In this document: one piece after another, positions 1-64,000 of the stretch | Layout: each line of letters opens with the position of its first letter | Position numbering within the stretch: the stretch's first letter is position 1 | Source of the DNA: a phage | Assembly (NCBI GenBank): GCA_020279385.1 | Contig: GCA_020279385.1_4762.1 | Reading direction: 5' to 3' (one strand) | Length of the DNA: 64,000 bases | Notes under the pieces: model-generated | The model's input: only the letters and a program-made list of their open reading frames with translations | Database searches by the model: none | What the model was told of the DNA's origin: nothing | Program-made: the position numbers and the translations under genes

Positions 1-1
1 T

Positions 2-2065
2 AACTTTGTTGCATATCATCATGTTTCTGGTTATGACAATCAATTTTGTGCCATTAATACAAGTGATGACACTTATGATATCTATGCATACTACTCCGAA
101 TTTACTAATATGGTAATGGCTGAATATCAAGCGTCCAGCGATGTTAATTTAACTGTGCTTGACCGTCCTGAATATGTAGGAGAAAAACCTGTAGCTGATC
201 ATATCTATGATGCATATACAATACGCTCTTTTAACAGTTTCAGTAACCGTGGAACATTAAATTTTGCTGGCAACCATCAAGGACAATATGACATTGAGCA
301 TATGAACGAACAACCGACAAATGCTAAAAAGATGTTACGTCGGTTTAGAAGCTCTGCCATCGCGACAATCTGGCATGAAACCGTTGATGACCAGAATTAT
401 CGTCTTGCTACTGGCGGTACAGATTCAGGTCAACAATTATTGTTGTCTTCTGGGACCGGTTTGCATATTCGTAGATTGACCATCGATGGTGGCTTAGGTT
501 CCGGTTCTAATGCTGGTATTGATATTCGTCGAGGACCAAACGAATCAAGCCATTTTAATTTTATGGATTATCGCACTGGTCAAGATGTTCGTAATGGCTG
601 GTTTGGTTTTGGTGATTTGACGACCAAAGATTTTATTTGGTGGAACGATAACGGTCAAAACTCGATAAACTTGATCGAAAATGGTGAATTACATATTACT
701 GGCGGTAAAGGCCAGAAAATTGTAATGAATAGCGAAGTTGCATTATCTGAAAATGCTCGTTTGGCTGTTAAAGGTGGCAATTATGGATTAATTTTTAGAA
801 ATGATGGCGTTGGCTTCCATATTCTTACCACAGACCTCGGTGATTCATTTGGACCGTGGAATACTCGTAGACCATTCAGCTATAATTTTGCTGACGGTGG
901 ATTATATTTAGGTGGTACTAAAACTGCTCGTTGTTTGCATCTTGGAATTGATGGTAGCACTCGTCTTGAAGACAACCTGTTCTTTAAAGCTGGTTCTCGT
1001 CAATCTATGGACTATATGGAACTCGTCCATTGGGGGGCAAGCAATACAGGTCGAAATAACGTTTTAAGTCTTCGTGACTCAAAAGGATTTTTAGCAGAAT
1101 TTGAACGATTGGGTGATAATACCATTAAAAACTCCTTCTTTGGTAAACTTAAAGTTAATCGTGGTTCTGACGCAATCGTCATGAATGCCGAAACGGGTGA
1201 TTCGTCTATATATTTGCTGGGTACTTGTGCTGATAATAACAACTGGTATATCGGTAAAGGTGGTGCTGATAATGGATTAGCGTTCTATAGCTATGCTACT
1301 AATGCTGCTATCAATATTACAAACGCGGGTGATATCGCGCTAAGTCCAAAAGGCGTCGAAATGACTCATGTCAATAACGTTCGATTTTATGTTCATGGTG
1401 AACGTTGGACTGCTAGCCAATCTGGAGGTTGGAACGACCAATGGAGATTAGAAGCGCCGATATTTGTTGACCACGGCTATGTTGGACCAGACAGTTATTA
1501 TCCGATTCTTAAAGGAAGAAGTTTGATCACCAATCAAGGGTATACAACTGCCGTCGATTTTGGTATGCGTCGTGTTCCTCGAAATTGGGGGCAAGCAATT
1601 ATTCGTGTTGGATCTGCGGAGAACTCGCCAGCGGCTGGTCATCCTCAAGCTGTATTCGAGTTCCATCATGATGGTACTTTTTACTGTCCTTCCAATGGCA
1701 ACTTTAACGATGTTTATATTCGTTCTGATGACCGTCTTAAGATTAATAAAGAAGAGTTAGAAAACGGAGCACTTGAAAAAGTATGCCGTCTGAAAGTTTA
1801 TACTTACGATAAAGTTAAGTCTATTAAAGATCGTAGTGTGATTAAACGTGAAGCTGGTATTATTGCTCAGGATCTTGAAAAAGAATTGCCGGAAGCTGTA
1901 TCTAAGGTTGAAGTTGATGGATCTGCTGTTCTGACAATTTCTAATTCGGCAGTGAATGCTCTTTTAATTAAGGCTATTCAGGAAATGAGTGAAGAAATTA
2001 AAGAATTGAAAACTCCTTTCTTTACTAAAATTGCTCGCAAAATTAGTAAATATTTTAAATTCTAA
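2..2065 (+). CDS. 37: Long tail fiber distal subunit gp37, 5'-truncated at window edge, with C-terminal intramolecular chaperone (S74-like auto-cleaving) domain
   Basis: Frame open from window start to stop at 2065; C-terminal ~100 aa carry the intramolecular chaperone signature (SDDRLKINKEEL...IIAQDLEKELPEAV...NALLIKAIQEM); followed by gp38 and holin as in T2/T4. Confidence 0.8.
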   Translation, partial: NFVAYHHVSGYDNQFCAINTSDDTYDIYAYYSEFTNMVMAEYQASSDVNLTVLDRPEYVGEKPVADHIYDAYTIRSFNSFSNRGTLNFAGNHQGQYDIEHMNEQPTNAKKMLRRFRSSAIATIWHETVDDQNYRLATGGTDSGQQLLLSSGTGLHIRRLTIDGGLGSGSNAGIDIRRGPNESSHFNFMDYRTGQDVRNGWFGFGDLTTKDFIWWNDNGQNSINLIENGELHITGGKGQKIVMNSEVALSENARLAVKGGNYGLIFRNDGVGFHILTTDLGDSFGPWNTRRPFSYNFADGGLYLGGTKTARCLHLGIDGSTRLEDNLFFKAGSRQSMDYMELVHWGASNTGRNNVLSLRDSKGFLAEFERLGDNTIKNSFFGKLKVNRGSDAIVMNAETGDSSIYLLGTCADNNNWYIGKGGADNGLAFYSYATNAAINITNAGDIALSPKGVEMTHVNNVRFYVHGERWTASQSGGWNDQWRLEAPIFVDHGYVGPDSYYPILKGRSLITNQGYTTAVDFGMRRVPRNWGQAIIRVGSAENSPAAGHPQAVFEFHHDGTFYCPSNGNFNDVYIRSDDRLKINKEELENGALEKVCRLKVYTYDKVKSIKDRSVIKREAGIIAQDLEKELPEAVSKVEVDGSAVLTISNSAVNALLIKAIQEMSEEIKELKTPFFTKIARKISKYFKF

Positions 2066-2071
2066 CAACAA

Positions 2072-2089
2072 GGGGGCAACGCCCCCTTT
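2072..2089 (+). terminator. Short GC hairpin between gp37 and gp38 (weak terminator or stability element)
   Basis: GGGGGC-AAC-GCCCCC then TTT; only a short U-tract. Confidence 0.35.
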
Positions 2090-2101
2090 GGAGTATAAAT
2101 T

Positions 2102-2884
2102 ATGGCAGTAGTTGGTGTTCCTGGTTGGATTGGAAGTTCAGCCGCAAATGAAACAGGGCAACGATGGATGAGTCAAGCGGCTGGTCAATTAAGATTGGGT
2201 GTTCCTTGCTGGATGAGTCAATTTTCAGGTCGCTCGCGAGAAATTATTCATACACTTGGCGCAGACCATAACTTCAATGGTCAGTGGTTCCGTGATAGAT
2301 GCTTTGAGGCAGGTAGTACACCTATAGTGTTTAATATTACAGGTGATTTGGTATCATATTCTAAAGATGTTCCTTTATTCTTTATGTACGGAGATACACC
2401 GAATGAATATGTTCAGTTGAATATACATGGCGTAGCGATGTATGGTCGTGGCGGGAATGGCGGTAGCAAGGGTCCTGGATCAGCCGGGGGGCATTGTATT
2501 CAAAATGATATTGGTGGGAGACTAAGAATTAATAATGGCGGAGCTATTGCTGGTGGCGGTGGCGGTGGCGGTGGCGGGTATTATTCTCCTTTTCCACAAA
2601 TGAGATTAACCTTTGGCGGTGGCGGTGGGCGTCCGTTTGGTGCGCCGGGCGGATCTATTAATATGCAATCAGGCGCAACTGCTGGTACTCTTTATGCGCC
2701 CGGATCGGGGTCCGTGAACGGTATCTATAATGGCGGAAGCGGTGGTGAGGTAGGTGCTGCTGGAGGTAGATGTAATATTCGTGGTCAAGGTTCTGAATAT
2801 AATGGCGGTGATTCTGGATATGCTGTTATAGGGTCTTCTCCAACGTGGCAAAATCGCGGAGCTATTTACGGACCGGCTGTTTAG
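2102..2884 (+). CDS. 38: gp38 receptor-binding adhesin (T2-type) with glycine-rich motifs
   Basis: N-terminus [13 protein letters not shown]...[22 protein letters not shown] matches T2/T6 gp38 from memory; poly-Gly runs ([20 protein letters not shown]) separated by variable segments; SD GGAG upstream. Confidence 0.85.
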
Positions 2885-2949
2885 ACGCAATTATAAAAAG
2901 AATTAAGGAAAACTCCCACGGAAGGGGAAACTACTAAGGAGAAACGGCT

Positions 2950-3189
2950 ATGGTCTATAATATCGTCATTGGTGCTTTGTCTAATTTCGGAATGAAATTA
3001 TTATCAAAGTTAATTAGTGAAAAGATGCTCACTAAAATTTTCTTCTATTGCGCTCGTCGTCTTGCGGCTTATACCAATACGCCAATTGATGATCGTTTTG
3101 TGGAAGAACTTTATAAGGAGTTTAATAAAGATCAGTCAGAAGATAGCAACGAGCAAGATAAACCTAGTGATAGTCAACTACCTAAATAA
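2950..3189 (+). CDS. Small protein (79 aa), hydrophobic N-terminus and acidic C-terminus, between gp38 and holin
   Basis: Strong SD AAGGAG 7 nt upstream of ATG; late-strand orientation. Confidence 0.55.
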   Translation: MVYNIVIGALSNFGMKLLSKLISEKMLTKIFFYCARRLAAYTNTPIDDRFVEELYKEFNKDQSEDSNEQDKPSDSQLPK

Positions 3190-3222
3190 GAGTACACTGT
3201 CATAGTTATCTTAGGGCATTAT

Positions 3223-3879
3223 ATGCAAGTTTCTGAAAAAGGGAAAGACTTTGCTATCTCAAATGTCCTGCGCGCTATTTTCACAACTAAAAGCACGGAG
3301 TTGCTCGTACTTCGTGTTTTTGCTGCCGTCGTGTTGTCTATATTAGCATTTGTCGTTTATAGCAAAAACGAGTTATTTGCGCTTTATAAAGAGACTCGTT
3401 ATGAGACGTATGCTCACGTTCTCCAGATAGAGAAAGACCGCAATTTTGATAATGCAGCACAGGAGCAGTTACAGATAGTTCATGTGTCGGCTGATGCCGA
3501 TTTTTCTGTTGTTTTTAGTTTTCGTCCGAAAAACCTAAACTATTTTGTTGATTTGGTGGCATATGAAGGAAAGCTACCGCATACAATCGATGAAAAAAAT
3601 TTAGGCGGATTCCCTATCAATAAAACGAGTGAAGAATATCGTAGGCATCTTTTAGGTAAATCCTATTTTACCGATAAAGATTTCCAGTATATTCCATCAA
3701 GAGAAAAGAAATTAGAGAGTATCGATATAGGGTTTATGTATTCTTGCCCTATATTCAATCTCGATAATGTCTATTCTGGTAGTATCGCCATTGCATGGAA
3801 GAATAAACCGGATATTGACATTGAGAATTTAGATACTCTTTGCAATCAATCTGCCAGAATCCTCGGAAGGATTAGATAA
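3223..3879 (+). CDS. t: Holin t
   Basis: 218 aa, N-terminal TM segment; conserved T4 holin blocks (LEQLQIVHVS, FRPKNLNYFVD, AYEGKLP, MYSCPIFNLDN, ARILGR). Confidence 0.9.
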   Translation: MQVSEKGKDFAISNVLRAIFTTKSTELLVLRVFAAVVLSILAFVVYSKNELFALYKETRYETYAHVLQIEKDRNFDNAAQEQLQIVHVSADADFSVVFSFRPKNLNYFVDLVAYEGKLPHTIDEKNLGGFPINKTSEEYRRHLLGKSYFTDKDFQYIPSREKKLESIDIGFMYSCPIFNLDNVYSGSIAIAWKNKPDIDIENLDTLCNQSARILGRIR

Positions 3880-3885
3880 CTTAAA

Positions 3886-3917
3886 GGGGAAGCCTTTCGG
3901 CTTCCCCTTCTTTTTTT
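3886..3917 (+). terminator. Rho-independent terminator after holin t
   Basis: GGGGAAGCC-TTTC-GGCTTCCCC hairpin followed by TTCTTTTTTT. Confidence 0.8.
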
Positions 3918-4164
3918 ATTGACGCATAGACGCGCCTGAATCGCATTTTGACGCTGTGTGATGAAAACAGGTAGCGTACCAGTCATCGGCTTGTTTGTCT
4001 TCGTCAGAAAACGCGTAATTTCGTTGTACGCCGTTTTCTACTTTGACCAGTGCAATAGCTGTTTCTGGAAGATCAATCAATCGGACAAAATCGCCATCTT
4101 CCCATTCTACACGAGCAATATCATAGCCCATCTCAAAGTATACAATCGCTTGTTCTAATTTCAT
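3916..4164 (-). CDS. Hypothetical protein (82 aa)
   Basis: ORF on early strand; ATGA overlap with upstream gene. Confidence 0.55.
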   Translation of the reverse strand: MKLEQAIVYFEMGYDIARVEWEDGDFVRLIDLPETAIALVKVENGVQRNYAFSDEDKQADDWYATCFHHTASKCDSGASMRQ

Positions 4165-4472
4165 TCTGGAAACTTCCCGTAAATGTTCTCTGCCAACATA
4201 CGCGCATCGCTAATGATATCTTTCATGCTATGACCGTAGTGTTCAGCCATTGAGTTGACACAATCAACAAAGAAATTATAACGGCGACGGTTTAAGATTT
4301 CTTCTCTGTTATAGTTTTCATATTTGACGGTCGAGTGTGCTTTCTCGATTGCCTTGATCGCTATATTGACTTCATTGATAATGGTTTTAGCATTGTATGC
4401 GCCACGACGGATCAGGATATTTGTCAATTCTCTTGCAATATCTTGCAATTCTTCATATTCATGTTCAAACAT
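4161..4472 (-). CDS. Hypothetical protein (103 aa; start moved to internal ATG with SD)
   Basis: SD GAGAGGT before ATG at 4472; track ORF extends to 4493 from a TTG. Confidence 0.55.
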   Translation of the reverse strand: MFEHEYEELQDIARELTNILIRRGAYNAKTIINEVNIAIKAIEKAHSTVKYENYNREEILNRRRYNFFVDCVNSMAEHYGHSMKDIISDARMLAENIYGKFPE

Positions 4473-4496
4473 AATCAACCTCTCAAAATACAATCC

Positions 4497-4829
4497 TTAC
4501 AGATGAAAACCTGTTACAATTACCGCATCGATCGTACCGCTAGGAATAAACGGTTCACCCTCTTTTATTTCAACTTTGAATTGATGCCATTTCGCTAATA
4601 CTTCTTCCGGTACACCCAGCGATTCGGCGTCTGCTTTAGTTTCATCCATAATCCAACTAGGCTGCATGAGAGCATAGTTTACATAGTCCATTTCTGGGGT
4701 CATGTCATCAATGTTAATATATTTGCAGTTGACGCGTTTCAGAATTTCAAATTCTTTATTATCAACCTGTACCATGTATAATTCAGTAGTTTCTGGAATC
4801 AGTTCCCACACAATCAGTACATTTTTCAT
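4497..4829 (-). CDS. Hypothetical protein (110 aa)
   Basis: SD GAGGTGA upstream of ATG. Confidence 0.6.
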   Translation of the reverse strand: MKNVLIVWELIPETTELYMVQVDNKEFEILKRVNCKYINIDDMTPEMDYVNYALMQPSWIMDETKADAESLGVPEEVLAKWHQFKVEIKEGEPFIPSGTIDAVIVTGFHL

Positions 4830-4837
4830 AGTTCACC

Positions 4838-5206
4838 TCACTTAACAAAGATTTTCTTTAATGCTTTCAGGATCGTTGCTTCCGGTGCTTCTTCCGGTGG
4901 AGGAAGCAATTCTACCACTTCCTCTTCCAACTCGATATAGTCTACCAGATATTCTACATAGAATGCAAGTGCTTCCATGAAATTAGATGCTACATCCGAT
5001 TCACCACAAGCTCCTACATGCATTGTATAAACATCACTGCGATCAAGTTTGTGGATGCTTCCCAGATAGTTTCGGTTATACCAGACTTCCCACACTTTCA
5101 GCTTTCCGGTTTTGGTTGCTGTTTTATAATCGGTTTCGTAATGATGCAATTGACGTTGCAAATCATTGATAATAACACATTTTTCGTAATTGTTTTGAAT
5201 TTCCAT
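4838..5206 (-). CDS. Hypothetical protein (122 aa)
   Basis: SD GAGGA upstream of ATG. Confidence 0.6.
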   Translation of the reverse strand: MEIQNNYEKCVIINDLQRQLHHYETDYKTATKTGKLKVWEVWYNRNYLGSIHKLDRSDVYTMHVGACGESDVASNFMEALAFYVEYLVDYIELEEEVVELLPPPEEAPEATILKALKKIFVK

Positions 5207-5216
5207 GATGTAATCC

Positions 5217-5408
5217 TCACTTATCGTTAAGAAGTTCTAAAACTTTCTGTCGTACTTTGTCAATATTAGTTGATTCAAAAACTGTACGGTATCCCCAGCT
5301 TTGACCGTATGAGCGCGAGCAATCCCCATATCCCCATTGTTCAACCTGATAGTATTCAAGGAATGGGTGTTGCCGAACTATGATACCATCACGGTTAAAA
5401 ATTACCAT
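5217..5408 (-). CDS. Hypothetical protein (63 aa)
   Basis: SD GAGGA upstream of ATG. Confidence 0.5.
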   Translation of the reverse strand: MVIFNRDGIIVRQHPFLEYYQVEQWGYGDCSRSYGQSWGYRTVFESTNIDKVRQKVLELLNDK

Positions 5409-5431
5409 AATATAATCCTCATGTCAACAAC

Positions 5432-5719
5432 TTATTTTCGGTTGTGGTCACGATATGTTTTAAAATATCCCTCGTACCACGGTAAAACATCTGGATTTTT
5501 ACCACTATACAGACCTTTAACCATCATGTCAATAAGACCGTCCGGTGTTTGATAATTACCAGCTTTTATAAGCTCTCTGATTAAAATTTCCTTGTATATG
5601 TCTTTCGGATCTTCGTAATCAACTTGTATTGTGGTTGTTGTCCCGCTTAATTTGGTTTCTGGAGTATCTTGCATCGCCTTCCACCAATCTTTTGTAATCT
5701 TCATGCTGTTGAATTTCAT
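5432..5719 (-). CDS. Hypothetical protein (95 aa)
   Basis: ATG at 5719 just after stop of upstream gene; track ORF starts from GTG at 5731. Confidence 0.5.
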   Translation of the reverse strand: MKFNSMKITKDWWKAMQDTPETKLSGTTTTIQVDYEDPKDIYKEILIRELIKAGNYQTPDGLIDMMVKGLYSGKNPDVLPWYEGYFKTYRDHNRK

Positions 5720-5721
5720 AA

Positions 5722-6489
5722 TTATCTGCACCCGTACTGGTCAACATAGATTTTAGAGTGTCCTTGTTCGCGGACTTCTAAGCGAATGATATCGCTATCC
5801 TGTTCACGCCACACATAATACTTTTTATTTTCTTTCCAGCCGCTAAAAACGATCATTCCGTTGTCATCAACTACTCGTTTTGTGTTTGCCTTATGAACAT
5901 CATTATTGTCGATGTATGTAAAATGGATAATCTGACCATCTTTTACTTTCAGAGTCAATTCACCTGGATTGTATTCTTTATAAAAAGGCTGTTCTTTCGG
6001 CTTAGTGTTTGCTCCGTCGATATTTTTCCATTTAAAGTGAGATTCACATTGCAAGGTAAACTCGCTGGTTTGTGGTTTCTTTTCTTTCTTCGGTTGCTCT
6101 ACCACTTTTTCTTCCTGTTTCGGTTGTTCTTCTTCAACCTTCGCAGAAGTCTCTGAATCGCTTTCTGACGCTGTTTCTTCTTTAGGTAATACATTCATCA
6201 AGTTTTGGATTTGAGCGTTATATACAGCCTCCAGTGGCTGAATCTGCCCGATATTGATCATTGTATCACGAACGGTTTTATTCCAGTTGCGTTGCTCTTG
6301 TTTCAGAGACGGATCAATCTTAACAGCCTTAACATATACTTCATGAAGTTTAGAATCCAGTGCTGAGATTGACTCATTAGCACAAATAAACTTCTCTGAT
6401 TTGGTAGTAGCTTTAGCGCAATCAAAGGACGCAGCATTAGCACCGAAAGCAGTAGCGGAAAGAACGATAGCAGCGATAATGTTTTTCAT
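5722..6489 (-). CDS. Secreted DUF1311/LprI-like domain protein (255 aa) with signal peptide
   Basis: N-terminal signal peptide MKNIIAAIVLSATAFGANA; DUF1311-like pattern FDCAKA...EKFICANE...LDSKL...VY...EQRNW; acidic/Lys-rich linker; C-terminal domain. Confidence 0.7.
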   Translation of the reverse strand: MKNIIAAIVLSATAFGANAASFDCAKATTKSEKFICANESISALDSKLHEVYVKAVKIDPSLKQEQRNWNKTVRDTMINIGQIQPLEAVYNAQIQNLMNVLPKEETASESDSETSAKVEEEQPKQEEKVVEQPKKEKKPQTSEFTLQCESHFKWKNIDGANTKPKEQPFYKEYNPGELTLKVKDGQIIHFTYIDNNDVHKANTKRVVDDNGMIVFSGWKENKKYYVWREQDSDIIRLEVREQGHSKIYVDQYGCR

Positions 6490-6517
6490 AATATATTCCT
6501 TAATGTTTTGTCTTGAT

Positions 6518-6552
6518 GGGAGTATCTTACTACTCCCTTAATCCGGTGTCAA
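6518..6552 (-). promoter_or_regulatory. Early sigma70-type promoter with stem-loop (PeSL-like) upstream of the LprI-like gene
   Basis: rc reads TTGACA-17nt-TAAGAT; inverted repeat GGGAGTA/TACTCCC flanks the -10. Confidence 0.65.
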
Positions 6553-6560
6553 CTATTTTT

Positions 6561-6716
6561 TTAAATTTCTTCTACAGTAAAGTCTTCAATGTTATTGTGC
6601 TCGGAGAACGTTGCCAGACCAGCATTCCATGCATCATCCTCAGAGAAGAATACACCGTAACGTTCATATCCTTTAGCGCCTTCAAATTTAACCATTAATT
6701 TGTGAGTATGTTTCAT
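6561..6716 (-). CDS. Hypothetical small protein (51 aa)
   Basis: SD AAGGAG before ATG at 6716; longer track ORF would overlap its own promoter. Confidence 0.5.
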   Translation of the reverse strand: MKHTHKLMVKFEGAKGYERYGVFFSEDDAWNAGLATFSEHNNIEDFTVEEI

Positions 6717-6747
6717 TTTGATTCTCCTTCGTTGTCTTGATGAGTTC

Positions 6748-6776
6748 ATTGTAGGGGATCGGCGATCCCCTGTCAA
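6748..6776 (-). promoter_or_regulatory. Early promoter with spacer palindrome (PeSL-like)
   Basis: rc TTGACA-GGGGATCGCCGATCCCC-TACAAT; perfect palindrome fills the 17-nt spacer. Confidence 0.65.
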
Positions 6777-6786
6777 CAACTATTTT

Positions 6787-6999
6787 TTAATTTTTACCCG
6801 CTCGTGCATTAATACGCATTTTCTGAATAGCCATGATCTGGCTTACTGCTTCTTCTTTACGTTCTTGCGTGATAACGTGACCAGATTCCGCAAACTCTCC
6901 CGCAACTTCTTCTACGATCTCGCGAACTTGAGAACGTCCAAAGATGCGGTTTCCTTCGTAGCCCATAAATTCAGTCACTACTTGCTCAATAGATTTCAT
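6787..6999 (-). CDS. Hypothetical protein (70 aa)
   Basis: SD AAGGAG upstream. Confidence 0.55.
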   Translation of the reverse strand: MKSIEQVVTEFMGYEGNRIFGRSQVREIVEEVAGEFAESGHVITQERKEEAVSQIMAIQKMRINARAGKN

Positions 7000-7026
7000 G
7001 TGATTCTCCTTCTTTCGTTTCGGTAT

Positions 7027-7061
7027 GGGAGTATCTTACTACCGACGACCTTTGGCGTCAA
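7027..7061 (-). promoter_or_regulatory. Early sigma70-type promoter
   Basis: rc TTGACG-17nt-TAAGAT followed by ACTCCC as in other cassettes. Confidence 0.6.
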
Positions 7062-7235
7062 CTAATTTTTATGGAATTTTAAATTATCTTCGACCTTCAC
7101 CCATTCCGCGTATTCTTGCGCGGCTACTTTCGGATTTAGGCCGTCTTCGTACATTGCTTCAAGTAATTCTTCGTCGGTGGGCTTATACCCTAGATAAGCC
7201 TCCACCTGATTTTTCCAAATTTTATACCAGTTCAT
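7062..7235 (-). CDS. Hypothetical small protein (57 aa)
   Basis: Internal ATG following stop of upstream gene; start uncertain. Confidence 0.4.
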   Translation of the reverse strand: MNWYKIWKNQVEAYLGYKPTDEELLEAMYEDGLNPKVAAQEYAEWVKVEDNLKFHKN

Positions 7236-7239
7236 ATTA

Positions 7240-7512
7240 TCACCAATCAAGAGCGCGTGTCTCTGCGTCTTCCCATGCTTGATCCATAACAGCCTTGAAA
7301 ACATATTCTAAAGTATCATCTTTCGAGAATCCGAAGATCTTAGACGGAATATCTTCAATTGCTACTCCCGCGACTTCCGCATTACGCGCTTGGCAATAAT
7401 GCAACTCTAAGTTATCGAGATAGCGACCGCCTAATTTCTCCATATCATCCCAGCATTTCCAGTAACCTACTTTATCTGCAATTGCCAACACTTTGCTGTT
7501 TTCGTTGTTCAT
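7240..7512 (-). CDS. Hypothetical protein (90 aa)
   Basis: SD AAGGAG before ATG at 7512. Confidence 0.55.
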   Translation of the reverse strand: MNNENSKVLAIADKVGYWKCWDDMEKLGGRYLDNLELHYCQARNAEVAGVAIEDIPSKIFGFSKDDTLEYVFKAVMDQAWEDAETRALDW

Positions 7513-7543
7513 CTTTGATTCTCCTTTTGTTTGGTATGGGTGT

Positions 7544-7572
7544 ATTATGCAATGCTGGATTATGGAAGTCAA
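7544..7572 (-). promoter_or_regulatory. Early sigma70-type promoter
   Basis: rc TTGACT-17nt-CATAAT. Confidence 0.55.
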
Positions 7573-7583
7573 ACAACTTTTCA

Positions 7584-7612
7584 AATAAAAAAGCCGACCA
7601 CAAGGATCGGCT
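7584..7612 (-). terminator. Rho-independent terminator (- strand)
   Basis: Hairpin AGCCGACC-ACAA-GGATCGGCT with A-run on + strand (U-run on - strand transcript) just after stop at 7623. Confidence 0.7.
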
Positions 7613-7622
7613 TAATAGTCAG

Positions 7623-8003
7623 TTACTTACTAAATTTCTTTTTGGCTTCGTCTACTGCATGAGATGCCAGCACCGCTGCCGCATGTGCACTTTTATCTGT
7701 GTTGCATAGAACACCCAGATAAACATCACGCCAAAGTTTAATCATCTCGTAGATCATATCAATATCATTTTCTTGTTTGTTGGCGATGCTATTCGTCGTT
7801 ATCTGGTAAGGCAACGGCTTGATCTGTACTGGTTCCGCCATCGGGCTAATCGGTTTCGGATCAGTCATAGGCTTTACATCCCATACGCCATTATGCCACG
7901 GTTTAATCGTTGTATCGTAAAGTTTATAAGGATTTTTGTCTGGATTAACCATCCAGGCATGATGAGTACCCAAACCATTTGAAGTAATGCGTCGTTCAGT
8001 CAT
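7623..8003 (-). CDS. Hypothetical protein (126 aa)
   Basis: SD GGAGGG upstream of ATG. Confidence 0.6.
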   Translation of the reverse strand: MTERRITSNGLGTHHAWMVNPDKNPYKLYDTTIKPWHNGVWDVKPMTDPKPISPMAEPVQIKPLPYQITTNSIANKQENDIDMIYEMIKLWRDVYLGVLCNTDKSAHAAAVLASHAVDEAKKKFSK

Positions 8004-8199
8004 ACTTTCCCTCCAAAAATTCTTTCATCAAATAGTCTATCGTTGCTCTGTGTTCTGGTGTGTTTGTTATCTCTGCTAACTTGTTCAGAGATTCAATAGT
8101 GATCCGGTTGGCTTCTTCCATAGTCTCAACGACCATCGGTACAATCTTTTTATTGTTGTACACGAAAGCCACATAACCGCCTTCTGGATATTCTTTCAT
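7996..8199 (-). CDS. Hypothetical protein (67 aa)
   Basis: ATG at 8199 just after gp52 stop. Confidence 0.5.
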   Translation of the reverse strand: MKEYPEGGYVAFVYNNKKIVPMVVETMEEANRITIESLNKLAEITNTPEHRATIDYLMKEFLEGKYD

Positions 8200-8201
8200 A
8201 A

Positions 8202-9566
8202 TCAACCCTTCTTAAGTTCTTTAAGATCTTTCTTATATTCCTTCATTGCGGTCGTCTTTGTCCAATACTCATATTCACTATGATGTTTATCGGCATCTTT
8301 GACCAGTCGATCATACTCTTCTTGAGTAACGCTATACAATGGCATAGAAACTAGCTTATCGGCGTATGGACGCAGTTTTTCATGTCCATTGATGGATTGC
8401 ATTACCTCGGCCTTTTTCTTTCCCTGTAGCTCGATTTCGCCCTTAATTACAAGGTCGATAAATTCAGCTTTAGCCATTGCATAATTGTATGCTTCCAGTG
8501 TTTCCGCTTGCATCAATTCAATGCGTTTATCTACATAGCCTAATCGGATTTCGACGAATCGACGGATCAGATCGCTCGCTTTTTCGAATACTTCTACTAA
8601 ACCACGTTCGTTAACTACTACGATATTCTGGGCTACTAACTGCGTTAGTTTAAAATCCTTCATGATTTGCTCATGTCGAGCGGATTCATCTTCGCTTTTG
8701 AAATAATCACGTTTCAGTGTTACTTCAAATCTGAATCCGTCCTTAGAGCAACGGTCATTATACGATACAATCAGATCTTTTTCTTCCAGTGCATCCAGTA
8801 CCGCTACATATTCTTCACGGTCGAACTTATAAGGAACTTCTGATATTGTCAGTTTAGTCTTGCCGTTTAGTTCATATGTACCCTCAAGAATCACACCATC
8901 GCGATCATCTCGCGGGATAACTTTACCCGTGAATTTCGGGAATTGAACACTAGGTTCTTTATCCAGTTTTCCGGCAAGTGCTAGCTCTGTGCATTCAATA
9001 AGGCTTTCCAGTGAATGCGGTAAAATGTCAGTTTTATACCCTGTAGCAATACCACTAATACCATTAGCCAATACCATTGGCACAACTGGCAAGTAGAACG
9101 CTGGCGGGATGTGTTCCAGATCTTCGTGTTTAGGTGCGCAATTCATATCTTTATAGATTTTAAAGAAGTTTTCATGAACACGAGCAAAGATATAACGTGC
9201 CGCACCTGCTTTCTGGACTAAACGCGATCCGAAGTTACCTTGACCGTCAAGCAGTGGAGTATTATTGCTCCATGTATTCGCCATGAGTGATCCGGCTTCT
9301 ACGGCATTAGTTTCCCCGTGGTGATAACCCAACTCAGCAACACCAGATCCAATATCTGCCATCTTACGGAATTTCTTACGGTCGCCTTTACTCTTTTGAA
9401 GTGCGCACTCCATAACAAAGCGTTGCACTGGTTTAAGCCCATCCACTAATTGAGGAATCCCGCGTTCCTCGGCAGAATAGATCGCATATTCCTTAGCTTC
9501 ATTATGTACAATGCTTTCAAGGCTGCGGTAAGTAAATGTGTTTACAATTTGACTAATTTTATCCAT
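8202..9566 (-). CDS. 52: DNA topoisomerase II medium subunit gp52
   Basis: GyrA/ParC-like breakage-reunion region (PQLVDGLKPVQRFV, HGETNAVEAGSLMANTW, GQGNFGS, ARYIFARV) colinear with T4 gp52. Confidence 0.9.
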   Translation of the reverse strand: MDKISQIVNTFTYRSLESIVHNEAKEYAIYSAEERGIPQLVDGLKPVQRFVMECALQKSKGDRKKFRKMADIGSGVAELGYHHGETNAVEAGSLMANTWSNNTPLLDGQGNFGSRLVQKAGAARYIFARVHENFFKIYKDMNCAPKHEDLEHIPPAFYLPVVPMVLANGISGIATGYKTDILPHSLESLIECTELALAGKLDKEPSVQFPKFTGKVIPRDDRDGVILEGTYELNGKTKLTISEVPYKFDREEYVAVLDALEEKDLIVSYNDRCSKDGFRFEVTLKRDYFKSEDESARHEQIMKDFKLTQLVAQNIVVVNERGLVEVFEKASDLIRRFVEIRLGYVDKRIELMQAETLEAYNYAMAKAEFIDLVIKGEIELQGKKKAEVMQSINGHEKLRPYADKLVSMPLYSVTQEEYDRLVKDADKHHSEYEYWTKTTAMKEYKKDLKELKKG

Positions 9567-9573
9567 CTTCACC

Positions 9574-9936
9574 TCATACACGCTTACAAATCACATTCTT
9601 TACTTTATCAGATTTATCAGCCCAATCCAATAGCCATTTTAACGGAAGGATTGACACAATAAACGGGGCAGCAATCAAAGCAAACATGATACACCGGATA
9701 ATCAGGAAAGCGCAAGTAACAAAGCTAGCGATAGTGATCCCGACAAAACAAAATACCATAGAAAACAGAGTAATGATATAGAAAGGCCAGAATACCCACT
9801 CCCGCATCTTAACTCCTTTGTATTCTCTGAATTGCTTAAAATCTACAAACAACTCTCGGATAGACGCGTACAGGACCGAAAAATCATCTTTCATTGCTCT
9901 GAATGAGCAATCTTCTATTTTAGAATGACCTAGCAT
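9574..9936 (-). CDS. Small integral membrane protein (120 aa)
   Basis: Several hydrophobic helices (FYIITLFSMVFCFVGITIASFV, ALIAAPFIVSILPL). Confidence 0.55.
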   Translation of the reverse strand: MLGHSKIEDCSFRAMKDDFSVLYASIRELFVDFKQFREYKGVKMREWVFWPFYIITLFSMVFCFVGITIASFVTCAFLIIRCIMFALIAAPFIVSILPLKWLLDWADKSDKVKNVICKRV

Positions 9937-9938
9937 TA

Positions 9939-10232
9939 TTAACCGCCTTTAACCATTGATACAGGAATTGTTTTCTGATTTGTGTATAATTGGCCTACTT
10001 CAATTTTTTCTTGAATCACCACGACGTTACAATATCCACTGTCTTTAAGTTTTCTGATAATGACTCGCTTTTGTTCGTCGGTGATAGGATTGACTGTTCT
10101 CACCAATTCACCGCAAATAATAGCACCATCTTTACAATTACCAGTAACTTTCATGCTACGACCGTGAACAACAACCACATCACCGTAAATCACATTTTCG
10201 TCGTCGTATTTGGTAATAACCGTGACCGTCAT
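9939..10232 (-). CDS. Hypothetical protein (97 aa)
   Basis: SD GAGGGAA upstream. Confidence 0.6.
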   Translation of the reverse strand: MTVTVITKYDDENVIYGDVVVVHGRSMKVTGNCKDGAIICGELVRTVNPITDEQKRVIIRKLKDSGYCNVVVIQEKIEVGQLYTNQKTIPVSMVKGG

Positions 10233-10244
10233 AATGTATTCCCT

Positions 10245-10270
10245 CTAAGAAAGGCCGCGCAAAGCGGCCT
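10245..10270 (-). terminator. GC-rich hairpin, probable intrinsic terminator or attenuator
   Basis: AGGCCGC-GCAAA-GCGGCCT between two - strand genes; short U-tract on - strand. Confidence 0.45.
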
Positions 10271-10277
10271 ATGTTTA

Positions 10278-10604
10278 TTATTGTTCTACAGTATAACCGT
10301 TGTTTTCAAGCCATGCAATAACAATCTTTTCGCCAATTTCATCGAGCATTTCATCAGCGCCGTATTCTTTGATGAAAATCGATGGATCGTTATTGCTTAC
10401 TACGTGCTGGATCACAACATGTTCAGGAATTGCGTCTAGCAGTTCGCTATGATCATACTCATTAACGATATCTTCAACACTAACATTATTAACCAAATCA
10501 ACATCATCCATAGTCACAGTAACGCGACCGGACGGACGAAGTGAATATTGGCTACTTTCAACTTCAACATGTGCACTTTCGCAAGTAACTTTCATATCAA
10601 CCAT
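10278..10604 (-). CDS. Hypothetical acidic protein (108 aa)
   Basis: SD AGAGGAA upstream. Confidence 0.6.
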   Translation of the reverse strand: MVDMKVTCESAHVEVESSQYSLRPSGRVTVTMDDVDLVNNVSVEDIVNEYDHSELLDAIPEHVVIQHVVSNNDPSIFIKEYGADEMLDEIGEKIVIAWLENNGYTVEQ

Positions 10605-10618
10605 AATTAATTCCTCTG

Positions 10619-11611
10619 TTAGTAATGGCTAAAACCTTCGGTTACATCTTCAACCACATAGTAACGATGACAGCGCATTTTGGCATTCGCATAATCTTTC
10701 GGGATACTTACAACGTGACGCGGATCAACTTTACATTTAATGATTCGGCCTCGTCCACCGCCATAGTGCGGAATATAGTGTTTCGCTGCAACGTGGAGGC
10801 CATTAGAGCAAGTGCGATCATCATCTGGGTCCACGTCTTTACGCTTCATTTTAACCGTGCGCCCTGGGCTATTATCAAACGTATGCGTAAAGAAATCTTT
10901 ATAATCAACATCAACACGTTTCCATGCATAGAAACAACCATCTTCCACGATCTCAATGTCGTTGTGCTCTAAGAAGTCAAACAGACGATCTACCGCCTTA
11001 CGGCTAGGGTTTTTCTTGCACTTCTCAAAGAAGTTCAGATAGTGCGTATATGGCTTATTCTCTTTAATCGACTCCACAACTCGACGAGTCAGATTATTAT
11101 CAAGAACAATATTATGATAATACACAATACCATTTTCGATACGGAAAGCGCCGTGATAATATACTTCAACCGCTTTCTTAATGTCAATCAGCGTAATAGC
11201 TTTGATGAAATCATTATGTTTAATCGCTTCCAGTGCTTCATTAAAGTTAACATGTGATGGGTCAGCAGTATAAACAATGTCACCACATGTAATAGTAATA
11301 AATTTAGATGAGGCTATTGCTACGATTTTTGAGGAAGTAGTCACGGGCTTTTTTGCGCGTTCACCGCCTTTTCCTTTACTGGTTTTACGGCGTGCTTTAC
11401 GGTTTTCCAGTGCCTTGCGACCTTCCGCTACTGCGTCTTTCTGAATCAGTAATACACGGGAGGCAGTACGACGAGATACCCCAAATGCTGCCGCAAGTGC
11501 TTCGCGGGTAGTAAACTTACCTTCACCCCACTGTTTAGCCAGTTTGATTTGTTTCGCAGAATCCAGGCATTGAACGTTACGGTCAGAGACGGTGATTTTT
11601 GCTTTAGTCAT
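10619..11611 (-). CDS. rIIB: rIIB-like protein (by position) with N-terminal HTH-like segment
   Basis: Immediately downstream of rIIA in T4 order; ~330 aa; sequence not independently recognised. Confidence 0.5.
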   Translation of the reverse strand: MTKAKITVSDRNVQCLDSAKQIKLAKQWGEGKFTTREALAAAFGVSRRTASRVLLIQKDAVAEGRKALENRKARRKTSKGKGGERAKKPVTTSSKIVAIASSKFITITCGDIVYTADPSHVNFNEALEAIKHNDFIKAITLIDIKKAVEVYYHGAFRIENGIVYYHNIVLDNNLTRRVVESIKENKPYTHYLNFFEKCKKNPSRKAVDRLFDFLEHNDIEIVEDGCFYAWKRVDVDYKDFFTHTFDNSPGRTVKMKRKDVDPDDDRTCSNGLHVAAKHYIPHYGGGRGRIIKCKVDPRHVVSIPKDYANAKMRCHRYYVVEDVTEGFSHY

Positions 11612-11673
11612 AGTATTCATTCCTCTATTAGTTGGGCGACTATCGCCGCCCGATTCACATCATTATACCAGAA

Positions 11674-11805
11674 TTACTTTGCTTCGACAACCTTGCGGAT
11701 TGTGCGGTCTGATACATTATAGATTCGTGCCAGTTCGCCTTTAGTCAAGCCGCGAGCGTATTGTTTACGGATGGTTTCTTTCTGGATAGCGGTCAGTTTA
11801 GTCAT
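11674..11805 (-). CDS. 43-aa helix-turn-helix microprotein between rIIA and rIIB (not in ORF track)
   Basis: rc reads MTKLTAIQKETIRKQYARGLTKGELARIYNVSDRTIRKVVEAK; SD GAGGTGA upstream. Confidence 0.5.
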   Translation of the reverse strand: MTKLTAIQKETIRKQYARGLTKGELARIYNVSDRTIRKVVEAK

Positions 11806-11816
11806 AATATCACCTC

Positions 11817-13925
11817 TTAAAATTTAACATTCTTAACCAGTTTCATAAAGTCTTGTGCGCGTTTGTCGTTATGCAGAATACGATACCAGTTATCTACAAT
11901 ATCATACAGTAACGGGCTATTCTCTTTAAACTTCGCACAAACTGCTTTAATTCGTTCGTTTGCTACCGTGAATTTTTCATCACAGATCTTTTTAGTTTCT
12001 TCGTCCATAATCCAACGAGTACGAAGGAGTAACTTGGAAACCTCTTTATTATAATGACGACCGTACAGTCTGTCAATAAATTCTGGAACACAGCGTTCTA
12101 GTTCATCGTCATGAAACAACATAGTGATCACACCCAGATATTCGCCATACCCCAGATGATTGGTCTTAACCTTCTTAGCCAGACCAGCCAGCTTACCGCG
12201 AACAAATTCTAGCGCACATTCCAATTGTTCGTCAACGAGATATTTTTGTGTCTCGTTTCGAGTAATAATATACTTTGTTACCCCGAAGTAGTCAAGCGCC
12301 GTGTGTAATGTATTTTCACTATAGATCGATTTACGACTACGGCTTTCGAATGCATCACCTACGCGGAACATGTGCAAGCCTGATAACTCGCGAATCTCTG
12401 CCGCTTTCATGTGATGGCTGGTTTTATGCCAACTGTCACCAATCTTTTCCATGATATACACGTTAGGCAGCTTGGGAGTCGCTTCACGTTGTGTACGCTC
12501 GGTCTTTTCCGGTTTAACTGCTTTAGCACGCAGATCATCGGCCTCTGATACCTTAATCACGGTCATTTCAGAATCATCATAATACTGTTTGATGTACTCG
12601 AACGTCTCCATATGTTTTTCGTTGTTCTGACGGAACACCAGTACCTTTTTATTGATTCCGTATTCCTGGACCATGCCGTTAAGAGTCAGTGCACGCAGTT
12701 TCGGTTTATCGGTATCATCAATAAGACACGTAATATCTTCTTTATGCATCCATACAAAATGCGTAATGTTGTATTGACTGCTAACGAAAGCAGGGCGCAA
12801 TTTACTGATTGTGTGACGAGTACGATACAGAGTATACACCTGACCTTCTACGTCATTAGGAGAATCTTTACCCGCATTAACAAACTTATTATAGATTGCT
12901 ACCGGATCATCCCATTGTCCGATCTTACCCATCTTGCTAATAATATTGCGTTGAGTCGATGAATACTCGCTCATAAATTGCGCAAGTTTACGCTCTGTTT
13001 TAATGTTGGCGATCTTTTCTTTAACCTTTTCCAACATCATTTCATTGATTTCTGCAATGCGTTTTTCGATGTTCGCTTTAGTCTCAATTGACAAGTGAAC
13101 TTCTTCACGCGATGGCATAAGGTCCAGATCACCCAACTCAAAATTAATGTAAATGGTCTGGTGCTGGCGGTTTACAGCTTCTAACCATGTTCCGCGAACA
13201 TATTCATACGGGATCGGATACTGGATCTTACCCATGATTGCATATACTACATAGGAATCGTTATCACGCCCATTACAAACATAATAATTATCAAAGCTAG
13301 GGAAATAATTAATTTCGATTGCATTGATATTAGGTTTGTGTTCCCCAAAATGACGCAGTACAAACTGTGCTTCTCGATGCCACGTCTGAATGTCTTTTTC
13401 TTTCACCGGAATAGTGATTTTCAGACCATTGTCTTCATAGGTCGGTTCGTCGAAAATCTGCACCATTTTCGGCATAGAGTTTTGCACAAATGCCGTAAAG
13501 CCATAAGCGCGACCATTGTAATAGTTTACGATTGTAAAGGTGTCGGTATAGCTATAAGCAGACTTCGCACCTAAACCAAAAGATCCGATATAATCATTAG
13601 TCTGGTCTTTGGTTGATTCAAAGTAAACAGTAAACAGTTGTTCTAATTCTTTCTTAGATGGAATACCAGTACCATAATCGCGCACAGAAAAATACGGTTC
13701 GATTGCAGTCGGTAAATGAATGTCAAACGGACGATCTAAGGTTCCGGCTTCTTTGTGAGTGTCGGTAGCATTGCACGAATACTCACGGACGCAAGCACGT
13801 TCACAATATTGATAAGTGTTCTTAGAAAGCACCATAAAAGCCTTGCTACTTGCTTTCAGTGAAAAATCAACCGCACCGCTCAAGTCACTGCCAAATACTT
13901 CTTCATTATCAATATGCATTTTCAT
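11817..13925 (-). CDS. rIIA: rIIA protein (GHKL-type ATPase fold N-terminal region)
   Basis: 702 aa; GHKL motifs (N-box NATDTH, G1 DYGTGI, G2 GSFGLGAKS); T4 synteny between 39 and rIIB. Confidence 0.8.
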   Translation of the reverse strand: MKMHIDNEEVFGSDLSGAVDFSLKASSKAFMVLSKNTYQYCERACVREYSCNATDTHKEAGTLDRPFDIHLPTAIEPYFSVRDYGTGIPSKKELEQLFTVYFESTKDQTNDYIGSFGLGAKSAYSYTDTFTIVNYYNGRAYGFTAFVQNSMPKMVQIFDEPTYEDNGLKITIPVKEKDIQTWHREAQFVLRHFGEHKPNINAIEINYFPSFDNYYVCNGRDNDSYVVYAIMGKIQYPIPYEYVRGTWLEAVNRQHQTIYINFELGDLDLMPSREEVHLSIETKANIEKRIAEINEMMLEKVKEKIANIKTERKLAQFMSEYSSTQRNIISKMGKIGQWDDPVAIYNKFVNAGKDSPNDVEGQVYTLYRTRHTISKLRPAFVSSQYNITHFVWMHKEDITCLIDDTDKPKLRALTLNGMVQEYGINKKVLVFRQNNEKHMETFEYIKQYYDDSEMTVIKVSEADDLRAKAVKPEKTERTQREATPKLPNVYIMEKIGDSWHKTSHHMKAAEIRELSGLHMFRVGDAFESRSRKSIYSENTLHTALDYFGVTKYIITRNETQKYLVDEQLECALEFVRGKLAGLAKKVKTNHLGYGEYLGVITMLFHDDELERCVPEFIDRLYGRHYNKEVSKLLLRTRWIMDEETKKICDEKFTVANERIKAVCAKFKENSPLLYDIVDNWYRILHNDKRAQDFMKLVKNVKF

Positions 13926-13939
13926 AATATAATCCTCAC

Positions 13940-14197
13940 TTAATTAAAATCTTCTTTGTCCATCTCTGCGTAGATTACATCCCACGCCCATAAATCAATA
14001 AACGCATTATATGTCACGGTGCAATCGTTGTCAATCACTTCTTTCGCATATTTCTTGATGTTTTCGTAGGAAACTTGCGGATCAATTTTGTGTTTACGAA
14101 GGTGTGCATATTCATACCTCAAACATTTCATAAACAGGTCCATCGATTTCTTTTCTCGATGACACTTGGCGATCAGAAAATCAAAACTTCGACTCAT
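13940..14197 (-). CDS. Hypothetical protein (85 aa)
   Basis: ORF on early strand. Confidence 0.55.
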   Translation of the reverse strand: MSRSFDFLIAKCHREKKSMDLFMKCLRYEYAHLRKHKIDPQVSYENIKKYAKEVIDNDCTVTYNAFIDLWAWDVIYAEMDKEDFN

Positions 14198-14207
14198 TTT
14201 CTACTCC

Positions 14208-14402
14208 TTATACATTTTCAATCACCCATTGCAGATGGGCTTCTGCGTCAACCAGTTCAGCGCGGCTTTTCTCTAAGCACTTGCTGTATTCTTTACGTTC
14301 CCAATCAGCAATTTCGTTTTTCAGGACTTCTTCATAGTAAGCAATTACGCCTTTCAGATCGGAAACTTTACGGCTTGCCAGTTCGATGTAATGGTTACGC
14401 AT
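14208..14402 (-). CDS. Hypothetical protein (64 aa)
   Basis: ORF on early strand. Confidence 0.5.
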   Translation of the reverse strand: MRNHYIELASRKVSDLKGVIAYYEEVLKNEIADWERKEYSKCLEKSRAELVDAEAHLQWVIENV

Positions 14403-14589
14403 TTTGATTCTCCTTTGTTACTAGATAACGAATTTGGTCTTGCATTGCGATCAGTTCCCAGCGTGCTACTTTCATCATGGAAACTGACTCTTTGAACATA
14501 ATATTAGCTTTTTCCATCTCCCCTGTCAAGTAGATTTCTGCAATTTTTTCACAAAATTTTTGAGTTTCTTCATTCTTAAACGGTTTCAT
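14395..14589 (-). CDS. Hypothetical protein (64 aa from first ATG)
   Basis: Track ORF begins with TTG at 14598; first ATG at 14589. Confidence 0.5.
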   Translation of the reverse strand: MKPFKNEETQKFCEKIAEIYLTGEMEKANIMFKESVSMMKVARWELIAMQDQIRYLVTKENQNA

Positions 14590-14619
14590 ATAAGTCAACC
14601 TTTTGTTTTCGATGGGGAC

Positions 14620-14648
14620 ATTATGATATATCCCCGATCCAGTGTCAA
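14620..14648 (-). promoter_or_regulatory. Early promoter with inverted repeat around -10 (PeSL-like)
   Basis: rc TTGACA-17nt-CATAAT; GGGGA/TCCCC arms flank the -10. Confidence 0.6.
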
Positions 14649-14655
14649 CAGATTT

Positions 14656-14955
14656 TTAATCTTTTTTCAATGCATCCATTACTCGCTCTGCGATCAGTTC
14701 TCGTAAGCACTGATAACCATGATATTTGATGGCAATGTCACGCAGATCATTAACCAGTTCCCGTACTTCATGGTCTTTCAGATCGTCTCTGTATTTCGAT
14801 TTAATCGTATCTTTAGGTGGATTGCGGATAACCTGAAAACCTTGTTCTGCAATCACTGCGGCTTCTCGCTGGCGTTCATGCTGTACTGTATTTTTGATCA
14901 GGTCTGCTTCCATGAACTTTGCCATACTCATCATCATGTTATTCTTTTTGCTCAT
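14656..14955 (-). CDS. Hypothetical protein (99 aa)
   Basis: SD GAGGA before ATG at 14955; longer track ORF overlaps the promoter. Confidence 0.55.
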   Translation of the reverse strand: MSKKNNMMMSMAKFMEADLIKNTVQHERQREAAVIAEQGFQVIRNPPKDTIKSKYRDDLKDHEVRELVNDLRDIAIKYHGYQCLRELIAERVMDALKKD

Positions 14956-14978
14956 TATTAAATCCTCATAAAAGAAAA

Positions 14979-15017
14979 GGGAGACTCCCATTATAGAGAA
15001 TCTCCCTTGTATGTCAA
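14979..15017 (-). promoter_or_regulatory. Early promoter with flanking inverted repeat, immediately downstream of gp39 stop
   Basis: rc TTGACA-16nt-TATAAT; GGGAGA/TCTCCC arms flank the -10. Confidence 0.6.
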
Positions 15018-15020
15018 GTG

Positions 15021-16844
15021 TTATGATTGCATCCAAATTTTGCGGCGGTTTGAATCTTCGCTATAGAGCAAATCGAATAGCTCTTTATAGTTTTCCGGTA
15101 ACGTGATGATCTCCATTACAGGATCGTTGATCACGCGATGATAGTCTGATTCTGTGAGCGATGCTAAACCTTTGATATATCGAATGTTGTAACCTTTGAT
15201 ATTATCTCGATCGTTCTCGAAATCTTCTAGGTCATAATACCATCGAACATCATCACCTTTCTTTGGTTCAGCAATGATAATAGGTGTTTTGATAAACCGG
15301 ATTCGTCCATCTTCGAACAATTCAGGCCAACGTGCAAAGAAAGAGATCAGACTAGGTTTAATAGACCCGATCCCGTCAGTATCAGCGTCGGTCATAATCG
15401 CAATATTTTTGTATTGCATAACTTCCAATGCATCAACACCAAATTGCAAGCCAGTGATCGCCATGATGTTAAAAATTTCGGCGTTCTTAACGATCTTTGC
15501 CTCTGGTTGTTCCCACGTTGTAAGAGTTTTGCCTCGCAACGGGAAACCGCCATGTAAATCTTGATCACGTACAGAGATCAGATAGTTGATCGCGGAATCA
15601 CCTTCCGTCAAAAACAGGGTAGTTTCTGCGTCAGTTCCAATAAGGTTAGCTTTAACGTGTTTTGCTACCTTAGCCCGTTTCGCTGCCTTTGCTGCCTTAG
15701 TCGCTGCCGCTTTATCTGCTGCCTCTTTGCGTGCCAGGACTACAGCAATAATAGGCATGATAATGTTTTCTTTCTTCGCAATGACTTTAGCCAGTTTTTT
15801 AAAATCCAGATCAATATGACGCTTGATATCACCAGTTGGATTAGTCAATCGTTCTTTTGTCTGTGAATCAAAGCGCAAGTTAGGCAATTCACGAACAATA
15901 AGAATACAGGTCAATCCAGATTTAACCGCAGCTTTAGTAACATCAACCTTATATTCTTTCTTGATTCGTTTTACAATCTCTTCACAAAGATCATCTGTCA
16001 CATAATCAACGTGTGTTCCCCCGTTTTTGGTAAACAGACCATTAGCAAAGGATACTGATTTAAAACCTTCACCCTCAACCGCAGGAACTAGGGCAAGTGA
16101 AAAGTTTTTATCTTCAATGACAAACGGATCATCATTGTATAGTTTAGCATAATCCTTGAACTTACTAACAATGCGTTTACCATTAAACTTAAACGTGATC
16201 TTAGGAAAGATTACGCTCAATGATTGCAGACGATCATGAACAATATCTAAAACAGAGTTGTCCATCATATAACCTTCGAAGTGGTCGAAGTCTGGACAAA
16301 ATGTAACCTTCGTTCCCTTCAATTTTGATGGTTTTGATGACCATGTGATATTTTCAGCACCGTTTGTGCATTGAACGGTCATTTCTGTTTCGCCGTCACA
16401 GGTCACACCAGTAAACCAATCGCTAAAGAAATTTGATAACGACGACCCAACACCGTTCATCCCTTGCGTTAATCGATTGGTATCATCAAAGTTAGACCCT
16501 GCTTTTGTTCGTGTCCATGCGGCTACAGGTTGCGGAATCTGCGTGCCCTCTGGGGTAGTAACCATATGTTGAGGAATACCGCGACCATTGTCTGTTACCG
16601 TAACAATATTGTTTTGGATATCGACGCTAATCACATTGGCAAATTCAAAGTTAGTGCGGATCGCCTCGTCTACAGAGTTGTCGATGATCTCATCAATGAT
16701 TTTAACCAGTCCAGGAACGTATGAAATTTTTGTCCATTTACCGAACAGGAAACGTTGATGTTCTTCGTAAGTTGTTGATCCTATATACATTCCTGCACGC
16801 TTAAGGACATGTTCACGATCAGATAAAATGCGAAACTCACTCAT
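15021..16844 (-). CDS. 39: DNA topoisomerase II large subunit gp39 (GyrB-like ATPase + Toprim; uninterrupted 39+60 type)
   Basis: 607 aa; GyrB-like N-terminus (ILSDREHVLKRAGMYIGS), ATPase and Toprim regions. Confidence 0.9.
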   Translation of the reverse strand: MSEFRILSDREHVLKRAGMYIGSTTYEEHQRFLFGKWTKISYVPGLVKIIDEIIDNSVDEAIRTNFEFANVISVDIQNNIVTVTDNGRGIPQHMVTTPEGTQIPQPVAAWTRTKAGSNFDDTNRLTQGMNGVGSSLSNFFSDWFTGVTCDGETEMTVQCTNGAENITWSSKPSKLKGTKVTFCPDFDHFEGYMMDNSVLDIVHDRLQSLSVIFPKITFKFNGKRIVSKFKDYAKLYNDDPFVIEDKNFSLALVPAVEGEGFKSVSFANGLFTKNGGTHVDYVTDDLCEEIVKRIKKEYKVDVTKAAVKSGLTCILIVRELPNLRFDSQTKERLTNPTGDIKRHIDLDFKKLAKVIAKKENIIMPIIAVVLARKEAADKAAATKAAKAAKRAKVAKHVKANLIGTDAETTLFLTEGDSAINYLISVRDQDLHGGFPLRGKTLTTWEQPEAKIVKNAEIFNIMAITGLQFGVDALEVMQYKNIAIMTDADTDGIGSIKPSLISFFARWPELFEDGRIRFIKTPIIIAEPKKGDDVRWYYDLEDFENDRDNIKGYNIRYIKGLASLTESDYHRVINDPVMEIITLPENYKELFDLLYSEDSNRRKIWMQS

Positions 16845-16947
16845 TATTAAACCTCTTCATAACATAACCATAACTTACTGCAACCGCCACAAAGACGGCT
16901 GCAACAATCATATTAAAAATTGAGTGATTGTCAAGTATATGACTCAT
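16837..16947 (-). CDS. Possible 36-aa hydrophobic microprotein coupled to gp39 start
   Basis: rc reads MSHILDNHSIFNMIVAAVFVAVAVSYGYVMKRFNNE; ATGA overlap upstream, stop overlaps gp39 start. Confidence 0.3.
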   Translation of the reverse strand: MSHILDNHSIFNMIVAAVFVAVAVSYGYVMKRFNNE

Positions 16948-17117
16948 GACACGCGCACATTTTTATCATAGTACCCGCCATTAATCCCGCGCGGGGCAGT
17001 TAATCCCTGTTTGCATTCTTTACCACATTCAGGGCATTCTGCCTTTTCACGCTCGGAAATTTTGCGGATTTTCTGAAATTGACCGTGTTCTTCACAAGAA
17101 TAATCGTATAATGGCAT
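16944..17117 (-). CDS. Zinc-ribbon small protein (FmdB-like CxxC...CPxCG)
   Basis: MPLYDYSCEEHGQF...CPECGKEC; start moved to internal ATG after dexA stop. Confidence 0.55.
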   Translation of the reverse strand: MPLYDYSCEEHGQFQKIRKISEREKAECPECGKECKQGLTAPRGINGGYYDKNVRVS

Positions 17118-17118
17118 A

Positions 17119-17787
17119 TTATCCCCTTTGTTTCTTAACTGAATTTGGATCTGGATTTTCTGGTAGGTCTTCCAGACCCATAGCATAACGTTGTGCATAG
17201 ATTAGCATAAGAATATCGCGAGCGCAATCATGAATTGCATCATGTGCGATAAAACCATCTAGCGTACCCATTGGTAACGGACACTCACACATCCCGCGAT
17301 GCATCAATGTACGCTCAATGGCGGTGCGAACATCTCGGATATTCCAGAATCGCACAGGTTCAAGGCTGAACGTCTCTCGTGTATTGTGTGCACGGCGGAT
17401 CATATCAACTAGTAACGGAATATCAAACGCATTACCGCGTGACCACAATACGGATTTAACCGGATCTACTCCTACGGCTTCACAGAATGCGTTAAAACGC
17501 GCTAAACCTTCTTTAGTTGATACTTCCGTACCATTTGTGATTAATTGCTTTCTCATGCCTTCTGAGGCGGTATTCTTCCACCATTCAACCACACCATGAT
17601 CAAACACCCTTACACCTTTCTGGGAAGGAATATCAAATTTTACCAGAAAGGAATTGTCAACCAGTTCTTTAAATGTAGGTGGATTGTGCGGATCTTCTTT
17701 AAATCCGATTGCCGCCATATTGATAACCGCCCCATCAGGCGGATAACCTAAACTTTCAAAGTCAATCATTAAATCCACTGGAAGCAT
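17119..17787 (-). CDS. dexA: Exonuclease A (DexA, DnaQ-like 3'-5' exonuclease)
   Basis: N-terminus MLPVDLMIDFESLGY resembles T4 DexA; SD GGAGG upstream; position between 39 and dda. Confidence 0.75.
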   Translation of the reverse strand: MLPVDLMIDFESLGYPPDGAVINMAAIGFKEDPHNPPTFKELVDNSFLVKFDIPSQKGVRVFDHGVVEWWKNTASEGMRKQLITNGTEVSTKEGLARFNAFCEAVGVDPVKSVLWSRGNAFDIPLLVDMIRRAHNTRETFSLEPVRFWNIRDVRTAIERTLMHRGMCECPLPMGTLDGFIAHDAIHDCARDILMLIYAQRYAMGLEDLPENPDPNSVKKQRG

Positions 17788-17788
17788 T

Positions 17789-18031
17789 TTAAATATCCTC
17801 CGCGATATGCCGGAACAACTCCAGATCGTTTTTATCCAGAATGAAACCGCTACAATCAATAATCCCGTTACCGTAATTATCGGTTAACAGTCGTTCCGTT
17901 GCCATGTATGCGCGTACTTTGTTGTTAAAATTCATTACATGTTGTGCATAGTCACAATGAATCTTTTGACGGTTCCACGCGACAATTGATTGTAGATGTA
18001 TTACATTAGCCACATTATTAATAACAACCAT
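17789..18031 (-). CDS. Hypothetical protein (80 aa)
   Basis: ATG coupled (TGAtATG) to upstream small ORF. Confidence 0.5.
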   Translation of the reverse strand: MVVINNVANVIHLQSIVAWNRQKIHCDYAQHVMNFNNKVRAYMATERLLTDNYGNGIIDCSGFILDKNDLELFRHIAEDI

Positions 18032-18087
18032 ATCAAAACCCTCGCTTAGTGGAATGTTCTGGCATTTTATTGATACATTCAGCTTGG
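18028..18087. repeat. Direct repeat copy A (~60 bp)
   Basis: catatcaaaacc-ctcgcttagtgg-aatg...attttattgatacattcagctt; ~85% identical to copy B. Confidence 0.6.
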
Positions 18088-18209
18088 TAGTCACGAGATT
18101 TTTTTGACGAATTAAGAGCTACAGCCAAAAAATCCTGTAACTGTTCGTTTGTCATTTTTGGCTTACACCGCGTATCTAAACCCTTCGTTCTTCTAGCTTC
18201 ATTAGCCAT
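18033..18209 (-). CDS. Hypothetical small protein (58 aa) with repeated C-terminal module
   Basis: rc reads MANEARRTKGLDTRCKPKMTNEQLQDFLAVALNSSKKSRDYQAECINKMPEHSTKRGF; not in ORF track. Confidence 0.45.
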   Translation of the reverse strand: MANEARRTKGLDTRCKPKMTNEQLQDFLAVALNSSKKSRDYQAECINKMPEHSTKRGF

Positions 18210-18266
18210 ATCAAAAACCTCGCTTAGTGAAATGCTCGATCATTTTATTGATACATGCAGCTTCAC
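18207..18266. repeat. Direct repeat copy B (~60 bp)
   Basis: catatcaaaaacc-tcgcttagtga-aatg...attttattgatacatgcagctt. Confidence 0.6.
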
Positions 18267-18378
18267 TATCGCCGGACACGTTCCAGCCGTATAGACCCCA
18301 TCTAAAGCACATGGTAACAGTTCCATTGTGACGGCTTACCGTCACATCATTAAATTCTGGGATACTTCGCATAATCAT
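18211..18378 (-). CDS. Hypothetical small protein (55 aa) with repeated C-terminal module
   Basis: rc reads MIMRSIPEFNDVTVSRHNGTVTMCFRWGLYGWNVSGDSEAACINKMIEHFTKRGF; SD GAGGAAA upstream. Confidence 0.45.
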   Translation of the reverse strand: MIMRSIPEFNDVTVSRHNGTVTMCFRWGLYGWNVSGDSEAACINKMIEHFTKRGF

Positions 18379-18388
18379 AATAATTTCC

Positions 18389-19780
18389 TCAAATATAGTC
18401 TACTCGATACCTCGCACGGGTAACACCCACATATAATAACTGCATTGCCAATTCAAAGTCAACATTGTCTGTACACATGCAAGGAGTATACAGGAACACT
18501 CGGTCTACGCTGATCCCTTGTGACTTATGAATGGTGCAAGCTGGTAATGCTTTTACATTCAAGAACATACGCTTCATCGTCCAGAATGAATCCCAATCTG
18601 GTTTAAATTTTGGATTCTCTTTCTTCATTTCGCGATATTGTCCGGCGACCGTATTCAGATAGATAGAGAAAATGTTCTTCTGACGTTGTTCTGTCAGAAT
18701 GTTGATTTCTACTAAATCTGGTTTATCTGTAGTGATTCCGACTGCATCTAAACCTACTTTCTGATTTAGGATTTCTTTGTCTTCGTCATCATCGACGCTT
18801 TCCACTTTCAGAGTATATCCTAAAACTGGTTGCGGATCTACCCCCGTGCAACGTAATGTAAATTCACGCGGGATGACCTCTTTAACTCGGATCATCTCAC
18901 CATTGTTAAAAATAACATTGGGAATCTTCTTCCCGCGTTCATCTCGCAGATATTCGATCAATGGTTCCTGAGTAACCAGAATTTCATCTACAATCACTGG
19001 TTCATCGGTGTTATAAACGCGCTTACGTACAATTTCATTGAGTTTTTCGACGCTCTTGTTAGTGTAGGCCAGAATACGGTTTTCTAGAAGGTCTTCCGGC
19101 GTTTTAACGGTTTCGAAATAATGCTTCATAAACTCCGGCAGAGTTGAGCTATGGAATACACCCTCGTTACCGCACTGCTTTTCGAATACCCATTTACCAT
19201 TACGGACAGCGGTCGCCACATCAATTATTGGCGCATTAGATCGTTTAATCTCTGTAAGTTCTACATTCTGGAATCTTTCATCGGTGAAGAAAGGAGAGAT
19301 CGACGTTGCACCGCTCGGATCAACTGGTCGTAACTGGTACAGATCACCCACGGCAATAATAACAATTCGACCGTTGATACTCTTCATGAGAATATCAAAT
19401 AGTTTCTTATCGACCATACTCGCTTCATCAACAATGATGATCTGAACATCATCTAGCTTAGGAGTATCTTTTTGCTCAAATACTTGAGTATCTTCATAGT
19501 TGGTCGGGTTTAGTCGCAGTAGTGCATGTAAAGTAAATGCTTGACGACCTACCGCTTTACTCAAAACTTTTTTAGCCTGGTGGGTAGGCGTTGCCAAAAC
19601 CACACCAGTTACACCACGGCGGACCATTTCCTGAACAATGAATTTCATCATTGCGGTTTTACCAGTACCCGCCGCACCACGGACAGTTGTATGCTTCTTT
19701 TGTTCAATGCGTTTCATTAGAACATCAAAAGCATGTTTTTGCCCGTCTGTTAACATATCGAAAGTTAATACTCTGCTCAT
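18389..19780 (-). CDS. dda: Dda-like SF1 DNA helicase
   Basis: Walker A GAAGTGKTAM, Walker B IIIVDEASM; T4 synteny. Confidence 0.85.
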   Translation of the reverse strand: MSRVLTFDMLTDGQKHAFDVLMKRIEQKKHTTVRGAAGTGKTAMMKFIVQEMVRRGVTGVVLATPTHQAKKVLSKAVGRQAFTLHALLRLNPTNYEDTQVFEQKDTPKLDDVQIIIVDEASMVDKKLFDILMKSINGRIVIIAVGDLYQLRPVDPSGATSISPFFTDERFQNVELTEIKRSNAPIIDVATAVRNGKWVFEKQCGNEGVFHSSTLPEFMKHYFETVKTPEDLLENRILAYTNKSVEKLNEIVRKRVYNTDEPVIVDEILVTQEPLIEYLRDERGKKIPNVIFNNGEMIRVKEVIPREFTLRCTGVDPQPVLGYTLKVESVDDDEDKEILNQKVGLDAVGITTDKPDLVEINILTEQRQKNIFSIYLNTVAGQYREMKKENPKFKPDWDSFWTMKRMFLNVKALPACTIHKSQGISVDRVFLYTPCMCTDNVDFELAMQLLYVGVTRARYRVDYI

Positions 19781-20094
19781 TATCCTAAAATCCTCACCTT
19801 GCGAACACAGATAGTATTGAGTTCTCGCCGTACCCGTTCTTTTTCATAATCAGGAATTTTATATTCGATACCATCCCGAACAATTTCAGAAGACCGGATT
19901 ATACCAAATTTTCGTTTAGGCACAACCTTGTATTTCGGTTCACCTGCCAATAGACTCTCACAATAATCTATCTGATCACACATTGACGCTAACGCAGCAT
20001 CATGTGTTTCGCAAGTTAGGACGCGACCCTTCGCGTCCACTGAGTATTGAAAGAATCCGTCTTTATCACGATAACATACAGCAAATACATGCAT
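19780..20094 (-). CDS. Hypothetical protein (104 aa)
   Basis: ORF on early strand, coupled to dda. Confidence 0.55.
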   Translation of the reverse strand: MHVFAVCYRDKDGFFQYSVDAKGRVLTCETHDAALASMCDQIDYCESLLAGEPKYKVVPKRKFGIIRSSEIVRDGIEYKIPDYEKERVRRELNTICVRKVRILG

Positions 20095-20849
20095 TATAAA
20101 CCTACCTTCGCTTTCATCAATTCAATCCACGACGCATCAATCGGAAGCCCGTATTTCACGCGTTCTTTTTGTGCTGGCGTTAAGTTCTCATACTTAGAAA
20201 GAGATTCAATCAAAACGCTGGTATATTTTAGCACGATTTCGGTATTGTTTGCAATAGCCTTAAGTTTTTCTTCTTTCTTGTTGATTTCGCTAAGGGCTTG
20301 CTTGAGATCTGCAATTTTCTGATAACGTTCTTCCATACGTAAGAGAGTATTTTTAATCGCTCGCTCGGCTGCCTCTGCTTTCTCCGGTTCGTTGTGCTTT
20401 TTGTGGCGCTCTATTGCTAATTTCTTTTCTTCGATTGCCATTTCCTGATTTTTGATGCGATTCTCGTTAAGTTCGATCCACTCGATGTACTTCGCACGTA
20501 GGGCAATTTCATCATCAGAAAGTTTACCGTTAGTTCCTAGTTCCTGGATCTCTTTAAGAGATTCGATAGTGTGATTGCCATGGAAAGAATTGTATTTCAG
20601 TTTAACCGGAATTACATTGCCATCAACATATCCCAGATTGCAATCAATGCGCTCTAAGGAGAGTCCATCATCACCTTCACCGAAAGCCTCACCGGAATAG
20701 GCGCAATGAGTCTGACGGTAAATGTTACGCACAGTGACTAAGCTCATAGAGAAGTCTTTGTTGCGACGTGAAGCGCCAGCCATGATAGAGTTCAGACGGA
20801 AAACAACCAGCGCCAATTCTTCGTTAGATTTAAAAGCAAACAGTTTCAT
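20094..20849 (-). CDS. Hypothetical coiled-coil protein (251 aa; T4 dda.1/srd position)
   Basis: SD AAGGAG upstream; identity not established. Confidence 0.55.
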   Translation of the reverse strand: MKLFAFKSNEELALVVFRLNSIMAGASRRNKDFSMSLVTVRNIYRQTHCAYSGEAFGEGDDGLSLERIDCNLGYVDGNVIPVKLKYNSFHGNHTIESLKEIQELGTNGKLSDDEIALRAKYIEWIELNENRIKNQEMAIEEKKLAIERHKKHNEPEKAEAAERAIKNTLLRMEERYQKIADLKQALSEINKKEEKLKAIANNTEIVLKYTSVLIESLSKYENLTPAQKERVKYGLPIDASWIELMKAKVGL

Positions 20850-20878
20850 AATTGATTCTCCTTAGTTGGTATGTGTGT

Positions 20879-20907
20879 ATTATTGTCTATCTGGTTTGTG
20901 CTGTCAA
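20879..20907 (-). promoter_or_regulatory. Early sigma70-type promoter
   Basis: rc TTGACA-17nt-AATAAT. Confidence 0.5.
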
Positions 20908-20910
20908 CAC

Positions 20911-21414
20911 TTAAATTAAAGAAAATTTGTAAATCTCTATCAGATCGCCGTTACACGCGTAAACTTCCTCGATCTCATCAAGGATCATGGTCGTCCCTGT
21001 CTTGTATATGCACTCGCGCTCATCTGCCAACATAGCATACAAAGACAGTCGAGTAGTCGGATTGTCATACTCTTTAGACACCACTCGGTCAATAGCATGT
21101 TCGTAATAATTCATGCAAGGCTTGGTAGGTTTTATTGCAATAATCTTTCCTGTTGCATAAACATCGGTTGCAAAGTCCTCTGCTGTTGATTGCAGTGGCG
21201 TAAAGCTCATAGGACGCTCTACAACGAAAGAATCGCCTACAATTAAGGTATCCAGCTTACGGCCTTCTCTTTTGCTCACACCGCGATACAAGGCTTCATG
21301 ATGCACTAACCGCTCAGTCTTTTCGATCAATCCATTAAGGATCGACATATCGATATTTTCTTTAGAGTTCATCACTTCATCAATGATGTTAAGTTCTTCT
21401 GGTGTAAATTGCAT
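20911..21414 (-). CDS. modA: ADP-ribosyltransferase, ModA/ModB-like
   Basis: ART signature: R (ALYRGVS), S-T-S-like (SFTPLQST), E-x-E (ADERECIY); start at internal ATG with SD GGAGG. Confidence 0.7.
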   Translation of the reverse strand: MQFTPEELNIIDEVMNSKENIDMSILNGLIEKTERLVHHEALYRGVSKREGRKLDTLIVGDSFVVERPMSFTPLQSTAEDFATDVYATGKIIAIKPTKPCMNYYEHAIDRVVSKEYDNPTTRLSLYAMLADERECIYKTGTTMILDEIEEVYACNGDLIEIYKFSLI

Positions 21415-21418
21415 AATA

Positions 21419-21448
21419 AAAAAAGCCTCCAATCTTTCGACGGGAGGC
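21419..21448 (-). promoter_or_regulatory. Hairpin plus U-tract in the modA leader that sequesters the SD (terminator/attenuator-like)
   Basis: - strand RNA GCCUCC-loop-GGAGGC then UUUUUUUAUU then AUG; the 3' arm is the SD. Confidence 0.45.
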
Positions 21449-21496
21449 ATAATAAAACCATTATAGAGTAGTGTCAATCACAAAGTGTATGTGATC

Positions 21497-21504
21497 TATA
21501 AATA
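21497..21504 (+). promoter_or_regulatory. T4-type late promoter TATAAATA upstream of HNH endonuclease gene
   Basis: Exact TATAAATA about 30 nt upstream of ATG at 21534, then SD AGGAG. Confidence 0.6.
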
Positions 21505-21533
21505 AGTTTGCTAGAACTAAAGGAGACCACAAA

Positions 21534-22463
21534 ATGAACTATAAACGTATTTATGATAACCTGATTGAACGTGCTAAGACTAGAACTATCGACGGATATA
21601 CAGAAAAGCATCACATCATACCACGTTGTATGAATGGAAGCGATGATGATAGCAATCTAGTTAGACTCACCCCAGAGGAACATTACATTGCTCACCTTCT
21701 GTTAGTTAAGATTTACCCAGATAACAGTAAATTGGTTTATGCTGCAAATATGATGTGCGTTTCTTCTGATTCACATAATGGAGAAAGACAGTCAAATAAA
21801 CGTCATGGTTGGTTGCGTAGAAAAATGGCAGAGGCACATAGTAAAAGAATCCGCGATAGAATGGAGAACGATCCTGAATATAGAGCTAAGGTTTCGGAAT
21901 GGGCTAGAAAAATGGGTAAAGCCATGAAAGGAGTTAAGCGAGGACCGGAATTTAGCAGAAAGTTGGCAGAAAGAAACAGAAATACCGTGATGAAAGAAGA
22001 AACTAAACGTAAAATCGGGGAAGCCAACAAAGGAAGGAAACGTACAGAAGAATATAAAAGAAAACATAGTGAGCGGTATAAGGGTGAAGGTAATCCGATG
22101 TATGGTAAACGAGGAAAGGAACATCCGGCATATGGTACTAAACCGTGGAACAACCAAACATCATTTGTTGAGCAGAAAGCATGGTGGCGGTTCGCTGGCA
22201 TGTTCTATGACTGGTATCAGATGGATATTGACCGTGGGAAACATAAACGCCACGGTCATAAAAGAATGCTTGATGAATTGGGTTTTGTTGGTTGGCGAGA
22301 AAAAGAGCCAGCCGCAGCAAGACGATCAATTGAAATGTTTGCTAAAGGCTGGAATCCTTATGAAGACCAAGAATGGTTAGATTATATTAATACCCGCTTT
22401 CCAAACGACGATAGTTTTCCGCGTTCTTCAACATATACAAAACAAACAAATCCTTTGCAGTAA
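21534..22463 (+). CDS. Free-standing HNH homing endonuclease with NUMOD-like repeats
   Basis: HNH motif (EKHHIIPRCMNGSDDDSNLVRLTPEEHYIAH); repeated basic NUMOD-like modules; opposite strand to neighbours; 3' end overlaps gp56 3' end. Confidence 0.85.
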   Translation: MNYKRIYDNLIERAKTRTIDGYTEKHHIIPRCMNGSDDDSNLVRLTPEEHYIAHLLLVKIYPDNSKLVYAANMMCVSSDSHNGERQSNKRHGWLRRKMAEAHSKRIRDRMENDPEYRAKVSEWARKMGKAMKGVKRGPEFSRKLAERNRNTVMKEETKRKIGEANKGRKRTEEYKRKHSERYKGEGNPMYGKRGKEHPAYGTKPWNNQTSFVEQKAWWRFAGMFYDWYQMDIDRGKHKRHGHKRMLDELGFVGWREKEPAAARRSIEMFAKGWNPYEDQEWLDYINTRFPNDDSFPRSSTYTKQTNPLQ

Positions 22464-22911
22464 GACCTAATGCTAGGAATTTACACATAATAAAATGGAG
22501 TTGGTCCACCGCCTCTAGGTATGTTTCGAGACGATCCGCCTCTGGCAAATCACTAAAGAGGCGGTTTCGTGCTTCCATGTGATTTGCTTTCCAGTGTTTC
22601 CATACCGCGCTCGCGTCCTTCCCGTTAGACATTCCACCTAATGCAGTATACAATTCTCGTGTTTCGTCGTCAAGAGCATTATCATTCGCTCGAATAAAAT
22701 CTAAAATTTCTCCACACGTTTTCAATTCGTCAATTTTTGCTACCCACGGACGGTCCTTAGACACCTGATCCTGTAACGCTTTTTGCATATTCATCATGTG
22801 TTGGAACGGGTTATCACCGTTGGCGATGATTTCTTTATATTTTTCTTCTGCAAAATTCAGAGTTTCCGCATTTACTAAGTGTGCACAAGAATTAAATTCT
22901 GACATATTCAC
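22387..22911 (-). CDS. 56: dCTP pyrophosphatase gp56-like
   Basis: 174 aa, size and position (next to primase 61) match T4 gp56; assignment by synteny. Confidence 0.6.
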   Translation of the reverse strand: MNMSEFNSCAHLVNAETLNFAEEKYKEIIANGDNPFQHMMNMQKALQDQVSKDRPWVAKIDELKTCGEILDFIRANDNALDDETRELYTALGGMSNGKDASAVWKHWKANHMEARNRLFSDLPEADRLETYLEAVDQLHFIMCKFLALGLTAKDLFVLYMLKNAENYRRLESGY

Positions 22912-22919
22912 CTCATTAA

Positions 22920-23948
22920 TTAAAATTTACAATATTTCATAAACCGCATTTTAGCCATCAGACCTTGTACGGTGTTCTCTTTGATATATTCCATGATCTG
23001 GTCGCGTGTAGCGCCCTCGTCCTGAATCATGGCGTTAACGTCTTTAGAATGCCACGGGCAACGGTCCCACAATACAATCTTTTCCCCTGCATTGATAAAC
23101 TTTTCCAGTCGGTGCATTGTATCGGCAGACCGTGGTTCCGCATCAAGTACAAACACTCGCTGATCAGGGAAAGGAATTTCATCTAATCCCAAAGTACCGC
23201 CAGTAATTGCACACCCGTTATCAATAAACAATGAATCGATCGGACCTTCTAAGAAATACACTGGTTTACTCGGATCGGCGCGTTCAAGACCATAGACCTT
23301 ACTCGCTAACTCATGAGTTTTAATCGTCATATATTTGGTCTTTCCGTAATCCTTTCTCAATGCTCGCCCCTGAATGGATTCTATCTTGTTCTCGCGGTTA
23401 AAGATAGGAATCACTAAACGCGGTTCAGGTTGTGGATTCTTGAAAGTATCAGCCTTAATGTGATTTGCTACCTTTTGCCATTCTCTCGTGAAATACAGAA
23501 GATCCCATTTATCGTGAGGGATGCAACGATCACTGACATACTTTATTATAGGATGATTAGCCGGAAGAGTATCTAATCTCTCGCAGAAAGGCAATGTTTG
23601 CACTTTCTTAATCTCCGGCTTTTCTACCTTTTTCAGTGGCTTGAACGTGGTGTTCTTGTGGTCGCCTTGTTCCTTCCGTCGTTCCATAAGCCATTCCCTG
23701 AATAGGTCCGGCTTATACTGTTTGAGAAATTCACCTAACGGCTGATTGTAGTTACAGTTGAAACAACCACAACGCAAACTATCCTTATAGGTATAGATAC
23801 GGAATCGCGCTTGAGTATGATTTTTCTTTGAGTCACCGCAGATCGGACAACTACAGACCAGCGTAAATGAGCTAGTATGCAACCGTTTAAAATTTCGTTC
23901 GCCGTATATGGCTTTTTCCGCTATTTCATAATCTGCGTAGTAAATCAT
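22920..23948 (-). CDS. 61: DNA primase gp61
   Basis: 342 aa; zinc ribbon (CSCPICGDS...CFNC); Toprim motif (EGPIDSLF). Confidence 0.9.
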   Translation of the reverse strand: MIYYADYEIAEKAIYGERNFKRLHTSSFTLVCSCPICGDSKKNHTQARFRIYTYKDSLRCGCFNCNYNQPLGEFLKQYKPDLFREWLMERRKEQGDHKNTTFKPLKKVEKPEIKKVQTLPFCERLDTLPANHPIIKYVSDRCIPHDKWDLLYFTREWQKVANHIKADTFKNPQPEPRLVIPIFNRENKIESIQGRALRKDYGKTKYMTIKTHELASKVYGLERADPSKPVYFLEGPIDSLFIDNGCAITGGTLGLDEIPFPDQRVFVLDAEPRSADTMHRLEKFINAGEKIVLWDRCPWHSKDVNAMIQDEGATRDQIMEYIKENTVQGLMAKMRFMKYCKF

Positions 23949-23957
23949 AATAACCTC

Positions 23958-24161
23958 TTATAGCTCAAATTTCATGAAAGTTCCTACACTTTCATTTTCA
24001 TTCTCTCCGTTTTCATCTAAGCCAAATTTGTAGACACTGCCATCTGGCGATGTGTAAGAGAATACACGAAAACGGCCTACCGAATCAAGTTCTGTAAATT
24101 CATATTCTTTTCCGGCTTCAAAAAGTGCATATGTGCTTTTAAGACATTTCATCGTAATCAT
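23958..24161 (-). CDS. Hypothetical protein (67 aa)
   Basis: ATGA coupling to upstream small ORF. Confidence 0.55.
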   Translation of the reverse strand: MITMKCLKSTYALFEAGKEYEFTELDSVGRFRVFSYTSPDGSVYKFGLDENGENENESVGTFMKFEL

Positions 24162-24316
24162 TTAAGCGCCACCGACAACAGAATGAGAACTACACCAACA
24201 TACATTGTGATCTCGGATAACTTTTCTGTTTTTGTTTTGTGTCCAGATAATCCGAAAACAACAACACCGACAATAGCGGACAGCAAGCCAACGATAAACA
24301 TGATGATACTAAGCAC
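24158..24316 (-). CDS. Possible small membrane protein (~50 aa)
   Basis: rc reads (V)LSIIMFIVGLLSAIVGVVVFGLSGHK...; GTG or ATG start; not in ORF track. Confidence 0.3.
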   Translation of the reverse strand: MLSIIMFIVGLLSAIVGVVVFGLSGHKTKTEKLSEITMYVGVVLILLSVALK

Positions 24317-24485
24317 CGTCTTTCTCCTTTTTGCGTTTTTCTTTACCCGCTACACTAGGTCCACGATTGGTAATAGATCCGCTCGTTTCACCTGCTGCGA
24401 TCTTCTCAGGATTGCCGCCACCATCGCCAGCGGTCATATCTTCTTTGAGTTTATTTTCTTCAACAAACTGTTTAAATCCAATCAT
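24309..24485 (-). CDS. Possible small protein (58 aa), Gly-rich
   Basis: rc reads MIGFKQFVEENKLKEDMTAGDGGGNPEKIAAGETSGSITNRGPSVAGKEKRKKEKDGA; ATGA overlap upstream. Confidence 0.35.
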   Translation of the reverse strand: MIGFKQFVEENKLKEDMTAGDGGGNPEKIAAGETSGSITNRGPSVAGKEKRKKEKDGA

Positions 24486-24859
24486 AGAATAATCTCTTTC
24501 AGTAAGTCAACAATCTGGTCTTTCGTCAGTTTATCCTGATTCTCTACAATCTTGATAACACAAGCATTAACATCTTTTCGAGTCACGCGGGAGATCGTTT
24601 TAATACGATGAAACGGTTCGTAGAAATATACTGCTTCATTATAGAGCGCAGCAATTTTTCGACGCATTTGATCTTTATCTGACAAGAAAACAAGTGCTGT
24701 TTTATGACCTTCTACACCCGCCACGTTATATAGTTCAGCAACACCCCAGCGACCTTCCGGTTCAATCATTCCGGCGTGTTTACCGTCGATAAAAATAAGA
24801 ATATCTCCGTTGAATGCGGTTTTGAATGCTACATCTTCCGGCGTAATCATATTTTTCAT
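24482..24859 (-). CDS. Hypothetical protein (125 aa)
   Basis: ORF on early strand. Confidence 0.6.
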   Translation of the reverse strand: MKNMITPEDVAFKTAFNGDILIFIDGKHAGMIEPEGRWGVAELYNVAGVEGHKTALVFLSDKDQMRRKIAALYNEAVYFYEPFHRIKTISRVTRKDVNACVIKIVENQDKLTKDQIVDLLKEIIL

Positions 24860-24889
24860 AATATAGTCTCCTTAGAGTTTCATTATAGA

Positions 24890-25525
24890 TCAAGCGAACG
24901 TAGAAAGCAAATGTTTTGTTTCTTTCAGTTGTCTTTCAAGATCTTTGCGTTTCTCTTTAAGTTGCATTTTAGCATTATTTCGCTGTTTTTCAACATCTTT
25001 ATCGATGTGCTTAGTCCAATTATCAATATCAGAATAAGTTGGCATACCCAATTCTAGACCTAATGCGGTTGGATACAGGGTAACAGTCCATAAACCGCTA
25101 ATCTTCTTAAATAGGTCTGGGTGTAGTGTACTATCTACATCTTCCGGTGTCAACTCTTTTTCTTCTTTCAGTGGTGGGATCTCGTCATATGGTTCCAGTG
25201 CATTTACTTTAATATCAGATACCTCATCAAAGAATCCGCGTACATCCGCAGGAAATACACAAGCAATTTCCCAACCGTGATCACGCAGAGAAGTAATATT
25301 TTTCACTCCCCCACCATGTGTGATGATTGATGTGACATTGCCATCAAGGTCCACCGAATTTACGAGAAATGGCTTATCGTCTGTCAGATCATTATAAAAC
25401 TGTGCTTCGGCTGTAGTCATCTCCAGAAACAGATCTCGGATCGGACGACCATCCGGTGCGTTACCTTCCTTGAGAGTATAAAAGCGACTTACGATCCATT
25501 TTGGCGGTAAAGCATTAGCGATCAT
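24890..25525 (-). CDS. Hypothetical protein (211 aa) in the T4 61.x position
   Basis: SD AGGAG upstream; between primase and helicase. Confidence 0.6.
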   Translation of the reverse strand: MIANALPPKWIVSRFYTLKEGNAPDGRPIRDLFLEMTTAEAQFYNDLTDDKPFLVNSVDLDGNVTSIITHGGGVKNITSLRDHGWEIACVFPADVRGFFDEVSDIKVNALEPYDEIPPLKEEKELTPEDVDSTLHPDLFKKISGLWTVTLYPTALGLELGMPTYSDIDNWTKHIDKDVEKQRNNAKMQLKEKRKDLERQLKETKHLLSTFA

Positions 25526-25575
25526 GTTATATCTCCTATCAAATCATTCACCAGCGCCCCGCAGGGCGCATTTTA

Positions 25576-26988
25576 TTAGAAAGTCATGTTATTTGCTAGC
25601 TCGTCGAGTTTTTCTCGTTTCTCGGCTTGCTGTGCGCTTTGTGGTTTAACTTGTGCATTCTCCTGATCTGCGATCTGGTTTGGTACTTCATACCAACGCT
25701 GATTGCCTTTCTTCACACCAACGTTAAACCGTGAATAGTAGTTCTTATCACCGTAACGAGACTTGATCTGCTTCATGAGTTGGACGCCCATTTTAGCCAA
25801 GTCTTCGGTTTCGATAACACCCAACATAAAGTCGGCAGTAGCCGGAAGACCTGCTGATTCAGCGGTATCACTCATGTTAAGGTCGGAAGCATCCCAACCC
25901 GCGCGGGTAGTCTGTGCCGCAGTCCAACCAACAACATCCCACTTAACAAAAAATCCTCGCAGTTCTTCCGCAATCGCCTTAACTAGTGTGTAACTATTTT
26001 CAGAGTATACACGCAAGCGAGACGATGCGCAAATCCCCAGATAGTCAACAATCACAACATCAGGTTTAAACTGTTTCTTGAGTCGCAATTCATTCATTAA
26101 CGCCTCAAAGTGATTGGAGTTTGCGCCACCAGTCGGATACTGCTTGATCATCAATTTTCCAACCGGACGATCTCCGATCTTCTTATTCTTAACACGCTTC
26201 ATGCGTGCGGAATATTCCGCAAAAGAAACATTACCATTATCCAATTCATCTAATGTAATGTCAAGCAAGTTTGCGTCGATACGTTTGGCTACGACATGCT
26301 CTGCCATCTCCATTGAGATATACAATACATCATAACCACATTCCATATAATCCGCAGCAAGAGAACACAAGCCAAGCGATTTACCAACATTTACACCAGC
26401 AAGCAACACATTTAGCGTTTTTCTTTCCGCCCCTCCTTTCGTGATTTTATTCAACATCGGCAGCTTAAACGGGATCTTATTCGCCTTAGTCTGATATAAC
26501 AAGAATCGTTTTTCGAAGTCATTAAACCAGTCATGACCCACATCAGAATCAAACGTAATTGATAGTGCTTCCTGCATAATTTCAGGAATAGCGCCCTCAC
26601 TAGGCAATTTCTTATTCTGTTTCTCTTTTGGTAGTTGTGCGTTCGCCTGAATCTCTAGCGCCCGTGACATTGCATTGTACATAGCACGGTCACGAATAAA
26701 TTTTTCGGTTTCCTTCATTAACCAATCAAGGTCTTCCGGTGTATTCTCCAGCGAATCGAGAAGAGTTTTAGCCCCTTCATATGTTGTCTGACTGCCTCTC
26801 TCCTTGTCTAAAGCAATCTGTAATGCAGTTGGCGTAGGAATATTGGAATATTCGTCTACGTGCTTTTTAATCAGCTTATAAATCAGTTTTTCTTCGTCTT
26901 CGGTGAAGTAGTCCGCTTTAAGGTGAGGCCATACATTCGTAAAGAATGCGCCATTGTAAATCAACTGTGAAAAGATAGTTTTAATCAT
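25576..26988 (-). CDS. 41: Replicative DNA helicase gp41 (DnaB-like)
   Basis: 470 aa; Walker A LLAGVNVGKSLG; position next to primase. Confidence 0.9.
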   Translation of the reverse strand: MIKTIFSQLIYNGAFFTNVWPHLKADYFTEDEEKLIYKLIKKHVDEYSNIPTPTALQIALDKERGSQTTYEGAKTLLDSLENTPEDLDWLMKETEKFIRDRAMYNAMSRALEIQANAQLPKEKQNKKLPSEGAIPEIMQEALSITFDSDVGHDWFNDFEKRFLLYQTKANKIPFKLPMLNKITKGGAERKTLNVLLAGVNVGKSLGLCSLAADYMECGYDVLYISMEMAEHVVAKRIDANLLDITLDELDNGNVSFAEYSARMKRVKNKKIGDRPVGKLMIKQYPTGGANSNHFEALMNELRLKKQFKPDVVIVDYLGICASSRLRVYSENSYTLVKAIAEELRGFFVKWDVVGWTAAQTTRAGWDASDLNMSDTAESAGLPATADFMLGVIETEDLAKMGVQLMKQIKSRYGDKNYYSRFNVGVKKGNQRWYEVPNQIADQENAQVKPQSAQQAEKREKLDELANNMTF

Positions 26989-27302
26989 ACATAGCCCCCA
27001 ACTACACGCATAACAAAGGTCTTGAGTTTATACCAGAAAGTTTCTTTTTTCAACTTTTCTTCTGCTTCTTTGATCTGCGCGGTTAACGCCTTAATGACGT
27101 GTGGATATACCACATCACGATCTGACGGCGTGGAGTAGTCGACCACAATACCTTTAGTGTCTGGATCGTATTCAACATTATGAATATAGACAATATGATG
27201 TTCTCCCTCTTCATCAACAATTATCAGTTCCTGGATAACTGTCTTCATTGCTTCTTGAATCAAGCTGTGTGCTTCTTCTAAACTTGTTGGTTTCTTATCC
27301 AT
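26985..27302 (-). CDS. Hypothetical protein (105 aa) at the gene 40 position
   Basis: Coupled to gp41; identity by position only. Confidence 0.5.
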   Translation of the reverse strand: MDKKPTSLEEAHSLIQEAMKTVIQELIIVDEEGEHHIVYIHNVEYDPDTKGIVVDYSTPSDRDVVYPHVIKALTAQIKEAEEKLKKETFWYKLKTFVMRVVGGYV

Positions 27303-27357
27303 AATATAATCCTCTCTAGATATGAAAAAGGGGCACGTAGCCCCTTTACTACCATTG

Positions 27358-28428
27358 TTATGCTAACATATCTTCGATTTCTTTGTCAACTGCTTCGTCG
27401 CTGATCACTTGCCCCAGTTTATAATGATCGTTGATTGCTTCGTTAAACTTATCGTTTGTCAGAAGTGGTTTCCAGAACTCAATGCTATTGGTTTCTTTAG
27501 CACGGAACTTGCGTTCTTCGGTTTCCATCTCTCCGGTCTCGGTATTTAGGATTGAACGAGAATACCAGCCGTTTGACGGTTTCACTACCCAGCCTAACTC
27601 TACAGCCAATTCCAGCAAGCCGGAATAAGGATCGATGCCACCGCTAAATGTTACGCTAATCGGGAACTTCGATTTTTCTTTAACTGTTCGTGATTTTTCC
27701 GCATTCAGGATAAAATCATAACCAGTAATTTCGGTTCCTTCTTTCTGCTGACGACGACCAATAATGAAAACTTCATTGGCTGAATACATCGCGCCCGTAC
27801 CGCCGGACATAACGGTCTTACTAAACATTTCTTGCGTTTCGTAAGTGTGGTTAATAGCGATGCACGGGATATCATTCATAGTCAGATATGGCGTCACCAT
27901 ACGGAACAAGCCTTTAAGTGCTTTAGCTCGCGTCATATCCTGTGCGGATTTCTCATTAATCGCGTCTTCAACTTCTTTTTTACTTGCTAAGTTACCGATT
28001 GAGTCAATAAAGATGATCACTTTATCTTCACGGGTAATTTGCTCAAGCTGGTTCATGATTTCAAATTTAAGTTCTTCGATGTTCTTGATTGGAACATGCA
28101 CCACGCGATCAGGATCTACACCCATAGATTCCAGATATGCGGAAGTAATACCGAACTCAGAATCAAAGAACAAACAAGCCGCATCGGGATTCTGTTTCAT
28201 GTATGCACTAACACAAGTTAATCCCATGTTTGATTTAAAGTGCTTAGACGGACCAGCAAAGAAAATCAGACCAGATTGAAAGCCCTTTTTAAGATCACCT
28301 GAAAACGCAATATTCAGCATCGGGATCTTAGTGCGAGTATTTGTTTTTTCGTTAAAGAAGCTGGATTTAGACAGTACCGCAGTAGTTTTCAGGGTAGAGT
28401 TCTTTTTCAGTTTTTCCAGTACAGACAT
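27358..28428 (-). CDS. uvsX: UvsX recombinase (RecA-like)
   Basis: Walker A FAGPSKHFKS; RecA-like core; T4 synteny. Confidence 0.85.
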   Translation of the reverse strand: MSVLEKLKKNSTLKTTAVLSKSSFFNEKTNTRTKIPMLNIAFSGDLKKGFQSGLIFFAGPSKHFKSNMGLTCVSAYMKQNPDAACLFFDSEFGITSAYLESMGVDPDRVVHVPIKNIEELKFEIMNQLEQITREDKVIIFIDSIGNLASKKEVEDAINEKSAQDMTRAKALKGLFRMVTPYLTMNDIPCIAINHTYETQEMFSKTVMSGGTGAMYSANEVFIIGRRQQKEGTEITGYDFILNAEKSRTVKEKSKFPISVTFSGGIDPYSGLLELAVELGWVVKPSNGWYSRSILNTETGEMETEERKFRAKETNSIEFWKPLLTNDKFNEAINDHYKLGQVISDEAVDKEIEDMLA

Positions 28429-28439
28429 TATTAATACCT

Positions 28440-28667
28440 CTATTCAGTTAATCCGTAATACTTTAATTGCTTCATTGTTATTCGATCTTTGTAGTGCTCT
28501 TGAATTAACTTTTTCATCGCACCAACATCGATCGTCACAAATACTTCGTTGCTGTGATTTCCGTGAACTTTCTTGAAATGCTCTATGCCTTCCTCACGTT
28601 CACGTTTAATCTTTTCAATGTCTCTCATAGTATATTTCTCACATTGGCGGGTATCGTCACCCAACAC
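28440..28667 (-). CDS. Hypothetical protein (75 aa; start uncertain)
   Basis: Only ORF between uvsX and gene 43. Confidence 0.45.
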   Translation of the reverse strand: MLGDDTRQCEKYTMRDIEKIKREREEGIEHFKKVHGNHSNEVFVTIDVGAMKKLIQEHYKDRITMKQLKYYGLTE

Positions 28668-28689
28668 CCGCCATTATACACACTTTATC

Positions 28690-31368
28690 TTAAATGTCAA
28701 ACAGGTCTGTAAGAGATGCCACTTTTTCATATTGCAGCTTTGTAGCCGTGGTAATGTTCTCCAGTGGTTTGACAAAAGTCTTATTAAACAACAAAGGCCA
28801 GTCTAACCACTTTAACACCTCGCTTTCAATTTCTGGAGGAATACGAGTACCGGACAACCAACCAAAACAGATTTCTCCAAACGGATTTCGATCTTTAAGC
28901 GGTACAATCATAACCTTCTCGCCCTCACGAATCGGATCTAGTCCAAATTTTCGAGCATTACGATTATAACACAATACACTCTTAACCGCATACGGACAAC
29001 CCTTAATCGGATACCCGTTTGAATCGCTGTATTTCTGTAGGTTGTTTGCAGATGATACCGCAGCAACCTCAAGATAGTCAAGTTTTCTAAACTCTTGCTC
29101 AAAAATACCGTAGTATTCCTGTAGCGATTCTTCCCCTTCCTGCAACATACGGCGAATACATTCTTTCAGTGATTTCTGACATGCTTTAGGGGTAGAGCTA
29201 CGTTGCGTTTCCAAGCCCATGATTTTTAGCTTAGGTTCAGCAAATCGCGTTCCTTCCATATCCCAAACATTAAGAGCATAACGCTTTTTACCAGTCCAGA
29301 ATCCACCGATACCCGCAGATTTCAACGGAGGACCAGCAATTGCTTCACGGTCCATAAACATCAAGTGCTCATAGTTGTTCATGTACTCGCATAACTCGCG
29401 ATATCCCTTGTCGATAATAGGTTCCATTCGATGTTTACCGAAATTATCAAGGAAGTCAACAAGTTTTTCGGTATCGTCGAAACGGTCTTCCCCGCCAACC
29501 TTATCAACAACATTGTTAACCAGCACATAAACGGAGTCAGTATCACAATAACGAACATATGCAAAATCGGTTGTTCCGCAAAGCTCGTTTAAGTATTCGT
29601 TAATCTTACGCTCAATCCACTGAATTGCAAGCTGACCGAACAGTGTGATCGCACTAGCGTTACGGAGATCATAAAAACGGAATTTAGGATTCCCCAACGC
29701 ACCATAAAGGGAGTTGATCAAAACTTTTCGAGAAAGCTGGTTTGTATTGCACAAGATCGACTCGTCTTTACATTCTTCCAGCAATTTCTCTAAGGTATCT
29801 TTGCTTAATTCAGAAAGCATCGATTTAAACGCTTCATCGAAGTCGTGACGCACTTCAACGCTATAGCTAATGGTTCCCCCATAAACATGATTTTCATCGT
29901 GTAGAATCGCTTTACATAGTTCAGCATTGCGATCACATGCCAACATCATGTTTTTGTACTGCTTACGCTGATCGAATACCTTTTTAATCTCAATCGGTAC
30001 GATACCATGAATATCTTTTCTATACATCCATCCGTTAGGCGAGCAAGAATACTCATCACTCGGACGTGGTGCAGTTTTATTGATATACTCGTGCATCGGT
30101 GCAGCATCAAAAGATCCGGCGATTGTTTCAGGCGAAATATTAACCTGTCGAATAATAGATGGATACAGACTTGTTAAGTCAAAGCTCATCATCCAACGGT
30201 AAGCATTAGGTACTGGCTCTTTTACAAATGCGCCCGGATAAGTCTGCTTAGGCTGTATCTTGTTCTCCGGTACTACTTTACCCTCAGCTTTCAGAGATCC
30301 GAAAATAATAGCATCCCATACTTTCATCGGGTTATAAACATGGTTAAATTTAATCTTTGCATAGAAACATAGACTATACACAAGATCGATAAATCCACGC
30401 TTTTTATCAATCGCCAGCACACGATCAACGTCGCCGATGTTATAATCGATGTAAAGTTGATGGTTATCATCGCGCAATTTCTTTAACGGACCATCATAAT
30501 CAACCTTACCGATTCCTGTCTCATATTCAGCAACATAATCTAACGCATATGTTGGTTGAGTCGTAAAGCTAAATTTCTTGTACAGGTCAATATAATCAAG
30601 GCTTTCGATCCCCATGATCGTAAATGCTTCACGCTCGTTACCAAAATCATCCTGTGAGATTCGGGATTTAATCTTACCGCACGGGCTTAGACGGTTAGCG
30701 GTTCTACTTCCGAACTTATTACTGATACGTTTAATGATATATGGAATATCGAATGTTTCTGTGTTCCAGCCAGTGAAACCAACGGGTCGGTTTTCCTCAA
30801 AGAATCGGATGTATTCTAACAGCAATTCATCTTCTGTGTCATAGACGTTATAAACAACGCGCTCTACAATATCAGGTCGAAGAATAGACTTGCTAGATTC
30901 CCAGATTTCACCGTTTTTTCCTTTCAAATCAAATACAAAGAAACGATCATGTACGGAATCATAATGCGTAATTGCATCGATAGGATATTTCGCTTCTTCT
31001 GGTTTAGGAAATTCTGGGGCAGTGACCTCAATATCAACCCATGCTACACGGATTTTATTTCGGTCATATCGAATCTCGCCTTTATATGTATCGGACAGAT
31101 AGGAGATGATAAAATCATCCATCCCTAGTGCCTCCTGCCCCATTTCTCCCATCTTTTTACGCCATTTGTTGGCCTCGTTCATAGATGGGAATTTTTTAGC
31201 AATGCAAGGCTTGCCGTAGATATCTTTATAATTCGTAACCATACCAGGCGCGGCATGATGAAATAAAGTTGGCGTATATTCAACGTAACGCTCTTGTTCT
31301 TGTCCAGCATCATCAATATAACGCTCGTAGATCTTATCACCCACTCGCTCACATGACAGAAAATACAT
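28690..31368 (-). CDS. 43: DNA polymerase gp43 (family B)
   Basis: Exo motifs (FDIE), pol motifs (SLYPSII, YCDTDSVYV); N-terminus aligns with T4 gp43; SD AAGGAG before ATG at 31368. Confidence 0.95.
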   Translation of the reverse strand: MYFLSCERVGDKIYERYIDDAGQEQERYVEYTPTLFHHAAPGMVTNYKDIYGKPCIAKKFPSMNEANKWRKKMGEMGQEALGMDDFIISYLSDTYKGEIRYDRNKIRVAWVDIEVTAPEFPKPEEAKYPIDAITHYDSVHDRFFVFDLKGKNGEIWESSKSILRPDIVERVVYNVYDTEDELLLEYIRFFEENRPVGFTGWNTETFDIPYIIKRISNKFGSRTANRLSPCGKIKSRISQDDFGNEREAFTIMGIESLDYIDLYKKFSFTTQPTYALDYVAEYETGIGKVDYDGPLKKLRDDNHQLYIDYNIGDVDRVLAIDKKRGFIDLVYSLCFYAKIKFNHVYNPMKVWDAIIFGSLKAEGKVVPENKIQPKQTYPGAFVKEPVPNAYRWMMSFDLTSLYPSIIRQVNISPETIAGSFDAAPMHEYINKTAPRPSDEYSCSPNGWMYRKDIHGIVPIEIKKVFDQRKQYKNMMLACDRNAELCKAILHDENHVYGGTISYSVEVRHDFDEAFKSMLSELSKDTLEKLLEECKDESILCNTNQLSRKVLINSLYGALGNPKFRFYDLRNASAITLFGQLAIQWIERKINEYLNELCGTTDFAYVRYCDTDSVYVLVNNVVDKVGGEDRFDDTEKLVDFLDNFGKHRMEPIIDKGYRELCEYMNNYEHLMFMDREAIAGPPLKSAGIGGFWTGKKRYALNVWDMEGTRFAEPKLKIMGLETQRSSTPKACQKSLKECIRRMLQEGEESLQEYYGIFEQEFRKLDYLEVAAVSSANNLQKYSDSNGYPIKGCPYAVKSVLCYNRNARKFGLDPIREGEKVMIVPLKDRNPFGEICFGWLSGTRIPPEIESEVLKWLDWPLLFNKTFVKPLENITTATKLQYEKVASLTDLFDI

Positions 31369-31450
31369 AATATAAACTCCTTCACTTACGAAAGACACTC
31401 ATTATAGGGGAATCGACTTAGTTTGTCAATACCCCTATCCCATCAGTATC

Positions 31451-31813
31451 TTAGCGTCCGATCTGATATTTCTCGATCAGCGTCCACTCTTCTTTCTGTT
31501 TGAAAGACAGTACACGGAAATTATTAACTTCGGTAGTTTCAAAATCACTATCAATCAGGGTACACAGATTCCACTGCGCCAGAAGTTTTGCAATGTTATT
31601 ACGGCGTAATTCATCTTCCCACGTCATTTTAACACTACGACCATCTAATTTCAACAACTCCTTGAAATGAACGATGTAATAGCGCCCCTTCTTCTGGAGA
31701 ATATGACAAGACTGATACAGTGTCTTGTCTCGATTGTTGGCAATGCCGCAGCGGGTTAAAGTCTCCTTAATTTTAAGGAAGTTTTCAGGACTAATTAAAT
31801 TAATTTCAATCAT
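31451..31813 (-). CDS. regA: Translational repressor RegA
   Basis: 120 aa, near-identical blocks to T4 RegA (KETLTR.GIANN.DK.LYQSCHILQKKG.YYIVHFKE). Confidence 0.95.
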   Translation of the reverse strand: MIEINLISPENFLKIKETLTRCGIANNRDKTLYQSCHILQKKGRYYIVHFKELLKLDGRSVKMTWEDELRRNNIAKLLAQWNLCTLIDSDFETTEVNNFRVLSFKQKEEWTLIEKYQIGR

Positions 31814-31814
31814 T

Positions 31815-32393
31815 TTACCACCTTTCTATAATCTTTTTAAGTCGTTTCCTTTCTGTCTGATTCTTAGTAACACCCGCCAAAAGTTCATCGGTCGCATACG
31901 GTTTAATGTGCTTCAATAACTTGTCCATATATCCCTTTTCATTAGCCAAATCGAGATAAAACCGGGCGTCATCCATATTTACACAATATGCTTTCGCCAC
32001 TGCCATTAAAACCAATTTTTGGTCCAATTCTTCTGTTAGTTTAGCCCATTTACCGTATCGTTTCCCCTTAGAAATACTCTGTAAGAGATAATCAAAATGC
32101 ATTTGATCTGGGAGGCCATGACCGATTAAATTCATCACATACGCGCTATATAGGCAATCTGCGTGCTGGGAAAGAGCGGTATTAATCCATCTCTGATTGT
32201 ATGCAGAATTATTCCCAACATTCACGCGCTGTTTATCTAAGGTGATATGATCCATCAGAGCAAATAATGCATTGTCGGTTTTCTCGGTGAATGTATCCGC
32301 TAATTCAGACACCTTTTCCCAATCACGAGAGCGCCATGCAATTTCATGCTCGTTTAATTGTGTATCATCTTCACCGAAAAATTGACCTAACAT
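31815..32393 (-). CDS. 62: Clamp loader small subunit gp62
   Basis: 192 aa; position between regA and 44. Confidence 0.8.
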   Translation of the reverse strand: MLGQFFGEDDTQLNEHEIAWRSRDWEKVSELADTFTEKTDNALFALMDHITLDKQRVNVGNNSAYNQRWINTALSQHADCLYSAYVMNLIGHGLPDQMHFDYLLQSISKGKRYGKWAKLTEELDQKLVLMAVAKAYCVNMDDARFYLDLANEKGYMDKLLKHIKPYATDELLAGVTKNQTERKRLKKIIERW

Positions 32394-33367
32394 TATACGA
32401 ACTCCAATTCAACCATTAATTGCATTAACAAAAAGACAATGTGAATCTCTTTATCAGCCGCGTGCGCAAACATCTGATTATTTTCACCGATAATCTCGGT
32501 CAGACGAATAATCGACGCTGGCTTAACTTGAGTATACAACTCATTATAAAGTTTCTTGACAAATTGAGAGTATGTATTGGTATATCGCGGTGCAAGTTTA
32601 CGCACATTAGCAAACTGTTTAGTTTTAAGTGCTTCCACCACTTCGGTTACTTCGGTATTGCTACTTTCGATAACCATGCTCAATACGCCAGCATCAATTT
32701 TACCATGTTTAGCGTAGCGGTCCAAAAGTTTCATTACGCGTCGGAAGTCGGGGAAGTTCTGCTTAACCAATTCCGCTAATACGCGCATTTCTTCTACTGG
32801 CACACCTTCTTTATCAAGAATTGCTTTACACCGGACGATCATTTCTTTCATCATGCGAAGCTGATCATCTTTAGTCGGAGATCCAAACGTGATGGGGTCA
32901 AATCGAGATCGTAACGCTGGGATAATACCTTCTAGATCGTTTGCTGTGATAATGAATGTCACGTTGTTTGAGTATGCCTCAGAGAAACTACGCAAGTGTC
33001 TTTGAGCGTCAGCCAACCCCGCTCGGTCATACTCATCGATAATAACAACTTTGCCTTTTTCTCTTTTTTCTTCATCGAGTGATACACTCTGCGCAAAGCG
33101 TGTAATCTCATCGCGGATAAAATCAATCTTACAATCTGCGCCGTTAACAAACAGATAATCAACACCCACATCTTCGCAAAGCGCCTTAGCAACGGTTGTT
33201 TTACCAGTACCTGGCGATGGGCTATGCAGGATCATAGAAGGGATTCGGCCTTGCTTAACAATCTGCGCGAAGATCTTTTTATCTGCTTCCGGCAGAATAC
33301 ATTCAGAAATTGATTTCGGACGGTATTTCTGTTCCCACTGAAACTCATTTTCATTAACACTCAGCAT
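32393..33367 (-). CDS. 44: Clamp loader ATPase gp44 (AAA+)
   Basis: Walker A SPSPGTGKTT, Walker B VVIIDEYD; colinear with T4 gp44; SD GAGGTGA before ATG at 33367. Confidence 0.9.
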   Translation of the reverse strand: MLSVNENEFQWEQKYRPKSISECILPEADKKIFAQIVKQGRIPSMILHSPSPGTGKTTVAKALCEDVGVDYLFVNGADCKIDFIRDEITRFAQSVSLDEEKREKGKVVIIDEYDRAGLADAQRHLRSFSEAYSNNVTFIITANDLEGIIPALRSRFDPITFGSPTKDDQLRMMKEMIVRCKAILDKEGVPVEEMRVLAELVKQNFPDFRRVMKLLDRYAKHGKIDAGVLSMVIESSNTEVTEVVEALKTKQFANVRKLAPRYTNTYSQFVKKLYNELYTQVKPASIIRLTEIIGENNQMFAHAADKEIHIVFLLMQLMVELEFV

Positions 33368-33432
33368 ATAATCACCTCTCACAAATTACATCATTAAAAC
33401 GGGGAGTATTTACACTCCCCACAAACATTATA

Positions 33433-34122
33433 TTAGTCGGTGTAGCTGGAGTCAAGGTCACACGCGATCATATAAGATACGGTTTCACTTGCCAGCCATA
33501 CAGCCTTACGGCGAGTGAAGCTCAGTTTGTAATCTCCGAAGTCCGTAGCAACCAGTTTCATGTTATCTTTACGAATAAAGAAATGGAAGTCGGCGGTTCC
33601 GGTATATTCGCCCATATCAAGACAAAACATCTCATTAGGATTATTTTTGTCAATCTCTTCCCAACCTTTGATCATCAGACGACCATCAATCGGTAGAAAT
33701 TCAAGGCGATCCACTTTAAGCTGATTGCTCATTTTCATAAGCTGTTTCAGATCGTCGTTGCTCAGTTCGTAATCTACATCGCTTGCCGGTGGAGTAACTC
33801 GGCCTTTCGGTGATACGATAGCAGCAGCACTAGCACCAGGATAATTAATTTTCAGACGATCATTAGACACACGAATGTTACCAGTGCGGTTATCAACCGT
33901 AATATCTGCTTCATCGCCTACCAGATTCAGAATACCCAAGAAAGAGTTAAGATCATAGATCCCAATTTCGTGTTCCAGTTCTTGATTCAGAGTCGCTTCA
34001 CCATATACAACGTTTGTCATGTTTTTGGTGATCAGGACGTTTCCTTTTTTCAGGATGATACCTGGGTTAATAGCGGAAAAGTTTTTCAGGGTAGCAATGG
34101 TTTCTTTAGTCAGTTTCATCAA
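33433..34122 (-). CDS. 45: Sliding clamp gp45
   Basis: 229 aa; N-terminus MKLTKETIATLKNFSAINPGI resembles T4 gp45. Confidence 0.9.
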   Translation of the reverse strand: MMKLTKETIATLKNFSAINPGIILKKGNVLITKNMTNVVYGEATLNQELEHEIGIYDLNSFLGILNLVGDEADITVDNRTGNIRVSNDRLKINYPGASAAAIVSPKGRVTPPASDVDYELSNDDLKQLMKMSNQLKVDRLEFLPIDGRLMIKGWEEIDKNNPNEMFCLDMGEYTGTADFHFFIRKDNMKLVATDFGDYKLSFTRRKAVWLASETVSYMIACDLDSSYTD

Positions 34123-34149
34123 ATCACCTTTATCATGTTAATCAATTAA

Positions 34150-34548
34150 TTACGGGTTTACTTCGTGCTCATTTTGAATCTTTAGCATTCTTTCGATAAA
34201 TTTTTTCTCGGCTTCCTTATCGGATGAGTGAGTATACTTCAATCCAATGTAAGCTGTCAAGTATTGTTGCAGAGCATAGACAGTAACAGGATTCTTTGCG
34301 GTCTTTTTTCCGTCGAGATATACCAGATCACCACGAACATCAAACGCAAGTTTACGACGAATCACATCATCAACAAATTTATCTAGGACAAAATACCACT
34401 CAATACACTCTATCCCGTGACGGTAGTTCATTACATCATTATCTTTGATATAGTCAAACGGAATATGACATAATTTACTATTTTGTAGGATGAATAGCAT
34501 TTGTTCTTTTAAGCTCATACGTTTCATTCTATCACTTCCCATCAGCAA
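34150..34548 (-). CDS. Hypothetical protein (132 aa) at the rpbA position
   Basis: Position after gene 45; identity not established. Confidence 0.5.
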   Translation of the reverse strand: MLMGSDRMKRMSLKEQMLFILQNSKLCHIPFDYIKDNDVMNYRHGIECIEWYFVLDKFVDDVIRRKLAFDVRGDLVYLDGKKTAKNPVTVYALQQYLTAYIGLKYTHSSDKEAEKKFIERMLKIQNEHEVNP

Positions 34549-34924
34549 TTGCGATCAGACGAGTTACTACTACGCTAGCGGCTTCAATCAGCAGTTCATC
34601 AGTGTCAATCTGATAACCCTTTTCGAGAATATCTTTACCTCGAATAGTTTTAGCGCCTTTAGCAATTGAATCATCGTAATACTTGCGCATTGCCGCGATC
34701 CATTCTTTTTGCACCATATCATCAATATGCGCGTACAGTTCAAAGCGTGCTTGCTGCGGGATAACCTTCATTTTAGCTTTCTCGCTTTCCGGCATTTGTA
34801 GTACCCACGCTTTACGGATCTTGTTCATTGCTCGGTCAAATTCGAGACTGGTTTTCTTGTTCTGAATGTCTGCTACAGTAATTTTAGCCAGGTTTGCGGA
34901 AGTAGTCATAATATTAATCTCCAA
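34532..34924 (-). CDS. Hypothetical protein (130 aa)
   Basis: ORF on early strand. Confidence 0.55.
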   Translation of the reverse strand: MEINIMTTSANLAKITVADIQNKKTSLEFDRAMNKIRKAWVLQMPESEKAKMKVIPQQARFELYAHIDDMVQKEWIAAMRKYYDDSIAKGAKTIRGKDILEKGYQIDTDELLIEAASVVVTRLIAIADGK

Positions 34925-34939
34925 AATAAAATCAGTATA

Positions 34940-35170
34940 TCACGTTCTAAAGTTTGTTGCAACCCCAGCATCAGGGTAATCGAGTTTATCAAAGTTGGGG
35001 ACCAGCATAAACTCATGATGACGACAAGACAACATTTTTGTTATGTCTGCATCGCTGTATATGCTGTTTTTCATATCCCCCATACTAACTACATATTCTT
35101 CACCGGAATATAGATTGATTAAGGTATACAATTCTAACTCCGGCTGCGTTACTCTATCAAATGTTAACAT
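34940..35170 (-). CDS. Hypothetical protein (76 aa)
   Basis: ORF on early strand. Confidence 0.5.
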   Translation of the reverse strand: MLTFDRVTQPELELYTLINLYSGEEYVVSMGDMKNSIYSDADITKMLSCRHHEFMLVPNFDKLDYPDAGVATNFRT

Positions 35171-36839
35171 TCATTTCAGTGAATCGCCCACGTTTAACCA
35201 TCTTGAGATGACGGCTAAAATCATCAGGGTTATGGTCACGATGGCTGATAATATACACGTTATCATCTAACTTGTCAATGATGGAATCAAGTGCTTTTAC
35301 GCCCTGAACGTCCGTAGCCCCATCATAAATTTCGTCGAGTACCAACAAAGAAATATTAGTACCAGATACTTTACCAGCAACATCACGCCATGTAAAGAGC
35401 ATCGCAAGGTCAATACGTGCCTTTTCGCCTTGACTGAATGATGTATACGAAAACGATTCACGCCCCCGTGATTTGATTGTTTCGTTAAACTCTTCATCTA
35501 GCGTAAAGATATAATCCGCTTCCATGATATCAAGATAATACGCAATCCGATCATTGAAATATGGAATATATTTCTTGACGATAGACGCCTTAACACCGGA
35601 ATCCTTCAACATTTCTGTTACAAATCCACGATGATATTTTTCAAGAACTAGCTTTGATTTTTCATTAGTAATCTCTACCAGTTCGTGTTCCAGTTTAGCA
35701 AGTTCTTCGGAATTGTCAACCCTTTCTTTTTGCAATTCTTGCATTGCTTTCTGGATCTGTTTAGCCCGGCCTACAGATGCCGTTAAATTCGCTCTCTGTG
35801 ACTCTATAGCGCGTTTAATTTCCAAGACCTTAGTTTGTGCTGTCTGGAAAGAATTGGCCTTCTCCGCGTATTCTACGCGTTTCTCGTCAATCAGAGACAG
35901 TTTATGTTCTGCTTGTGCTTTTTGTTCGCGTACAGCTTGATCATTACCCTGAATGATCGGTTGTGTGCACGTAGGACAGATCCCGCCTTTCTCGTGCATA
36001 TGGATAACACGGTCAAAGTTCTGGATCTGCGCACCAATCTGTGCGATAGCAGTATTAATTTTAGCCAATGCCGCGCTAGGATCTTCCGGCATAACAACAG
36101 CCAATAGCTCATCGGTCAAGCGCGTTTCTTCGGCTTTAAATGCTTTAGCCGATTCTACCTCTTTATCATACATATTCTGCAAACGCTGTAGATTCTCGGC
36201 ACTAGCCTTGCTCGCGTCCTCTATGTACTTTTTATGAGTGTTGATTTGTTGCTGAACGTGATTAGCTTTCATTTCCTGCATTTGGATATTCTGGGTAATC
36301 TCGCGCACATACGCTTTATTCAGTTTATCCATTTCGCCTAGCGTAGCAATATCAAGCAAATCCTCGACCAGTTTACGGCGACCCGCTGCCGGAAGACTCA
36401 TAAACGGAACATAACCAGCAGTGCCTAAAACAACGATCTGTTTAAAGCTGGCTAGGTTCATTCCTATGATACCTTCAAAATATTCCTGAAAGTCTTTGGT
36501 GCTTGCGCTCTCGTCGATCTTTTGACCGTCGCGATGCACTTCGAATACTTCCGGTTTTTGACCACGTTTGATATAAAACTCTTTCCCGTCCAGTTCAAAC
36601 CAGACTTCGACTAACAGTTTCTTTTTGTTGACGCTGTTAATCAATTGGCCTTTCTTGATACTACGAAACGGTTTACCGAACAACACAAAGCAAAGCGCCT
36701 CGATCATTGTTGATTTACCAGCACCGTTAACACCAGTGATTAGTGTCTTTTTGAATCCGTCTAGCTGAATCTCTACAGGTTCAGCACCCACGCTCATTAT
36801 ATTTTGATAGCGCAAGGTTTTAAAATTTAACTTTGCCAT
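35157..36839 (-). CDS. 46: Recombination endonuclease subunit gp46 (Rad50/SbcC-like)
   Basis: 560 aa; N-terminal Walker A GVNGAGKST; coiled-coil middle; C-terminal ABC signature/Walker B (LLVLDE). Confidence 0.9.
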   Translation of the reverse strand: MAKLNFKTLRYQNIMSVGAEPVEIQLDGFKKTLITGVNGAGKSTMIEALCFVLFGKPFRSIKKGQLINSVNKKKLLVEVWFELDGKEFYIKRGQKPEVFEVHRDGQKIDESASTKDFQEYFEGIIGMNLASFKQIVVLGTAGYVPFMSLPAAGRRKLVEDLLDIATLGEMDKLNKAYVREITQNIQMQEMKANHVQQQINTHKKYIEDASKASAENLQRLQNMYDKEVESAKAFKAEETRLTDELLAVVMPEDPSAALAKINTAIAQIGAQIQNFDRVIHMHEKGGICPTCTQPIIQGNDQAVREQKAQAEHKLSLIDEKRVEYAEKANSFQTAQTKVLEIKRAIESQRANLTASVGRAKQIQKAMQELQKERVDNSEELAKLEHELVEITNEKSKLVLEKYHRGFVTEMLKDSGVKASIVKKYIPYFNDRIAYYLDIMEADYIFTLDEEFNETIKSRGRESFSYTSFSQGEKARIDLAMLFTWRDVAGKVSGTNISLLVLDEIYDGATDVQGVKALDSIIDKLDDNVYIISHRDHNPDDFSRHLKMVKRGRFTEMNVNI

Positions 36840-37083
36840 TAATCCACTCCGCGATCACACATTCCATAATATTAAATGCTAACACATCTTCATCAATGTT
36901 GTAAACACTTGCCGCCTTCACTTTAACTAGTGTGTCTCTGCGATCTGGCAACATGATCACATAATCCAGTGTCGCCGGATCATATGTCATAAAGGGATCA
37001 ATGTAAATCCCTTTATTCAATGCCAGATATTCGCGAAGACCTTCTATAACCCTGTGTCTAAGGTAGGTCATCGATAGAATCAT
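36820..37083 (-). CDS. Hypothetical protein (87 aa)
   Basis: ORF between 46 and 47. Confidence 0.5.
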   Translation of the reverse strand: MILSMTYLRHRVIEGLREYLALNKGIYIDPFMTYDPATLDYVIMLPDRRDTLVKVKAASVYNIDEDVLAFNIMECVIAEWINGKVKF

Positions 37084-37664
37084 TTTAGTTTATGTTCCTC
37101 TAAAAATTCTTCAATTTCACCTTGCAGGTCTTCCGCTTGTTGTTCCAGAATATCACGAAATTCACCTACAGTCAAGCGGTGATCACATTTCACCAGTCGA
37201 TGCGGGAGAATATATCCCTTGTACATTGTCTCTGACGCTTCCAGGAATACACCGCTATGCATGACAGAGATCCAACCTGTTAGCGTCAACGGAGTATTCG
37301 GAAAATAATATTTGCTGGATTGTTTCCACTGGACGAAAGCACCATATACAATCGGATTATATTCACCAACCACACTCCTAATAATGGATTCTACTTTGTC
37401 TTTTACAAAGTCGCCAATGTCCATAGTTATCATCAACTCTTTTGGATGAATGATTTTAAGGTAACGACGGTAGCCGTCATCATACCACATCTTAACAACT
37501 GACCGTTCAATATTCGCTTTCAGATAGCCATAGATCGGATTCTTGTAATATGATTGTTTTAGTGTGTATGTGTGCACCAATTTAATAAAATGTTCCATTA
37601 CCAGCAAATCAGAATCAGCCGCGACCATAGTCGTATTCATAATATGTTCCTCGTTCAATCTCAT
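37080..37664 (-). CDS. Hypothetical protein (194 aa)
   Basis: ORF between 46 and 47. Confidence 0.55.
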   Translation of the reverse strand: MRLNEEHIMNTTMVAADSDLLVMEHFIKLVHTYTLKQSYYKNPIYGYLKANIERSVVKMWYDDGYRRYLKIIHPKELMITMDIGDFVKDKVESIIRSVVGEYNPIVYGAFVQWKQSSKYYFPNTPLTLTGWISVMHSGVFLEASETMYKGYILPHRLVKCDHRLTVGEFRDILEQQAEDLQGEIEEFLEEHKLK

Positions 37665-37932
37665 ATTGTTTCAGGTCTTCTAAAAGTTCATCCACTGCTT
37701 GTTTCAGCACATGACGCAGCGTAAAGTAATAACTTTCATCAAATTCTATTTCCGCGCGAGGAATAGAGCGAAACTTACACTTAACAGTAGTATCGGTGAG
37801 TCGCTTTTCGACCATCATCCGAACTTCTTCATGCTCTTTGGAATACCATACATCAACGGAGATCCCCTTGCGTCGAGCAAACATAGGCAACGCTGCATTA
37901 AATTCCATTACTTTTTGTGCAAGTGTTTTCAT
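37615..37932 (-). CDS. Hypothetical protein (105 aa)
   Basis: ORF between 46 and 47. Confidence 0.5.
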   Translation of the reverse strand: MKTLAQKVMEFNAALPMFARRKGISVDVWYSKEHEEVRMMVEKRLTDTTVKCKFRSIPRAEIEFDESYYFTLRHVLKQAVDELLEDLKQYEIERGTYYEYDYGRG

Positions 37933-38180
37933 CGTACAGACCCCATAGATCCACGCGCAATAACATTCTGGGTAATATCAGCAACCTTACGAGATACGAT
38001 GTTTGTTAGCCCCTCTTTGGTGATATTTTCACGATCAAATGGGATTTCGTCATGAGTCCACAAACCATAGTTAGACCGAAATGATAGCATATACTGACCA
38101 TCTCGCACAACCTCAAATACATGGATCTTAGTGAATTTCGATAAACCTTCGTTGATTTCTTTCAGTGCATTAGTAATCAT
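37929..38180 (-). CDS. Hypothetical protein (83 aa from ATG)
   Basis: SD GGAGG before ATG at 38180; track ORF starts from TTG at 38192. Confidence 0.5.
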   Translation of the reverse strand: MITNALKEINEGLSKFTKIHVFEVVRDGQYMLSFRSNYGLWTHDEIPFDRENITKEGLTNIVSRKVADITQNVIARGSMGSVR

Positions 38181-38205
38181 AACAACCTCCAATCAATTTT
38201 TAGAG

Positions 38206-38234
38206 AGTATAACGGGGATTTCTCCCCGCGTCAA
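38206..38234 (-). promoter_or_regulatory. Early promoter with spacer palindrome (PeSL-like)
   Basis: rc TTGACG-CGGGGAGAAATCCCCG-TATACT; same palindrome as the cassette near 58090. Confidence 0.6.
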
Positions 38235-39260
38235 CTAACTTTTTGCGTTATTTACTTCGGCTAAAAGTTCATCAGAAATACGCTTGACCGCCGCAAGTTC
38301 TTCCGGTTCTAGGTTTTGTTCTTCCAGATATTCATAGACCATCTGAATAGTGCTTTTAACTTCAATAACACCTGTTTCCTGTGATGCGCTACTCTCCAGT
38401 TTATGGACCACTTTTAGCTTGTGTACAACGGCCTCTAACGCGCTTTCTAACTTAGTTAATCCATTATCAGCGACCGTTGCGATAAGACGCACACTAAGCC
38501 CTTTAAAGCGTTCTACATCGATTTTATCATCTGACGGGTAAGTGATACGCACATGATAAGTTTTGTCATTCTGAATAAACTCTTTTTTGTGTGTATCGGT
38601 ATCGAATACCCAAAACCCACGCGGATCGTTTTCGTCACCCGCCGTTAGTGTGTATGGTGCACCAATATACGTTACGTTACCGCCATCACTGATAGTATGA
38701 AAGTGACCCGAAAACACTTCACGGTATTTCTTGAGGAAGTCCGCGCTATAACCTTCGGATTTTAGCCCTTTATAGAAATAGTAACCGGACAATTCCCAAT
38801 GGCCTACACAATATTCGCTGAATGAGTTTTGAATAAACTCTAAAATCTCTGATTTATTGTCATCACAAAACCACGGGAACAGATCAAATGATACACCATC
38901 AAAGGTAACTGTTTCAGGTTTATCAATGACCTTAATGCAATCATACTGGCTTAACACTTCACGCGGTGCGTTAGGCTGGATCTTGTTTCGTTTAAACATA
39001 TCATGATTCCCGACCGTGGTATAACAAGTAATATCAGCCTCTTCCAGTAACGGGATGACCTTAGTACGGTTAAATTTCATGGTTTCATGGGTAATTGCTT
39101 TTCGGCAATCAAACCAATCCCCTGTTTGAATCCATGTCTTAATATTATGCTCTTTGGAGTATTCAACCGCTTTCTTGATGGTATCAAGAATATACTCATG
39201 CACCCACGGATCATCGCCACCGATACCAGTATGCAGATCACCTAAAAGCAAAATTTTCAT
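38235..39260 (-). CDS. 47: Recombination nuclease subunit gp47 (Mre11/SbcD-like)
   Basis: 341 aa; metallophosphatase motifs (LGDLH, GNHD, GHFH) and extensive identity to T4 gp47 (ITHETMKF, PNAPRE, FCVGHWEL, TAGDENDPRGFW). Confidence 0.95.
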   Translation of the reverse strand: MKILLLGDLHTGIGGDDPWVHEYILDTIKKAVEYSKEHNIKTWIQTGDWFDCRKAITHETMKFNRTKVIPLLEEADITCYTTVGNHDMFKRNKIQPNAPREVLSQYDCIKVIDKPETVTFDGVSFDLFPWFCDDNKSEILEFIQNSFSEYCVGHWELSGYYFYKGLKSEGYSADFLKKYREVFSGHFHTISDGGNVTYIGAPYTLTAGDENDPRGFWVFDTDTHKKEFIQNDKTYHVRITYPSDDKIDVERFKGLSVRLIATVADNGLTKLESALEAVVHKLKVVHKLESSASQETGVIEVKSTIQMVYEYLEEQNLEPEELAAVKRISDELLAEVNNAKS

Positions 39261-39351
39261 AGTCTCTTCCTCTCTTCGTTTTCGATGCTCTCACTATATC
39301 ACAGAAAAATAAAAAGGGAAACCCCTTTCAGAGTCTCCCTTATAAAAGCCA

Positions 39352-39639
39352 TTACAGCATACTTAATACCGTTTGCCGTGTACTGACCCACATAGCAGAA
39401 AGCAGTTCTGGCGTGTGTGGCTGTTTGTAGATATCACGTAATTTTCCGATAGCGTAGATATACGCATCACGGTTATCATCGATGATAGCTTGTTCAGCCC
39501 ACCGCTTAAGGCGTGCAATCTCTCGCGAGTTCTTACGCAAGATCTTTTCCGCTTTCTTAGCGGCTTTAGCCTCTAGTTCTGCTTGTACTTTGTCTACTTC
39601 ATTCACTGCAATCTGGTCATGCTGTTCATTGCAAGTCAT
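39352..39639 (-). CDS. Hypothetical protein (95 aa)
   Basis: ORF on early strand. Confidence 0.55.
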   Translation of the reverse strand: MTCNEQHDQIAVNEVDKVQAELEAKAAKKAEKILRKNSREIARLKRWAEQAIIDDNRDAYIYAIGKLRDIYKQPHTPELLSAMWVSTRQTVLSML

Positions 39640-39640
39640 A

Positions 39641-39874
39641 TTATTTTACCTCTGGGATATAATCAATTATTAAAGAAAATTCATCTTCTGATACATTATA
39701 GCTATGTGAGATTGTACCCGTCAAGACCTCAAGATCCGGTGATTTGATATTGCACGGATCGATAATCACCGGAACGCCGCAATCTCTCAAAAATAATTTG
39801 GCGAAATACGGCACGAGGTCAGTTTCAAACTCTGCTTCTTCCAGCAAACGGGAAATGTTAATTTTCAATCTCAT
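39641..39874 (-). CDS. Hypothetical protein (77 aa)
   Basis: ORF on early strand. Confidence 0.5.
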
Positions 39875-40391
39875 AAAATTGGTCCAGGCTAGGCAATTCC
39901 TCAGTCAATACATCTTCAACCTTTGGCGCTTTCGGTTTATTGACCGATTCCTCGTAGTTGTTGATTTTATCGTAAATGTCCTGTATGAATGCCTCATCAG
40001 CAATCTGGCACATATCAGCGTCGCGTTCGTCATATACATGATGCACAAAATATTTGTATTTTGCGGCTGTCGCTGTTCTCTCTTTTTTAATGCGCTGTAC
40101 AAAAGCATTAAAGCACGCTTGCGTGATGTAAGCATGAGGATTTTTATACTTTGTCTCGTCAAAATTAATCAAACCCTTGACCGCCGCTTCGATTCCGTCG
40201 TCGATCATTTCTTCGCGCCATGTTTGACTATAACCAGAAAAGTTAAAACGACGTGATAGATTTTTAGAGATTTGCATAATTGCTAGGCCGATTTGATCGC
40301 TCATTGGAACTTGCCGACCTTCTGCTGCAATTTGTTGTTTCCAACGGCAAATTTCTTCGTAAAGCTCTTTATTGTTTACATAATCAGACAC
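39858..40391 (-). CDS. 55: Late transcription sigma factor gp55
   Basis: 177 aa with long identity to T4 gp55 ([64 protein letters not shown]); GTG start with SD GAGGGTG. Confidence 0.95.
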
Positions 40392-40431
40392 TTCGCACCC
40401 TCGCTATTATTTAGGAAATAACCCTTTCGGG

Positions 40432-41901
40432 CTATTCCCCATTGCCATTATACTTTCTTTGCTTAGTTATCCACACTCTAACCATCTCTACTGATTCACC
40501 GTCAGACGGATCAAGAGTTTTTCCTTTTTTCTTCATGCGGTACTTAAATCCGTTAAATCTTGCATTCTCTTGCTCGTTAAAGTCGAACATCTTTTTAAAT
40601 GATTTTCGCCCTTTACGCTCACCGCATTCTAGCGGAATCATTCGGTCTGTTATTACATTGGCATCAGGTAGAAACGTTTTTAGATAATCTACCAACGCCC
40701 AATCAGGAACATATAGATTAACATTCTCCTTGCTCTCGTTGTCTCTCAGGTTACAACGCAAACATAATTGAAATGCTGGTTCCAGATAATCAGACACATG
40801 ACGCGCTTTCAAAAACTCGTTTGTTGGGAGATCGCAACTATTAGCAAGACCTTTTAAAATATCAATCTCCCATCGTTGAGGGTTAAAGCTGAACATCACA
40901 GCAACATTTTTATGATGAATGTAAGAGTTAAGACCATAAGATCCGTAAGGTATCCGCTCACCAATACCATTTGTGCACGCTTCTCGGTCCCGATTAACGG
41001 TATAAATGAAGTCATCGCCACATTCATTTTTAACCATATCAACAAGACGTTCAAAGGTATTGTTTGTTTCTGACTGGTGACGCGACCAGCGTTCGGAGTC
41101 AGTCATAAGGATGATGTTAACTCTATCTGTATTTTTATACTCTTTGAAATATAGTCTGGATTCTAGCGCACTCGGAACAAAATCGCAATTTGCATAGTAT
41201 CGTAGATACTTCCCGCTATATGTATCAAAGAGATTTGCACATGCTATCGTAACCTTTTTAAAGTCTCCCCACGTACCGTGTTTGTTATCGTTCAAGAAAA
41301 CAATTTTCGACCCATTCTTCCGGTGTCCTTCGTTATGTTTTACCATAACGTTGATTTTCTTCTCTAATAACGCCTCATAAAGCCCTCTAAGAGAAGAATC
41401 GATCATATCAGTACCATCCTTTGCACTTTCTATCTTTTCTTTGATAGCGGCCTTCTCAGAGTCTTTTAGAACTAAGTTCTGTAGGCATTCCGATTCGTCG
41501 GCGATTGGTTCGCAATGCTTCGTGATAAGTTCAAGATTAGACTTAAACGGATACTCATTAAATTCAACCAGTTGAGGAACTTCATCAATGTAAAGAGCAT
41601 AATCACCAAACATTTTTGAACGTTCCATATTAGATAACGCTGTATGTGTAATGAATATCACATCAGCACCGTCTTTAACTGATTGCATTATCGACGCTTG
41701 CACTGTCTTAAGGCTTCTTAGTCTGGTGCTATCAATCAAGACAGCACGACCGCCCATTCTTTTAAACTTATTGTAAGATTGTTCACTTAAAACACGAGAT
41801 GGCGAAGCAATAACCGCTTTTTCTTTTGTCTCTAGGACGTGGGAAAGTATAGCATCAGTTTTCCCCGCCGCTGGCAATGCGATTAATGTTTCAATCTTCA
41901 T
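40432..41901 (-). CDS. P-loop NTPase of unknown function (489 aa)
   Basis: N-terminal Walker A (ALPAAGKTDA), Walker B-like (ALYIDEVPQ); no confident family match by eye. Confidence 0.65.
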   Translation of the reverse strand: MKIETLIALPAAGKTDAILSHVLETKEKAVIASPSRVLSEQSYNKFKRMGGRAVLIDSTRLRSLKTVQASIMQSVKDGADVIFITHTALSNMERSKMFGDYALYIDEVPQLVEFNEYPFKSNLELITKHCEPIADESECLQNLVLKDSEKAAIKEKIESAKDGTDMIDSSLRGLYEALLEKKINVMVKHNEGHRKNGSKIVFLNDNKHGTWGDFKKVTIACANLFDTYSGKYLRYYANCDFVPSALESRLYFKEYKNTDRVNIILMTDSERWSRHQSETNNTFERLVDMVKNECGDDFIYTVNRDREACTNGIGERIPYGSYGLNSYIHHKNVAVMFSFNPQRWEIDILKGLANSCDLPTNEFLKARHVSDYLEPAFQLCLRCNLRDNESKENVNLYVPDWALVDYLKTFLPDANVITDRMIPLECGERKGRKSFKKMFDFNEQENARFNGFKYRMKKKGKTLDPSDGESVEMVRVWITKQRKYNGNGE

Positions 41902-42188
41902 TAGAAACCCTTACGTCGTGCTTTCTGGCATTTCTTGATCATTTTATCAGAAATTTCGCGCTTAGGTGCAATCTCTTTCACACCGAAAGCACTAATGCCA
42001 AATTCAGAGAGAATATATTCAACTAACAATTCACGCACACGCGCTTTACCGATATTCACGCCGTTATTTTTCAGATATGTCTGGCCTTCGACTTGCATCA
42101 GATCTAAATCTGCGTCGGTAATATTGATTTCTTCCATGCGCCCAAATCGAGAATAAACCATGTGTGCGATTGCATTGTGTACTAACAT
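41901..42188 (-). CDS. Hypothetical protein (95 aa), coupled to the P-loop NTPase gene
   Basis: SD GAGGAA before ATG at 42188; stop overlaps the NTPase start (ATGA). Confidence 0.5.
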   Translation of the reverse strand: MLVHNAIAHMVYSRFGRMEEINITDADLDLMQVEGQTYLKNNGVNIGKARVRELLVEYILSEFGISAFGVKEIAPKREISDKMIKKCQKARRKGF

Positions 42189-42209
42189 AATATATTCCTC
42201 ACTCAAGAA

Positions 42210-42368
42210 TTACTTAATGATACTTACTTTACCAGATCCATGACAATGAGCGCAACACCCATCACCACGCAATCCTGTTCCGTTACAGTGTTTACACTTC
42301 TTCAACGGTAAAGCCATTATAGCAAATAAAGCAATAATGAATACCGAAACTAAATTCTCAATAATCAT
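42210..42368 (-). CDS. 52-aa membrane microprotein with DnaJ-like Cys-rich zinc-finger motif (not in ORF track)
   Basis: rc reads MIIENLVSVFIIALFAIMALPLKKCKHCNGTGLRGDGCCAHCHGSGKVSIIK; TM helix then CxxCxGxG...CxxCxGxG. Confidence 0.5.
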   Translation of the reverse strand: MIIENLVSVFIIALFAIMALPLKKCKHCNGTGLRGDGCCAHCHGSGKVSIIK

Positions 42369-42627
42369 AAATCGCCCTCAGTTCTTTATAGCCTCCAATG
42401 TGCTCGTTGTCAATGAATATCTGGGGGTATACAAACCGGAGGCTCTTTGAGTTTAGCCTCCCCGCCAGTTCTTCAATCATATCACGGTCGGGAATAATGT
42501 CAACCCCGACCTGCTTGAATACTGGTTTAAGTGTATACGGAATACCCAGATCATCCAGTAGCTTCATTGCACTAATACAACCATAACAATGATAAGCCTC
42601 TTTCGGTATACCGTATATCTCGATCAT
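42358..42627 (-). CDS. nrdH: Glutaredoxin-like protein (NrdH-like)
   Basis: 89 aa; CxxC redox motif (HCYGCISA); thioredoxin-fold size; near nrdG/nrdD. Confidence 0.65.
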   Translation of the reverse strand: MIEIYGIPKEAYHCYGCISAMKLLDDLGIPYTLKPVFKQVGVDIIPDRDMIEELAGRLNSKSLRFVYPQIFIDNEHIGGYKELRAIYDY

Positions 42628-43130
42628 TTCTCAGCCTTTAATCTTTCTAGTTCTTCTTCCAGTTCCTTGATCCGTTGGTCACGTTCAAAGTCACGCTGTA
42701 ACTTAGTGGCAAATACTCGCTTAAACTGATTGTAATCATCGATTTTAAACACTTCTTCTTCGCCATAGCGACGCACAGAAACTTCGTAGTTATTGAAGAA
42801 TTGTTGCATCATTGCATCAGTAGTCAGTTCTGACGACACCACTTTAAAATAACGTTCTTCTGATTGCAAAAACCAGTTGTGCGCGTATTCCCGTACATCA
42901 TCAACATTGCGGCAGGGGTATACCGTGCCATCAATTTCAATCACAGAAACATAATCGATATCTGGTTCATGGCGATCAAACGCAATAACTTTAAATGGAC
43001 GGTCTCCGATAAACTCTGCTATTGCATCATTTGCAACGCTAGAGTTTGCAAAATCTTCTCTCGTTTTATAATCTTTCCACTGATAGGTCATACCAACAAC
43101 AAACATATTACCAACCTCGCTCTTCACCAA
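42624..43130 (-). CDS. Paralog family A member 1 (168 aa)
   Basis: Shares PFKV...IDG..Y core and C-terminal coiled coil with neighbours. Confidence 0.6.
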   Translation of the reverse strand: MVKSEVGNMFVVGMTYQWKDYKTREDFANSSVANDAIAEFIGDRPFKVIAFDRHEPDIDYVSVIEIDGTVYPCRNVDDVREYAHNWFLQSEERYFKVVSSELTTDAMMQQFFNNYEVSVRRYGEEEVFKIDDYNQFKRVFATKLQRDFERDQRIKELEEELERLKAEK

Positions 43131-43656
43131 TCAAAAATTCAACTTCACGACGTTTAATATCTTCTTGAAGGTCTTTAATCTTCTGGCGATCTTGCATGAT
43201 TTCGTCCATCTTGTCAAGTGCTGCAATAAAATCATCGAAACGTTCAAAGGTTTTACCTTCATTTGCTTCGCCAAATTTAACCATTGTCAGACCATAACGA
43301 CTACTAAACAGACGTTTCAACTGTCCAACGATCTTAGAATCATCGTTCACCTTTTCTTCTGGTTCTTTCACTGTTTCAACTTCACGAAAGAATTTTCTAT
43401 CGAATGGACTAAAGAAATATGTTGCAGTCCAAATGTCTTTTCCTGTAGCAGTTTTCGCCGTATGATAAACACCGTCTAGCTCTATTGCATCAATCCATCC
43501 GTTACCCTCGATCTCGATGATGGTAAATGGCTTGTCACCAATAGCTGCACTAATATCGCTGTTAAGTGGAGAAAGAACACCTTCTCCGTTAGTAATAAAC
43601 TCAGTTTTAGCGTTTTCATCTTTCCAAGTGTAAGTTTTACCAATTTCCCATTTCAT
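43108..43656 (-). CDS. Paralog family A member 2 (182 aa)
   Basis: N-terminus MKWEIGKTYTWKD; PFTIIEIEG...IELDGVY core. Confidence 0.6.
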   Translation of the reverse strand: MKWEIGKTYTWKDENAKTEFITNGEGVLSPLNSDISAAIGDKPFTIIEIEGNGWIDAIELDGVYHTAKTATGKDIWTATYFFSPFDRKFFREVETVKEPEEKVNDDSKIVGQLKRLFSSRYGLTMVKFGEANEGKTFERFDDFIAALDKMDEIMQDRQKIKDLQEDIKRREVEFLIGEERGW

Positions 43657-43668
43657 AATATATTCCCC

Positions 43669-44148
43669 TTAACCGATTTTATCAAGTTCGTTTAATGCTT
43701 TCTCTGCTTCCTGTATAGCTTGCACCCTTTCCGGCATTTTGTCAAGAAAATCTTTCAACTCTTCAAAACTGGAGATATGACGCAAGGCGTTAGCACCGAT
43801 AGCCGCATGTGATTTGCATTCAAAGCGGATTTTATAATTATCCATCGCCAACTTGAGAAGATCAATTAATTTAGATTCTTCTGGAATAATAATTTCTTCA
43901 AATCTGCTACGGTCATGATCCAGAAACCAACAAGATAGACCTACATCGGTTGAACTCATATAAGTTCCATCATGAAGATAAACAGACCGCACGTATCCTT
44001 TTTTCGCATCAACCGACGCAACTTTAAACGGTAATCTCAGATATTTCAAATAATCAACATCATACCATTTAAAAAATTGGTTTGCATCTTTTACATCTTT
44101 CCACGCATAGGTCTTACCAGCTTCCCATTTCATAATATCATCTCTCAT
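43669..44148 (-). CDS. Paralog family A member 3 (159 aa)
   Basis: MKWEAGKTYAWKD motif (after short N-extension); PFKVASVD core. Confidence 0.6.
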   Translation of the reverse strand: MRDDIMKWEAGKTYAWKDVKDANQFFKWYDVDYLKYLRLPFKVASVDAKKGYVRSVYLHDGTYMSSTDVGLSCWFLDHDRSRFEEIIIPEESKLIDLLKLAMDNYKIRFECKSHAAIGANALRHISSFEELKDFLDKMPERVQAIQEAEKALNELDKIG

Positions 44149-44674
44149 TTTTGATACGTGATTCTAATTGGATCATACGGTCGCGCGTTTGTTTGTATTC
44201 TCGGATAGCACCGATCCGGCTAGGCATACCATCCAGTACGCTCTTAATACCTTCTAGGGTAGTAATTTTGGCAATGCTATTATGTAACCCCATCTTATCG
44301 ATCAACTGAATGTCGTAGGCTTCCATAAGCAGACCCAGTCGTTCTAAAGTTAGGTCTTCTTCTTTTTCTTCCGAATCTGGAATCTTAGGTTCAATAGTAA
44401 CTTCGGTAAAGAAACGACGCTCACCTGCCCAAAACCACACGCCGGAACAGCCAATAGGGGATTCTTTTAACGTCATAGAGTCGAAATTACTACCAATAAT
44501 AGTAATTTCTCTAACATCACCATCATCGTCAAGGTCTTCTACCCTAAACGGGCGACCAGCCAACAAGTCAACAATACATCTGTTAATAGACGACGAAAAT
44601 TTAGTCAGTTCGGCTTTCGACGCTTCGCATTCAATCTTGTAAGTTTTACCAACTTCCCATTCCATAATAATCAC
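44138..44674 (-). CDS. Paralog family A member 4 (178 aa)
   Basis: MEWEVGKTYKIE motif; PFRVEDLD core. Confidence 0.6.
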   Translation of the reverse strand: MIIMEWEVGKTYKIECEASKAELTKFSSSINRCIVDLLAGRPFRVEDLDDDGDVREITIIGSNFDSMTLKESPIGCSGVWFWAGERRFFTEVTIEPKIPDSEEKEEDLTLERLGLLMEAYDIQLIDKMGLHNSIAKITTLEGIKSVLDGMPSRIGAIREYKQTRDRMIQLESRIKNER

Positions 44675-44675
44675 C

Positions 44676-45179
44676 TCAAATAATTTTCACTGGAATACTA
44701 TTAACAATCTTGTATTGTACTTGATTGTCAGACCCCCGCCACGGCTTCTTCGTTGGCATATCTTTAATATAACGACCATCTATGAACATGTCAACTGATT
44801 CTACAATTTTTCTTTGCTCATCATTCAATTGGTCAAGGGTATAACCGGACCATAGCCAAATATCTTTATTTGGCATCCATGATTTTACTTCATCGATGAT
44901 CCGCTGTACACCCTTTAAATTGCGTTTATACAGTGGATCGCCACCTAAGAATGTTAGCCCCTGAATAAAATCAGGTCTAAGCAGATCCAGAATCAATCCC
45001 ATTGTATCATCTGTGAATGGTTCCCCGTTCTTAGGATTGAGTAGACTGGAATTAAAGCAACCATCACATGCGTGTGAACATCCGGTAACGTAAAGGGAGA
45101 CTCTCACTCCCTCACCGTTAACCATATCACAATCTTTAATATCGGCATAGCGTAGTTTGCCGTATGTATCAGAACTCAT
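44676..45179 (-). CDS. nrdG: Anaerobic ribonucleotide reductase activating protein NrdG (radical SAM)
   Basis: CxxxCxxC cluster (GCSHACDGC); ~165 aa; adjacent to nrdD region. Confidence 0.85.
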   Translation of the reverse strand: MSSDTYGKLRYADIKDCDMVNGEGVRVSLYVTGCSHACDGCFNSSLLNPKNGEPFTDDTMGLILDLLRPDFIQGLTFLGGDPLYKRNLKGVQRIIDEVKSWMPNKDIWLWSGYTLDQLNDEQRKIVESVDMFIDGRYIKDMPTKKPWRGSDNQVQYKIVNSIPVKII

Positions 45180-45321
45180 ATTCAATTACCCCGAACTCGT
45201 TTACAATCTGCGCTTTATAGTAACCACCGCGAGATGCTAATAGATAAGCTGGGCTTAGGTATTCGTATTCACGGATTTCTACTTGTGCGTTTTCAGTTTC
45301 CCAAATCAGTAAAGTCCACAT
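45169..45321 (-). CDS. Possible small protein (50 aa) overlapping nrdG start
   Basis: rc reads MWTLLIWETENAQVEIREYEYLSPAYLLASRGGYYKAQIVNEFGVIEYEF; SD AGGAG upstream. Confidence 0.3.
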   Translation of the reverse strand: MWTLLIWETENAQVEIREYEYLSPAYLLASRGGYYKAQIVNEFGVIEYEF

Positions 45322-45363
45322 GTTCGATTCTCCTGTAAAGTTGTATCTCGTCTTGATGAATAT

Positions 45364-45392
45364 AGTATAGGGGATCTCGCGATCCCCGTCAA
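45364..45392 (-). promoter_or_regulatory. Early promoter with spacer palindrome (PeSL-like)
   Basis: rc TTGACG-GGGATCGCGAGATCCCC-TATACT. Confidence 0.6.
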
Positions 45393-45396
45393 GCGT

Positions 45397-45930
45397 TTAT
45401 TTTAAATTTTTTCGAATGTATTCAGACCATTCCTTCCCTGTCATTTCGGACCCGTTCTGGAAACTGAAATATTCATACGGCATCGAGTCAAGATAAAACA
45501 GGATCATACATCGCGCCATATAATACCAATCACGATTAAAGTAAACTACGTTATCACCAGTACCATCAGCACCTTTATCATAACCATCTCGGGTACGGGC
45601 GACCCATTGAATAGTATCATTTTTCTCACGGATAGTCACAGGTTCCCAATATCCAGCACATCCAGCATGACCACACGAACAAGTAAGGAAATATTGCCCT
45701 TTTGCTTTGTTGTCATCCCATTCACGATGGATTGGTTCGATCTCGTGAAACAGTGCCAAACAATCATGATTATGCAACACTGGCTTACCATCAATCAATG
45801 CATGGAATGTATACAAACGACCAGTAGACAAATAGCTATCCTCGCGCTCACAGAGTTCAATAGCAATCTTTTTAGCTCGTTCTTTGTGTCGTTGTGCTTT
45901 ACGTTTACGGTTTAATGATTTCATAGTCAC
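45397..45930 (-). CDS. Hypothetical protein (177 aa), Cys/His-rich
   Basis: ORF on early strand. Confidence 0.55.
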   Translation of the reverse strand: MTMKSLNRKRKAQRHKERAKKIAIELCEREDSYLSTGRLYTFHALIDGKPVLHNHDCLALFHEIEPIHREWDDNKAKGQYFLTCSCGHAGCAGYWEPVTIREKNDTIQWVARTRDGYDKGADGTGDNVVYFNRDWYYMARCMILFYLDSMPYEYFSFQNGSEMTGKEWSEYIRKNLK

Positions 45931-45941
45931 CTCACATTATT

Positions 45942-46346
45942 TCAAAGATCGCGATATTGTACATTATGAAAATGAGAACTTGCATTACCAATATTGTAGA
46001 TAATAAATTCTTCATCCGGCGCTTGCGCTACAAATTGAGTATGAGCAACCGCCACAACCTTAAAAATACGATCCGTGATCTTGTGTTTAATTTCTGCCCC
46101 TACTTCCATAGGAACATATTCATTTGTTTCTGTTTCAGTCGCAAAACAGCCATCTTCTTCATAAGCACGAACAAATCGGTCGCAATCAGTACGCTTAACA
46201 AATTCAAGAGTATATAATTCTCGTGAATTGTCGGTATAGACCAATACAGAATTATTATGATAGCGAATCACATACAGGTTATTATCATCGTCAATTACGC
46301 AAAAGCTACGGATTCCTTCGCCTTGACTCCAGCAGATATTAACCAC
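45942..46346 (-). CDS. Hypothetical protein (134 aa)
   Basis: ORF on early strand. Confidence 0.55.
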   Translation of the reverse strand: MVNICWSQGEGIRSFCVIDDDNNLYVIRYHNNSVLVYTDNSRELYTLEFVKRTDCDRFVRAYEEDGCFATETETNEYVPMEVGAEIKHKITDRIFKVVAVAHTQFVAQAPDEEFIIYNIGNASSHFHNVQYRDL

Positions 46347-46480
46347 CGTTCCTCTAATAAAAAACTTTCCTTTAAATTAAAACTAGTCAATGTGCTAGCG
46401 TGCATTTTAACAACAACACCATCGCCAATTTCCAGTTTACGAAGTTTAACTTCTTTGCTCAGTACACAAAACATCATCAT
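46295..46480 (-). CDS. Hypothetical protein (61 aa from ATGATGATG)
   Basis: SD AGAGAGG upstream; longer track ORF overlaps the promoter. Confidence 0.45.
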   Translation of the reverse strand: MMMFCVLSKEVKLRKLEIGDGVVVKMHASTLTSFNLKESFLLEERWLISAGVKAKESVAFA

Positions 46481-46508
46481 GTTGTCCTCTCTTTGTTTCG
46501 ATGTGAGC

Positions 46509-46536
46509 ATTATACATGAGCTAATCATGTTGTCAA
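46509..46536 (-). promoter_or_regulatory. Early sigma70 promoter (part of repeated terminator-promoter module)
   Basis: rc TTGACA-16nt-TATAAT directly downstream of the nrdD terminator. Confidence 0.6.
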
Positions 46537-46542
46537 CACCCC

Positions 46543-46574
46543 AAAACGAAAAAGCCGACCCTTTCGGATCGGCT
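46543..46574 (-). terminator. Rho-independent terminator after nrdD
   Basis: - strand RNA AGCCGAUCC-GAAA-GGGUCGGCU then UUUUCGUUUU. Confidence 0.75.
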
Positions 46575-46579
46575 AAAAA

Positions 46580-48442
46580 TTACATGTGCTTAACGCGGTT
46601 TACCATCTCGGAGTGTTTCCCGTGGTTAAATGGACGCAGATCAACAGATCCAAGATATCCACTAACGCGACGGATAACATTCATATTTTCCAGATTGTCA
46701 TTTCCGCAATCAGGGCAAACAAAACCCAACTCGGTCGCTCTCATTTCCTTATTAGATCCGCATACATGACATACATCAGAAGGAGTATTAACACCGAAGT
46801 AGTGCAATTTATCCATTGCATAGTCTACTACAGTTTCAAGACCTTTCAGGTTGTTTTTCATGTCTGGGAACTCAACATAAGAGATCATGCCACCGGACGC
46901 CAGCCAGTGATAATCTTTCTCAAAGTCGATTTTCTCAAATGGTGTGACTTTCCGGTCTACGTCAAGGTGGAATGAGTTGGTGTACCAGTCTTTATCGGTA
47001 GCACCCTTAACAATACCAAATTGCGCTCGGTCCAGTCGATTAAATCGATAGCAAAGGCTCTCGGCTGGCGTACCGTAAAGACTAAACCCAAGTCCGGTTT
47101 CATCCTTCCATTTTTCAGTATAATGACGCAAGATCTTAAGAATATGTTTACCGTATCGCTGCGCATCTTCCGAATCAAACGGATGAACACCAAACAGGAC
47201 GCTCAATACCTCATGTAAACCAATATATCCAAGAGAGATACTAGCGCGACCATCTTTCAACACTTCCAAAATTTCATCGTTTTGATGAATACGGAAAAAT
47301 GCACCTTCTGTATACAGCACCGGAGCAACATTGGCTTTAGCCCCTTTTAAAGCGTCTACGCGACTCATGAGCGCATCAAAACAAATAGGCATACGATTAG
47401 CTAGCTCTTGTTCGAATAGCTCAATTCTGCGCATTACAGACGCTTTACCAGCACGACGCGCGGCAATAATGGCAATACGCGGAAGATTTAGAGTCACAAC
47501 ACCTAAGTTATTACGTCCGTCTAATACTTCTTCGCCTTTCTCATTATGCCACACACCCAGGAAGCTACGACAACCCATCGGGCTAACCGGAACACTAGAT
47601 CCGGTGATACTACGGTTATTCTTCGCAGAGATATAATCAGGGTAAAGACGCTTACTAGAACATTCCAATGCAAGTTGCTTAATGTCGTAGTTCGGATCTT
47701 CCGGTTTAAGGTTTAATCCTTCTTCTAAGAACATCACCAGCTTAGGAAACACCGGAGTGATACCATCTTTACCTAAACCTTTAGTTCGAACTTTCAGGAT
47801 CGCTTTCTGAATCAGTTTTTCTTCCCAGCTAGTCCCCATACCAAAGGTTAAAGTCACAAAAGGCGTTTGACCGTTGGTGGAGAACAAAGTGTTGATCTCA
47901 TATTCCAACGCCTGATATCCGTCTAGCGTTTCTTTTTCTGTCTTCTCTTGTGCATAGAGAGTATCAGCTTTGATTCCGTAGGTTTCGGCATCAGCAAGGT
48001 GTTTATGATATGTTTTCTCAACGTATGGCGCTAAAACCTGATCGATGTTTGCAATTGTGGTCCCTCCATATTGATGACTCGCCACCTGTGCGATAATTTG
48101 AGCGGTTACAGCACATGCAACACCGATCGATTTCGGACTTTCGATTTGTGCGCTACCCAATTTAAAACCATTCTCTAACATGTCTTTGAGATTAACAAGA
48201 CAGCAGTTAGTAAACGGCATAGCGGGTGCATAATCCATATCATGATAATGAATGTCACCGTCTACATGCGCTTTATAGATGTGCTCAGGTAACACGGTTT
48301 TAGCAATCTGTTTAGACACAGCACCAGCAATCAGATCTCGACGTGTCGGGAATGTTCGCGCGTCTTTGTTCGCGTTCTCTTTGCTTACTTCGTTTTCTTT
48401 ACCCGTTGCGATCTCTGTAATGTCTTTGATTAGTTTTTCCAT
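46580..48442 (-). CDS. nrdD: Anaerobic ribonucleoside-triphosphate reductase NrdD (uninterrupted)
   Basis: 620 aa; C-terminal glycyl-radical motif (IRRVSGYLGS) and Cys cluster (CHVCGS...CPDCGN). Confidence 0.9.
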   Translation of the reverse strand: MEKLIKDITEIATGKENEVSKENANKDARTFPTRRDLIAGAVSKQIAKTVLPEHIYKAHVDGDIHYHDMDYAPAMPFTNCCLVNLKDMLENGFKLGSAQIESPKSIGVACAVTAQIIAQVASHQYGGTTIANIDQVLAPYVEKTYHKHLADAETYGIKADTLYAQEKTEKETLDGYQALEYEINTLFSTNGQTPFVTLTFGMGTSWEEKLIQKAILKVRTKGLGKDGITPVFPKLVMFLEEGLNLKPEDPNYDIKQLALECSSKRLYPDYISAKNNRSITGSSVPVSPMGCRSFLGVWHNEKGEEVLDGRNNLGVVTLNLPRIAIIAARRAGKASVMRRIELFEQELANRMPICFDALMSRVDALKGAKANVAPVLYTEGAFFRIHQNDEILEVLKDGRASISLGYIGLHEVLSVLFGVHPFDSEDAQRYGKHILKILRHYTEKWKDETGLGFSLYGTPAESLCYRFNRLDRAQFGIVKGATDKDWYTNSFHLDVDRKVTPFEKIDFEKDYHWLASGGMISYVEFPDMKNNLKGLETVVDYAMDKLHYFGVNTPSDVCHVCGSNKEMRATELGFVCPDCGNDNLENMNVIRRVSGYLGSVDLRPFNHGKHSEMVNRVKHM

Positions 48443-48486
48443 TGTATCACCTATGAAAAAGCGGGATTTCTCCCGCTCGTTGATAG

Positions 48487-48981
48487 TTATTTTACCAGTT
48501 CTGCTAATTCTTTTTCCGCCGCTTCCAGTTCAGCTTTCAGTTGTTTGATCTCTTGTCGCTTCTTATTAGCGGCTTCCTGCTTACTATTTCGGATAATCTG
48601 ATCTAGATATGAATCCCACTCCTGAATATTTTTGATAATGTAACCGTCAACATTAATTGGTCGGAGATTTAGTACAGCTTCCAGTTTAGTTGCAAAAACT
48701 TTAATTGCTGGTGTGAAGTATTCATACTCGTTATCTTCAAACCAATAACCTAGACTTGCATTATCAATACGAAGACGAAGTTTAAGATCAAGGTCTTTAT
48801 CTTCGGTGTAAAGATCTTTCACCTGCCCCATCGAGCTAACAACAACTTTAAAACGAATTTTATCTACACCGCCAAAAACATCTTCAAGAATATCAGCAAT
48901 TGAGCTATTAGCGCAAGATTGGTCGCTGAATGCGTCAAGATTTTCTTTAGTTACAGTATACCAAATATCTTGTTTCCACAT
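48487..48981 (-). CDS. Paralog family A-related protein (164 aa)
   Basis: ANSSIADILEDVFGG...IRFKVVV core and C-terminal coiled coil resemble 42624-44674 genes. Confidence 0.55.
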   Translation of the reverse strand: MWKQDIWYTVTKENLDAFSDQSCANSSIADILEDVFGGVDKIRFKVVVSSMGQVKDLYTEDKDLDLKLRLRIDNASLGYWFEDNEYEYFTPAIKVFATKLEAVLNLRPINVDGYIIKNIQEWDSYLDQIIRNSKQEAANKKRQEIKQLKAELEAAEKELAELVK

Positions 48982-49011
48982 AATATAATCCTCTCGTTGT
49001 TAAGTGGGAGT

Positions 49012-49039
49012 ATTATAGCATACTCCCTTTGCATGTCAA
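49012..49039 (-). promoter_or_regulatory. Early promoter with inverted repeat around -10 (PeSL-like)
   Basis: rc TTGACA-16nt-TATAAT; GGGAGTA/TACTCCC arms. Confidence 0.65.
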
Positions 49040-50214
49040 GCACCAACTTTTTTCTTTACTGCTTTCACCTTCTGGCGAATTGCTCGAATCTCTTCGATCT
49101 CTTTTTCAGTCTCTTTAACAATTTCTTTGCGATTCTGAATATCTGTATCGAGATTATCATCAAGTTTAGGCAGCATGTCAATCAAGAACTTTTTAAGGTC
49201 TTTCAGGTTTCGGATAACAGCACCTTCACCCATTACCGCAACACCAACACCATCCGGCAGATCACCAAACAGTTTAACCAGTTCAGACAGATGATCATGG
49301 TCTTCTAATGCTTCCTCCGGTTCAGATGGCAGTTCAACAAAGTTATAACGTTCATCATTGCTGATCAAGTGATACCAGCAAAGCCCGAAAGATTTCGGTG
49401 TATATTCTACACCATCAATTTCAACCGCGTCAACACTTCCATAATCATCTACTTTAGTTACCTTAAATCCTTGTCCCAGCTTTTGAACAATTTCAACAAC
49501 ATGACTTGATACAGTTTCAGCGGTAAACCAATATGGCAAATTATGCTGATTTGGCTTGTAGCGTTCACCTACTTTAAATCTCTGACCATCCGCTTGCATA
49601 GAATGAAATTGTTGTTTCGTGATTTCCGCGAAGTATTCAAATTCGCCACCATCAAACACACAAGCCCATTGATCACAAAAACGATCTGCCTTAACAGTTT
49701 CACCTTTCGCGGTGATCATGGTAGCCGATCCATGAAATTCTTCTTCAACTAAAAAGCCATATTCGACAAAATCAACAAGTTTCATAGCTTCTTTGTGGTC
49801 TGGATCATGCTCTCCCCAGAATCGCTTAAATTCTTGCAAACCTTCTGGGGTAAACGAATAACATTTACCTTTTTCAAAGTAAGTCGGCATTGCATCCTCT
49901 TTCTTGTTCATCGCTTCGTATGCCTCTTTTGAGATGCGTTTAAAGTATTTACGCTCATTGTGCATAATCATAGTGGCCCAATAATCAACAATATCATTAG
50001 CGGAATAAACTACATCTCCAGCTTCAATAGTAATAACATGACCGTGGTCATCTTTTTCTAATACTTTAAAGCCCTTTTCTACGATTTCAGCAACCCGAAT
50101 ATGACCACGGCGCGAAGCATCGGTCAGAATAATTGAATAGCGAGAAAAGTCTAGAAACTCATCTTTACCGCCTTCACGGAATGCATAGTAATGACCTTCA
50201 AAGAATTTAGCCAT
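49036..50214 (-). CDS. Paralog family A-related protein (392 aa) with internal duplication
   Basis: Two copies of KGFKV...G.V..IE.DG.EY module. Confidence 0.6.
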   Translation of the reverse strand: MAKFFEGHYYAFREGGKDEFLDFSRYSIILTDASRRGHIRVAEIVEKGFKVLEKDDHGHVITIEAGDVVYSANDIVDYWATMIMHNERKYFKRISKEAYEAMNKKEDAMPTYFEKGKCYSFTPEGLQEFKRFWGEHDPDHKEAMKLVDFVEYGFLVEEEFHGSATMITAKGETVKADRFCDQWACVFDGGEFEYFAEITKQQFHSMQADGQRFKVGERYKPNQHNLPYWFTAETVSSHVVEIVQKLGQGFKVTKVDDYGSVDAVEIDGVEYTPKSFGLCWYHLISNDERYNFVELPSEPEEALEDHDHLSELVKLFGDLPDGVGVAVMGEGAVIRNLKDLKKFLIDMLPKLDDNLDTDIQNRKEIVKETEKEIEEIRAIRQKVKAVKKKVGA

Positions 50215-50244
50215 AATATAATCCTCTCGTTGTTAAGTGGGAGT

Positions 50245-50273
50245 ATCTTACTACTCCCGTTTCATCATGTCAA
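50245..50273 (-). promoter_or_regulatory. Early promoter with inverted repeat around -10 (PeSL-like)
   Basis: rc TTGACA-17nt-TAAGAT; GGGAGTA/TACTCCC arms. Confidence 0.65.
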
Positions 50274-50836
50274 GCGTTAAATGACTTTTGGATCTCTTTC
50301 AGTTCAGCTACTTTATCGGCGCTGAATTTAGCGTAGGTATCATGTCGAATAATTTCACTTTCAAGAAAGGTTTCCAGCCGAGATCTATTTTCAATAAGGA
50401 ACTCTTTCAGGTCTTCCGCGTTCTTGATAAAGATTTTATTGTCAGTAATGTCATCTTCAATCGCAAAGGAGATAGAGCGAACTTTACCAAACAAGTTAAT
50501 CAGATCTTCCAGCGATTCTTCTTTCTTAACTGGTTTCATTTCTTCAAACTGCTTTTTAGTGATTCGTTTAAAGTATTTGCGCTCGCTTGCGTCAATCATG
50601 ATTGACGCGCCCTCATAATCATGAGTTTCTACCAAATACACTTTACCCATAACATTAACCGTAAGAACTTTAAAGCCCCTGTGAAGCACACCATACAGGA
50701 ACTTGTTATGTTGTGGATAGCGTTTGATAAATTCCTCTGCGGACTCAGCATTACGGAAAGTGTAATAACGACCTCGTTCAAAAACAGCATCATTTGAAGA
50801 CTTAGCTGGATACAATTTATACGTTTTCTGTACCAT
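50270..50836 (-). CDS. Paralog family A-related protein (188 aa)
   Basis: RGFKVLTVNVMGKVYLVETHDYEG and ERKYFKRITK shared with the 49036 gene; SD GAGGA. Confidence 0.55.
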   Translation of the reverse strand: MVQKTYKLYPAKSSNDAVFERGRYYTFRNAESAEEFIKRYPQHNKFLYGVLHRGFKVLTVNVMGKVYLVETHDYEGASIMIDASERKYFKRITKKQFEEMKPVKKEESLEDLINLFGKVRSISFAIEDDITDNKIFIKNAEDLKEFLIENRSRLETFLESEIIRHDTYAKFSADKVAELKEIQKSFNA

Positions 50837-50850
50837 AATATAATCCTCTA

Positions 50851-51123
50851 TCATTTCACTAATTGAACAGCACGAAACAGAATGCGGTCACACGGAAGAA
50901 GCATAAATTCCCAACGCGGATCAAAGTCTTTAGCGGTATATGTTTTCCCATCAACCGAGATTTCACTTACATAACCAATAGGTGACACTTTAAGAACAGT
51001 AAACCCATTCTTGATGACTTCGTAGGTATCTTTCAATCCTTCGTAGTCATCCTCTAGGAAGTCTTTACGTGCTTGCTCAGATTTAAAAACATAGGCCACA
51101 CCGGATTTAAACATCTTACGCAT
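50851..51123 (-). CDS. Paralog family A-related protein (90 aa)
   Basis: NGFTVLKVSPIGYVSEISVDGKTY module; SD AAGGAG before ATG at 51123. Confidence 0.55.
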   Translation of the reverse strand: MRKMFKSGVAYVFKSEQARKDFLEDDYEGLKDTYEVIKNGFTVLKVSPIGYVSEISVDGKTYTAKDFDPRWEFMLLPCDRILFRAVQLVK

Positions 51124-51154
51124 TGTTGATTCTCCTTCTTGATTAGATGGGAGT

Positions 51155-51183
51155 ATTTTACTACTCCCATTTCTTATTGTCAA
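51155..51183 (-). promoter_or_regulatory. Early promoter with inverted repeat around -10 (PeSL-like)
   Basis: rc TTGACA-17nt-TAAAAT; GGGAGTA/TACTCCC arms. Confidence 0.65.
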
Positions 51184-51186
51184 CTA

Positions 51187-51660
51187 CTATCTTAATCTTT
51201 GTATAAATTGTTTCTTATACTTCTTCGTGATCTCTTCTCTTGTATCCGCGTCACAGTAATCGAAACCTTCTGCGTCCATAATAGCAACCATCTCCGAGCG
51301 TGTCAAGCGTGAAAATCGTTTTACTTTATCAACAGCATATTGAGGATGTAAATGATTGTTGGTGTAGTCTCCTTTGATGTAATTAACATAGTTTGTAGCC
51401 CAAACAACGAAATCAGCACCTAAAGCACCAACACCAAACCGTTTAAAGTCTCCGGTCAACGATCCTTCTAGGCGGTTGCAACACGAATGAAGCAATCCCC
51501 TTACGCGGCCTTGCCCTTTCCCATCTAGATCATGATCATGGTCAAGATGGTTTTTGCTCATATCCTCAAAAAGTGGCAATTGACAAAGGGGGCAAATGCC
51601 CCCCTGTTTTTCGAATAGTTCTTGTTTATACTCTTTAGCACTCTTAGCAGTCAGTAACAT
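51187..51660 (-). CDS. 49: Endonuclease VII gp49 (Holliday junction resolvase)
   Basis: Zinc-binding CPLCQ...HLDHDHDLDG...VRGLLHSCCN and C-terminal identity to T4 gp49; SD GGAGGGTGA. Confidence 0.9.
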   Translation of the reverse strand: MLLTAKSAKEYKQELFEKQGGICPLCQLPLFEDMSKNHLDHDHDLDGKGQGRVRGLLHSCCNRLEGSLTGDFKRFGVGALGADFVVWATNYVNYIKGDYTNNHLHPQYAVDKVKRFSRLTRSEMVAIMDAEGFDYCDADTREEITKKYKKQFIQRLR

Positions 51661-51684
51661 AAATTCACCCTCCAAAGAAGGTAT

Positions 51685-51966
51685 TTAACCATTAATCTTG
51701 TTTTTGACTACAAAGGATCGGAACTCATCAAAACCACCTATATAATCACCATTATAGAAAATCTGCGGCATGGTGGCAATAACTTCTACCCCTGCGCGAT
51801 CCTGAATGTCGGCAATGATAGAATCAATCTTTACCGGACGACCGTTTTCGTCCACACCATCATTAACCGGAATGTAGATGTAAGGGATCTTACGCGATTC
51901 ACAAAGGCGCTTTGCATTCTGGCAATACTTACAGTTATAACCTTCAAAACCAAAAATTTCTACCAT
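51685..51966 (-). CDS. nrdC: Phage thioredoxin/glutaredoxin NrdC
   Basis: CKYCQNAKRL active-site region and PQIFYNGDYIGGFDEF match T4 NrdC pattern. Confidence 0.8.
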   Translation of the reverse strand: MVEIFGFEGYNCKYCQNAKRLCESRKIPYIYIPVNDGVDENGRPVKIDSIIADIQDRAGVEVIATMPQIFYNGDYIGGFDEFRSFVVKNKING

Positions 51967-51967
51967 G

Positions 51968-52723
51968 TTATACCTCATTCAGTTCTATATCAAGTTCATT
52001 TTCAATAATATAGGCATTAACTGCCCGTGCCGCATCATCTTCTGTGTCAAATCTTCCTATATACACACCGCGAACTTTAGCACCGTAATTACCTTGTTTT
52101 GGTACTTTGTAAACGTATCTATGACGGGAACTTGCTGCTTTTTGGAGCTTCTTGCCATATTCAGACTTTGCATATTCTATATCATCAATCTCGTTTATAC
52201 AAGACCTATCACCAAAATGTTTCAACGCTGCAAGATTATATGCATACGCCGCACCGATCTCGGAGGGAAAATATCCTAAATGTATAGACTTCCCATCCAA
52301 CATTATTGCACCAGTCCAATAACCTTTATTCTTATTAAACGACACACCTTTATACTTCGAATATGTTTTGCATTTGGTCTTGCTCATATTCATATTATTT
52401 TGTTTGCTTGTCGTCTCTCTAAGGTTTTCAATGCGGCTATTATAACGATCTCGGTCTTTATGATCTATATACTTAGGACAATGACCATGAAACATATGAT
52501 AGATAACACGGTGCATACGTTCGTATCGCTCGCCAGTCCATACAATACGATACCCATCGGGGGTATCACTTCCAGCTAATCCGTTTATAACACCTTTTCG
52601 GTGCGGGTGAATCTTCCACCTAAGAAAACCATCATCATAATAAAACCGTGAATGATATAAATCATACAAACGTTTATCTTCTGGAGTCTTGTGTATAACA
52701 TCATATTTTAACATTGGTGACAT
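51968..52723 (-). CDS. HNH endonuclease with AP2 DNA-binding domains (homing endonuclease-like)
   Basis: HNH motif (IDHKDRDRYNSRIENLRETTSKQNNMN); two AP2-like segments (YKGVSFNKNKGYWTGAI..., KVRGVYIGRFDTEDDAARAVNAY). Confidence 0.8.
   Translation of the reverse strand: MSPMLKYDVIHKTPEDKRLYDLYHSRFYYDDGFLRWKIHPHRKGVINGLAGSDTPDGYRIVWTGERYERMHRVIYHMFHGHCPKYIDHKDRDRYNSRIENLRETTSKQNNMNMSKTKCKTYSKYKGVSFNKNKGYWTGAIMLDGKSIHLGYFPSEIGAAYAYNLAALKHFGDRSCINEIDDIEYAKSEYGKKLQKAASSRHRYVYKVPKQGNYGAKVRGVYIGRFDTEDDAARAVNAYIIENELDIELNEV
51968..52723 (-). mobile_element. Free-standing HNH-AP2 endonuclease gene inserted between nrdC and dam
   Basis: Homing-endonuclease architecture in an intergenic position of conserved genes. 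Confidence 0.6.
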
Positions 52724-53516
52724 AAACTTCCTTAGTATCGGATTTTTTACCCCCGCTACGATCTAAACAATATGTTTTATCCAGTTCAACAACAGAAACA
52801 TCATTACGTTCGATAAAATCAAGCAAATGGTTGTTAACTTTCCCTTTGTGGTGAGTAACATTGCTTAATCCAAACTTAGTACCGCTAGACATTAATGATT
52901 CTATCCACATGTAGAATTTAATCTCTTCTTCTTCACTCCAGAACTTATTATATTCTGCCGACGTGATCCAATATGGCGGATCAAGGAAAACGAAATCATC
53001 CGGCAAGATCTCGATCTCGTCATAGCGACCAGACGTAAAACTGATTCGACCGTCTTTGTTTTCTTCCTTAAAATTCAGGACACGCTCTACCGCGTTTTCG
53101 TTAAAAGTCCGGCGACCAAAATTAGCATTAAATTCTCCCTTCCGGTTATGGCGGTTAATGTTGCTAAAACTGTGCTGAATCAGAACAAACAGAGATAGCG
53201 GATCTGGATTCTCGTTATACTTCTTGCGGAATGCCATGTAAGCATCTTTATCATCACGAGACAAATCATTTTCGGCAATAATCCGCTTGATCGTAGAAAC
53301 CGGATCAGGACACTCGTCAATCGCTTTGTACGCGTCAATTAAGCGGTGATCATAGTCATTCGCCAGAACATCCCCTTCGACGTACAGAGACACGCTCAAG
53401 CCGCCACAAAAGGCATCAACAAAGCGGTTATAGTGCTTAGGGAAATACTTACTAACACCTGGCAATAACTTTTCCTTATTGCCAGTATAGGGAATTAAAC
53501 CTAATGCTTTCTTCAT
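52701..53516 (-). CDS. dam: DNA adenine methyltransferase (Dam-like, N6-adenine)
   Basis: SAM-binding FxGxG (DAFCGGLSVS) and catalytic DPPY (FLDPPYW); 271 aa. Confidence 0.85.
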   Translation of the reverse strand: MKKALGLIPYTGNKEKLLPGVSKYFPKHYNRFVDAFCGGLSVSLYVEGDVLANDYDHRLIDAYKAIDECPDPVSTIKRIIAENDLSRDDKDAYMAFRKKYNENPDPLSLFVLIQHSFSNINRHNRKGEFNANFGRRTFNENAVERVLNFKEENKDGRISFTSGRYDEIEILPDDFVFLDPPYWITSAEYNKFWSEEEEIKFYMWIESLMSSGTKFGLSNVTHHKGKVNNHLLDFIERNDVSVVELDKTYCLDRSGGKKSDTKEVYVTNVKI

Positions 53517-53947
53517 TATCCCTTCCTCAAATAAGTTCGCTCAATCTCTACCAGTTCGAAAAATTCATCCCAATCACACGGAAAGTTGCAGTTTCCAAAA
53601 TGGTCTTCGTTATAGAGTTCTTTACCGGATGGCAGCTTAATATCTGTTACAGTATACCAACCGCAACAATCGCAATCACCCTCAGCAACAGAAACCTTCG
53701 TAGGAATTTGCATCATTGCTAGATAGGTCGGTACGTCAGACTGTTCAAAGATCATGTAACCTTCATGGTCAAACGAGACAAAATTGTCATCACCCAAAAA
53801 AGGAATGTAATGGTCATAATCGGTTACAGGTTGACCGTGCAATTCCCACTCTACAATTTTAACATTACCGCTAAACTTGATACCCATAATGTCAACAAGA
53901 AAATGAGTATCGTCAATGTAAATCTTACTAGGAGTTGGATAAACCAT
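53516..53947 (-). CDS. Hypothetical protein (143 aa), Cys cluster
   Basis: ORF coupled to dam. Confidence 0.55.
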   Translation of the reverse strand: MVYPTPSKIYIDDTHFLVDIMGIKFSGNVKIVEWELHGQPVTDYDHYIPFLGDDNFVSFDHEGYMIFEQSDVPTYLAMMQIPTKVSVAEGDCDCCGWYTVTDIKLPSGKELYNEDHFGNCNFPCDWDEFFELVEIERTYLRKG

Positions 53948-53957
53948 TATATAATCC

Positions 53958-54254
53958 TCATATCTCAGAGAATAGAATCTCTGTTAGCTTCACTGACTGC
54001 TCTCTGAATGTTAGCGTATACTCGAAAGGAAAGTCAACACCTAATTTCAGAAGAGAATAGCCTACCGCCTCTTTATGCTTATCGGTTAGGGCGATCCTAA
54101 CCAATTCCCGTTGAATCTCTTTAGGCGGTGAATGGATAGTAACACGGGTATCATGCAATGTCCAGTCACCATTACGAATCAAGATTAACGGGTTATCATC
54201 ATTGAAGATCACCGACCCCTTTCCGGTCGGTGAGTGTTTTATACTAATCATCAA
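53958..54254 (-). CDS. Hypothetical protein (98 aa)
   Basis: ORF on early strand. Confidence 0.5.
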   Translation of the reverse strand: MMISIKHSPTGKGSVIFNDDNPLILIRNGDWTLHDTRVTIHSPPKEIQRELVRIALTDKHKEAVGYSLLKLGVDFPFEYTLTFREQSVKLTEILFSEI

Positions 54255-54465
54255 ATTCTAAGAAATATTCTGGAACGATATACCCGTTAAAGTCATTGCA
54301 CTTATAAAAATGTGGTGCATTTAATGCTGGATGAGCATTAGTAAAGAGTTTACCCTCTAGAAACAGAATGTAATTAATAGGTCTAATACCTACAGAATCA
54401 GGGTCTAAACCTTTTTCTTTCAGTTCAGCCAGCGTTAAAACTCGTCCAGATCGTAACTTAGCCAT
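54244..54465 (-). CDS. Hypothetical protein (73 aa)
   Basis: ORF on early strand. Confidence 0.5.
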   Translation of the reverse strand: MAKLRSGRVLTLAELKEKGLDPDSVGIRPINYILFLEGKLFTNAHPALNAPHFYKCNDFNGYIVPEYFLEFDD

Positions 54466-54751
54466 GATTTACCCCTAATTCATCAAGATTATGTCGCAGC
54501 ATTTCAGAGTATTTTTCTACTTCCTTGATCTTAGTGTGGATCTCCACGATCTCATCTTCACTATCAGATAGTTTAATGGCAATCGCGAGCGTGCTTTTAC
54601 CAGCTTTCATAGTCTCTTTCCGTTCAACCAATAGATCCGCGTGTTTCAATAGCAATTCTTCACGTTGAACATAAGCGACGGTCAAAGCCTCATCAGCAAT
54701 TTCTAAAGCGTTTTCAGCGACACCAACAACCATTTTACGAGTAGACAGCAT
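54458..54751 (-). CDS. Hypothetical protein (97 aa)
   Basis: ORF on early strand. Confidence 0.5.
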   Translation of the reverse strand: MLSTRKMVVGVAENALEIADEALTVAYVQREELLLKHADLLVERKETMKAGKSTLAIAIKLSDSEDEIVEIHTKIKEVEKYSEMLRHNLDELGVNHG

Positions 54752-54765
54752 AAATTCACCTCACA

Positions 54766-55074
54766 TTATTTCACGTTAACGCCGTCATCAATCCAGCCGA
54801 CGCTATTTGGTTTAACAGTTTTACCATAGGATGCATACTTAATCAAGCATGGTTTAACATCATTATCAAATCTTCCTAAACGTACTCCCAAATCAGGAAT
54901 ATCCATGTATGCGGCTTTATATCCCCATGTACCGTATTCAGAATCAATCTCAACCGGACGGCCTTTAAAAGCATACACTACACCGTGACGGTCAACGATA
55001 ACATAGCGATAGCCAGCCGGAAGATACACAGTTTCGCCGTAAACTTTAACTGGAGTAGCAGAAGAGATAAACAT
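54766..55074 (-). CDS. Hypothetical protein (102 aa)
   Basis: SD GAGGA before ATG at 55074. Confidence 0.55.
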   Translation of the reverse strand: MFISSATPVKVYGETVYLPAGYRYVIVDRHGVVYAFKGRPVEIDSEYGTWGYKAAYMDIPDLGVRLGRFDNDVKPCLIKYASYGKTVKPNSVGWIDDGVNVK

Positions 55075-55108
55075 AATATAATCCTCACATCGTTCATTTG
55101 ATGCGGTC

Positions 55109-55137
55109 ATTATATGATAACCGCATTTTCATGTCAA
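55109..55137 (-). promoter_or_regulatory. Early promoter with inverted repeat around -10
   Basis: rc TTGACA-17nt-TATAAT; GCGGT/ACCGC arms. Confidence 0.6.
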
Positions 55138-55144
55138 CAGTTTT

Positions 55145-55567
55145 TTAAAAATCTTCTTCCGGTTTATATCGACCGTCATCGACTGGTTTTGGACTGAATC
55201 CTTTATGCGTGCGCGGCTTCGCTTCCGGTTTACCAGCAATCATCAAACCAAAACATTTCAGCCCCTTATAACACATAACAATATCAACCACGATCCACGT
55301 TATAGGCCATAAGATTGCAGCAATACAAAATGCTCCTGTATCGACCTCTTTGGTGTCCTTGTCGAATCTGGCGTACAAGCAGAATACTAGATACGAGATC
55401 ATTGCACCAGTAGTCCAGATATAAAGCACATTAACAATATCTTGTGTTGTCACATTATCCTCCTTACATGTCTTGCAGTGCATAAAAGCATTTTTCTTCA
55501 TAGTCATAGAAAATGTCAAAGTATGCTTTTTCCACATACTCGCCATTAATCCAAGCGGCAGTAACAA
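55145..55567 (-). CDS. Membrane protein (up to 140 aa; start uncertain)
   Basis: Two hydrophobic helices; overlaps upstream ORF, true start probably internal. Confidence 0.45.
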   Translation of the reverse strand: MLLPLGLMASMWKKHTLTFSMTMKKNAFMHCKTCKEDNVTTQDIVNVLYIWTTGAMISYLVFCLYARFDKDTKEVDTGAFCIAAILWPITWIVVDIVMCYKGLKCFGLMIAGKPEAKPRTHKGFSPKPVDDGRYKPEEDF

Positions 55568-55742
55568 TCAGAGTGGTCCAGTTAGATCCGCTCTCAACGG
55601 TAAAGGTTTTAATACCCAGCTTCGCTGCCAAGTCGAACGCAAACCGGACGCAACCACGGCAGGAAGTGATATTGGAAGTTTTTATTTTAAAGCCACCGCG
55701 AGTTTTAGAAATTTCTACTTTAGCGAAAGACAGGTTGCTCAT
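55464..55742 (-). CDS. Hypothetical protein (92 aa)
   Basis: SD AAGGAG upstream. Confidence 0.55.
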   Translation of the reverse strand: MSNLSFAKVEISKTRGGFKIKTSNITSCRGCVRFAFDLAAKLGIKTFTVESGSNWTTLIVTAAWINGEYVEKAYFDIFYDYEEKCFYALQDM

Positions 55743-55784
55743 TTTGATTCTCCTTAAGAAAGTGTGTTTCGTTTTGATGTGTGT

Positions 55785-55813
55785 AGTATAGGGGATACGT
55801 GATCCCCTGTCAA
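55785..55813 (-). promoter_or_regulatory. Early promoter with spacer palindrome (PeSL-like)
   Basis: rc TTGACA-GGGGATCACGTATCCCC-TATACT. Confidence 0.65.
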
Positions 55814-55821
55814 CAATTTTT

Positions 55822-56085
55822 TTATGATTTTAGTGAATTAACCACTACATCAAAATGATGTACAGAGCACACCCTACGAAACACATATTCATCATGTTTC
55901 GGAATCGCCCCCAACCGCTTTATTTCGCTCGCTGACACGATAAACCGTTTATCAGGTGCATTTACCTTATATGCTTCAACAACGCACGGAAAACGCGTTT
56001 TAGAGAGTTCGGGATAGTTTTCTGACTCCATCAGGACAATGAATACCCTATTACATTGATTGTAGAATCCGGTTTTTGATTTCAT
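55822..56085 (-). CDS. Hypothetical protein (~87 aa; start uncertain)
   Basis: ORF on early strand. Confidence 0.45.
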   Translation of the reverse strand: MKSKTGFYNQCNRVFIVLMESENYPELSKTRFPCVVEAYKVNAPDKRFIVSASEIKRLGAIPKHDEYVFRRVCSVHHFDVVVNSLKS

Positions 56086-56392
56086 CAAGTTTTCTTCTCT
56101 GTGAAATTCGTGCAATCTTCCTTTCATGATTTCGTTGGTTCTTGTCTTCACAGTTTACCCACTCAACAAGGTCTTTGCCTAACTCGAAAGCCCATTCTCG
56201 GTCCTGCTTTACGTTTTGTAGGTATGGACTTTCCGACACTCGACGAAGTGATCTTGTCGTAACAAGAATGATCCCAGGAATGTTCGGATGTTCCTTTCCA
56301 TATACAATAGGACGCGAGTCACTATCAATACCCTGTAAGAAGGTGTATCCTGAATCACTTAGGATCATATACATTTTCATTTCATCCATCAC
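56051..56392 (-). CDS. Hypothetical protein (113 aa)
   Basis: ORF on early strand. Confidence 0.5.
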   Translation of the reverse strand: MMDEMKMYMILSDSGYTFLQGIDSDSRPIVYGKEHPNIPGIILVTTRSLRRVSESPYLQNVKQDREWAFELGKDLVEWVNCEDKNQRNHERKIARISQRRKLDEIKNRILQSM

Positions 56393-56646
56393 AGTTTCCT
56401 CAACCAGTTATTAAAGCGAGTAAACCATGATGCTTTTCGTGCTTCTTTTACTTTATGTGCCCGCAAACCACTGAAACACCATTCATAATCATCACTGAAA
56501 CATGATTCAACAGGAACACCCGCATTTCGTAGTTCTCTGGTCTTTATCATGAATCCTTGACATAAGGGGCGACCTTCAACAATGATAGGAAGTTTAACTT
56601 TTTCCATGAAAGTATACCCAGCACGGTCAATAATTTCAATCTTCAT
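56389..56646 (-). CDS. Paralog family B member (85 aa)
   Basis: GYTFMEKVKLPIIVEGRP...AGVP motif shared with 56665 and 58115 genes. Confidence 0.55.
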   Translation of the reverse strand: MKIEIIDRAGYTFMEKVKLPIIVEGRPLCQGFMIKTRELRNAGVPVESCFSDDYEWCFSGLRAHKVKEARKASWFTRFNNWLRKL

Positions 56647-56664
56647 AATATAATCCTCAATTGA

Positions 56665-56868
56665 TTACACTTCCCAGGCTTCTTTGCTAAGAAAACACCA
56701 TTTATACTCAGGAGAATAACCTTTAATCGGTACTCCAGCTTTTTGTAATTCCTGCGTTTCAACAACATAATCATGCCCATACGGTCGGCCTTCCACGATG
56801 ATAGGAAGTTTAACACCTTTCATGAAAGAATATCCACCATCGTCAAAAATTTCAATTTTAATTTTCAT
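56665..56868 (-). CDS. Paralog family B member (67 aa)
   Basis: GYSFMKGVKLPIIVEGRP...AGVP motif. Confidence 0.55.
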   Translation of the reverse strand: MKIKIEIFDDGGYSFMKGVKLPIIVEGRPYGHDYVVETQELQKAGVPIKGYSPEYKWCFLSKEAWEV

Positions 56869-56891
56869 TTTACATTATCTCCATAGTTCTT

Positions 56892-57113
56892 TCAATCAAT
56901 ATCAATTTCACCAGCACGAACATCTAGGATAAGATGCGGTAGGTGTATGCAATTTTCCCAACCAATGCGCTTCATTTCTTCTACGGTAACGTAAGCCCAC
57001 CCGTTCGCTGTAATAAAGTCTACTTCAACCTTGAGAGGAAAGCAAGACTTTTCTATGTCTTCAAATCCGATAATGTGTTTTGTCGTTGAATATGGAATAT
57101 ATCCGGTGATCAT
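56892..57113 (-). CDS. Hypothetical protein (73 aa)
   Basis: ORF on early strand. Confidence 0.5.
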   Translation of the reverse strand: MITGYIPYSTTKHIIGFEDIEKSCFPLKVEVDFITANGWAYVTVEEMKRIGWENCIHLPHLILDVRAGEIDID

Positions 57114-57571
57114 TTTGTGATCTCCTTATACTCAACACACCATAAGCGGGTAGCCCATGATAAACGCTCATAACGCTGGCAGAAATTGGACCATAGATAT
57201 TGTGTACCGTCTTGCATGGTTGAAATATGCGTTTTCTCACCTAATTTCACGAAAGAAGTATTCGATTTTGTGATCTCGACCGGAGTATATCCGAAAGCGG
57301 GTTCCAACTCAACATCTGAACTAAATGCCAATTTAACAGAATTTGTTTTCCTGACCGCTGTCCGGTTTCCTTCTGGGTATAGCACAGCAGGTTTAGCGCC
57401 TAAGCGGATAAACTCAGTGTTTTTAATAAACAGAATATCATGATAACCGTCATATTCCGACACTTCCATAGTAACAGGAAAATCGATATGTGCTAAACCT
57501 GGTAGATCTCGCATATCATGAAATGTAGCCATCAACTTTTTCATCTTGTATTCCTCACTCTTCTGTTTCAT
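57110..57571 (-). CDS. Hypothetical protein (153 aa)
   Basis: ORF on early strand. Confidence 0.55.
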   Translation of the reverse strand: MKQKSEEYKMKKLMATFHDMRDLPGLAHIDFPVTMEVSEYDGYHDILFIKNTEFIRLGAKPAVLYPEGNRTAVRKTNSVKLAFSSDVELEPAFGYTPVEITKSNTSFVKLGEKTHISTMQDGTQYLWSNFCQRYERLSWATRLWCVEYKEITK

Positions 57572-57752
57572 TTCTTTTATATGGTACTATAACAGGATTA
57601 ATACAGCAAGCACCAATTACGTTATGAGCACCACAATTTAAGCATTTATAATCATGGAACTTATTAAGGAATCGCCCGAACTCATAACCGACTAACGCCG
57701 CGTGTACTTGAGTCTCGATCTCATCCATATCAGCCAATGTTTTAACCTTCAT
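57555..57752 (-). CDS. Small Cys-rich protein (65 aa)
   Basis: CLNCGAHNVIGACC motif; SD GAGGA before ATG at 57752. Confidence 0.5.
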   Translation of the reverse strand: MKVKTLADMDEIETQVHAALVGYEFGRFLNKFHDYKCLNCGAHNVIGACCINPVIVPYKRNETEE

Positions 57753-57762
57753 AATATAATCC

Positions 57763-58053
57763 TCAAATACTGGTTTTGCGAAGATGGTCATTACATGCTT
57801 TTAATGCATCAGTCGCGGTGTCATAGCGAGTATTATCATAGCACCAGTAACCATCTGTCAACTGATAAATTAATCCATCCTTTTTAGCGTCGATGAAAGA
57901 CAATTCTTTGAAAGTTTCTACTTTCTTTGCTGATACTCCACGGTCACGGCGTTTATAGAGTTTAGCTAAAATGCGTTCAGCTTGTTCCTCTTTATCGCCA
58001 GACAGATCTCAGATGATGTTTCTGATATGCTTGATTAATTGTTCAGTGGTCAT
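57763..58053 (-). pseudogene. Early ORF interrupted by in-frame TGA at codon 15 (pseudogene or read-through candidate)
   Basis: Promoter and SD AAGGAG intact; ATG...14 codons...TGA (58009-58011) then 81 further in-frame sense codons. Confidence 0.5.
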
Positions 58054-58083
58054 ATTTGATTCTCCTTAGTTGGTATGGTTATC

Positions 58084-58111
58084 ATTATACGGGGATTTCT
58101 CCCCGTGTCAA
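58084..58111 (-). promoter_or_regulatory. Early promoter with spacer palindrome (PeSL-like)
   Basis: rc TTGACA-CGGGGAGAAATCCCCG-TATAAT. Confidence 0.65.
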
Positions 58112-58114
58112 CAA

Positions 58115-58336
58115 TTAAATGATCTCTGCTTCACCGTTAAGGAAGAAAGACCATGTTTTGTTAGGATAACGAAGCGCCCACGATTCAGCAGTTTTAACAC
58201 CAGCTTCGAACAATTGACGGCTGGTTACTTTAGCCATACCATCTTCGATGGCAACGTTTTCAATAATCATCGGGTACTTAGCGCCACGCATGAAACCGAA
58301 GCCAGCGGAAGATTTGATAATTTTAACAGTTGCCAT
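58115..58336 (-). CDS. Paralog family B member (73 aa from ATG)
   Basis: GFGFMRGAKYPMIIEN...AGV motif; SD AGGAG. Confidence 0.55.
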   Translation of the reverse strand: MATVKIIKSSAGFGFMRGAKYPMIIENVAIEDGMAKVTSRQLFEAGVKTAESWALRYPNKTWSFFLNGEAEII

Positions 58337-58375
58337 TTTTGATTCTCCTAGAAAGTGTCGTGTTTCGATGGGTGT

Positions 58376-58404
58376 ATTATGCAATAACACCGGATCGCTG
58401 TCAA
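58376..58404 (-). promoter_or_regulatory. Early sigma70-type promoter
   Basis: rc TTGACA-17nt-CATAAT. Confidence 0.55.
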
Positions 58405-58423
58405 CACTTTCTAAGAAAAATTT

Positions 58424-58708
58424 TTAAACTAATCGAATATAACCAAGAATTTCAGCGCCTTTAGCCAGTCCTAAAACTTCCCATTCAAGGTCGCCGTAGT
58501 CATAATTTGCAACCATCAACTGACCATTTTTCATGCAGCAATCATGAGAGAAAATTTGCCCCGCATAAACTACGATAGTAATAAACTTTCCTGATTCTGG
58601 CGGTGTGGAAGACAAAGCGACCATATGACCATTCAGCTTAGTAACCAGTGATGGAACAATAAAATTCGGGCTTACCTTAATACCGTTAAATTCGTTTGTG
58701 TCTTTCAT
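58424..58708 (-). CDS. Hypothetical protein (94 aa)
   Basis: ORF on early strand. Confidence 0.5.
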   Translation of the reverse strand: MKDTNEFNGIKVSPNFIVPSLVTKLNGHMVALSSTPPESGKFITIVVYAGQIFSHDCCMKNGQLMVANYDYGDLEWEVLGLAKGAEILGYIRLV

Positions 58709-59055
58709 GCCAGACCTCGCAAAACACTAATAGCATAATCATGCTGGTTATTCATAATATCAATTGCATTGTGATAACGAGCTAAACCATCAAGGATAAA
58801 TTCTTGTTTATCCTGTTTCAGTTTGGTATCACGCGCAGCCATAAGAGCATCAAGAACAGGTCCAAAGTGATTATCTAATTCATCTTCGGTTGCAATGTTT
58901 CCTATTGCCTCGTCGATCCGTGATTCTAATGCTTGCTTTTCGTTGATCACTTGCTGGGTATATTCCAACACATCAAGAATATCGCGGGTAACGTCGCCAT
59001 GATAAGGTATTCCCGCATGAAGATGATCAATTAATCGCTGAATATCAATGTTCAT
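58705..59055 (-). CDS. Hypothetical protein (116 aa)
   Basis: ORF on early strand. Confidence 0.55.
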   Translation of the reverse strand: MNIDIQRLIDHLHAGIPYHGDVTRDILDVLEYTQQVINEKQALESRIDEAIGNIATEDELDNHFGPVLDALMAARDTKLKQDKQEFILDGLARYHNAIDIMNNQHDYAISVLRGLA

Positions 59056-59390
59056 TTGTAACCCTCCTCTGAAAGCACATCCCAGATCGTTGAGTCAAGA
59101 TGCATTAAATTCCACATAATAGAGTCATAACTACCGAAGCCAGAAGTAAAAATTACATCACACTGGCGATAGGTCTTATGAAAATCGGTGGCTGTCTCTG
59201 CATCAATCGGCATATCGTCACCTGAAAGCACCAGACATTTAAGAATCATAACTCTGTTAGCCGTTGGCGCTTGCTTAGTCTTTTCAGCATATTTTTCGAT
59301 GATCCGTTTTGCCTTTTCTTCTTTGATACGTCCAGACCAAATCCGGTTTCGGTATTGATTCATAATAATTTCAATCACATCATTTTGCAT
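59052..59390 (-). CDS. Hypothetical protein (112 aa)
   Basis: ORF on early strand. Confidence 0.55.
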   Translation of the reverse strand: MQNDVIEIIMNQYRNRIWSGRIKEEKAKRIIEKYAEKTKQAPTANRVMILKCLVLSGDDMPIDAETATDFHKTYRQCDVIFTSGFGSYDSIMWNLMHLDSTIWDVLSEEGYK

Positions 59391-59589
59391 TCTTCACGGT
59401 CTCCATAATGGTTTTGTAAGCCAGTTTAAGATGATCACCGAAAAACTTTGCGGTGTTACCCTTCGGATCGCGGAGCATGGTTTCTACGATCTCATCGGCA
59501 GTAACAATTTCTCCTTTCTTTGCTGAATGTTCTACCATATACTTCAAAGTTTCTTCGGAAGCAAGTGCTGCCGCTACTGGATTAATCAT
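59380..59589 (-). CDS. Hypothetical protein (69 aa)
   Basis: ORF on early strand. Confidence 0.5.
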   Translation of the reverse strand: MINPVAAALASEETLKYMVEHSAKKGEIVTADEIVETMLRDPKGNTAKFFGDHLKLAYKTIMETVKNAK

Positions 59590-59619
59590 TTTTGATTCTC
59601 CTTTGTTTTCGATGTGTGC

Positions 59620-59648
59620 ATTATGCTATACCCTATTCCGGTTGTCAA
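59620..59648 (-). promoter_or_regulatory. Early sigma70 promoter (part of repeated terminator-promoter module)
   Basis: rc TTGACA-17nt-CATAAT directly downstream of the terminator hairpin. Confidence 0.6.
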
Positions 59649-59652
59649 CACC

Positions 59653-59684
59653 TAAAAACGAAAAAGCCACCCTTTCGGATGGCT
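59653..59684 (-). terminator. Rho-independent terminator
   Basis: - strand RNA AGCCAUCC-GAAA-GGGUGGCU then UUUUUCGUUUUU; near-identical to the module at 46543-46574. Confidence 0.7.
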
Positions 59685-59917
59685 TTTGATTATATTTTAT
59701 TCACGTCCATTTGTATAGTAGTGTTTGAATCGACCTTTGCTAAACTAGTTAAACATAGTAACCAATTCACCATCCCTTTCCAATGATAACCCTTCCTCGT
59801 CTTAGACGGGTCTTCCGATTCGGCAGTAATTGAACACGCGAAAGTATGAGGAAGCCAAATAGTTGTGTTAATGCTAGTATTCTTTTACTTCTGGTATGCA
59901 TCCCACGGTGACTAACA

Positions 59918-60316
59918 TTAAGACAGTCGAGTGAGTTTATAAATTGTTTTAAAACATAGAGCTTTGATATCGTCTAAAACGCTCTGTAACGAGCTATCAA
60001 CATCATTATAAATCTCACTAGCCATTTGCGTTAACTCTTGCAAATAGGCAATTTCGCTAATCTCCTTGCGGACGACCAACGTTGGCTGATAACGACCAGT
60101 GATCCCAATATTGGTTTCAGTGAAATCATCAACCAATTCTTGCATTTCAAGATAGAACTCTTCTAGAGCCTTATGTTTTGCATAAGATCCAGGACCAGTT
60201 ACCCCAAAATGCGCAGAATGCATATAAGTAACACTCATCAGACATTCACCGATAAAGCGGTCAACTTTATTAGCTTTCCCCTCTTCGGACGTCTTTCGAA
60301 AATCACTGAATTTCAT
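59918..60316 (-). CDS. Hypothetical protein (132 aa)
   Basis: ORF on early strand. Confidence 0.55.
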   Translation of the reverse strand: MKFSDFRKTSEEGKANKVDRFIGECLMSVTYMHSAHFGVTGPGSYAKHKALEEFYLEMQELVDDFTETNIGITGRYQPTLVVRKEISEIAYLQELTQMASEIYNDVDSSLQSVLDDIKALCFKTIYKLTRLS

Positions 60317-60606
60317 GTTCTCGATTCTCCATATTTATGCAACATAACAAACTGTTGTGCGGCATATTCCCCCATAATAAAACACTGCTTAGAATCCATA
60401 CATTTACTACGAGCATACATCTTCATAATATGGGCATGAAATTTCTGGCTGGTTTCAATGGAAGGAGATATTTTGTTTACATATACTATCATTGCACCGT
60501 CGAAATAATCAGTAAAGTCACCAGTTGGATCATATTGATCAGCACTGACACTTCCGACCGCAGTCAAGCATATTGCCGCTGTTAGAGTTTTACGAATAAA
60601 TGACAT
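60313..60606 (-). CDS. Small secreted protein (97 aa) with signal peptide
   Basis: N-terminal MSFIRKTLTAAICLTAVGSVSA; preceded by a late-type promoter. Confidence 0.6.
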   Translation of the reverse strand: MSFIRKTLTAAICLTAVGSVSADQYDPTGDFTDYFDGAMIVYVNKISPSIETSQKFHAHIMKMYARSKCMDSKQCFIMGEYAAQQFVMLHKYGESRT

Positions 60607-60639
60607 AAGTCATTCCCCCAGATTAAAAATATTCAGTTA

Positions 60640-60647
60640 TATTTATA
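60640..60647 (-). promoter_or_regulatory. T4-type late promoter TATAAATA (- strand) within a 10-bp inverted repeat
   Basis: rc TATAAATA ~34 nt upstream of ATG at 60606; flanked by CCCCAGATTA/TAATCTGGGG inverted repeat. Confidence 0.5.
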
Positions 60648-60674
60648 ATCTGGGGCTTTATTTATGATTAACTC

Positions 60675-61271
60675 TTATTTGGTAGTACCGTCAATAAAAT
60701 GTTTACGGCACACAGAGACATATTTATCCTCTGCACCAACTTCTATTTGAGCACCATCGCGAATAACATTACCATCTTTATCTACGCGAAGGACCATAGT
60801 CGCTTTCTTGCCACAATGACAAATACCCTTCATTTCGACCAGTTTATCAGCAAATGCCATTAATGCCGCAGATCCTTCAAATAGATTGCCCTGAAAGTCA
60901 GTGCGAAGGCCATAGCACAGTACAGGGATATTTGCATCATCAACAAGCGCACACAAGCCTAAAACATGCTCTTTAGTCATAAATTGGGCTTCATCTACAA
61001 ATACTGCATCTGGACGCCAGCGATCCGTTCTACGCTTACCTAGTGATTCACGATAAACCAAGTCGAAAAGATCATCCGATTTAGTGAAGGTGATCGCTGG
61101 AGCACTTAGACCAATTCGGGAAACGACTTCACTTTCTGAATCTCGATTATCAATCGCTGGCTTAAGAATTAATACTCGCATATCACGTTCGGTATAGTTA
61201 TAAGCACTTTGTAACAGAGAAGTTGATTTGCCAGCGTTCATAGATGCATAGTAGAAATATAATTGCGCCAT
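60675..61271 (-). CDS. tk: Thymidine kinase
   Basis: Walker A YASMNAGKST; zinc-binding cysteines near C-terminus; ~198 aa. Confidence 0.9.
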   Translation of the reverse strand: MAQLYFYYASMNAGKSTSLLQSAYNYTERDMRVLILKPAIDNRDSESEVVSRIGLSAPAITFTKSDDLFDLVYRESLGKRRTDRWRPDAVFVDEAQFMTKEHVLGLCALVDDANIPVLCYGLRTDFQGNLFEGSAALMAFADKLVEMKGICHCGKKATMVLRVDKDGNVIRDGAQIEVGAEDKYVSVCRKHFIDGTTK

Positions 61272-61564
61272 TAATTAATCTCCAAAAATCCAACAAGACC
61301 TAAACCGATATAAGTCCAGATACCAATAAAAAAGATGTTAATGCTCATGGCAAGGATAAACCCTTTCAGAGTTTTGGGATACCCGACCCAATATTCCCGA
61401 CCATCTTCTAACCGGATCAACTTATTTCCTTGCGAGTCCATATCAACCACAACATGTTTATTTCGAGATTGCAATAGATATTGTTTTACAATCTCTACAC
61501 CCGCCATAATAACAATAACGAAAATAAAAGTCCACACAACAAGATTAATGATAGTCTCAAGCAT
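61271..61564 (-). CDS. Small membrane protein (97 aa)
   Basis: Two hydrophobic helices; coupled to tk. Confidence 0.55.
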   Translation of the reverse strand: MLETIINLVVWTFIFVIVIMAGVEIVKQYLLQSRNKHVVVDMDSQGNKLIRLEDGREYWVGYPKTLKGFILAMSINIFFIGIWTYIGLGLVGFLEIN

Positions 61565-61799
61565 TTTCTATCACCTCCACCCAATCAGGTGTTTCCTGAA
61601 AGACTCCTTCACCTTCATGATGGTCGCAACCTTTATTGCTGCAATACATCCACCAATCCCACATTCCCCACGGTAAACGCTGCATATCGTCGTTACAGCA
61701 AGTGAAGATGATAGGCCAACCACATCTAACACATCGGCAGTTTTCCTTCATGTGAGCGGTATTAGACTTCTTCATAGATGACTCCAATATAATCGACAT
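61557..61799 (-). CDS. Hypothetical Cys-rich protein (80 aa)
   Basis: ORF on early strand. Confidence 0.5.
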   Translation of the reverse strand: MSIILESSMKKSNTAHMKENCRCVRCGWPIIFTCCNDDMQRLPWGMWDWWMYCSNKGCDHHEGEGVFQETPDWVEVIENA

Positions 61800-62002
61800 T
61801 TACATTTAGGACAATGCGGTTCTTTAATATAATACCCGTCTGTCTTTGGAACACTAACAGGAGCGGTTTTTATATTGTATTCAGTGAAACAACGAAAACA
61901 AGTTACGTTTTCTACAGACTGACGTTTCACCCAATCACCGGAATATAGATCATTTTTATTTGTCATATTCAACCACCACAATGTTAATGTCTGGAGTAGC
62001 AA
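61772..62002 (-). CDS. Hypothetical Cys-rich protein (76 aa)
   Basis: ORF on early strand. Confidence 0.5.
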   Translation of the reverse strand: MLLQTLTLWWLNMTNKNDLYSGDWVKRQSVENVTCFRCFTEYNIKTAPVSVPKTDGYYIKEPHCPKCKCRLYWSHL

Positions 62003-62411
62003 TATTAATGATCTCTTCTACACATTCCCACTCAAGGCCACCGATACCGCAACCGATTTTAGGAATATAGAAAGGCTGTATAGCACCTTCAAAAACATCA
62101 TTGATAGTCTCAAATCCTTTCAGGATAGCACCATATTCAGCATTTGGACCCGGTCGGAATTGGGTATATAGATTCACCCCGCACCAGTTATAACCATTAA
62201 CTTGATGCGTCCAGACACTAAACCCACCCAGCTTTTCTACCTTACCGCGAGAAGTTTGCTTGTCAATCTCTAACGCTTGCGGGAACTCTTTCGCGATCTT
62301 TGCAGCAATACCAGCACCCATAGTATGAAAACAATTACAACCATGAATTAAATGACCGTTTCCTTGTTTAAACAGGGCGATGAGATCGCCCTTTACAGTA
62401 TCAATAATCAT
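61956..62411 (-). CDS. Macro-like domain protein (ADP-ribose binding/processing family, tentative)
   Basis: Motif LIHGCNCFHTMGAGIAAKIAKEFP resembles macro-like (Macro_2-type) domains; 151 aa. Confidence 0.55.
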   Translation of the reverse strand: MIIDTVKGDLIALFKQGNGHLIHGCNCFHTMGAGIAAKIAKEFPQALEIDKQTSRGKVEKLGGFSVWTHQVNGYNWCGVNLYTQFRPGPNAEYGAILKGFETINDVFEGAIQPFYIPKIGCGIGGLEWECVEEIINIATPDINIVVVEYDK

Positions 62412-62426
62412 AATATAAACCTCTCA

Positions 62427-62786
62427 TTAGTCACGGGAAGACAACCCAGCCATAAAACGGCTTAACAGTGTGTCGCGATAAGCAAAGCATAATTGCTTAT
62501 CAGGGGCAGTATCACAAAGGTTGCGTTTTGTTTTAGCAAAGCTGGCAATACTCAGATCCCATGCTCGATTTTTTCGTTTTTCGTCTCGACCTTGTTTGTA
62601 TGCTTCGTCAAGTTCGAGCGCGATAAAATCGCTACACATGTTATCATCATCACAGAAGGTTTTAATGATCTTTTTGTTGATCTCAAATCCTTTGTATTCG
62701 AACTTTGGATAAGGGCGCTCATTACTAGCAAGCGCACCAGCAGAGAACATCATAGCAATCATAGCAATTATTGTCAACTTTTTCAT
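62427..62786 (-). CDS. Secreted small protein (119 aa) with signal peptide
   Basis: N-terminal MKKLTIIAMIAMMFSAGALA; several Cys. Confidence 0.6.
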   Translation of the reverse strand: MKKLTIIAMIAMMFSAGALASNERPYPKFEYKGFEINKKIIKTFCDDDNMCSDFIALELDEAYKQGRDEKRKNRAWDLSIASFAKTKRNLCDTAPDKQLCFAYRDTLLSRFMAGLSSRD

Positions 62787-62793
62787 ATATTCC

Positions 62794-63384
62794 TCAATAG
62801 CGTTTAGTTTTAAGAATGCCTTTACTCTTTAGATGGTTAGCCTTTTTTAGTACGTCATCAGCATAACCTAAACCGGCTTTATAGTTCCACCCAGCATTGT
62901 AAGAAGCTAGCGCGAGTCGGATATTACCGTTTCGAACATCCAGCCAGTATGCTAACTCATCCATCGCGTAGAATGCAGAAACCTCGCGATTCATGATAAA
63001 GTTGATAGTCTGGCGATCACTCATTTTAACACCGCGCTTTGCATTTTTCGCTTTCACCGTTTTAAGGTAATTTTGAAATAATCCATAAGCATGATGATTT
63101 TTCTTTGGTGCTAAGTTTGCACCCGCGCTTGATTCTTGCCATGCGATACCCGCCAGGATGTGACCTAAACCCTTTCCGTTATAGCGAATATTCGGATGGT
63201 ACTTTTTCAACTTACCGCTTTTCTCGAATTGCTCGCCGTATTGATAGGCGAAATGTAAATTATCTAGTTGGTGTGCTGTAAAGTTGTCTATCGGCGCTTT
63301 TTTGATCGGTGCGCTAGTCGATGCGTGTGTAGCACCAACGGCTAGTGACAGACTCAATAATATCGCTTTTAGAACTTTTAACAT
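62794..63384 (-). CDS. Secreted lytic transglycosylase (SLT domain)
   Basis: Signal peptide MLKVLKAILLSLSLAVGATHA; SLT motifs (AWQESS, GLFQ, SYNAG); SD AGGAG. Confidence 0.7.
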   Translation of the reverse strand: MLKVLKAILLSLSLAVGATHASTSAPIKKAPIDNFTAHQLDNLHFAYQYGEQFEKSGKLKKYHPNIRYNGKGLGHILAGIAWQESSAGANLAPKKNHHAYGLFQNYLKTVKAKNAKRGVKMSDRQTINFIMNREVSAFYAMDELAYWLDVRNGNIRLALASYNAGWNYKAGLGYADDVLKKANHLKSKGILKTKRY

Positions 63385-63418
63385 TAATTTCTCCTGTTTG
63401 GCTTAACTTTCTGATTCC

Positions 63419-63447
63419 ATAATATAGCCAGATCACCAGAAAGTCAA
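63419..63447 (-). promoter_or_regulatory. Early sigma70-type promoter upstream of the SLT gene
   Basis: rc TTGACT-17nt-TATTAT. Confidence 0.5.
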
Positions 63448-63470
63448 GCATTATTTTTAACCAATTTCCA

Positions 63471-63893
63471 TTATTGGTCTACCTTCAAAACAACCGCCGA
63501 CATTTTACCCGCCAGTCGTTTTGGATTCTCTATAATCATTCGGCAGCATAGACCGTGATATGGCTTACCCTCTTCGATTAGATCTACTGTCATCCCGATC
63601 CACATGTTACCGTCAGTAATTTCTAATCGATTCGGTCGGTCTTCCATTTTCAGGAAGTCGAAGATCTCCGGCAAACGAGTTTCTATCTTATTGAATAGTT
63701 CCATTGTCTTATGTTCATCAATATGACGATCGGTTAGACGGTCGATCATATGCGGACTAAAGCGAATGAAAATATACTCACCGTAACCATCATTCAAGCA
63801 CTTTTCTTTGATCTGCGCATTGGTTTTGCGCATTTCGGTTTCGAAGAATCTACGCAGCTTACTACGGCGAACATGTACGTTAATTGTTTCCAT
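63471..63893 (-). CDS. regB: Endoribonuclease RegB
   Basis: Strong identity blocks to T4 RegB (RRSKLRRFFE, RLEITDGNMW, CRMIIENPKRL.GK); start at internal ATG. Confidence 0.9.
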   Translation of the reverse strand: METINVHVRRSKLRRFFETEMRKTNAQIKEKCLNDGYGEYIFIRFSPHMIDRLTDRHIDEHKTMELFNKIETRLPEIFDFLKMEDRPNRLEITDGNMWIGMTVDLIEEGKPYHGLCCRMIIENPKRLAGKMSAVVLKVDQ

Positions 63894-64000
63894 TTTATTA
63901 TCCTTTCTTAAACAAATTGCGAATCCAGTATACAAACGGGATTTCTTTAAACTTGAATTTCTCTATAGTTAATTCTTTAGTAGCAAAATGAATACCATAA

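What the first reader, a model, noticed from the sequence alone, without database searches (positions are those of the whole stretch)
48487..51123. Second array of the same family, including a 392-aa internally duplicated member
Genes at 48487-48981, 49036-50214, 50270-50836 and 50851-51123 carry the same (K/Q/R/N)GF(K/T)V...G.V..(I/V)E.DG..Y module as the 42.6-44.7 kb array; the 392-aa protein has it twice. Each gene has its own promoter/stem-loop cassette. At least eight family members flank the nrd genes, which points to repeated cassette-mediated duplication or shuffling.
Basis: seen in the sequence. Interest (0 to 1): 0.55.

Follow-up and report, generated by a model that had tools for sequence, protein, structure and literature searches.

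The report
GoF/Frd.2-like barrel protein array
Four neighbouring early genes of an RB49-like (Krischvirus) T4-type coliphage are old, diverged paralogues of the known T4 GoF/Frd.2/MotB.1 small beta-barrel family, three of them sit behind the known PeSL promoter/stem-loop cassettes, and this is a fuller description of known things, not a new kind of system.

Summary
The window is an RB49-like Krischvirus, about 97% identical to RB49. The four genes are real: they are RB49p057-060.

All four carry the ~90-aa N-terminal module of the 42.6-44.7 kb array. Three are clear by cross-array profiles (E 7e-11 to 2e-5). B1 (48487-48981) is divergent and needed a profile of 40 outside relatives (E 9e-9).

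Corrections to the finding:
- The 392-aa protein has three modules plus a C-terminal domain, not two.
- Only three of the four genes have a promoter/stem-loop cassette. The first array has none.
- A ninth member lies at 24890-25525.

[quoted passage not shown] 2025). AlphaFold2 predicts an SH3-like five-stranded barrel. The cassettes are PeSLs (Arbiol et al. 2010).

Modules share only 16-37% identity and no DNA similarity beyond the cassettes and short conserved-motif stretches, so the duplications are ancient. Shuffling is real. Phage KFS-EC lost two of the genes by PeSL-to-PeSL recombination. Domain-sized allele blocks are exchanged among Krischviruses. Module number varies between one and two in one array-A gene. 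dN/dS is below 1 throughout.

The molecular function is inferred, not shown. The best guess is post-transcriptional RNA or host-factor binding.

The parts
50851..51123 (-). B4, 90 aa: a lone N-module with no C-terminal domain (RB49p060 orthologue).
   Evidence: ORF. 98.9% identical to RB49p060. Array-A HMM E 2.1e-7. Outside-family HMM E 3.7e-17.
50270..50836 (-). B3, 188 aa: N-module (50522-50836) plus helical C-terminal domain (50270-50521). RB49p059 orthologue, annotated 'goF mRNA metabolism modulator'.
   Evidence: phrog_8944 E 2.8e-102. In the AF2 model the N-module has pLDDT 86-93 and forms a five-stranded barrel.
49036..50214 (-). B2, 392 aa: three tandem N-modules (a 49891-50214, b 49591-49890, c 49300-49590) plus a C-terminal domain (49036-49299). 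RB49p058 orthologue, annotated 'frd.2 / goF'.
   Evidence: Three HMM domains with i-E 1e-13, 1e-11 and 6e-13 using a profile of outside relatives. Orthologues are always 391-392 aa. The AF2 model was unusable (pLDDT 41).
48487..48981 (-). B1, 164 aa: a divergent N-module (48688-48981) plus a conserved coiled-coil-like C-terminal domain (48487-48687). RB49p057 orthologue.
   Evidence: Outside-family HMM E 9e-9. hhalign P 7.5e-5. phrog_3710 E 2.3e-5. The orthologue alignment shows a variable N half and a near-invariant C half.
51135..51183 (-). PeSL cassette between endonuclease VII and B4: TTGACA-17-TAAAAT promoter, with stem-loop 51149-51168 overlapping the -10 box, followed by the SD and ATG.
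   Evidence: Fold dG -13.8 kcal/mol, z -3.6. Promoter scan 11/12.
50225..50273 (-). PeSL cassette between B3 and B2: TTGACA-17-TAAGAT, stem-loop 50239-50258.
   Evidence: It supplies the 3' half of the chimeric junction in KFS-EC.
48985..49039 (-). PeSL cassette between B2 and B1: TTGACA-16-TATAAT (12/12), stem-loop 49006-49027. Its 3' 35 nt (48979-49013) are identical to 50212-50246.
   Evidence: Fold dG -16.8 kcal/mol. Promoter scan. Exact 35-nt repeat.
48459..48478 (-). GC-rich hairpin followed by a T-run between B1 and nrdD. It looks like an intrinsic terminator and closes the array.
   Evidence: Fold dG -17 kcal/mol, z -5.9. Annotated as a terminator in relatives.
42624..44665 (-). Array A: four family genes (42624-43106, 43108-43656, 43669-44133, 44138-44665), each an N-module plus a C-terminal domain. 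They are packed without cassettes between nrdG and nrdH.
   Evidence: phrog_5347 E 1e-50 to 3e-66. Outside-family HMM E 1e-13 to 1e-21. Upstream regions.
24890..25525 (-). Ninth family gene, 211 aa (RB49 'dc2' orthologue), immediately downstream of the gene 41 helicase.
   Evidence: Array-A HMM E 2.5e-5. Outside HMM E 1.9e-7. ORF. RB49 annotation. The ECD7 'Dc2' protein is a BFVD fold hit.

Best explanation
Array B is half of a nine-gene, eleven-module paralogue expansion of the T4 GoF/Frd.2/MotB.1 family in a Krischvirus (RB49-like phage).

Architecture. Each protein starts with one to three copies of a ~90-aa SH3-like ('LSm-like') five-stranded beta-barrel that has a helical insert between strands 1 and 2. 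An acidic linker and a small helical or coiled-coil C-terminal domain usually follow.

Expression. B4+B3, B2 and B1 are each driven by a PeSL cassette. A PeSL is a consensus sigma-70 early promoter whose -10 box lies in a stem-loop, followed by a Shine-Dalgarno sequence. A hairpin with a T-run insulates the array from nrdD.

Evolution. The paralogues arose by ancient duplication and are kept under purifying selection. Among present-day Krischviruses they evolve by homologous recombination in three ways: PeSL-to-PeSL deletion, exchange of long-diverged domain-sized alleles whose ends lie at PeSLs and at the barrel/C-terminal-domain junction, and gain or loss of whole barrel modules in frame.

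What is shown and what is inferred. Shown here: homology, architecture, cassettes, recombination junctions and selection regime. Inferred from work on T4 GoF(D25Y): the barrels are binding modules that act post-transcriptionally on phage or host RNA, or on an RNA-processing host protein, early in infection. I put roughly 35-40% on direct RNA binding. Multi-barrel chains would give multivalent binding.
For: Phage identity: 97% to RB49 over 10 kb, with matching gene annotation.

Family:
- PHROG goF family phrog_8944 matches B2 and B3 (E 3.5e-213 and 2.8e-102).
- Cross-array HMMs.
- An outside-family HMM detects all nine genes, with noise only from E 0.15.
- An HMM that excludes the T4 sequences finds T4 GoF (2.5e-18), Frd.2 (3.9e-11) and MotB.1 (1.2e-6).
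- A scan of about 85% of the RB49 genome (90-115 kb not fetched) finds the same nine genes and nothing else.

Fold:
- The AF2 model of B3 has the barrel at pLDDT 86-93.
- BFVD gives 30 phage hits at E<1e-3, including a VR7 protein named 'GoF'.

Cassettes. PeSL promoter and terminator activity was shown experimentally for other RB49/phi1 PeSLs (PMC2839356).

Recombination:
- KFS-EC chimeric PeSL junction.
- Block boundaries.
- RB49p049 has two barrels where the window gene A2 has one.

Selection: dN/dS is 0.1-0.45 in barrels and 0.02-0.15 in core genes. dS is 0.9-1.9 in the diverged blocks.

Function lead: GoF(D25Y) stabilises gene 41 mRNA post-transcriptionally (PMC12152347). Knock-down of T4 frd.2 reduces fitness (PMC11879866).
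Against: - No function is known for any wild-type member. [quoted passage not shown]
- Strict Sm features are absent.
- The C-terminal domain model is of low confidence and the B2 model failed.
- Early transcription from these three PeSLs is inferred from consensus, not measured.
Confidence: 0.8

Rival explanations
1. Recent, repeated cassette-mediated tandem duplication. PeSL cassettes copy and paste family genes, so the arrays are young and still expanding.
For: Three PeSLs flank array-B genes, and two of them share an exact 35-nt stretch. PeSL recombination does occur at this locus. PeSL mini-circles are documented in RB49/phi1 (PMC2839356).
Against: Modules are 16-37% identical. No DNA-level repeats exist apart from the cassettes and short motif stretches. 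Array A has no cassettes. Array B has the same four genes in the same order in all 57 records other than the two KFS-EC entries. The one event seen is a deletion, not a duplication.
Confidence: 0.07
2. The family is the same, but the barrels are protein-binding modules that target host proteins, not RNA. Targets could be RNA polymerase, Rho, degradosome or defence proteins. The multiple diverged alleles would reflect adaptation to different hosts.
For: The nearest folds (SH3-like, Tudor, Mib, FeoA) are mostly protein-interaction domains, and the UvrD/PcrA Tudor domain binds RNA polymerase. N-modules carry long-diverged alleles while the C-terminal domains stay constant in B1, A1 and A3. goF mutations suppress rho alleles. 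Wild-type GoF has little effect on the RNA reporter.
Against: dN/dS is below 1, with no sign of positive selection. The same allele mosaicism affects unrelated neighbouring ORFans p054 and p055, and it affects the C-terminal domain of B3, so it is not specific to the barrels. No partner protein is known. [quoted passage not shown]
Confidence: 0.3
3. The shared motif is a chance or compositional resemblance among unrelated small acidic phage proteins, and there is no real family.
For: Pairwise BLAST E-values between arrays are modest (4e-5 to 0.01 at a 1e6 database size). Pfam has no family for them.
Against: Independent profiles recover every member with a clean gap to noise. The matches are colinear and full-length, with the same invariant G, Y, F and F columns. 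The predicted fold is shared with phage relatives.
Confidence: 0.01

Closest known systems
T4 GoF (ComC-alpha) / Frd.2 / MotB.1 family of 'LSm-like fold' early proteins (Kim et al. 2025, PMC12152347)
   Same: The N-terminal ~90-aa five-stranded barrel is the same, with significant profile matches to all three T4 proteins. The layout of barrel, acidic linker and variable C-terminal domain is the same. The nearest solved folds (FeoA, IdeR SH3) are the same. They are early, accessory genes of T4-type phages. B2 and B3 already carry the goF/frd.2 name in RefSeq.
   Different: T4 has three dispersed single-barrel genes. This Krischvirus has nine genes, eight of them clustered around nrdG and nrdD, with one to three barrels per chain. 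It has none at the T4 goF, motB.1 or frd.2 map positions. Six of the nine are annotated only as hypothetical, and dc2 carries only a gene name. The paper does not discuss multi-barrel proteins, tandem arrays or RB49-like phages.
PeSL (promoter-early stem-loop) cassettes of RB49/phi1 and other T4-like phages (Arbiol et al. 2010, PMC2839356; Comeau et al. 2014, PMC4122927)
   Same: The cassettes have a consensus sigma-70 -35/-10, a G/C-rich stem-loop overlapping the -10 box, and an SD plus start codon of a downstream accessory gene. They lie in a hyperplastic region next to nrdD. They serve as homologous recombination sites that give indels.
   Different: Nothing essential differs; these are PeSLs. 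The specific KFS-EC deletion, and PeSLs acting as one boundary of domain-sized allele replacements inside family genes, are new examples.
Sm/LSm proteins such as Hfq
   Same: A small, bent, five-stranded antiparallel beta-sheet barrel. There is a proposed link to RNA stability through GoF(D25Y).
   Different: The helices lie between strands 1 and 2, not at the N-terminus. No Sm1/Sm2 motifs or Pfam LSM/Hfq hit were found. Lsm chains appear only at Foldseek E of 2.5 or worse. AlphaFold3 did not support ring formation for GoF or MotB.1.
FeoA / DtxR-IdeR C-terminal SH3-like domains
   Different: Sequence identity is 10-13%. There is no Pfam FeoA match, no metal-ligand histidines (PMC12152347) and no iron-transport context.

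Membership tests
GoF/Frd.2/MotB.1 phage barrel family | [quoted passage not shown] | tested here: met
   An HMM built without any T4 sequence hits GoF at 2.5e-18, Frd.2 at 3.9e-11 and MotB.1 at 1.2e-6. B2 and B3 match PHROG goF families. B1 joins through an outside-family HMM at E 9e-9.
GoF/Frd.2/MotB.1 phage barrel family | N-terminal domain folds as a bent five-stranded antiparallel beta-sheet or barrel | tested here: met
   In the AF2 model of B3, strands lie at 24-27, 55-60, 66-70, 77-81 and 89-92 with pLDDT 86-93. SH3-like neighbours. This was modelled for B3 only. The B2 model failed.
GoF/Frd.2/MotB.1 phage barrel family | N-terminal barrel joined by a flexible linker to a variable C-terminal domain | tested here: met
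   Seen in B1, B2, B3 and A1-A4. B4 is a barrel only.
GoF/Frd.2/MotB.1 phage barrel family | Early-expressed accessory gene of a T4-type phage | tested here: inconclusive
   Consensus sigma-70 promoters lie in the PeSLs upstream of B4, B2 and B1, and the loss of B3 and B4 in KFS-EC shows they are dispensable. The timing of transcription was not measured.
GoF/Frd.2/MotB.1 phage barrel family | Post-transcriptional effect on mRNA stability (shown only for the GoF D25Y mutant) | not testable with these tools
   This needs reporter or RNA half-life assays (PMC12152347).
PeSL cassette | Sigma-70 consensus -35 and -10 with 16-18 nt spacing in an intergenic region, followed by an SD and the start codon of an accessory gene | tested here: met
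   TTGACA-16-TATAAT, TTGACA-17-TAAAAT and TTGACA-17-TAAGAT upstream of B1, B4 and B2. Not present upstream of B3 or in array A.
PeSL cassette | Stable stem-loop within or next to the promoter | tested here: met
   GGGAGTA...TACTCCC stems with dG -13.8 to -16.8 kcal/mol and z -2.6 to -3.6. There are four exact matches in the window against 0 expected by chance.
PeSL cassette | Acts as a site of homologous recombination that produces indels or replacements between related phages | tested here: met
   The KFS-EC junction is a chimera of two PeSLs and removes B4 and B3. Allele-block boundaries lie at PeSLs.
Sm/LSm fold (strict sense) | N-terminal alpha-helix followed by five strongly bent strands carrying the Sm1/Sm2 motifs | tested here: not met
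   The helices lie between strands 1 and 2. No Pfam LSM or Hfq hit. Lsm chains appear only at Foldseek E of 2.5 or worse.
Sm/LSm fold (strict sense) | Assembly into hexameric or heptameric rings | not tested
   No multimer prediction tool was available. AlphaFold3 multimers of GoF and MotB.1 were not confident in PMC12152347.
FeoA | Match to the FeoA sequence family and an iron-transport context | tested here: not met

The most novel reading that the evidence does not exclude
Krischviruses maintain a recombining repertoire of interchangeable small-barrel binding modules. The modules are swapped between phages as domain-sized alleles and strung one to three per chain on a constant C-terminal oligomerisation domain. 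The three-barrel protein B2, if dimerised through its C-terminal helix, would present six barrels, like a single-chain mimic of an Hfq-type ring. It could capture RNA or decoy an RNA-processing host factor. That would make this family a phage-encoded, modular, multivalent post-transcriptional takeover system and not a set of redundant ORFans.
Probability: 0.1. Interest if true: 0.6.

Novelty: new member of a known kind. Interest (0 to 1): 0.3.

Why it matters
The function of GoF/Frd.2/MotB.1 is a long-standing open question in T4 biology. Knock-down of T4 frd.2 reduces fitness, yet no wild-type activity is known for any member.

Krischviruses offer a natural experiment:
- nine paralogues;
- chains of one, two and three barrels;
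- naturally occurring deletions (KFS-EC);
- allele swaps in which the barrel changes while the C-terminal domain stays fixed.

This material could be used to map what the barrels bind and whether copy number or valency matters. It also gives clean new examples of PeSL-mediated recombination and of recombination at domain boundaries inside genes. It does not reveal a new type of system.

Tried and rejected
- AlphaFold2 of the 392-aa protein with its nine orthologues gave pLDDT 41 and is unusable. The three-barrel architecture therefore rests on profile evidence.
- The afdb50 fold library was not available.
- Pfam gave no family for any of the eight proteins.
- I tested whether the hypervariable N-modules show positive selection. 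dN/dS is 0.2-0.45 and dS is saturated in the diverged blocks. They are old alleles brought in by recombination, so I dropped a demonstrated arms race as a conclusion.
- I looked for DNA-level evidence of recent duplication. Only the cassettes and short motif stretches repeat.
- A 67-aa ORF (23958-24161) with a GK.Y.F-like start scored only E 0.08-0.6 with the family HMMs and is not counted as a member.
- Large non-phage proteins among the representative hits (P0075, P0098, P0110, P0118, P0128, P0130) match only a ~30-residue stretch repeatedly. I treated them as repeat or bias artefacts.
Full report
**What the window is.** A 10-kb stretch around the finding is about 97% identical to Escherichia phage RB49 and 58 other Krischvirus records. 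All genes here are on the minus strand. The order is dam, [HNH], nrdC, endonuclease VII, B4, B3, B2, B1, nrdD, two ORFans, a small ORF, nrdG, A4, A3, A2, A1, nrdH. The four genes of the finding are the orthologues of RB49p060, p059, p058 and p057. RefSeq already names p058 'frd.2 / goF mRNA metabolism modulator' and p059 'goF mRNA metabolism modulator'. The other two, and all of array A, are 'hypothetical'.

**Checking the observation.** The ORFs are at the stated coordinates.
- Pairwise BLAST links between the arrays are modest: A2-B4 4e-5, A2-B2 2e-3 and A3-B3 9e-3 at a nominal database size of 1e6.
- Profiles are decisive. An HMM built from only the four array-A N-modules, searched against all 654 stop-to-stop segments of the window, retrieves B2 (6.9e-11), B4 (2.1e-7) and B3 (1.8e-5). 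The first unrelated segment appears at E about 0.2.
- The reverse HMM retrieves all four array-A genes.
- PHROG profiles shared by both arrays say the same.

B1 is the weak case. Both small HMMs miss it (E about 1). To test it, a profile of nine window modules that did not include B1 was searched against 1.84 billion representative proteins, which gave 70 hits. An HMM built from 40 of the distant single-barrel hits then finds B1 at E 9e-9. Its orthologue profile aligns colinearly with the module profile (hhalign P 7.5e-5).

The same outside HMM resolves three domains in the 392-aa protein (i-E 1e-13, 1e-11 and 6e-13). It has three modules, not two. It also finds a ninth gene at 24890-25525, the RB49 'dc2' orthologue, just downstream of the gene 41 helicase. 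A scan of about 85% of the RB49 genome finds exactly these nine genes (12 modules in RB49) and nothing else. The structural-gene block at 90-115 kb was not fetched.

**What the family is.** T4 GoF and Frd.2 align over the whole module. An HMM that excludes all T4 sequences hits T4 GoF (2.5e-18), Frd.2 (3.9e-11) and MotB.1 (1.2e-6). This is the family described by Kim et al. 2025 (PMC12152347). They describe an N-terminal 'LSm-like' five-stranded barrel, a flexible linker and variable C-terminal domains. The GoF(D25Y) mutant stabilises gene 41 mRNA, while the wild-type function is unknown.

My AlphaFold2 model of B3 (38-sequence alignment) has the barrel at pLDDT 86-93. Two helices sit between strands 1 and 2. 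The helical C-terminal part is of lower confidence. The structure searches gave the following:
- Foldseek against the PDB gives nothing significant.
- BFVD gives 30 phage hits, nearly all from T4-type phages of many hosts, including a protein named GoF.

The strict Sm/LSm definition is not met. 'SH3-like small barrel' is the safer description.

**The cassettes.** Upstream of B4, B2 and B1 lie TTGACA-17-TAAAAT, TTGACA-17-TAAGAT and TTGACA-16-TATAAT. In each, a GGGAGTA...TACTCCC stem-loop overlaps the -10 box, followed by a Shine-Dalgarno sequence and ATG. These are PeSLs, described and functionally tested in RB49/phi1 by Arbiol et al. 2010, who note PeSLs around nrdD.
- B3 has no cassette. It starts 14 nt after B4 and retains only the cassette's last ~13 nt (AGAGGATTATATT), so B4 and B3 are probably co-transcribed.
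- A strong hairpin with a T-run separates B1 from nrdD.
- Array A has no PeSL and sits inside the nrdG-nrdH gene string.

**How the locus evolves.** The duplication is old.
- Modules share 16-37% identity. The closest pair is B2a-B3 at 37%.
- The only DNA repeats are the cassettes (an exact 35-mer is shared by the B1 and B2 leaders) and short stretches that encode conserved motifs.
- All 57 records other than the two KFS-EC entries keep the four genes colinear at 90-98% nucleotide identity.

Recombination, however, is visible.
1. Phage KFS-EC lacks B4 and B3. Its endoVII/B2 junction is a chimeric PeSL whose 5' half is the endoVII/B4 cassette and whose 3' half is the B3/B2 cassette.
2. Across nine relatives the core genes are 97-100% identical in protein. 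Domain-sized blocks drop to 43-63%: B1 N-module, A1 N-module, A3 N-module and B3 C-terminal domain.
3. A sliding-window comparison places the block ends at PeSLs and at the barrel/C-terminal-domain junction.
4. RB49p049 and its orthologues have two barrels, where the window's A2 has one. Single-barrel alleles also occur in metagenomes.

The architectures N (B4), N-C, N-N-C and N-N-N-C, together with the B4|B3 pair separated by 14 nt, suggest fusion and fission of barrel units.

dN/dS is 0.1-0.45 in barrels against 0.02-0.15 in core genes, and dS is 0.9-1.9 in the diverged blocks. The genes are functional. The diverged blocks are old alleles imported by recombination, not products of demonstrable positive selection. 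Unrelated neighbouring ORFans (p054, p055) show the same mosaicism.

**Mechanism.** Shown:
- a paralogue family of small-barrel proteins;
- PeSL-type promoters for three transcription units;
- recombination at PeSLs and at domain junctions;
- purifying selection.

Inferred: early expression, and a binding role for the barrel. The only functional data come from T4.
- goF mutations suppress rho alleles.
- GoF(D25Y) raises mRNA half-life independently of Hfq.
- Wild-type GoF and MotB.1 do little in the same assay.
- Mutants plate normally.
- CRISPRi-ART scored frd.2 as the only fitness gene of unknown function in T4.

I therefore commit to 'early accessory binding proteins acting post-transcriptionally on RNA or on an RNA-processing host factor'. 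I put about 35-40% on direct RNA binding and about 30% on a host-protein target.

**Verdict.** What is new is the recognition that six proteins annotated only as hypothetical (plus the 'dc2' product) belong to the GoF family, the multi-barrel architectures, and the specific recombination events.

Noticed in passing
window 51968-52723 (-): A 251-aa HNH endonuclease with an AP2 DNA-binding domain (Pfam HNH_3 2e-13, AP2 1e-8) sits between nrdC and dam. RB49 and the eight other relatives examined lack it; there nrdC and dam are 8 nt apart. It looks like a free-standing homing endonuclease insertion.
   Followed up: partly
window 52701-53947 (-), dam and the next ORF: dam and the ORF after it are only about 90% identical in protein to all relatives compared (eight to nine for dam; the neighbour reaches 94-99% in three). 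dam has dS 0.46-0.9, against 0.03-0.2 in neighbouring core genes. This would fit co-conversion of flanking DNA together with the adjacent HNH gene.
   Followed up: partly
window 24890-25525 (-): A ninth GoF-family gene (211 aa, RB49 'dc2' orthologue) lies directly downstream of the gene 41 helicase. Gene 41 is the gene whose mRNA level is affected by T4 GoF(D25Y). The position may be coincidental.
   Followed up: partly
window 23958-24161 (-): A 67-aa ORF (phrog_9181) starts with a FEAGKEYEF motif like the family's first strand and has an 'FRV...DG.VY' stretch. Family HMM E-values are only 0.08-0.6, so it is not counted as a member.
   Followed up: partly
window 45397-46346 (-), ORFans between nrdG and nrdD: The two unrelated ORFans (RB49p054 and p055 orthologues) show the same all-or-none allele replacement among Krischviruses: 47% or 97-99% identity, and 64-69% or 95-99%. 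The mosaicism is therefore a property of this hyperplastic region and not only of the barrel family.
   Followed up: partly
window 46509-46574 (-): Just downstream of nrdD there is another composite element. A 9-bp GC-rich hairpin with a T-run (46574-46553) is followed by a perfect TTGACA-16-TATAAT promoter (46536-46509). This is a PeSL of the subclass with the stem-loop upstream of the -35 box.
   Followed up: no
window 42624-43656 (-), array A genes A1 and A2: The window phage carries a rare A1 N-module allele. It is 57-59% identical to eight relatives and 86% to Makalu_001, while the C-terminal domain is 91-97% identical. It also carries a single-barrel A2, where all eight relatives whose array A was in the fetched locus have a two-barrel 274-277-aa protein.
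   Followed up: yes
L012 (phage JSE) 4421-7043: In JSE the nrdD gene is split into two ORFs by a homing endonuclease gene. The window and RB49 have an intact nrdD.
   Followed up: no

Follow-up and report, generated by a model that had tools for sequence, protein, structure and literature searches.

The small early gene located on the minus strand at positions 57763–58053 of the analyzed phage DNA (64,000 nucleotides, hereafter referred to as the window) very probably represents an accessory gene hit by a recent spontaneous TGG to TGA mutation in codon 15 (W15opal), that is, an ordinary leaky null allele and not a recoding site. The lesion is one base away from the sense codon found in the relatives, is private to one lineage and is followed by a reading frame that has not decayed, as is characteristic of a spontaneous nonsense mutation.

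The original prediction described a PeSL promoter and the Shine-Dalgarno (SD) sequence AAGGAG ahead of an open reading frame (ORF) with an in-frame opal codon at position 15, followed by 81 sense codons without Met, and all of these elements were recovered at the positions given. The putative PeSL-type early promoter (58084..58111, minus strand, as are all features of this locus; 12/12 in a consensus scan) comprises the −35 box TTGACA (58111–58106), a 16-nt spacer (CGGGGAGAAATCCCCG) and the −10 box TATAAT (58089–58084). Inside the spacer, a stem-loop (CGGGGA-GAAA-TCCCCG) composed of a 6-bp stem (CGGGGA/TCCCCG) and a GAAA loop is located, and the same promoter sequence precedes the corresponding ORF in phage kvi. 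The PeSL cassette was introduced and defined for RB49-like phages (PMC2839356). Judged from sequence alone, the locus shows the features of this cassette, namely intergenic placement ahead of an ORFan and the pairing of a GGGG...CCCC stem-loop with a strong promoter of the sigma-70 consensus type. The SD sequence AAGGAG (58062..58067), which is invariant in five aligned phages, is followed 8 nt downstream by the ATG start codon (58053–58051). Codons 1–14 of the gene (MTTEQLIKHIRNII; 58012..58053) precede the premature TGA (58009..58011), which is replaced by TGG in relatives, and are followed by codons 16–96 (57766..58008), which are intact, and the natural TGA stop of the 96-codon gene (57763..57765). 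The next gene of the same transcription unit (57555..57752) encodes 65 aa and possesses its own SD sequence GAGGA, which overlaps the natural stop of the ORF, its ATG being located 10 nt past that stop. The exact sequence of the 65-aa protein is widespread (480 blocks).

Upstream of the promoter (window ~58084–58340), a 73-aa ORFan was found in the window, kvi and KMB43, whereas RB49, JSE and phi1 harbor the adhesin gene 38 at this site. In kvi and the window, a receptor-recognition gene adjoins the tail-fibre gene (window 2102–2881). The breakpoint between the differing upstream neighbors falls on the PeSL promoter, which is what shuffling mediated by PeSL would be expected to produce.

The window was assigned to Krischvirus (RB49-like T4-type coliphages), with 97.4% identity to its best match in the phage collection over 12 kb. 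The 421 bases around the ORF matched 59 phage records, all of them Krischvirus, at 90–99.3% identity, none being identical. Orthologues of the ORF are kvi_218, RB49p078, JSE_00080 and phi1p078, each of which is annotated as an intact hypothetical gene of 291 nt encoding 96 aa. Identity to kvi_218 amounts to 98%, and the translated ORF with Trp15 restored matched the family phrog_14129 over residues 1–96 of 96 (E = 1.7e-53). The gene resembles RB49 ORF078, phi1 ORF078 and JSE gp080, representing a family of PeSL-flanked early ORFans of Krischvirus hyperplastic regions, in sequence (94–98% identity), position and downstream neighbors, and differs from them in that the window's copy is broken at codon 15. 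The probability of 81 open codons was calculated as (0.937)^81, ~0.005, a rough estimate with an assumed stop-codon frequency of ~6%; the open stretch beyond the TGA is not due to chance because it belongs to a frame with 98% identity to the relatives' intact 96-aa genes.

Among 16 distinct intact alleles of relatives, pN/pS was 0.16 and 22 of the 35 variable sites were third codon positions. This substitution pattern indicates that the gene is under purifying selection in the relatives. The family phrog_14129 is small in public data, and a profile search of 1.8 billion representatives yielded four further homologues of 96–101 aa. In an alignment of seven cluster representatives, reaching down to 36% identity, Trp15-Asp16 is invariant and the N-terminus is conserved. 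Since Trp15, Asp16 and the N-terminus are conserved across the homologues, a start downstream of the TGA, which the original prediction had named as a refuting result if found in orthologues, was itself refuted: conservation of the first 15 residues extends to homologues showing only 36–48% identity.

In a five-phage alignment, codon 15 reads TGA in the window and TGG in kvi, RB49, JSE and Phi1, the private base being an A at 58009 on the coding strand (T on the plus strand as opposed to C in relatives). When an 80-nt segment of the locus served as query in its TGA and in its TGG version, all 59 related records gained exactly one matched base with TGG; therefore, none of them has the A. Furthermore, TGG was present in 19/19 other loci fetched via neighboring proteins, including pig-gut and other metagenome contigs as well as the nearest local haplotypes FL20, ERZ943789 and GAIO21-1. 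The nearest allele (GAIO21-1) differs from the window allele by 2 nt over 291 nt. An exact-pattern scan for the TGA allele in IMG/VR and JGI metagenomes returned no occurrence. Position 45 of the ORF, the A of the TGA, is the only base of 291 that was seen in no other allele, and codons 16–96 are free of private substitutions. It follows that the lesion is of very recent origin and that decay of the frame behind it has not yet started. Orthologue comparison had been proposed beforehand as a check, and it returned TGG at codon 15 in every related phage record. The recent nonsense mutation listed among the initial possibilities was thus supported, with one G to A change at the third base of the relatives' universal TGG as the sole private change of the ORF.

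It is proposed that a G to A transition on the coding strand (C to T on the plus strand, 58009) turned the invariant Trp15 codon into an opal codon. The mutation would affect neither transcription (PeSL promoter) nor initiation (SD sequence and ATG), i.e., mRNA would still be made and ribosomes would still load. Release factor RF2 would then terminate most ribosomes after 14 codons, giving rise to a 14-residue peptide and essentially knocking out the gene, while the near-cognate Trp-tRNA(CCA) would misread UGA in ~0.1–4% of ribosomes. Since the ancestral codon specified Trp, such misreading would regenerate the exact wild-type protein of 96 aa. Hence, Trp is the residue presumably inserted at the codon-15 UGA (context AUC-UGA-G), and wild-type protein originating from read-through would be expected at roughly 1/25 to 1/1000 of its normal level. 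Among the stop codons, UGA is the leakiest one in enterobacteria, with read-through in the range of 10^-3 to 10^-2 (PMC4989110). For E. coli K-12, UGA read-through of ~2% (37 °C) to ~4% (25 °C) was described, with Trp-tRNATrp acting against RF2 (PMC10570021). A literature search on the effect of the 3' base on UGA in E. coli provided no usable bacterial numbers.

In T-even phages and enterobacteria, opal (UGA) nonsense mutants are reportedly leaky in non-suppressor hosts (Brenner/Sambrook 1967 and Roth 1970, as cited in PMC4989110). The window's allele resembles these classical mutants in the one-base change from a sense codon to UGA in a gene of a T4-type phage, in termination by RF2 and in misreading by Trp-tRNA at ~10^-3 to 10^-2. 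In contrast to the laboratory-selected classical mutants, the allele of the window is a spontaneous change in the genome of a wild phage or isolate and affects a presumably non-essential ORFan. Moreover, the original codon in the window specified Trp, and it is for this reason that the product of the leak would be identical to the wild-type protein.

On the isolation host at least, propagation does not appear to require the gene, given that a phage bearing the lesion was grown and sequenced and that the gene resides in a hyperplastic ORFan region. As a speculative consequence, the downstream 65-aa gene may be mildly affected by the loss of upstream translation (polarity).

With respect to the reality of the base call, a sequencing or base-call artefact would imply that the true codon is TGG and that a systematic error is shared by all assemblies derived from the same reads, for example through methylation-related miscalling at the Dam site TGA|GATC, the phage encoding Dam itself. 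The TGA allele is indeed unique among all public relatives, the changed base is located directly 5' of GATC (58008–58005), and the window contains private 1-nt indels, one of them near the end of rI. Evidence on this question was obtained by means of the 144-aa protein encoded two genes downstream, which is unique to the window genome and for which an exact look-up returned only the Logan contig SRR12199279_73. Logan contigs are k-mer assemblies computed from a run's reads and are independent of the window's own assembly. The contig matched window positions 50217–64000 with 100.000% identity over 13,784 nt, showing neither gap nor mismatch, and it carries the same TGA, no gene being called in that interval. 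An assembly, polishing or editing slip behind the TGA is therefore unlikely. Almost certainly, the contig and the window share their phage stock or read set, and the contig does not represent an independent biological replicate; hence, this comparison would not reveal base-call errors of a systematic kind or a lysate containing a minority/majority mixture.

Further observations speak against an artefact. No base differs between the two assemblies across 13.8 kb, homopolymers included, which would be unexpected from noisy reads, and the window-specific SNPs resemble natural divergence. SNPs at GATC ±1 accounted for 7/258 of the window-specific SNPs as compared to 3.7% expected (p = 0.51); this lack of enrichment gives a Dam-site artefact no support. 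A generally error-ridden assembly was rejected, given that two of the three other disruptions, namely the split kvi_196 orthologue and the 73-aa kvi_215 orthologue, were found in independent samples. Altogether, TGG as the true codon is regarded as unlikely. The sequencing error envisaged in the original prediction thus lost most of its ground owing to the identical k-mer assembly of SRR12199279 and the missing Dam-site signature, and it keeps a small residual probability. The window contains 370 GATC sites in 64 kb, corresponding to ~1 per 173 bp (with equal base frequencies, only 1 per 256 bp would be expected), and this densely GATC-bearing phage encodes its own Dam methylase.

Three further genes of the window deviate from those of relatives. 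The rI antiholin gene (60313–60606, minus strand) contains a private 1-nt insertion at ~60334 (TT to TTT on the plus strand), which shifts the frame from codon 91 and results in a product of 97 aa ending in ...MLHKYGESRT, the product of relatives having 100 aa. The Logan SRR12199279 contig carries the insertion as well and encodes the 97-aa variant; an exact look-up of this variant returned no record. Lesions in rI are the classical rapid-lysis plaque mutants, and the insertion may represent a passage mutation. The orthologue of kvi_196 and KMB43 WQN06381 (45942–46480, minus strand) is split by a 1-nt deletion at ~46358, where a T7 run is shortened to T6. This split (59/60 aa and 134 aa) was observed on 9 contigs from several independent samples and therefore represents a circulating allele, not an error. 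In the kvi_215 orthologue (56665–57113, minus strand), a TGA ends the gene 9–11 codons early (GCT GGA to GAT TGA). Behind the resulting short orthologue (73 aa), an additional gene of 67 aa is located, which is paralogous to the next gene, and this arrangement of 73-aa and 67-aa genes is common to phage FL20 and metagenome contigs.

Regarding the origin of the mutation, W15opal is most likely neutral or passage-associated. Selection for the lesion would be conceivable if the 96-aa protein were harmful on the isolation host, e.g., as the trigger of a bacterial defence system, and is given a low probability. In that case, the change from Trp to UGA would lower the amount of protein ~50-fold, and misreading by Trp-tRNA would still supply a trace of the wild-type form. 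The private rI frameshift in the same genome shows that further changes in accessory genes have become fixed in the stock.

Re-initiation past the TGA, leading to a functional N-terminally truncated protein, for example from the TTG at codon 51 (57903) or from a non-canonical codon, is very unlikely. An in-frame TTG-initiated ORF of 46 aa does exist at 57763–57903, the predicted C-terminal module (residues ~53–95) is set apart from the N-terminal hairpin by a low-confidence linker, and the natural fusion protein P0004 retains this C-terminal part only. On the other hand, neither an in-frame AUG or GUG after the stop nor an SD-like sequence ahead of TTG51 was found, and the nearest canonical start is located 36 codons past the stop, which is too far for a termination-coupled restart. 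Moreover, the truncated protein would lose the motif W15-D16-x-x-G19, which is invariant in the family and lies in the region cut off by any start downstream of the TGA.

Least credible of all is programmed read-through or recoding, in which a short and a long product would be made by design or the TGA would be decoded as Trp or Sec by means of a reassigned code, a suppressor tRNA or a SECIS element. The strong promoter and SD sequence, the long open frame past the stop, the lack of a downstream Met and the role of UGA as a natural read-through codon in E. coli would fit this explanation, as would a local RNA fold that is slightly more stable than that of shuffled sequences (z = −1.97). Around the TGA, a fold of z = −1.97 is unremarkable, no bacterial consensus read-through element exists for comparison, and phages featuring UGG possess the same flanking RNA. 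The stop is missing in every relative, including those only 2–5 nt away, and the homologues encode Trp at codon 15, not Cys or Sec. TGA terminates 37 of the 107 other genes in the window, and among the 118 kvi genes compared, the one other in-frame TGA corresponds to the shared short kvi_215 allele. Furthermore, ARAGORN detected no tRNA gene in the 64-kb window, and Rfam, SECIS included, gave no match in 57600–58200. Programmed read-through, reassignment and Sec incorporation were rejected because the TGA is private, serves as a normal terminator and is accompanied by neither a tRNA gene in the window nor an Rfam element in 57600–58200. For the same reasons, read-through as brought forward in the original prediction was not supported, the stop being conserved in no relative.

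In the E. coli phage Q-beta, Trp-tRNA brings about programmed read-through of a UGA, by which the coat protein is extended to the form A1. The window shares with this system the codon, the host decoding machinery and the near-cognate tRNA, and in both cases the short product is the default and the long one arises by read-through. Q-beta, however, conserves its UGA and depends on the extended protein, whereas the UGA of the window occurs in none of the 59 related genomes or the other loci and thus does not represent a conserved signal.

With spontaneous nonsense mutation as the preferred explanation, the appropriate annotation of the locus is a disrupted (pseudo) gene of the ORF078 family, neither a read-through gene nor two ORFs. 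The allele also provides natural evidence that a conserved, uncharacterized early ORFan is probably dispensable, at least on the isolation host, and the isolate would represent a ready-made leaky knock-out for studying the gene. For genome scans, the case calls for caution, as a fresh nonsense mutation presents itself as an in-frame TGA downstream of an intact promoter and SD sequence; it can be told apart from recoding by testing whether the stop codon is conserved. Beyond annotation, the importance of the finding is small.

In order to assign a function to the encoded protein, several resources were searched. No significant match was obtained in Pfam, PHROGs returned only the protein's own function-unknown family phrog_14129, and a profile search against the PDB gave no match. 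A first AF2 model was poor (pLDDT 54), and a second one based on a 7-sequence alignment reached a pLDDT of 79.7. The latter predicts an N-terminal helical hairpin, a low-confidence linker and a small alpha/beta C-terminal module (residues ~53–95). A Foldseek search of this better model against PDB and BFVD retrieved only the GEC-3S orthologue and no informative neighbor. Residues ~58–94 (window 57772–57882) showed weak repeated profile matches to LysM-repeat proteins (whole-protein E-values of 1.6e-05 and 8.1e-04), with the pattern Y-x-[LV]-x-x-G-D...T-x-x-[DE]-A-[LI]-K-x-x-N-x-L. These matches of the C-terminal ~35 residues are too weak to be relied on, and Foldseek gave no structural support.

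Outside Krischvirus, a homologue with 48% identity is encoded among small early genes of Escherichia phage 2725-N35 (Drexlerviridae; 2501–2791, L031), and further matches of the same profile search were records of two Proteus phages and one Providencia phage. The occurrence of homologues in a T1-like siphovirus (Drexlerviridae) and in Proteus and Providencia phages suggests that this ORFan family moves between unrelated phage lineages. Moreover, P0004, a public protein of 77 aa, consists of the N-terminus of a 69-aa gene (59380–59589) fused in frame to the C-terminal 56 residues of the ORF. Its fusion junction is a 13-nt word (TCAGCAAAGAAAG) common to both genes (window 57933 and 59526, minus strand), which points to a ~1.6-kb microhomology deletion in some relative.

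Follow-up and report, generated by a model that had tools for sequence, protein, structure and literature searches.

Bacteria use DarT toxins to ADP-ribosylate DNA, a form of anti-phage defence that has been recognised only recently, and phage-encoded erasers of this mark decide which phages grow on strains that carry DarTG. T4 lacking both adfA and adfN stays resistant to DarTG2, which predicts another factor, and AdfN, a NADAR protein, acts only on the guanine marks left by DarT1 (PMC11825919). In a transposon-sequencing screen of T4, tk.4 was the single significantly depleted gene on DarTG2 hosts; it was depleted only when DarTG2 was present and behaves as dispensable without it, and a clean tk.4 knockout is DarTG2-sensitive (preprint 10.1101/2025.11.20.689424). 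The gene was renamed adfM (anti-DarT factor Macrodomain), and enzymatic removal of ADP-ribose from DNA was proposed on genetic support (preprint 10.1101/2025.11.20.689424).

Phage PhiKZ gp104, the "AdfM" of chimalliviruses, also counters DarTG2 and removes T-linked ADP-ribose from oligonucleotides in vitro; this late-expressed protein is DarG-like, with an Asn23/Lys78 pair, and undergoes import into the phage nucleus (PMC13309987). The bacterial macrodomain SCO6735 from Streptomyces coelicolor cleaves dT-ADPr DNA and protects against DarT; the Q85A replacement abolishes hydrolysis of dT-ADPr DNA and N27S nearly does so, and a water-mediated, lysine-independent mechanism was proposed by its authors (PMC9411070).

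Here, we analyze a tk.4 gene in a 64,000-nucleotide stretch of phage DNA, referred to in full as the window. Since tk.4 is already annotated and its T4 orthologue has been characterised genetically as adfM, neither the gene nor its likely role is new, and the window adds no new biology in this respect. A modest new point beyond the literature consulted, as judged by sequence alignments, is that T4-type AdfM proteins have a glutamine in place of the catalytic lysine of DarG.

The tk.4 gene in the tk–regB region

The window is from a Krischvirus, an RB49/JSE/Phi1-like relative of T4, as judged by a nucleotide identity of about 98%. The 2.5 kb around tk.4 are 98–99% identical at the nucleotide level to the Krischvirus phages vB-Eco-KMB43, JSE, Phi1, RB49 and GEC-3S, and 58 records cover the region. 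The tk.4 open reading frame occupies positions 61956..62411 on the minus strand, including the stop codon, and encodes from an ATG start a single macrodomain of 151 residues with a predicted mass of 16.6 kDa and a pI of 5.3, which is 100% identical to a protein of phage FL04. The initial annotation had described a 151-residue protein with an HGCNC...MGAGIA motif but had given no strand; the reading frame is confirmed on the minus strand, with H23-G-C-N26-C27 and M31-G-A-G-I-A36 present in the translation. It had missed the identity of the gene, named tk.4 and with its A1pp/macro motif already annotated: the records of JSE, T2 and T4 all name the gene tk.4 and carry the note "contains A1pp phosphatase motif", so that both the gene and its macro-type motif have been in public annotation for years.

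Homologues of tk.4 were found by tblastn in 2732 of 50,697 phage records (58 at ≥95% identity), with one copy per record. When a profile built from 104 relatives was run against 1.84 billion representatives of 50%-identity clusters, 18,287 clusters matched at E ≤ 1e-3, of which 1349 also passed E ≤ 1e-30. This wide spread of homologues argues that tk.4 is no chance reading frame.

The ORF list and family matches identified tk, vs, vs.1 and RegB as neighbours, which bears out the earlier placement of the gene in the tk–regB region. All genes lie on the minus strand, in the order regB (63471..63935; Pfam REGB_T4), vs.1 (62794..63384; SLT lytic transglycosylase domain, 8e-6), vs (62427..62786; PHROG 1256), tk.4, two genes for small zinc-binding proteins, a gene for a 97-residue hydrophobic protein, tk (thymidine kinase, 60675..61271), rI and rI.-1. 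A Shine-Dalgarno sequence, GAGG, read directly at 62420..62423 (minus strand), is located 8 nt 5' of the tk.4 ATG and right behind the vs stop codon at 62427–62429.

A sigma-70-type promoter sequence, TTGACT-17-TATTAT, was found by consensus scan between regB and vs.1 at 63419..63447 (minus strand), where it is also annotated in phage GEC-3S; we infer from its position that it is likely the early promoter of the vs.1-vs-tk.4-...-tk unit. The strongest sigma-70-like match of the region is a different site, TTGACA-17-TATGAT with an extended -10 TG (11/12), at 62749..62777 (minus strand) just inside the start of the vs reading frame. Transcripts that start here would include tk.4 but miss the start codon of vs; the site could serve as an internal promoter or simply match by chance.

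Two small cysteine-rich proteins are encoded directly 3' of tk.4, at 61557..61799 and 61772..62002 (both minus strand), and the pair matches the Pfam "Phage zinc binding domain" families PF23895 (5.7e-34) and PF23903 (1.8e-23). In JSE, the annotated ATG start of the second zinc-binding gene lies inside the end of tk.4, and the resulting 11-nt overlap hints at translational coupling. On the other side of tk.4, both vs and vs.1 start with a signal-peptide-like hydrophobic N-terminus (MKKLTIIAMIAMMFSAGALA and MLKVLKAILLSLSLAVGATHA, respectively); if the vs product is exported, this would be odd for a "valyl-tRNA synthetase modifier". T4 vs was the most depleted gene in minimal medium (HIDEN-SEQ preprint 10.1101/2025.11.20.689424).

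The protein of the window aligns with the Tk.4 proteins of T4 and T2 at 45% identity over the full length (151/155 residues), with two gaps of 1–2 residues. The order regB-vs.1-vs-tk.4-small ORFs-tk is identical in the window, JSE, T2 and T4, and the window and T4 proteins are both single macrodomains of similar size (151 versus 155 residues) encoded at the corresponding place between vs and tk, with the motifs HGCNCFHTMG, NLYTQ and IG.GIG common to both. The two phages belong to different genera, Krischvirus and Tequatrovirus, and 55% of the residues differ. The DarTG2 phenotype is known for T4 alone, and its extension to the phage of the window is by analogy; we found no literature linking Krischvirus with DarTG. 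A homologue of T4 gp61.2 (AdfA, an anti-DarT1 factor) was not detected in the window by tblastn at E ≤ 1e-3.

The Tk.4 protein of the window is 67–69% identical to copies in Vequintavirus-like phages of roughly 135–143 kb (MaxTheCat, Bas59 EduardKellenberger and a record labelled Campylobacter phage A135), and merely 44–50% identical to Tequatrovirus and Mosigvirus copies, a pattern that suggests gene exchange between unrelated phage groups.

Fold and class of the Tk.4 macrodomain

The initial annotation had tentatively called the protein macro-like, and this assignment now stands on profile and structural matches. Pfam Macro (PF01661) scores 28.7 bits against a gathering cut-off of 22 and spans residues 22–135, covering model positions 1–118 of 118; PHROG 335, labelled "phosphatase", matches at 1e-61. 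The DarG model of PADLOC matches at 3.9e-14 over model positions 3–141 of 329, and NCBIfam antitoxin_DarG matches at 7.9e-13 over positions 2–141 of 338, with 48.4 bits against an equivalog cut-off of 250.

An AF2 model of the window protein, computed from the alignment of 104 relatives with the T4 sequence left out, has a mean pLDDT of 97.2 and a pTM of 0.91. The predicted structure is a macro fold (three-layer alpha/beta/alpha) that matches 197 PDB chains at E ≤ 0.001 in Foldseek, and among the 50 matches listed nearly all are macrodomains or serine hydrolases designed on a similar scaffold. The top matches are, in order, TARG1, Poa1p, the DarG macrodomains of T. aquaticus and M. tuberculosis, BT1257 and SCO6735, all with a probability of 1.00. 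Human TARG1/OARD1 (PDB 4J5R/4J5S) is thus the closest structural match (E 7e-11, TM 0.77–0.84, 28–29% identity), the DarG macrodomains follow with a TM of 0.78, and yeast Poa1p has a TM of 0.65–0.71 with an rmsd of 4.3–4.8 Å and a profile E-value of 2.8e-12. When the PDB was searched with the profile, BT1257 scored 64 bits, SCO6735 59, TARG1 58 and DarG 53 and 46, and with the single sequence M. tuberculosis DarG came first (5M3I, 4.8e-8). Based on the model and these matches, the protein of the window is assigned to the TARG1/DarG (ALC1-like) macrodomain class.

The relation to DarG, the antitoxin of DarTG2 (PDB 5M3I, 5M3E, 7OMU), is that of a homologous macrodomain with the same presumed substrate. 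Tk.4 does not, however, qualify as a DarG itself: with 151 residues as compared with about 330–360 for DarG, the protein has no C-terminal DarT-binding domain, it has Gln84 in place of Lys80, and there is no adjacent darT, the flanking genes being vs and the gene for the small zinc-binding protein of family PF23903. PhiKZ gp104 likewise shares the name AdfM and a macrodomain, but the two belong to different domain lineages: the Tk.4 type has the glutamine and lies in an early operon.

BT1257 from Bacteroides (2FG1/2AFC; 1e-16) and SCO6735 (5E3B; 7e-15) rank highest when the profile is matched to the PDB. With the profile and the single-sequence search differing in their rankings, the shared glutamine is the chief reason to place the family closer to these two than to DarG. 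All are free-standing proteins of about 150–180 residues with glutamine for lysine, and all keep the asparagine and the residues of the glycine loops. SCO6735 and BT1257 differ from the Tk.4 family in carrying 5–6 extra residues after the glutamine, a "mobile loop" that includes Lys89 and Lys94 in SCO6735. Tk.4 further differs from SCO6735 in being phage-borne and acidic (pI 5.3 versus 9.6 for the aligned part of SCO6735), without a basic surface for DNA.

The predicted active-site glutamine

Two glycine-rich loops and the glutamine define the predicted active site. Residues 23–36, HGCNCFHTMGAGIA, encoded at 62304..62345 (minus strand), comprise Asn26 and the predicted first glycine-rich, ADP-ribose-binding loop; residues 119–125, IGCGIGG, encoded at 62037..62057 (minus strand), form the predicted second, diphosphate-binding loop. 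Both loops are conserved among the 104 relatives and ADP-ribose binding is predicted: N26, G24, M31, G34 and A36 are present in 104/104 sequences and H23 in 100/104, and in the second loop G120 and G122 are present in all and G125 in 101.

HMMER alignments place Gln84, in the codons for Y82-T83-Q84 at 62160..62168 (minus strand), in register with the lysine that serves catalysis in DarG (K80) and TARG1 (K84). The N-L-Y-T-Q84 segment aligns with N-F-P-T-K of M. tuberculosis DarG, and Gln84 aligns with the lysine of L-I-T-K84 in TARG1 and with the glutamine of N-M-I-G-Q in SCO6735 and BT1257. The glutamine is present in 103 of the 104 relatives, the single exception being a lysine, and T4 Tk.4 has the same NLYTQ and hence the same glutamine. 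The counterpart of the second loop is PRIGCGLAGG in SCO6735 (Gly126/Gly128) and BT1257, and RIGCGLDR in TARG1. Both members of the TARG1 Lys84/Asp125 dyad are replaced in the window protein, by Gln84 and by Gly124 of the GCGIGG loop. After conversion of the chain numbering to that of the paper, Q84, N26 and G122 correspond to Gln85, Asn27 and Gly128 of SCO6735; N26 also aligns with N22 of DarG.

Since Gln84 and Asn26 match Gln85 and Asn27, the residues needed for hydrolysis by SCO6735, these alignments suggest that the Tk.4 family shares the catalytic arrangement of SCO6735 and not the lysine of DarG and TARG1. Gln84 would thereby tie T4-type AdfM mechanistically to SCO6735, and N26 and Q84 are the targets for mutagenesis.

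Proposed function and origin

Taking together the full-length identity to T4 Tk.4, the synteny, the single copy per genome and the common active-site residues, the protein is best read as the Krischvirus AdfM, and we consider it probable that it is an early hydrolase stripping DarT2-derived ADP-ribose from thymidine in single-stranded phage DNA. In the proposed mechanism, the DarTG2 toxin–antitoxin system of the host sets free DarT2, an enzyme that ADP-ribosylates thymidine in single-stranded DNA of the phage; Tk.4, presumably made early in infection given the early-type promoter upstream of the operon, would bind the ADP-ribose via its two glycine-rich loops and hydrolyse the ribose–thymine bond, restoring replicable DNA. 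Gln84, held by Asn26, would sit where DarG and TARG1 have their catalytic lysine, and with this replacement catalysis would take the lysine-independent, water-mediated route proposed for SCO6735. The suggestion of the initial annotation that the protein could counter ADP-ribosylating defences of the host agrees with the genetics of the T4 orthologue on DarTG2 hosts. By analogy, we infer that the activity and role are those of T4 Tk.4, SCO6735 and PhiKZ AdfM; as DarT2 systems are diverse and the identity to T4 Tk.4 is 45%, the specificity could differ. Two traits speak against a role on DNA marks, the acidic pI and the lack of the 5–6-residue, lysine-bearing DNA loop of SCO6735, but T4 Tk.4 has both traits too, with a pI of 5.9.

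A protein that blocks DarT2 mainly by binding, with hydrolysis secondary or absent, is an unlikely alternative that draws on two observations. Loss of catalysis in the Q85A variant of SCO6735 did not stop it from inhibiting DarT in vitro, and the inhibition was stronger than with dead DarG or TARG1 (PMC9411070), and the phage anti-DarT factors AdfA and AdfB work by direct inhibition. The protein of the window is, however, without the C-terminal domain by which DarG binds DarT, and N26, Q84 and the glycine loops are conserved almost absolutely across phages and bacteria. These residues would not be kept constant by binding to a toxin that varies, and the conservation therefore points to selection on catalysis.

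The labels "phosphatase" and A1pp motif in JSE, T4 and PHROG 335 raise the question of a small-molecule enzyme that acts as a phosphatase on ADP-ribose-1''-phosphate or as a deacetylase on O-acetyl-ADP-ribose. Among the leading fold and profile matches is yeast Poa1p, an Appr-1''-p phosphatase, and TARG1/OARD1 also deacetylates O-acetyl-ADP-ribose, as its PDB name records. We nevertheless regard such an activity as quite improbable: the "phosphatase" label comes from an old domain name and not from an assay, Poa1p fits the model less well than TARG1 and DarG do (TM 0.65–0.71 against 0.77–0.84), and a small-molecule activity leaves the DarTG2-specific phenotype of T4 tk.4 unexplained.

A further reading has Tk.4 directed at another ADP-ribose-based defence, acting on RNA or protein marks or on signals such as the His-ADPR of type II Thoeris, which the macrodomain of ThsA binds. 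SCO6735 also acts on protein substrates (PMC9411070), and the spread of the family over unrelated phage groups would suit a broad-spectrum eraser. Against this stands the screen in which tk.4 scored, which was directed at DarTG2 and returned tk.4 as the sole significant gene (preprint 10.1101/2025.11.20.689424), and we judge it very unlikely that another defence is the main target.

The initial annotation had also proposed that the protein could tune ADP-ribosylation by the phage itself, citing a ModA-like ADP-ribosyltransferase at 20.9–21.4 kb. An ADP-ribosyltransferase is indeed encoded there (20911..21477, minus strand; PHROG 832 "RNA polymerase ADP-ribosylase", 6.7e-21), but it resembles T4 ModB (33% identity over 113 residues, 4e-8 by tblastn) and not ModA, for which tblastn found no match in the window at 1e-3. 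Its listed start is TTG and the true start may be an internal ATG; it is the single Mod-type gene detected in the window, as compared with modA and modB in tandem in T4. Adjacent to it, a 309-residue reading frame at 21534..22463 (plus strand, opposite to its neighbours) has a NUMOD3 motif (9.5e-7) together with a weak match to HNH that stays below threshold, and is probably a homing endonuclease inserted beside the Mod-like gene.

A writer and an eraser encoded in one genome is a common arrangement, and the Mod-family enzyme, like Alt, would be the source of the marks. T4 Alt, ModA and ModB are, on the other hand, arginine-specific ADP-ribosyltransferases. TARG1/DarG-class macrodomains cleave ester- and thymine-linked ADP-ribose, and we know of no cleavage of arginine-linked ADP-ribose by this class. 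With the family abundant in phages and bacteria that have no Mod or Alt relative nearby, and with T4 tk.4 depleted and its mutant defective only when DarTG2 is present (preprint 10.1101/2025.11.20.689424), the proposal finds no support and the reversal or tuning of the phage's own marks is highly improbable.

Returning to Tk.4 as a putative AdfM-type hydrolase of DarT2 marks, its relatives in bacteria bear on where the family comes from. When one genome per bacterial species was scanned with a sequence pattern, relatives at roughly 40–47% identity turned up at 508 loci, mostly free-standing proteins of about 150 residues with N-x-Y-T/S-Q, many of them on megabase chromosomal contigs. Marine Rhodobacterales (Ruegeria, Roseovarius), Desulfobacterales, Shewanella and others commonly carry free-standing Tk.4-like macrodomains of the glutamine type on their chromosomes. 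All-against-all BLAST of the ORFs within 2 kb, carried out for 80 of the 508 loci, revealed no neighbour family common to more than 9 of the 80 and thus no sign of a conserved toxin partner, a search that a divergent toxin could escape; the neighbour families common to the loci appear by eye to reflect lineage-specific housekeeping synteny.

Given the conserved glutamine and an architecture without further domains, descent from a free-standing bacterial protein is no less likely than descent from a truncated DarG2. We tentatively suggest, as a possibility short of an even chance, that T4-type AdfM/Tk.4 proteins are phage copies of a very large clade (1349 clusters at 50% identity, E ≤ 1e-30) of free-standing, glutamine-type bacterial macrodomains, and not "orphan DarG2 antitoxins". 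Because the family is common as a free-standing bacterial gene with no conserved neighbour, its ancestral role was probably broader than the reversal of DarT2 marks.

Knowing tk.4 as adfM in RB49/JSE-type phages helps to predict host range, which matters because several phages of this type have been isolated with phage therapy in mind. If the proposed origin is true, T4-type AdfM would use the lysine-independent chemistry of the SCO6735 type, and Tk.4 might act on marks besides those of DarT2, for instance ester-linked ADP-ribose on proteins or other ADP-ribosylation of nucleic acids; T4-type AdfM proteins would then be broad-spectrum erasers and not counter-defences against a single system.

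Follow-up and report, generated by a model that had tools for sequence, protein, structure and literature searches.

Similarity of the phage T4 gene vs.1 to the SLT enzymes is already known and some twenty years old: Nolan et al. 2006 described it and remarked that it corroborated earlier PSI-BLAST matches for T4 vs.1, and some database records already name the T4-type product a "transglycosylase SLT domain-containing protein". Neither a biochemical activity nor an experimental test was found for any member of the Vs.1 family in the literature searched. The next gene, vs, has been annotated as the valyl-tRNA synthetase (ValRS) modifier in T4, JSE and many relatives, with a function that is supposedly cytoplasmic, and a review-type paper repeats, with reference to Muller and Marchin 1975 and 1977, that the 115-aa Vs of T4 is a binder of valyl-tRNA ligase. 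Neither the export signals of Vs nor the coupling of vs.1 with vs was found discussed in the literature searched.

The bacterial enzymes closest to Vs.1 differ from it in several respects. Unlike the Family 1 enzymes Slt70, MltC, MltE/EmtA, MltF and Slt of E. coli and Pseudomonas, Vs.1 consists of one small domain and lacks a lipid anchor, a superhelical domain and a LysM domain. Its catalytic Glu is farther from G-L-F-Q by two residues, and it is phage-encoded, early in infection, and too diverged in sequence for matches in the PDB. The small specialised transglycosylases that serve secretion systems (EtgA, VirB1 and IpgF-like enzymes) are also set apart, as vs.1 lies outside any secretion-system cluster, and we know of no envelope-spanning machine for Vs.1 to serve. 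The functional analogy for Vs is offered by the T4 protein Spackle (gp61.3), a small early Sec-exported periplasmic phage protein that controls lysozyme and acts in superinfection exclusion, T4-type phages making use of such periplasmic proteins as Spackle and Imm.

Both genes and the SLT prediction being known, the part of the present case that is worth follow-up is the conflict around Vs. The reading that we favour moderately is that vs.1 and vs form a prereplicative, translationally coupled and Sec-exported accessory module for cell-wall remodelling, in which the glycosidase Vs.1 is joined by a disulfide-bonded partner, Vs.

The locus and its relation to T4

The window, i.e., the whole stretch of 64,000 nucleotides that was analysed, shares 99.2% DNA identity with Escherichia phage JSE and 98.6-98.7% with RB49 and Phi1 over the region 61900-64000, and by this likeness the source phage is an RB49/JSE-like Krischvirus (Straboviridae). 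A sequence-only reading had described here a pair of ORFs of 196 and 119 aa, and the ORF listing agreed with it to the nucleotide and placed both on the minus strand (Table 1). The records of JSE, RB49 and Phi1 annotate the longer ORF as vs.1 and the shorter one as vs, so that both genes had been catalogued before, in a phage group that is well known and well sequenced. Vs.1 matches phrog_600 (E = 1e-59; PHROG label "unknown function") and Vs matches phrog_1256 (E = 2e-33), JSE and T4 likewise have regB, vs.1 and vs in this order and tk.4 a short way downstream, and judged by their sequences the two ORFs are orthologous, in a Krischvirus, to T4 vs.1 and vs. Searches of both proteins against the NCBIfam named families and the PADLOC anti-phage defence profiles returned zero matches.

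Vs.1 is about 47-48% identical to the T-even orthologues, such as that of T2 (tblastn), and has the gene order, the signal peptide build and the motifs in common with T4 vs.1. However, it is 15 residues longer, mainly by an extra stretch past the signal peptide, and whereas T4 vs.1 begins 7 nt after regB, the gene considered here has a promoter-like site of its own in an 86-nt gap. Vs is an orthologue of T4 Vs (phrog_1256, PF26829) at 29% identity; a signal peptide, four cysteines and a G-L motif at the C-terminus are common to both, and Vs carries no feature that would distinguish it from the T4 Vs family; the mismatch lies between the exported and disulfide features of the family and the cytoplasmic-enzyme function in its name. 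This conflict between the ValRS-modifier annotation of the 119-aa ORF and its signal peptide had been missed by the sequence-only reading.

Table 1. Positions of the vs.1-vs features and of the neighbouring and lysis genes in the window
Feature	Position	Strand	Remarks
vs.1	62794..63384	-	196-aa precursor, putative exported GH23/SLT-fold peptidoglycan glycosidase (ORF listing)
Vs.1 signal peptide, residues 1-21	63322..63384	-	predicted; MLKVLK with two lysines, 13-residue hydrophobic run, T-H-A/S
Glu84 codon	63133..63135	-	predicted catalytic acid of the E-S motif, invariant in 159/159 family members
vs.1 ribosome-binding site, AGGAG	63391..63395	-	6 nt before ATG; contains GGAG
Promoter-like site, sigma-70 type, TTGACT-17 nt-TATTAT	63447..63419	-	in the 86-nt gap regB/vs.1; 10/12 hexamer matches
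vs	62427..62786	-	119-aa precursor of a small four-helix protein, predicted to be exported; four cysteines are invariant; annotation "valyl-tRNA synthetase modifier"
Vs signal peptide, residues 1-20	62727..62786	-	predicted (heuristic analysis); MKK, hydrophobic core, A-L-A/S
Coupling junction	62784..62796	-	vs.1 stop TGA 62796..62794 inside the vs ribosome-binding site GAGGA 62795..62791; vs ATG 62786..62784
regB	63471..63935		neighbour of vs.1; Pfam REGB_T4, E = 2e-48
tk.4	61956..62411		macro-domain gene, close downstream of vs
rI	60313..60606		antiholin gene of the same neighbourhood, with tk also a neighbour
Holin t	3262..3876	+	matches Pfam Phage_holin_T (E = 2e-60); 47.6% identical to T4 T

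Vs.1 as a putative wall-cutting enzyme

The 196-aa protein had been taken for an SLT-type lytic transglycosylase by its catalytic motifs, and all of them are found in it: ES as E84-S85, GLFQ as G101-L-F-Q104, and SYNAG as S161-Y-N-A-G165. The SLT/GH23 type is supported by the motifs together with a match to Pfam SLT (PF01464) over residues 76-167, which at 25.8 bits (E = 8e-6) lies above the curated gathering score of 21.3, and several distant Vs.1 relatives pass this threshold, too. The structural prediction, which the sequence-only reading had named as a check, also agrees with it, since the AF2 model of Vs.1 (pLDDT 84) has a predicted alpha-helical fold of the goose-lysozyme-like kind.

When 1.84 billion representative proteins were searched with the Vs.1 profile, 452 clusters at 50% identity were retrieved (E <= 1e-3), mostly of 160-200 aa. 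About 2,000 phage records contain a member of the family, and the ten distant relatives followed by cluster look-up were all metagenomic proteins. Among the 159 full-length members, E84 and S/T85 are each conserved in 159/159, Y162 and G165 each in 158/159, and G101 in 155/159, so that the motifs E-S/T, G-x-F/Y-Q/H and S-Y-N-x-G are near-absolutely conserved over diverged relatives. Such strictness of conservation argues for Vs.1 being an active enzyme. It also bears on the supposition that Vs.1 is a non-catalytic peptidoglycan-binding protein or a decoy, for instance one that would block the tail lysozyme of superinfecting phages, which is compatible with the fact that no activity of Vs.1 has ever been shown, with the proposal of superinfection exclusion in the sequence-only reading, and with the use of Spackle and Imm for exclusion by the T4-type phages. 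However, a catalytic Glu and motifs kept so closely in 159 relatives would be unexpected for a pure binding protein, and the decoy is considered to be highly improbable.

The likeness to the characterised enzymes is marginal at the sequence level. The hhalign comparison with E. coli Slt70 and EmtA (MG1655) placed AWQES...YGLFQ of Vs.1 on ARQES...SGLMQ with a probability of 14%, and in this register, with only that probability, Glu84 would correspond to Glu505 (RQES) of the Slt70 precursor, which is Glu478 of the mature protein, the catalytic residue. The hmmsearch of the Vs.1 profile against the same two enzymes gave negative scores, no lytic transglycosylase was retrieved by the PDB sequence search with Vs.1 or with a 22-sequence family profile, and the PDB sequence searches with Vs.1, Vs and the Vs.1 profile brought only two chance matches (E near 0.1-0.6). 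As read directly from the sequence, there are zero acidic residues between E84 and G101. A second carboxylate has been described for EtgA of the type III system, and Vs.1, unlike EtgA, has no acidic residue in this interval that could act as such. This absence is the only hint on the choice between transglycosylase and lysozyme-type hydrolysis, and the sequence cannot tell for Vs.1 whether it is a transglycosylase or a hydrolase. Vs.1 would be most probably a lytic transglycosylase, with Glu84 as the single acid catalyst.

Export signals of both proteins

The signal peptides that had been proposed for both ORFs were recovered by a home-made heuristic for Sec export and cleavage by signal peptidase I, in which a basic n-region, an h-region of ~7-15 residues, small residues at -3/-1 and the lack of a lipobox were looked for. 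The tripartite organisation is displayed by both Vs.1 and Vs, with no lipobox in either: the former has a basic start, a hydrophobic run of 13 residues and the cleavage site T-H-A/S, and the latter has MKK, a hydrophobic core and A-L-A/S. In the AF2 model of Vs.1, the pLDDT is <50 at residues 1-3 and 18-30. A lipoprotein nature of Vs.1 was ruled out, because the protein is without any cysteine.

Signal-like N-termini were recognised by the strict heuristic in 127/172 of the Vs.1 relatives, and most of those that failed it give the impression of N-terminal truncation. The median hydrophobic run of the family is 12 residues long (with quartiles at 10 and 14), runs of >=18 residues occur in 8/159, and judged by this build the N-terminus of Vs.1 is a cleaved signal peptide and not a membrane anchor. 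The strict filter was passed by only 3/101 of the non-overlapping window ORFs of >=70 aa, by reason of which signal-like N-termini arising by chance are unlikely; the 119-aa ORF fails this filter only because its uncharged run is of 18 residues, with the cut-off at <18. Both Vs.1 and Vs are accordingly predicted to be exported via the Sec pathway.

Vs and its annotated function

The alignment of 47 Vs sequences revealed six invariant positions, C45, C51, C91, C100, G66 and G114, with the cysteines spaced as C-x5-C and C-x8 to C-x10-C, while a signal-like N-terminus was present in 24/24 of the rows displayed and its sequence drifts. The AF2 model gives residues 51-119 a pLDDT of about 85-94 and residues 1-29 a pLDDT of <50, and presents Vs as a predicted four-helix domain bearing the four invariant cysteines. 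No match for Vs was obtained in the Pfam copy searched, which was without PF26829 (this family was seen as a precomputed label), and no structural similarity was found to the inhibitor folds of Ivy, PliC/MliC, PliG, Tsi3 or Spackle.

The signal peptide and the four invariant cysteines argue against a purely cytoplasmic Vs. It may be, although we hold it for a tentative proposal, that the "valyl-tRNA synthetase modifier", which bears this name in hundreds of genomes of T4-type phages, is an exported disulfide-bonded periplasmic partner of Vs.1, either its inhibitor or a targeting subunit, and that the classical function of vs (tau peptide) was assigned to the wrong ORF or represents a second, cytoplasmic life of the protein. 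The opposite view is that the annotation is right and the pairing merely operonic: Vs would be the tau peptide acting on the cytoplasmic ValRS, its N-terminus would be unused for export or a part of the pool would be exported, and Vs.1 would be an unrelated periplasmic enzyme. This view, which is possible but in our judgement doubtful, has in its favour the annotation in T4 and many relatives and the ValRS binding repeated in the review-type paper. It is at variance with the signal-like N-terminus, which is kept in all the displayed homologues despite the drift of its sequence and lies outside the predicted fold, and with the four invariant cysteines, which would suit an exported disulfide-bonded protein better than a cytoplasmic peptide.

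Coupling of vs.1 and vs

The ATG of vs lies 7 nt after the vs.1 stop in the window. The viral contigs scanned with the Vs.1 profile yielded 69 loci, among which a Vs homologue accompanied vs.1 in 38 and none was found in 31 more distant relatives. All contigs with both genes (38/38) had vs as the next gene after vs.1, its start lying at -8 to +7 nt relative to the stop codon of vs.1, and the two genes abut or overlap in phages as different as T4, Salmonella CF-SP2, Klebsiella Mexia, Acinetobacter DP45 and Erwinia Cronus. This junction speaks against a merely operonic pairing. The occurrence of vs.1 without vs, which was recorded in Aeromonas, Slopekvirus, Kuttervirus, Ounavirinae and Vibrio phages, speaks in turn for such a pairing, and it means that Vs is not needed for the function of Vs.1. 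As all 38 junctions are tight and many phages are without vs, Vs is, as far as gene order and spacing can indicate, an optional partner that is translationally coupled to Vs.1 whenever it is present.

Promoter and timing of expression

The early-type promoter that had been assigned to vs.1 was upheld in part. Thus, the TTGACT-17-TATTAT sequence is present before the gene, and the same site is annotated as a promoter with -10/-35 signals in the record of phage GEC-3S; however, the consensus scan found 16 promoter-like matches in the region against 13.0 +/- 3.9 in shuffles, i.e., no enrichment over the shuffled expectation, for which reason the match is weak evidence by itself, and the promoter is supported by the position in the gap and by the T4 expression data. 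The 86-nt gap between regB and vs.1 is the only sizeable gap in the region, and an A-rich stretch precedes TTGACT. The GGAG within the ribosome-binding site of vs.1 is a candidate target of RegB, which cuts GGAG according to notes in the T4 and GEC-3S annotations and is encoded by the neighbouring gene.

The early expression that had been suggested for the pair is in accord with the time-resolved omics of T4, where vs.1 and vs were both assigned early RNA and middle-period protein, and both products were detected by proteomics (PMC9697503). A virion-borne enzyme was considered as well and rejected on the Sec signal peptide and the early expression.

Lysis genes and the spanin neighbourhoods

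The sequence-only reading had argued from T4 lysis, with its cytoplasmic lysozyme e and holin, that the 196-aa protein is unlikely to be the main endolysin. The holin part of the argument holds, as the window contains t with its Pfam Phage_holin_T match. The lysozyme part cannot be transferred directly: no homologue of T4 lysozyme e was found within the window, and the endolysin annotated in JSE belongs to Peptidase_M15_4, is 129 aa long and lacks a signal peptide; by the JSE map, its gene would fall a few kb past the window's end. The known endolysin of this lineage is thus a peptidase. Of the non-structural genes examined, vs.1 alone has a product predicted to cleave glycan strands. The conclusion that it is not the main endolysin is itself sustained by T4, where vs.1 is non-essential, whereas t takes zero insertions.

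In two other viral contigs, one that matches Cronobacter phage S13 at 99.5% identity and the large contig L057, a vs.1 relative is directly followed by an i-spanin, an o-spanin-like lipoprotein and polynucleotide kinase, the Rz-like i-spanin matching phrog_739 with E = 4e-27 in the S13-like contig and 2e-23 in the second one. In SUSP1, rIIB comes before the vs.1 relative, and polynucleotide kinase, a further ORF and then the spanins come after it. The phages with vs.1 relatives beside the spanins are vs-less. The recurrence of the spanin neighbourhood ties the vs.1 family to the envelope-disruption (lysis) step. The superinfection exclusion that had been put forward for the enzyme gained no evidence in the analysis, with these neighbourhoods pointing to the spanins, i.e., to the lysis step.

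The vs.1 relative immediately precedes the genes of the i-spanin and o-spanin in the S13-like contig and L057 and lies two genes away from them in SUSP1. This would be in keeping with Vs.1 being a secreted or SAR (signal-anchor-release) endolysin, either the real one or a redundant one, exported ahead and released or activated upon the holin depolarisation, and exported endolysins are known in other phages. Nevertheless, the SAR features are not found in Vs.1, where the hydrophobic run is of 13 residues (family median 12) with the small-x-small site T-H-A/S in place of an anchor of 18-20 residues; the gene lies in an early location and is expressed early, not late; T4 vs.1 is non-essential, whereas t takes no insertions; a separate M15 peptidase endolysin exists in JSE; and the e mutants of T4 fail to lyse despite vs.1. 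An endolysin role is regarded as extremely improbable.

Fitness effects in T4

The insertion data of a 2025 transposon-sequencing preprint (doi 10.1101/2025.11.20.689424) show T4 vs.1 and vs to be both non-essential in LB, with insertions in 46/52 and 30/32 TA sites, respectively, while the holin t had zero insertions. In the same preprint, the insertion reads of the LB control amounted to 22.6 for vs.1 and 26.6 for vs, as compared with 178.6 for regB, 289.6 for tk.4 and 652 for vs.3, so that both genes were about tenfold below their neighbours in competitive LB. It is further reported there that no T4 gene was depleted more strongly than vs in minimal medium (log2FC -2.19, adjusted p = 0) and that a clean T4 vs deletion plated poorly on this medium, with vs.1 at a log2FC of -0.87 (p = 0.0055, adjusted 0.155), and that in the clinical strain CFE299 vs.1 was at -1.20 (adjusted p = 0.015) and vs at -1.04, which was not significant. 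The common phenotype of vs.1 and vs is suggestive only, because the vs.1 insertions may be polar on vs.

The depletion of vs in minimal medium and the poor plating of its deletion would also fit an aminoacylation role under nutrient limitation, and the phenotype agrees with aminoacylation at least as well as with an envelope role, which speaks for the annotated function of Vs on ValRS. If Vs were instead the periplasmic partner of Vs.1, the minimal-medium defect of T4 vs would be an envelope phenotype, of an unrestrained or mislocalised Vs.1. A sharper version of the module favoured here is that Vs is a dedicated, immunity-like inhibitor of Vs.1, which would hold the glycosidase until late infection; by analogy this is conceivable, but rather unlikely. 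The analogies are the immunity proteins of T6SS against GH23-like effectors and the T4 Spackle against the gp5 lysozyme. The defect of vs in minimal medium, stronger than that of vs.1, is predicted by the inhibitor model and equally by an independent ValRS-related function.

Proposed role and significance

The points that are new in the present analysis are the conserved signal peptide of Vs with its four invariant cysteines, the tight junction in 38/38 loci, and the spanin adjacency in the vs-less phages. The working of the module that we favour may be pictured as follows. The mature Vs.1 (about 19.7 kDa, pI about 9.9) would be a soluble periplasmic peptidoglycan glycosidase, which would make limited cuts in the sacculus from early infection. 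The mature Vs (about 11.6 kDa), probably stapled by two disulfide bonds, would be made in a fixed proportion to Vs.1 and would act on it or together with it, either restraining it or serving as its targeting subunit. The module may condition the wall for the later holin/endolysin/spanin step, or for the growth of the infected cell, and would be accessory, in that it would bring a gain of fitness and would not be required for lysis.

If the prediction is true, T4 carries a further exported wall-cutting enzyme beside gpe and gp5. The secretion marks of Vs and its invariable linkage to vs.1 are hard to reconcile with the textbook role on a cytoplasmic enzyme. Not only the function of the module is at stake, but also the correctness of the fifty-year-old assignment of the vs gene.

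Regulatory signals and gene neighbourhood of vs.1 and vs

The ribosome-binding site of vs.1 contains GGAG, known from the record annotations as the cleavage motif of RegB, and the gene of this endoribonuclease lies immediately upstream, which suggests that RegB may shut off the translation of vs.1, that of the coupled vs included. The top-scoring sigma-70-like match of the region, TTGACA-17-TATGAT, falls within the signal-peptide codons of vs, and a transcript initiated there would not include the vs start; the match could be due to chance or could be a promoter serving tk.4, the macro-domain gene situated just downstream of vs. The T4 orthologue of tk.4 is AdfM, by which T4 is protected from the DarTG2 defence system (2025 preprint). 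Between tk and tk.4 the window, in contrast to T4, which has no counterpart at the same position, has two small ORFs with matches to the 'Phage zinc binding domain' families, which were defined in Pfam only recently.

Relatives of vs.1 and other cell wall-related proteins

The endolysin of the phage group to which the window belongs is a Peptidase_M15_4 protein, as in phage JSE, and not a lysozyme of the T4 e type. Genes of the vs.1 family were found directly adjoined by the i-spanin, o-spanin and polynucleotide kinase genes in two viral contigs, one of them Cronobacter phage S13-like and the other 166 kb long, and spanins are close to the family member in SUSP1. The vs.1 relatives of the vs-less Kuttervirus, SUSP1, Vibrio and Slopekvirus phages contain 3-6 cysteines, whereas Vs.1 of the window and of T4, both having vs, contains none, and this difference in composition suggests that internal disulfide bonds may be formed where the Vs partner is absent. 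The 1572-aa ORF from the profile scan of viral contigs (L079) probably does not belong to the small secreted vs.1 family but encodes a large wall-degrading protein associated with the virion.

A 255-aa ORF with the canonical signal peptide MKNIIAAIVLSATAFGANA|A at its N-terminus is the third predicted periplasmic, peptidoglycan-related protein of the window. It carries the Pfam LprI 'lysozyme inhibitor' domain (26 bits against a threshold of 22, E = 1.2e-5), and its target could be either Vs.1 or the lysozyme in the tails of incoming phages.

Coordinates of the features in the window and in the compared loci
Feature	Source	Position	Strand	Details
255-aa ORF	window	5722..6489	-	signal peptide, LprI
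Zinc-binding-domain ORF	window	61557..61799	-	E = 6e-34
Zinc-binding-domain ORF, overlapping	window	61772..62002	-	E = 2e-23
tk.4	window	61956..62411	-	Pfam Macro, E = 1e-6
Sigma-70-like match	window	62749..62777	-	consensus scan, 11/12 plus upstream TG
GGAG	window	63391..63394	-	sequence
regB	window	63471..63935	-	
Endolysin, 129 aa	L001, phage JSE	11865..12254	-	past the window's end
vs.1-family gene near spanins	L010, SUSP1	2001..4261		
vs.1-family, spanin and kinase genes	L056, S13-like contig	2842..4183		
vs.1-family, spanin and kinase genes	L057, second viral contig	2929..4227		
1572-aa ORF	L079	1..4719		runs past locus start; weak vs.1-like SLT domain, E = 9e-6
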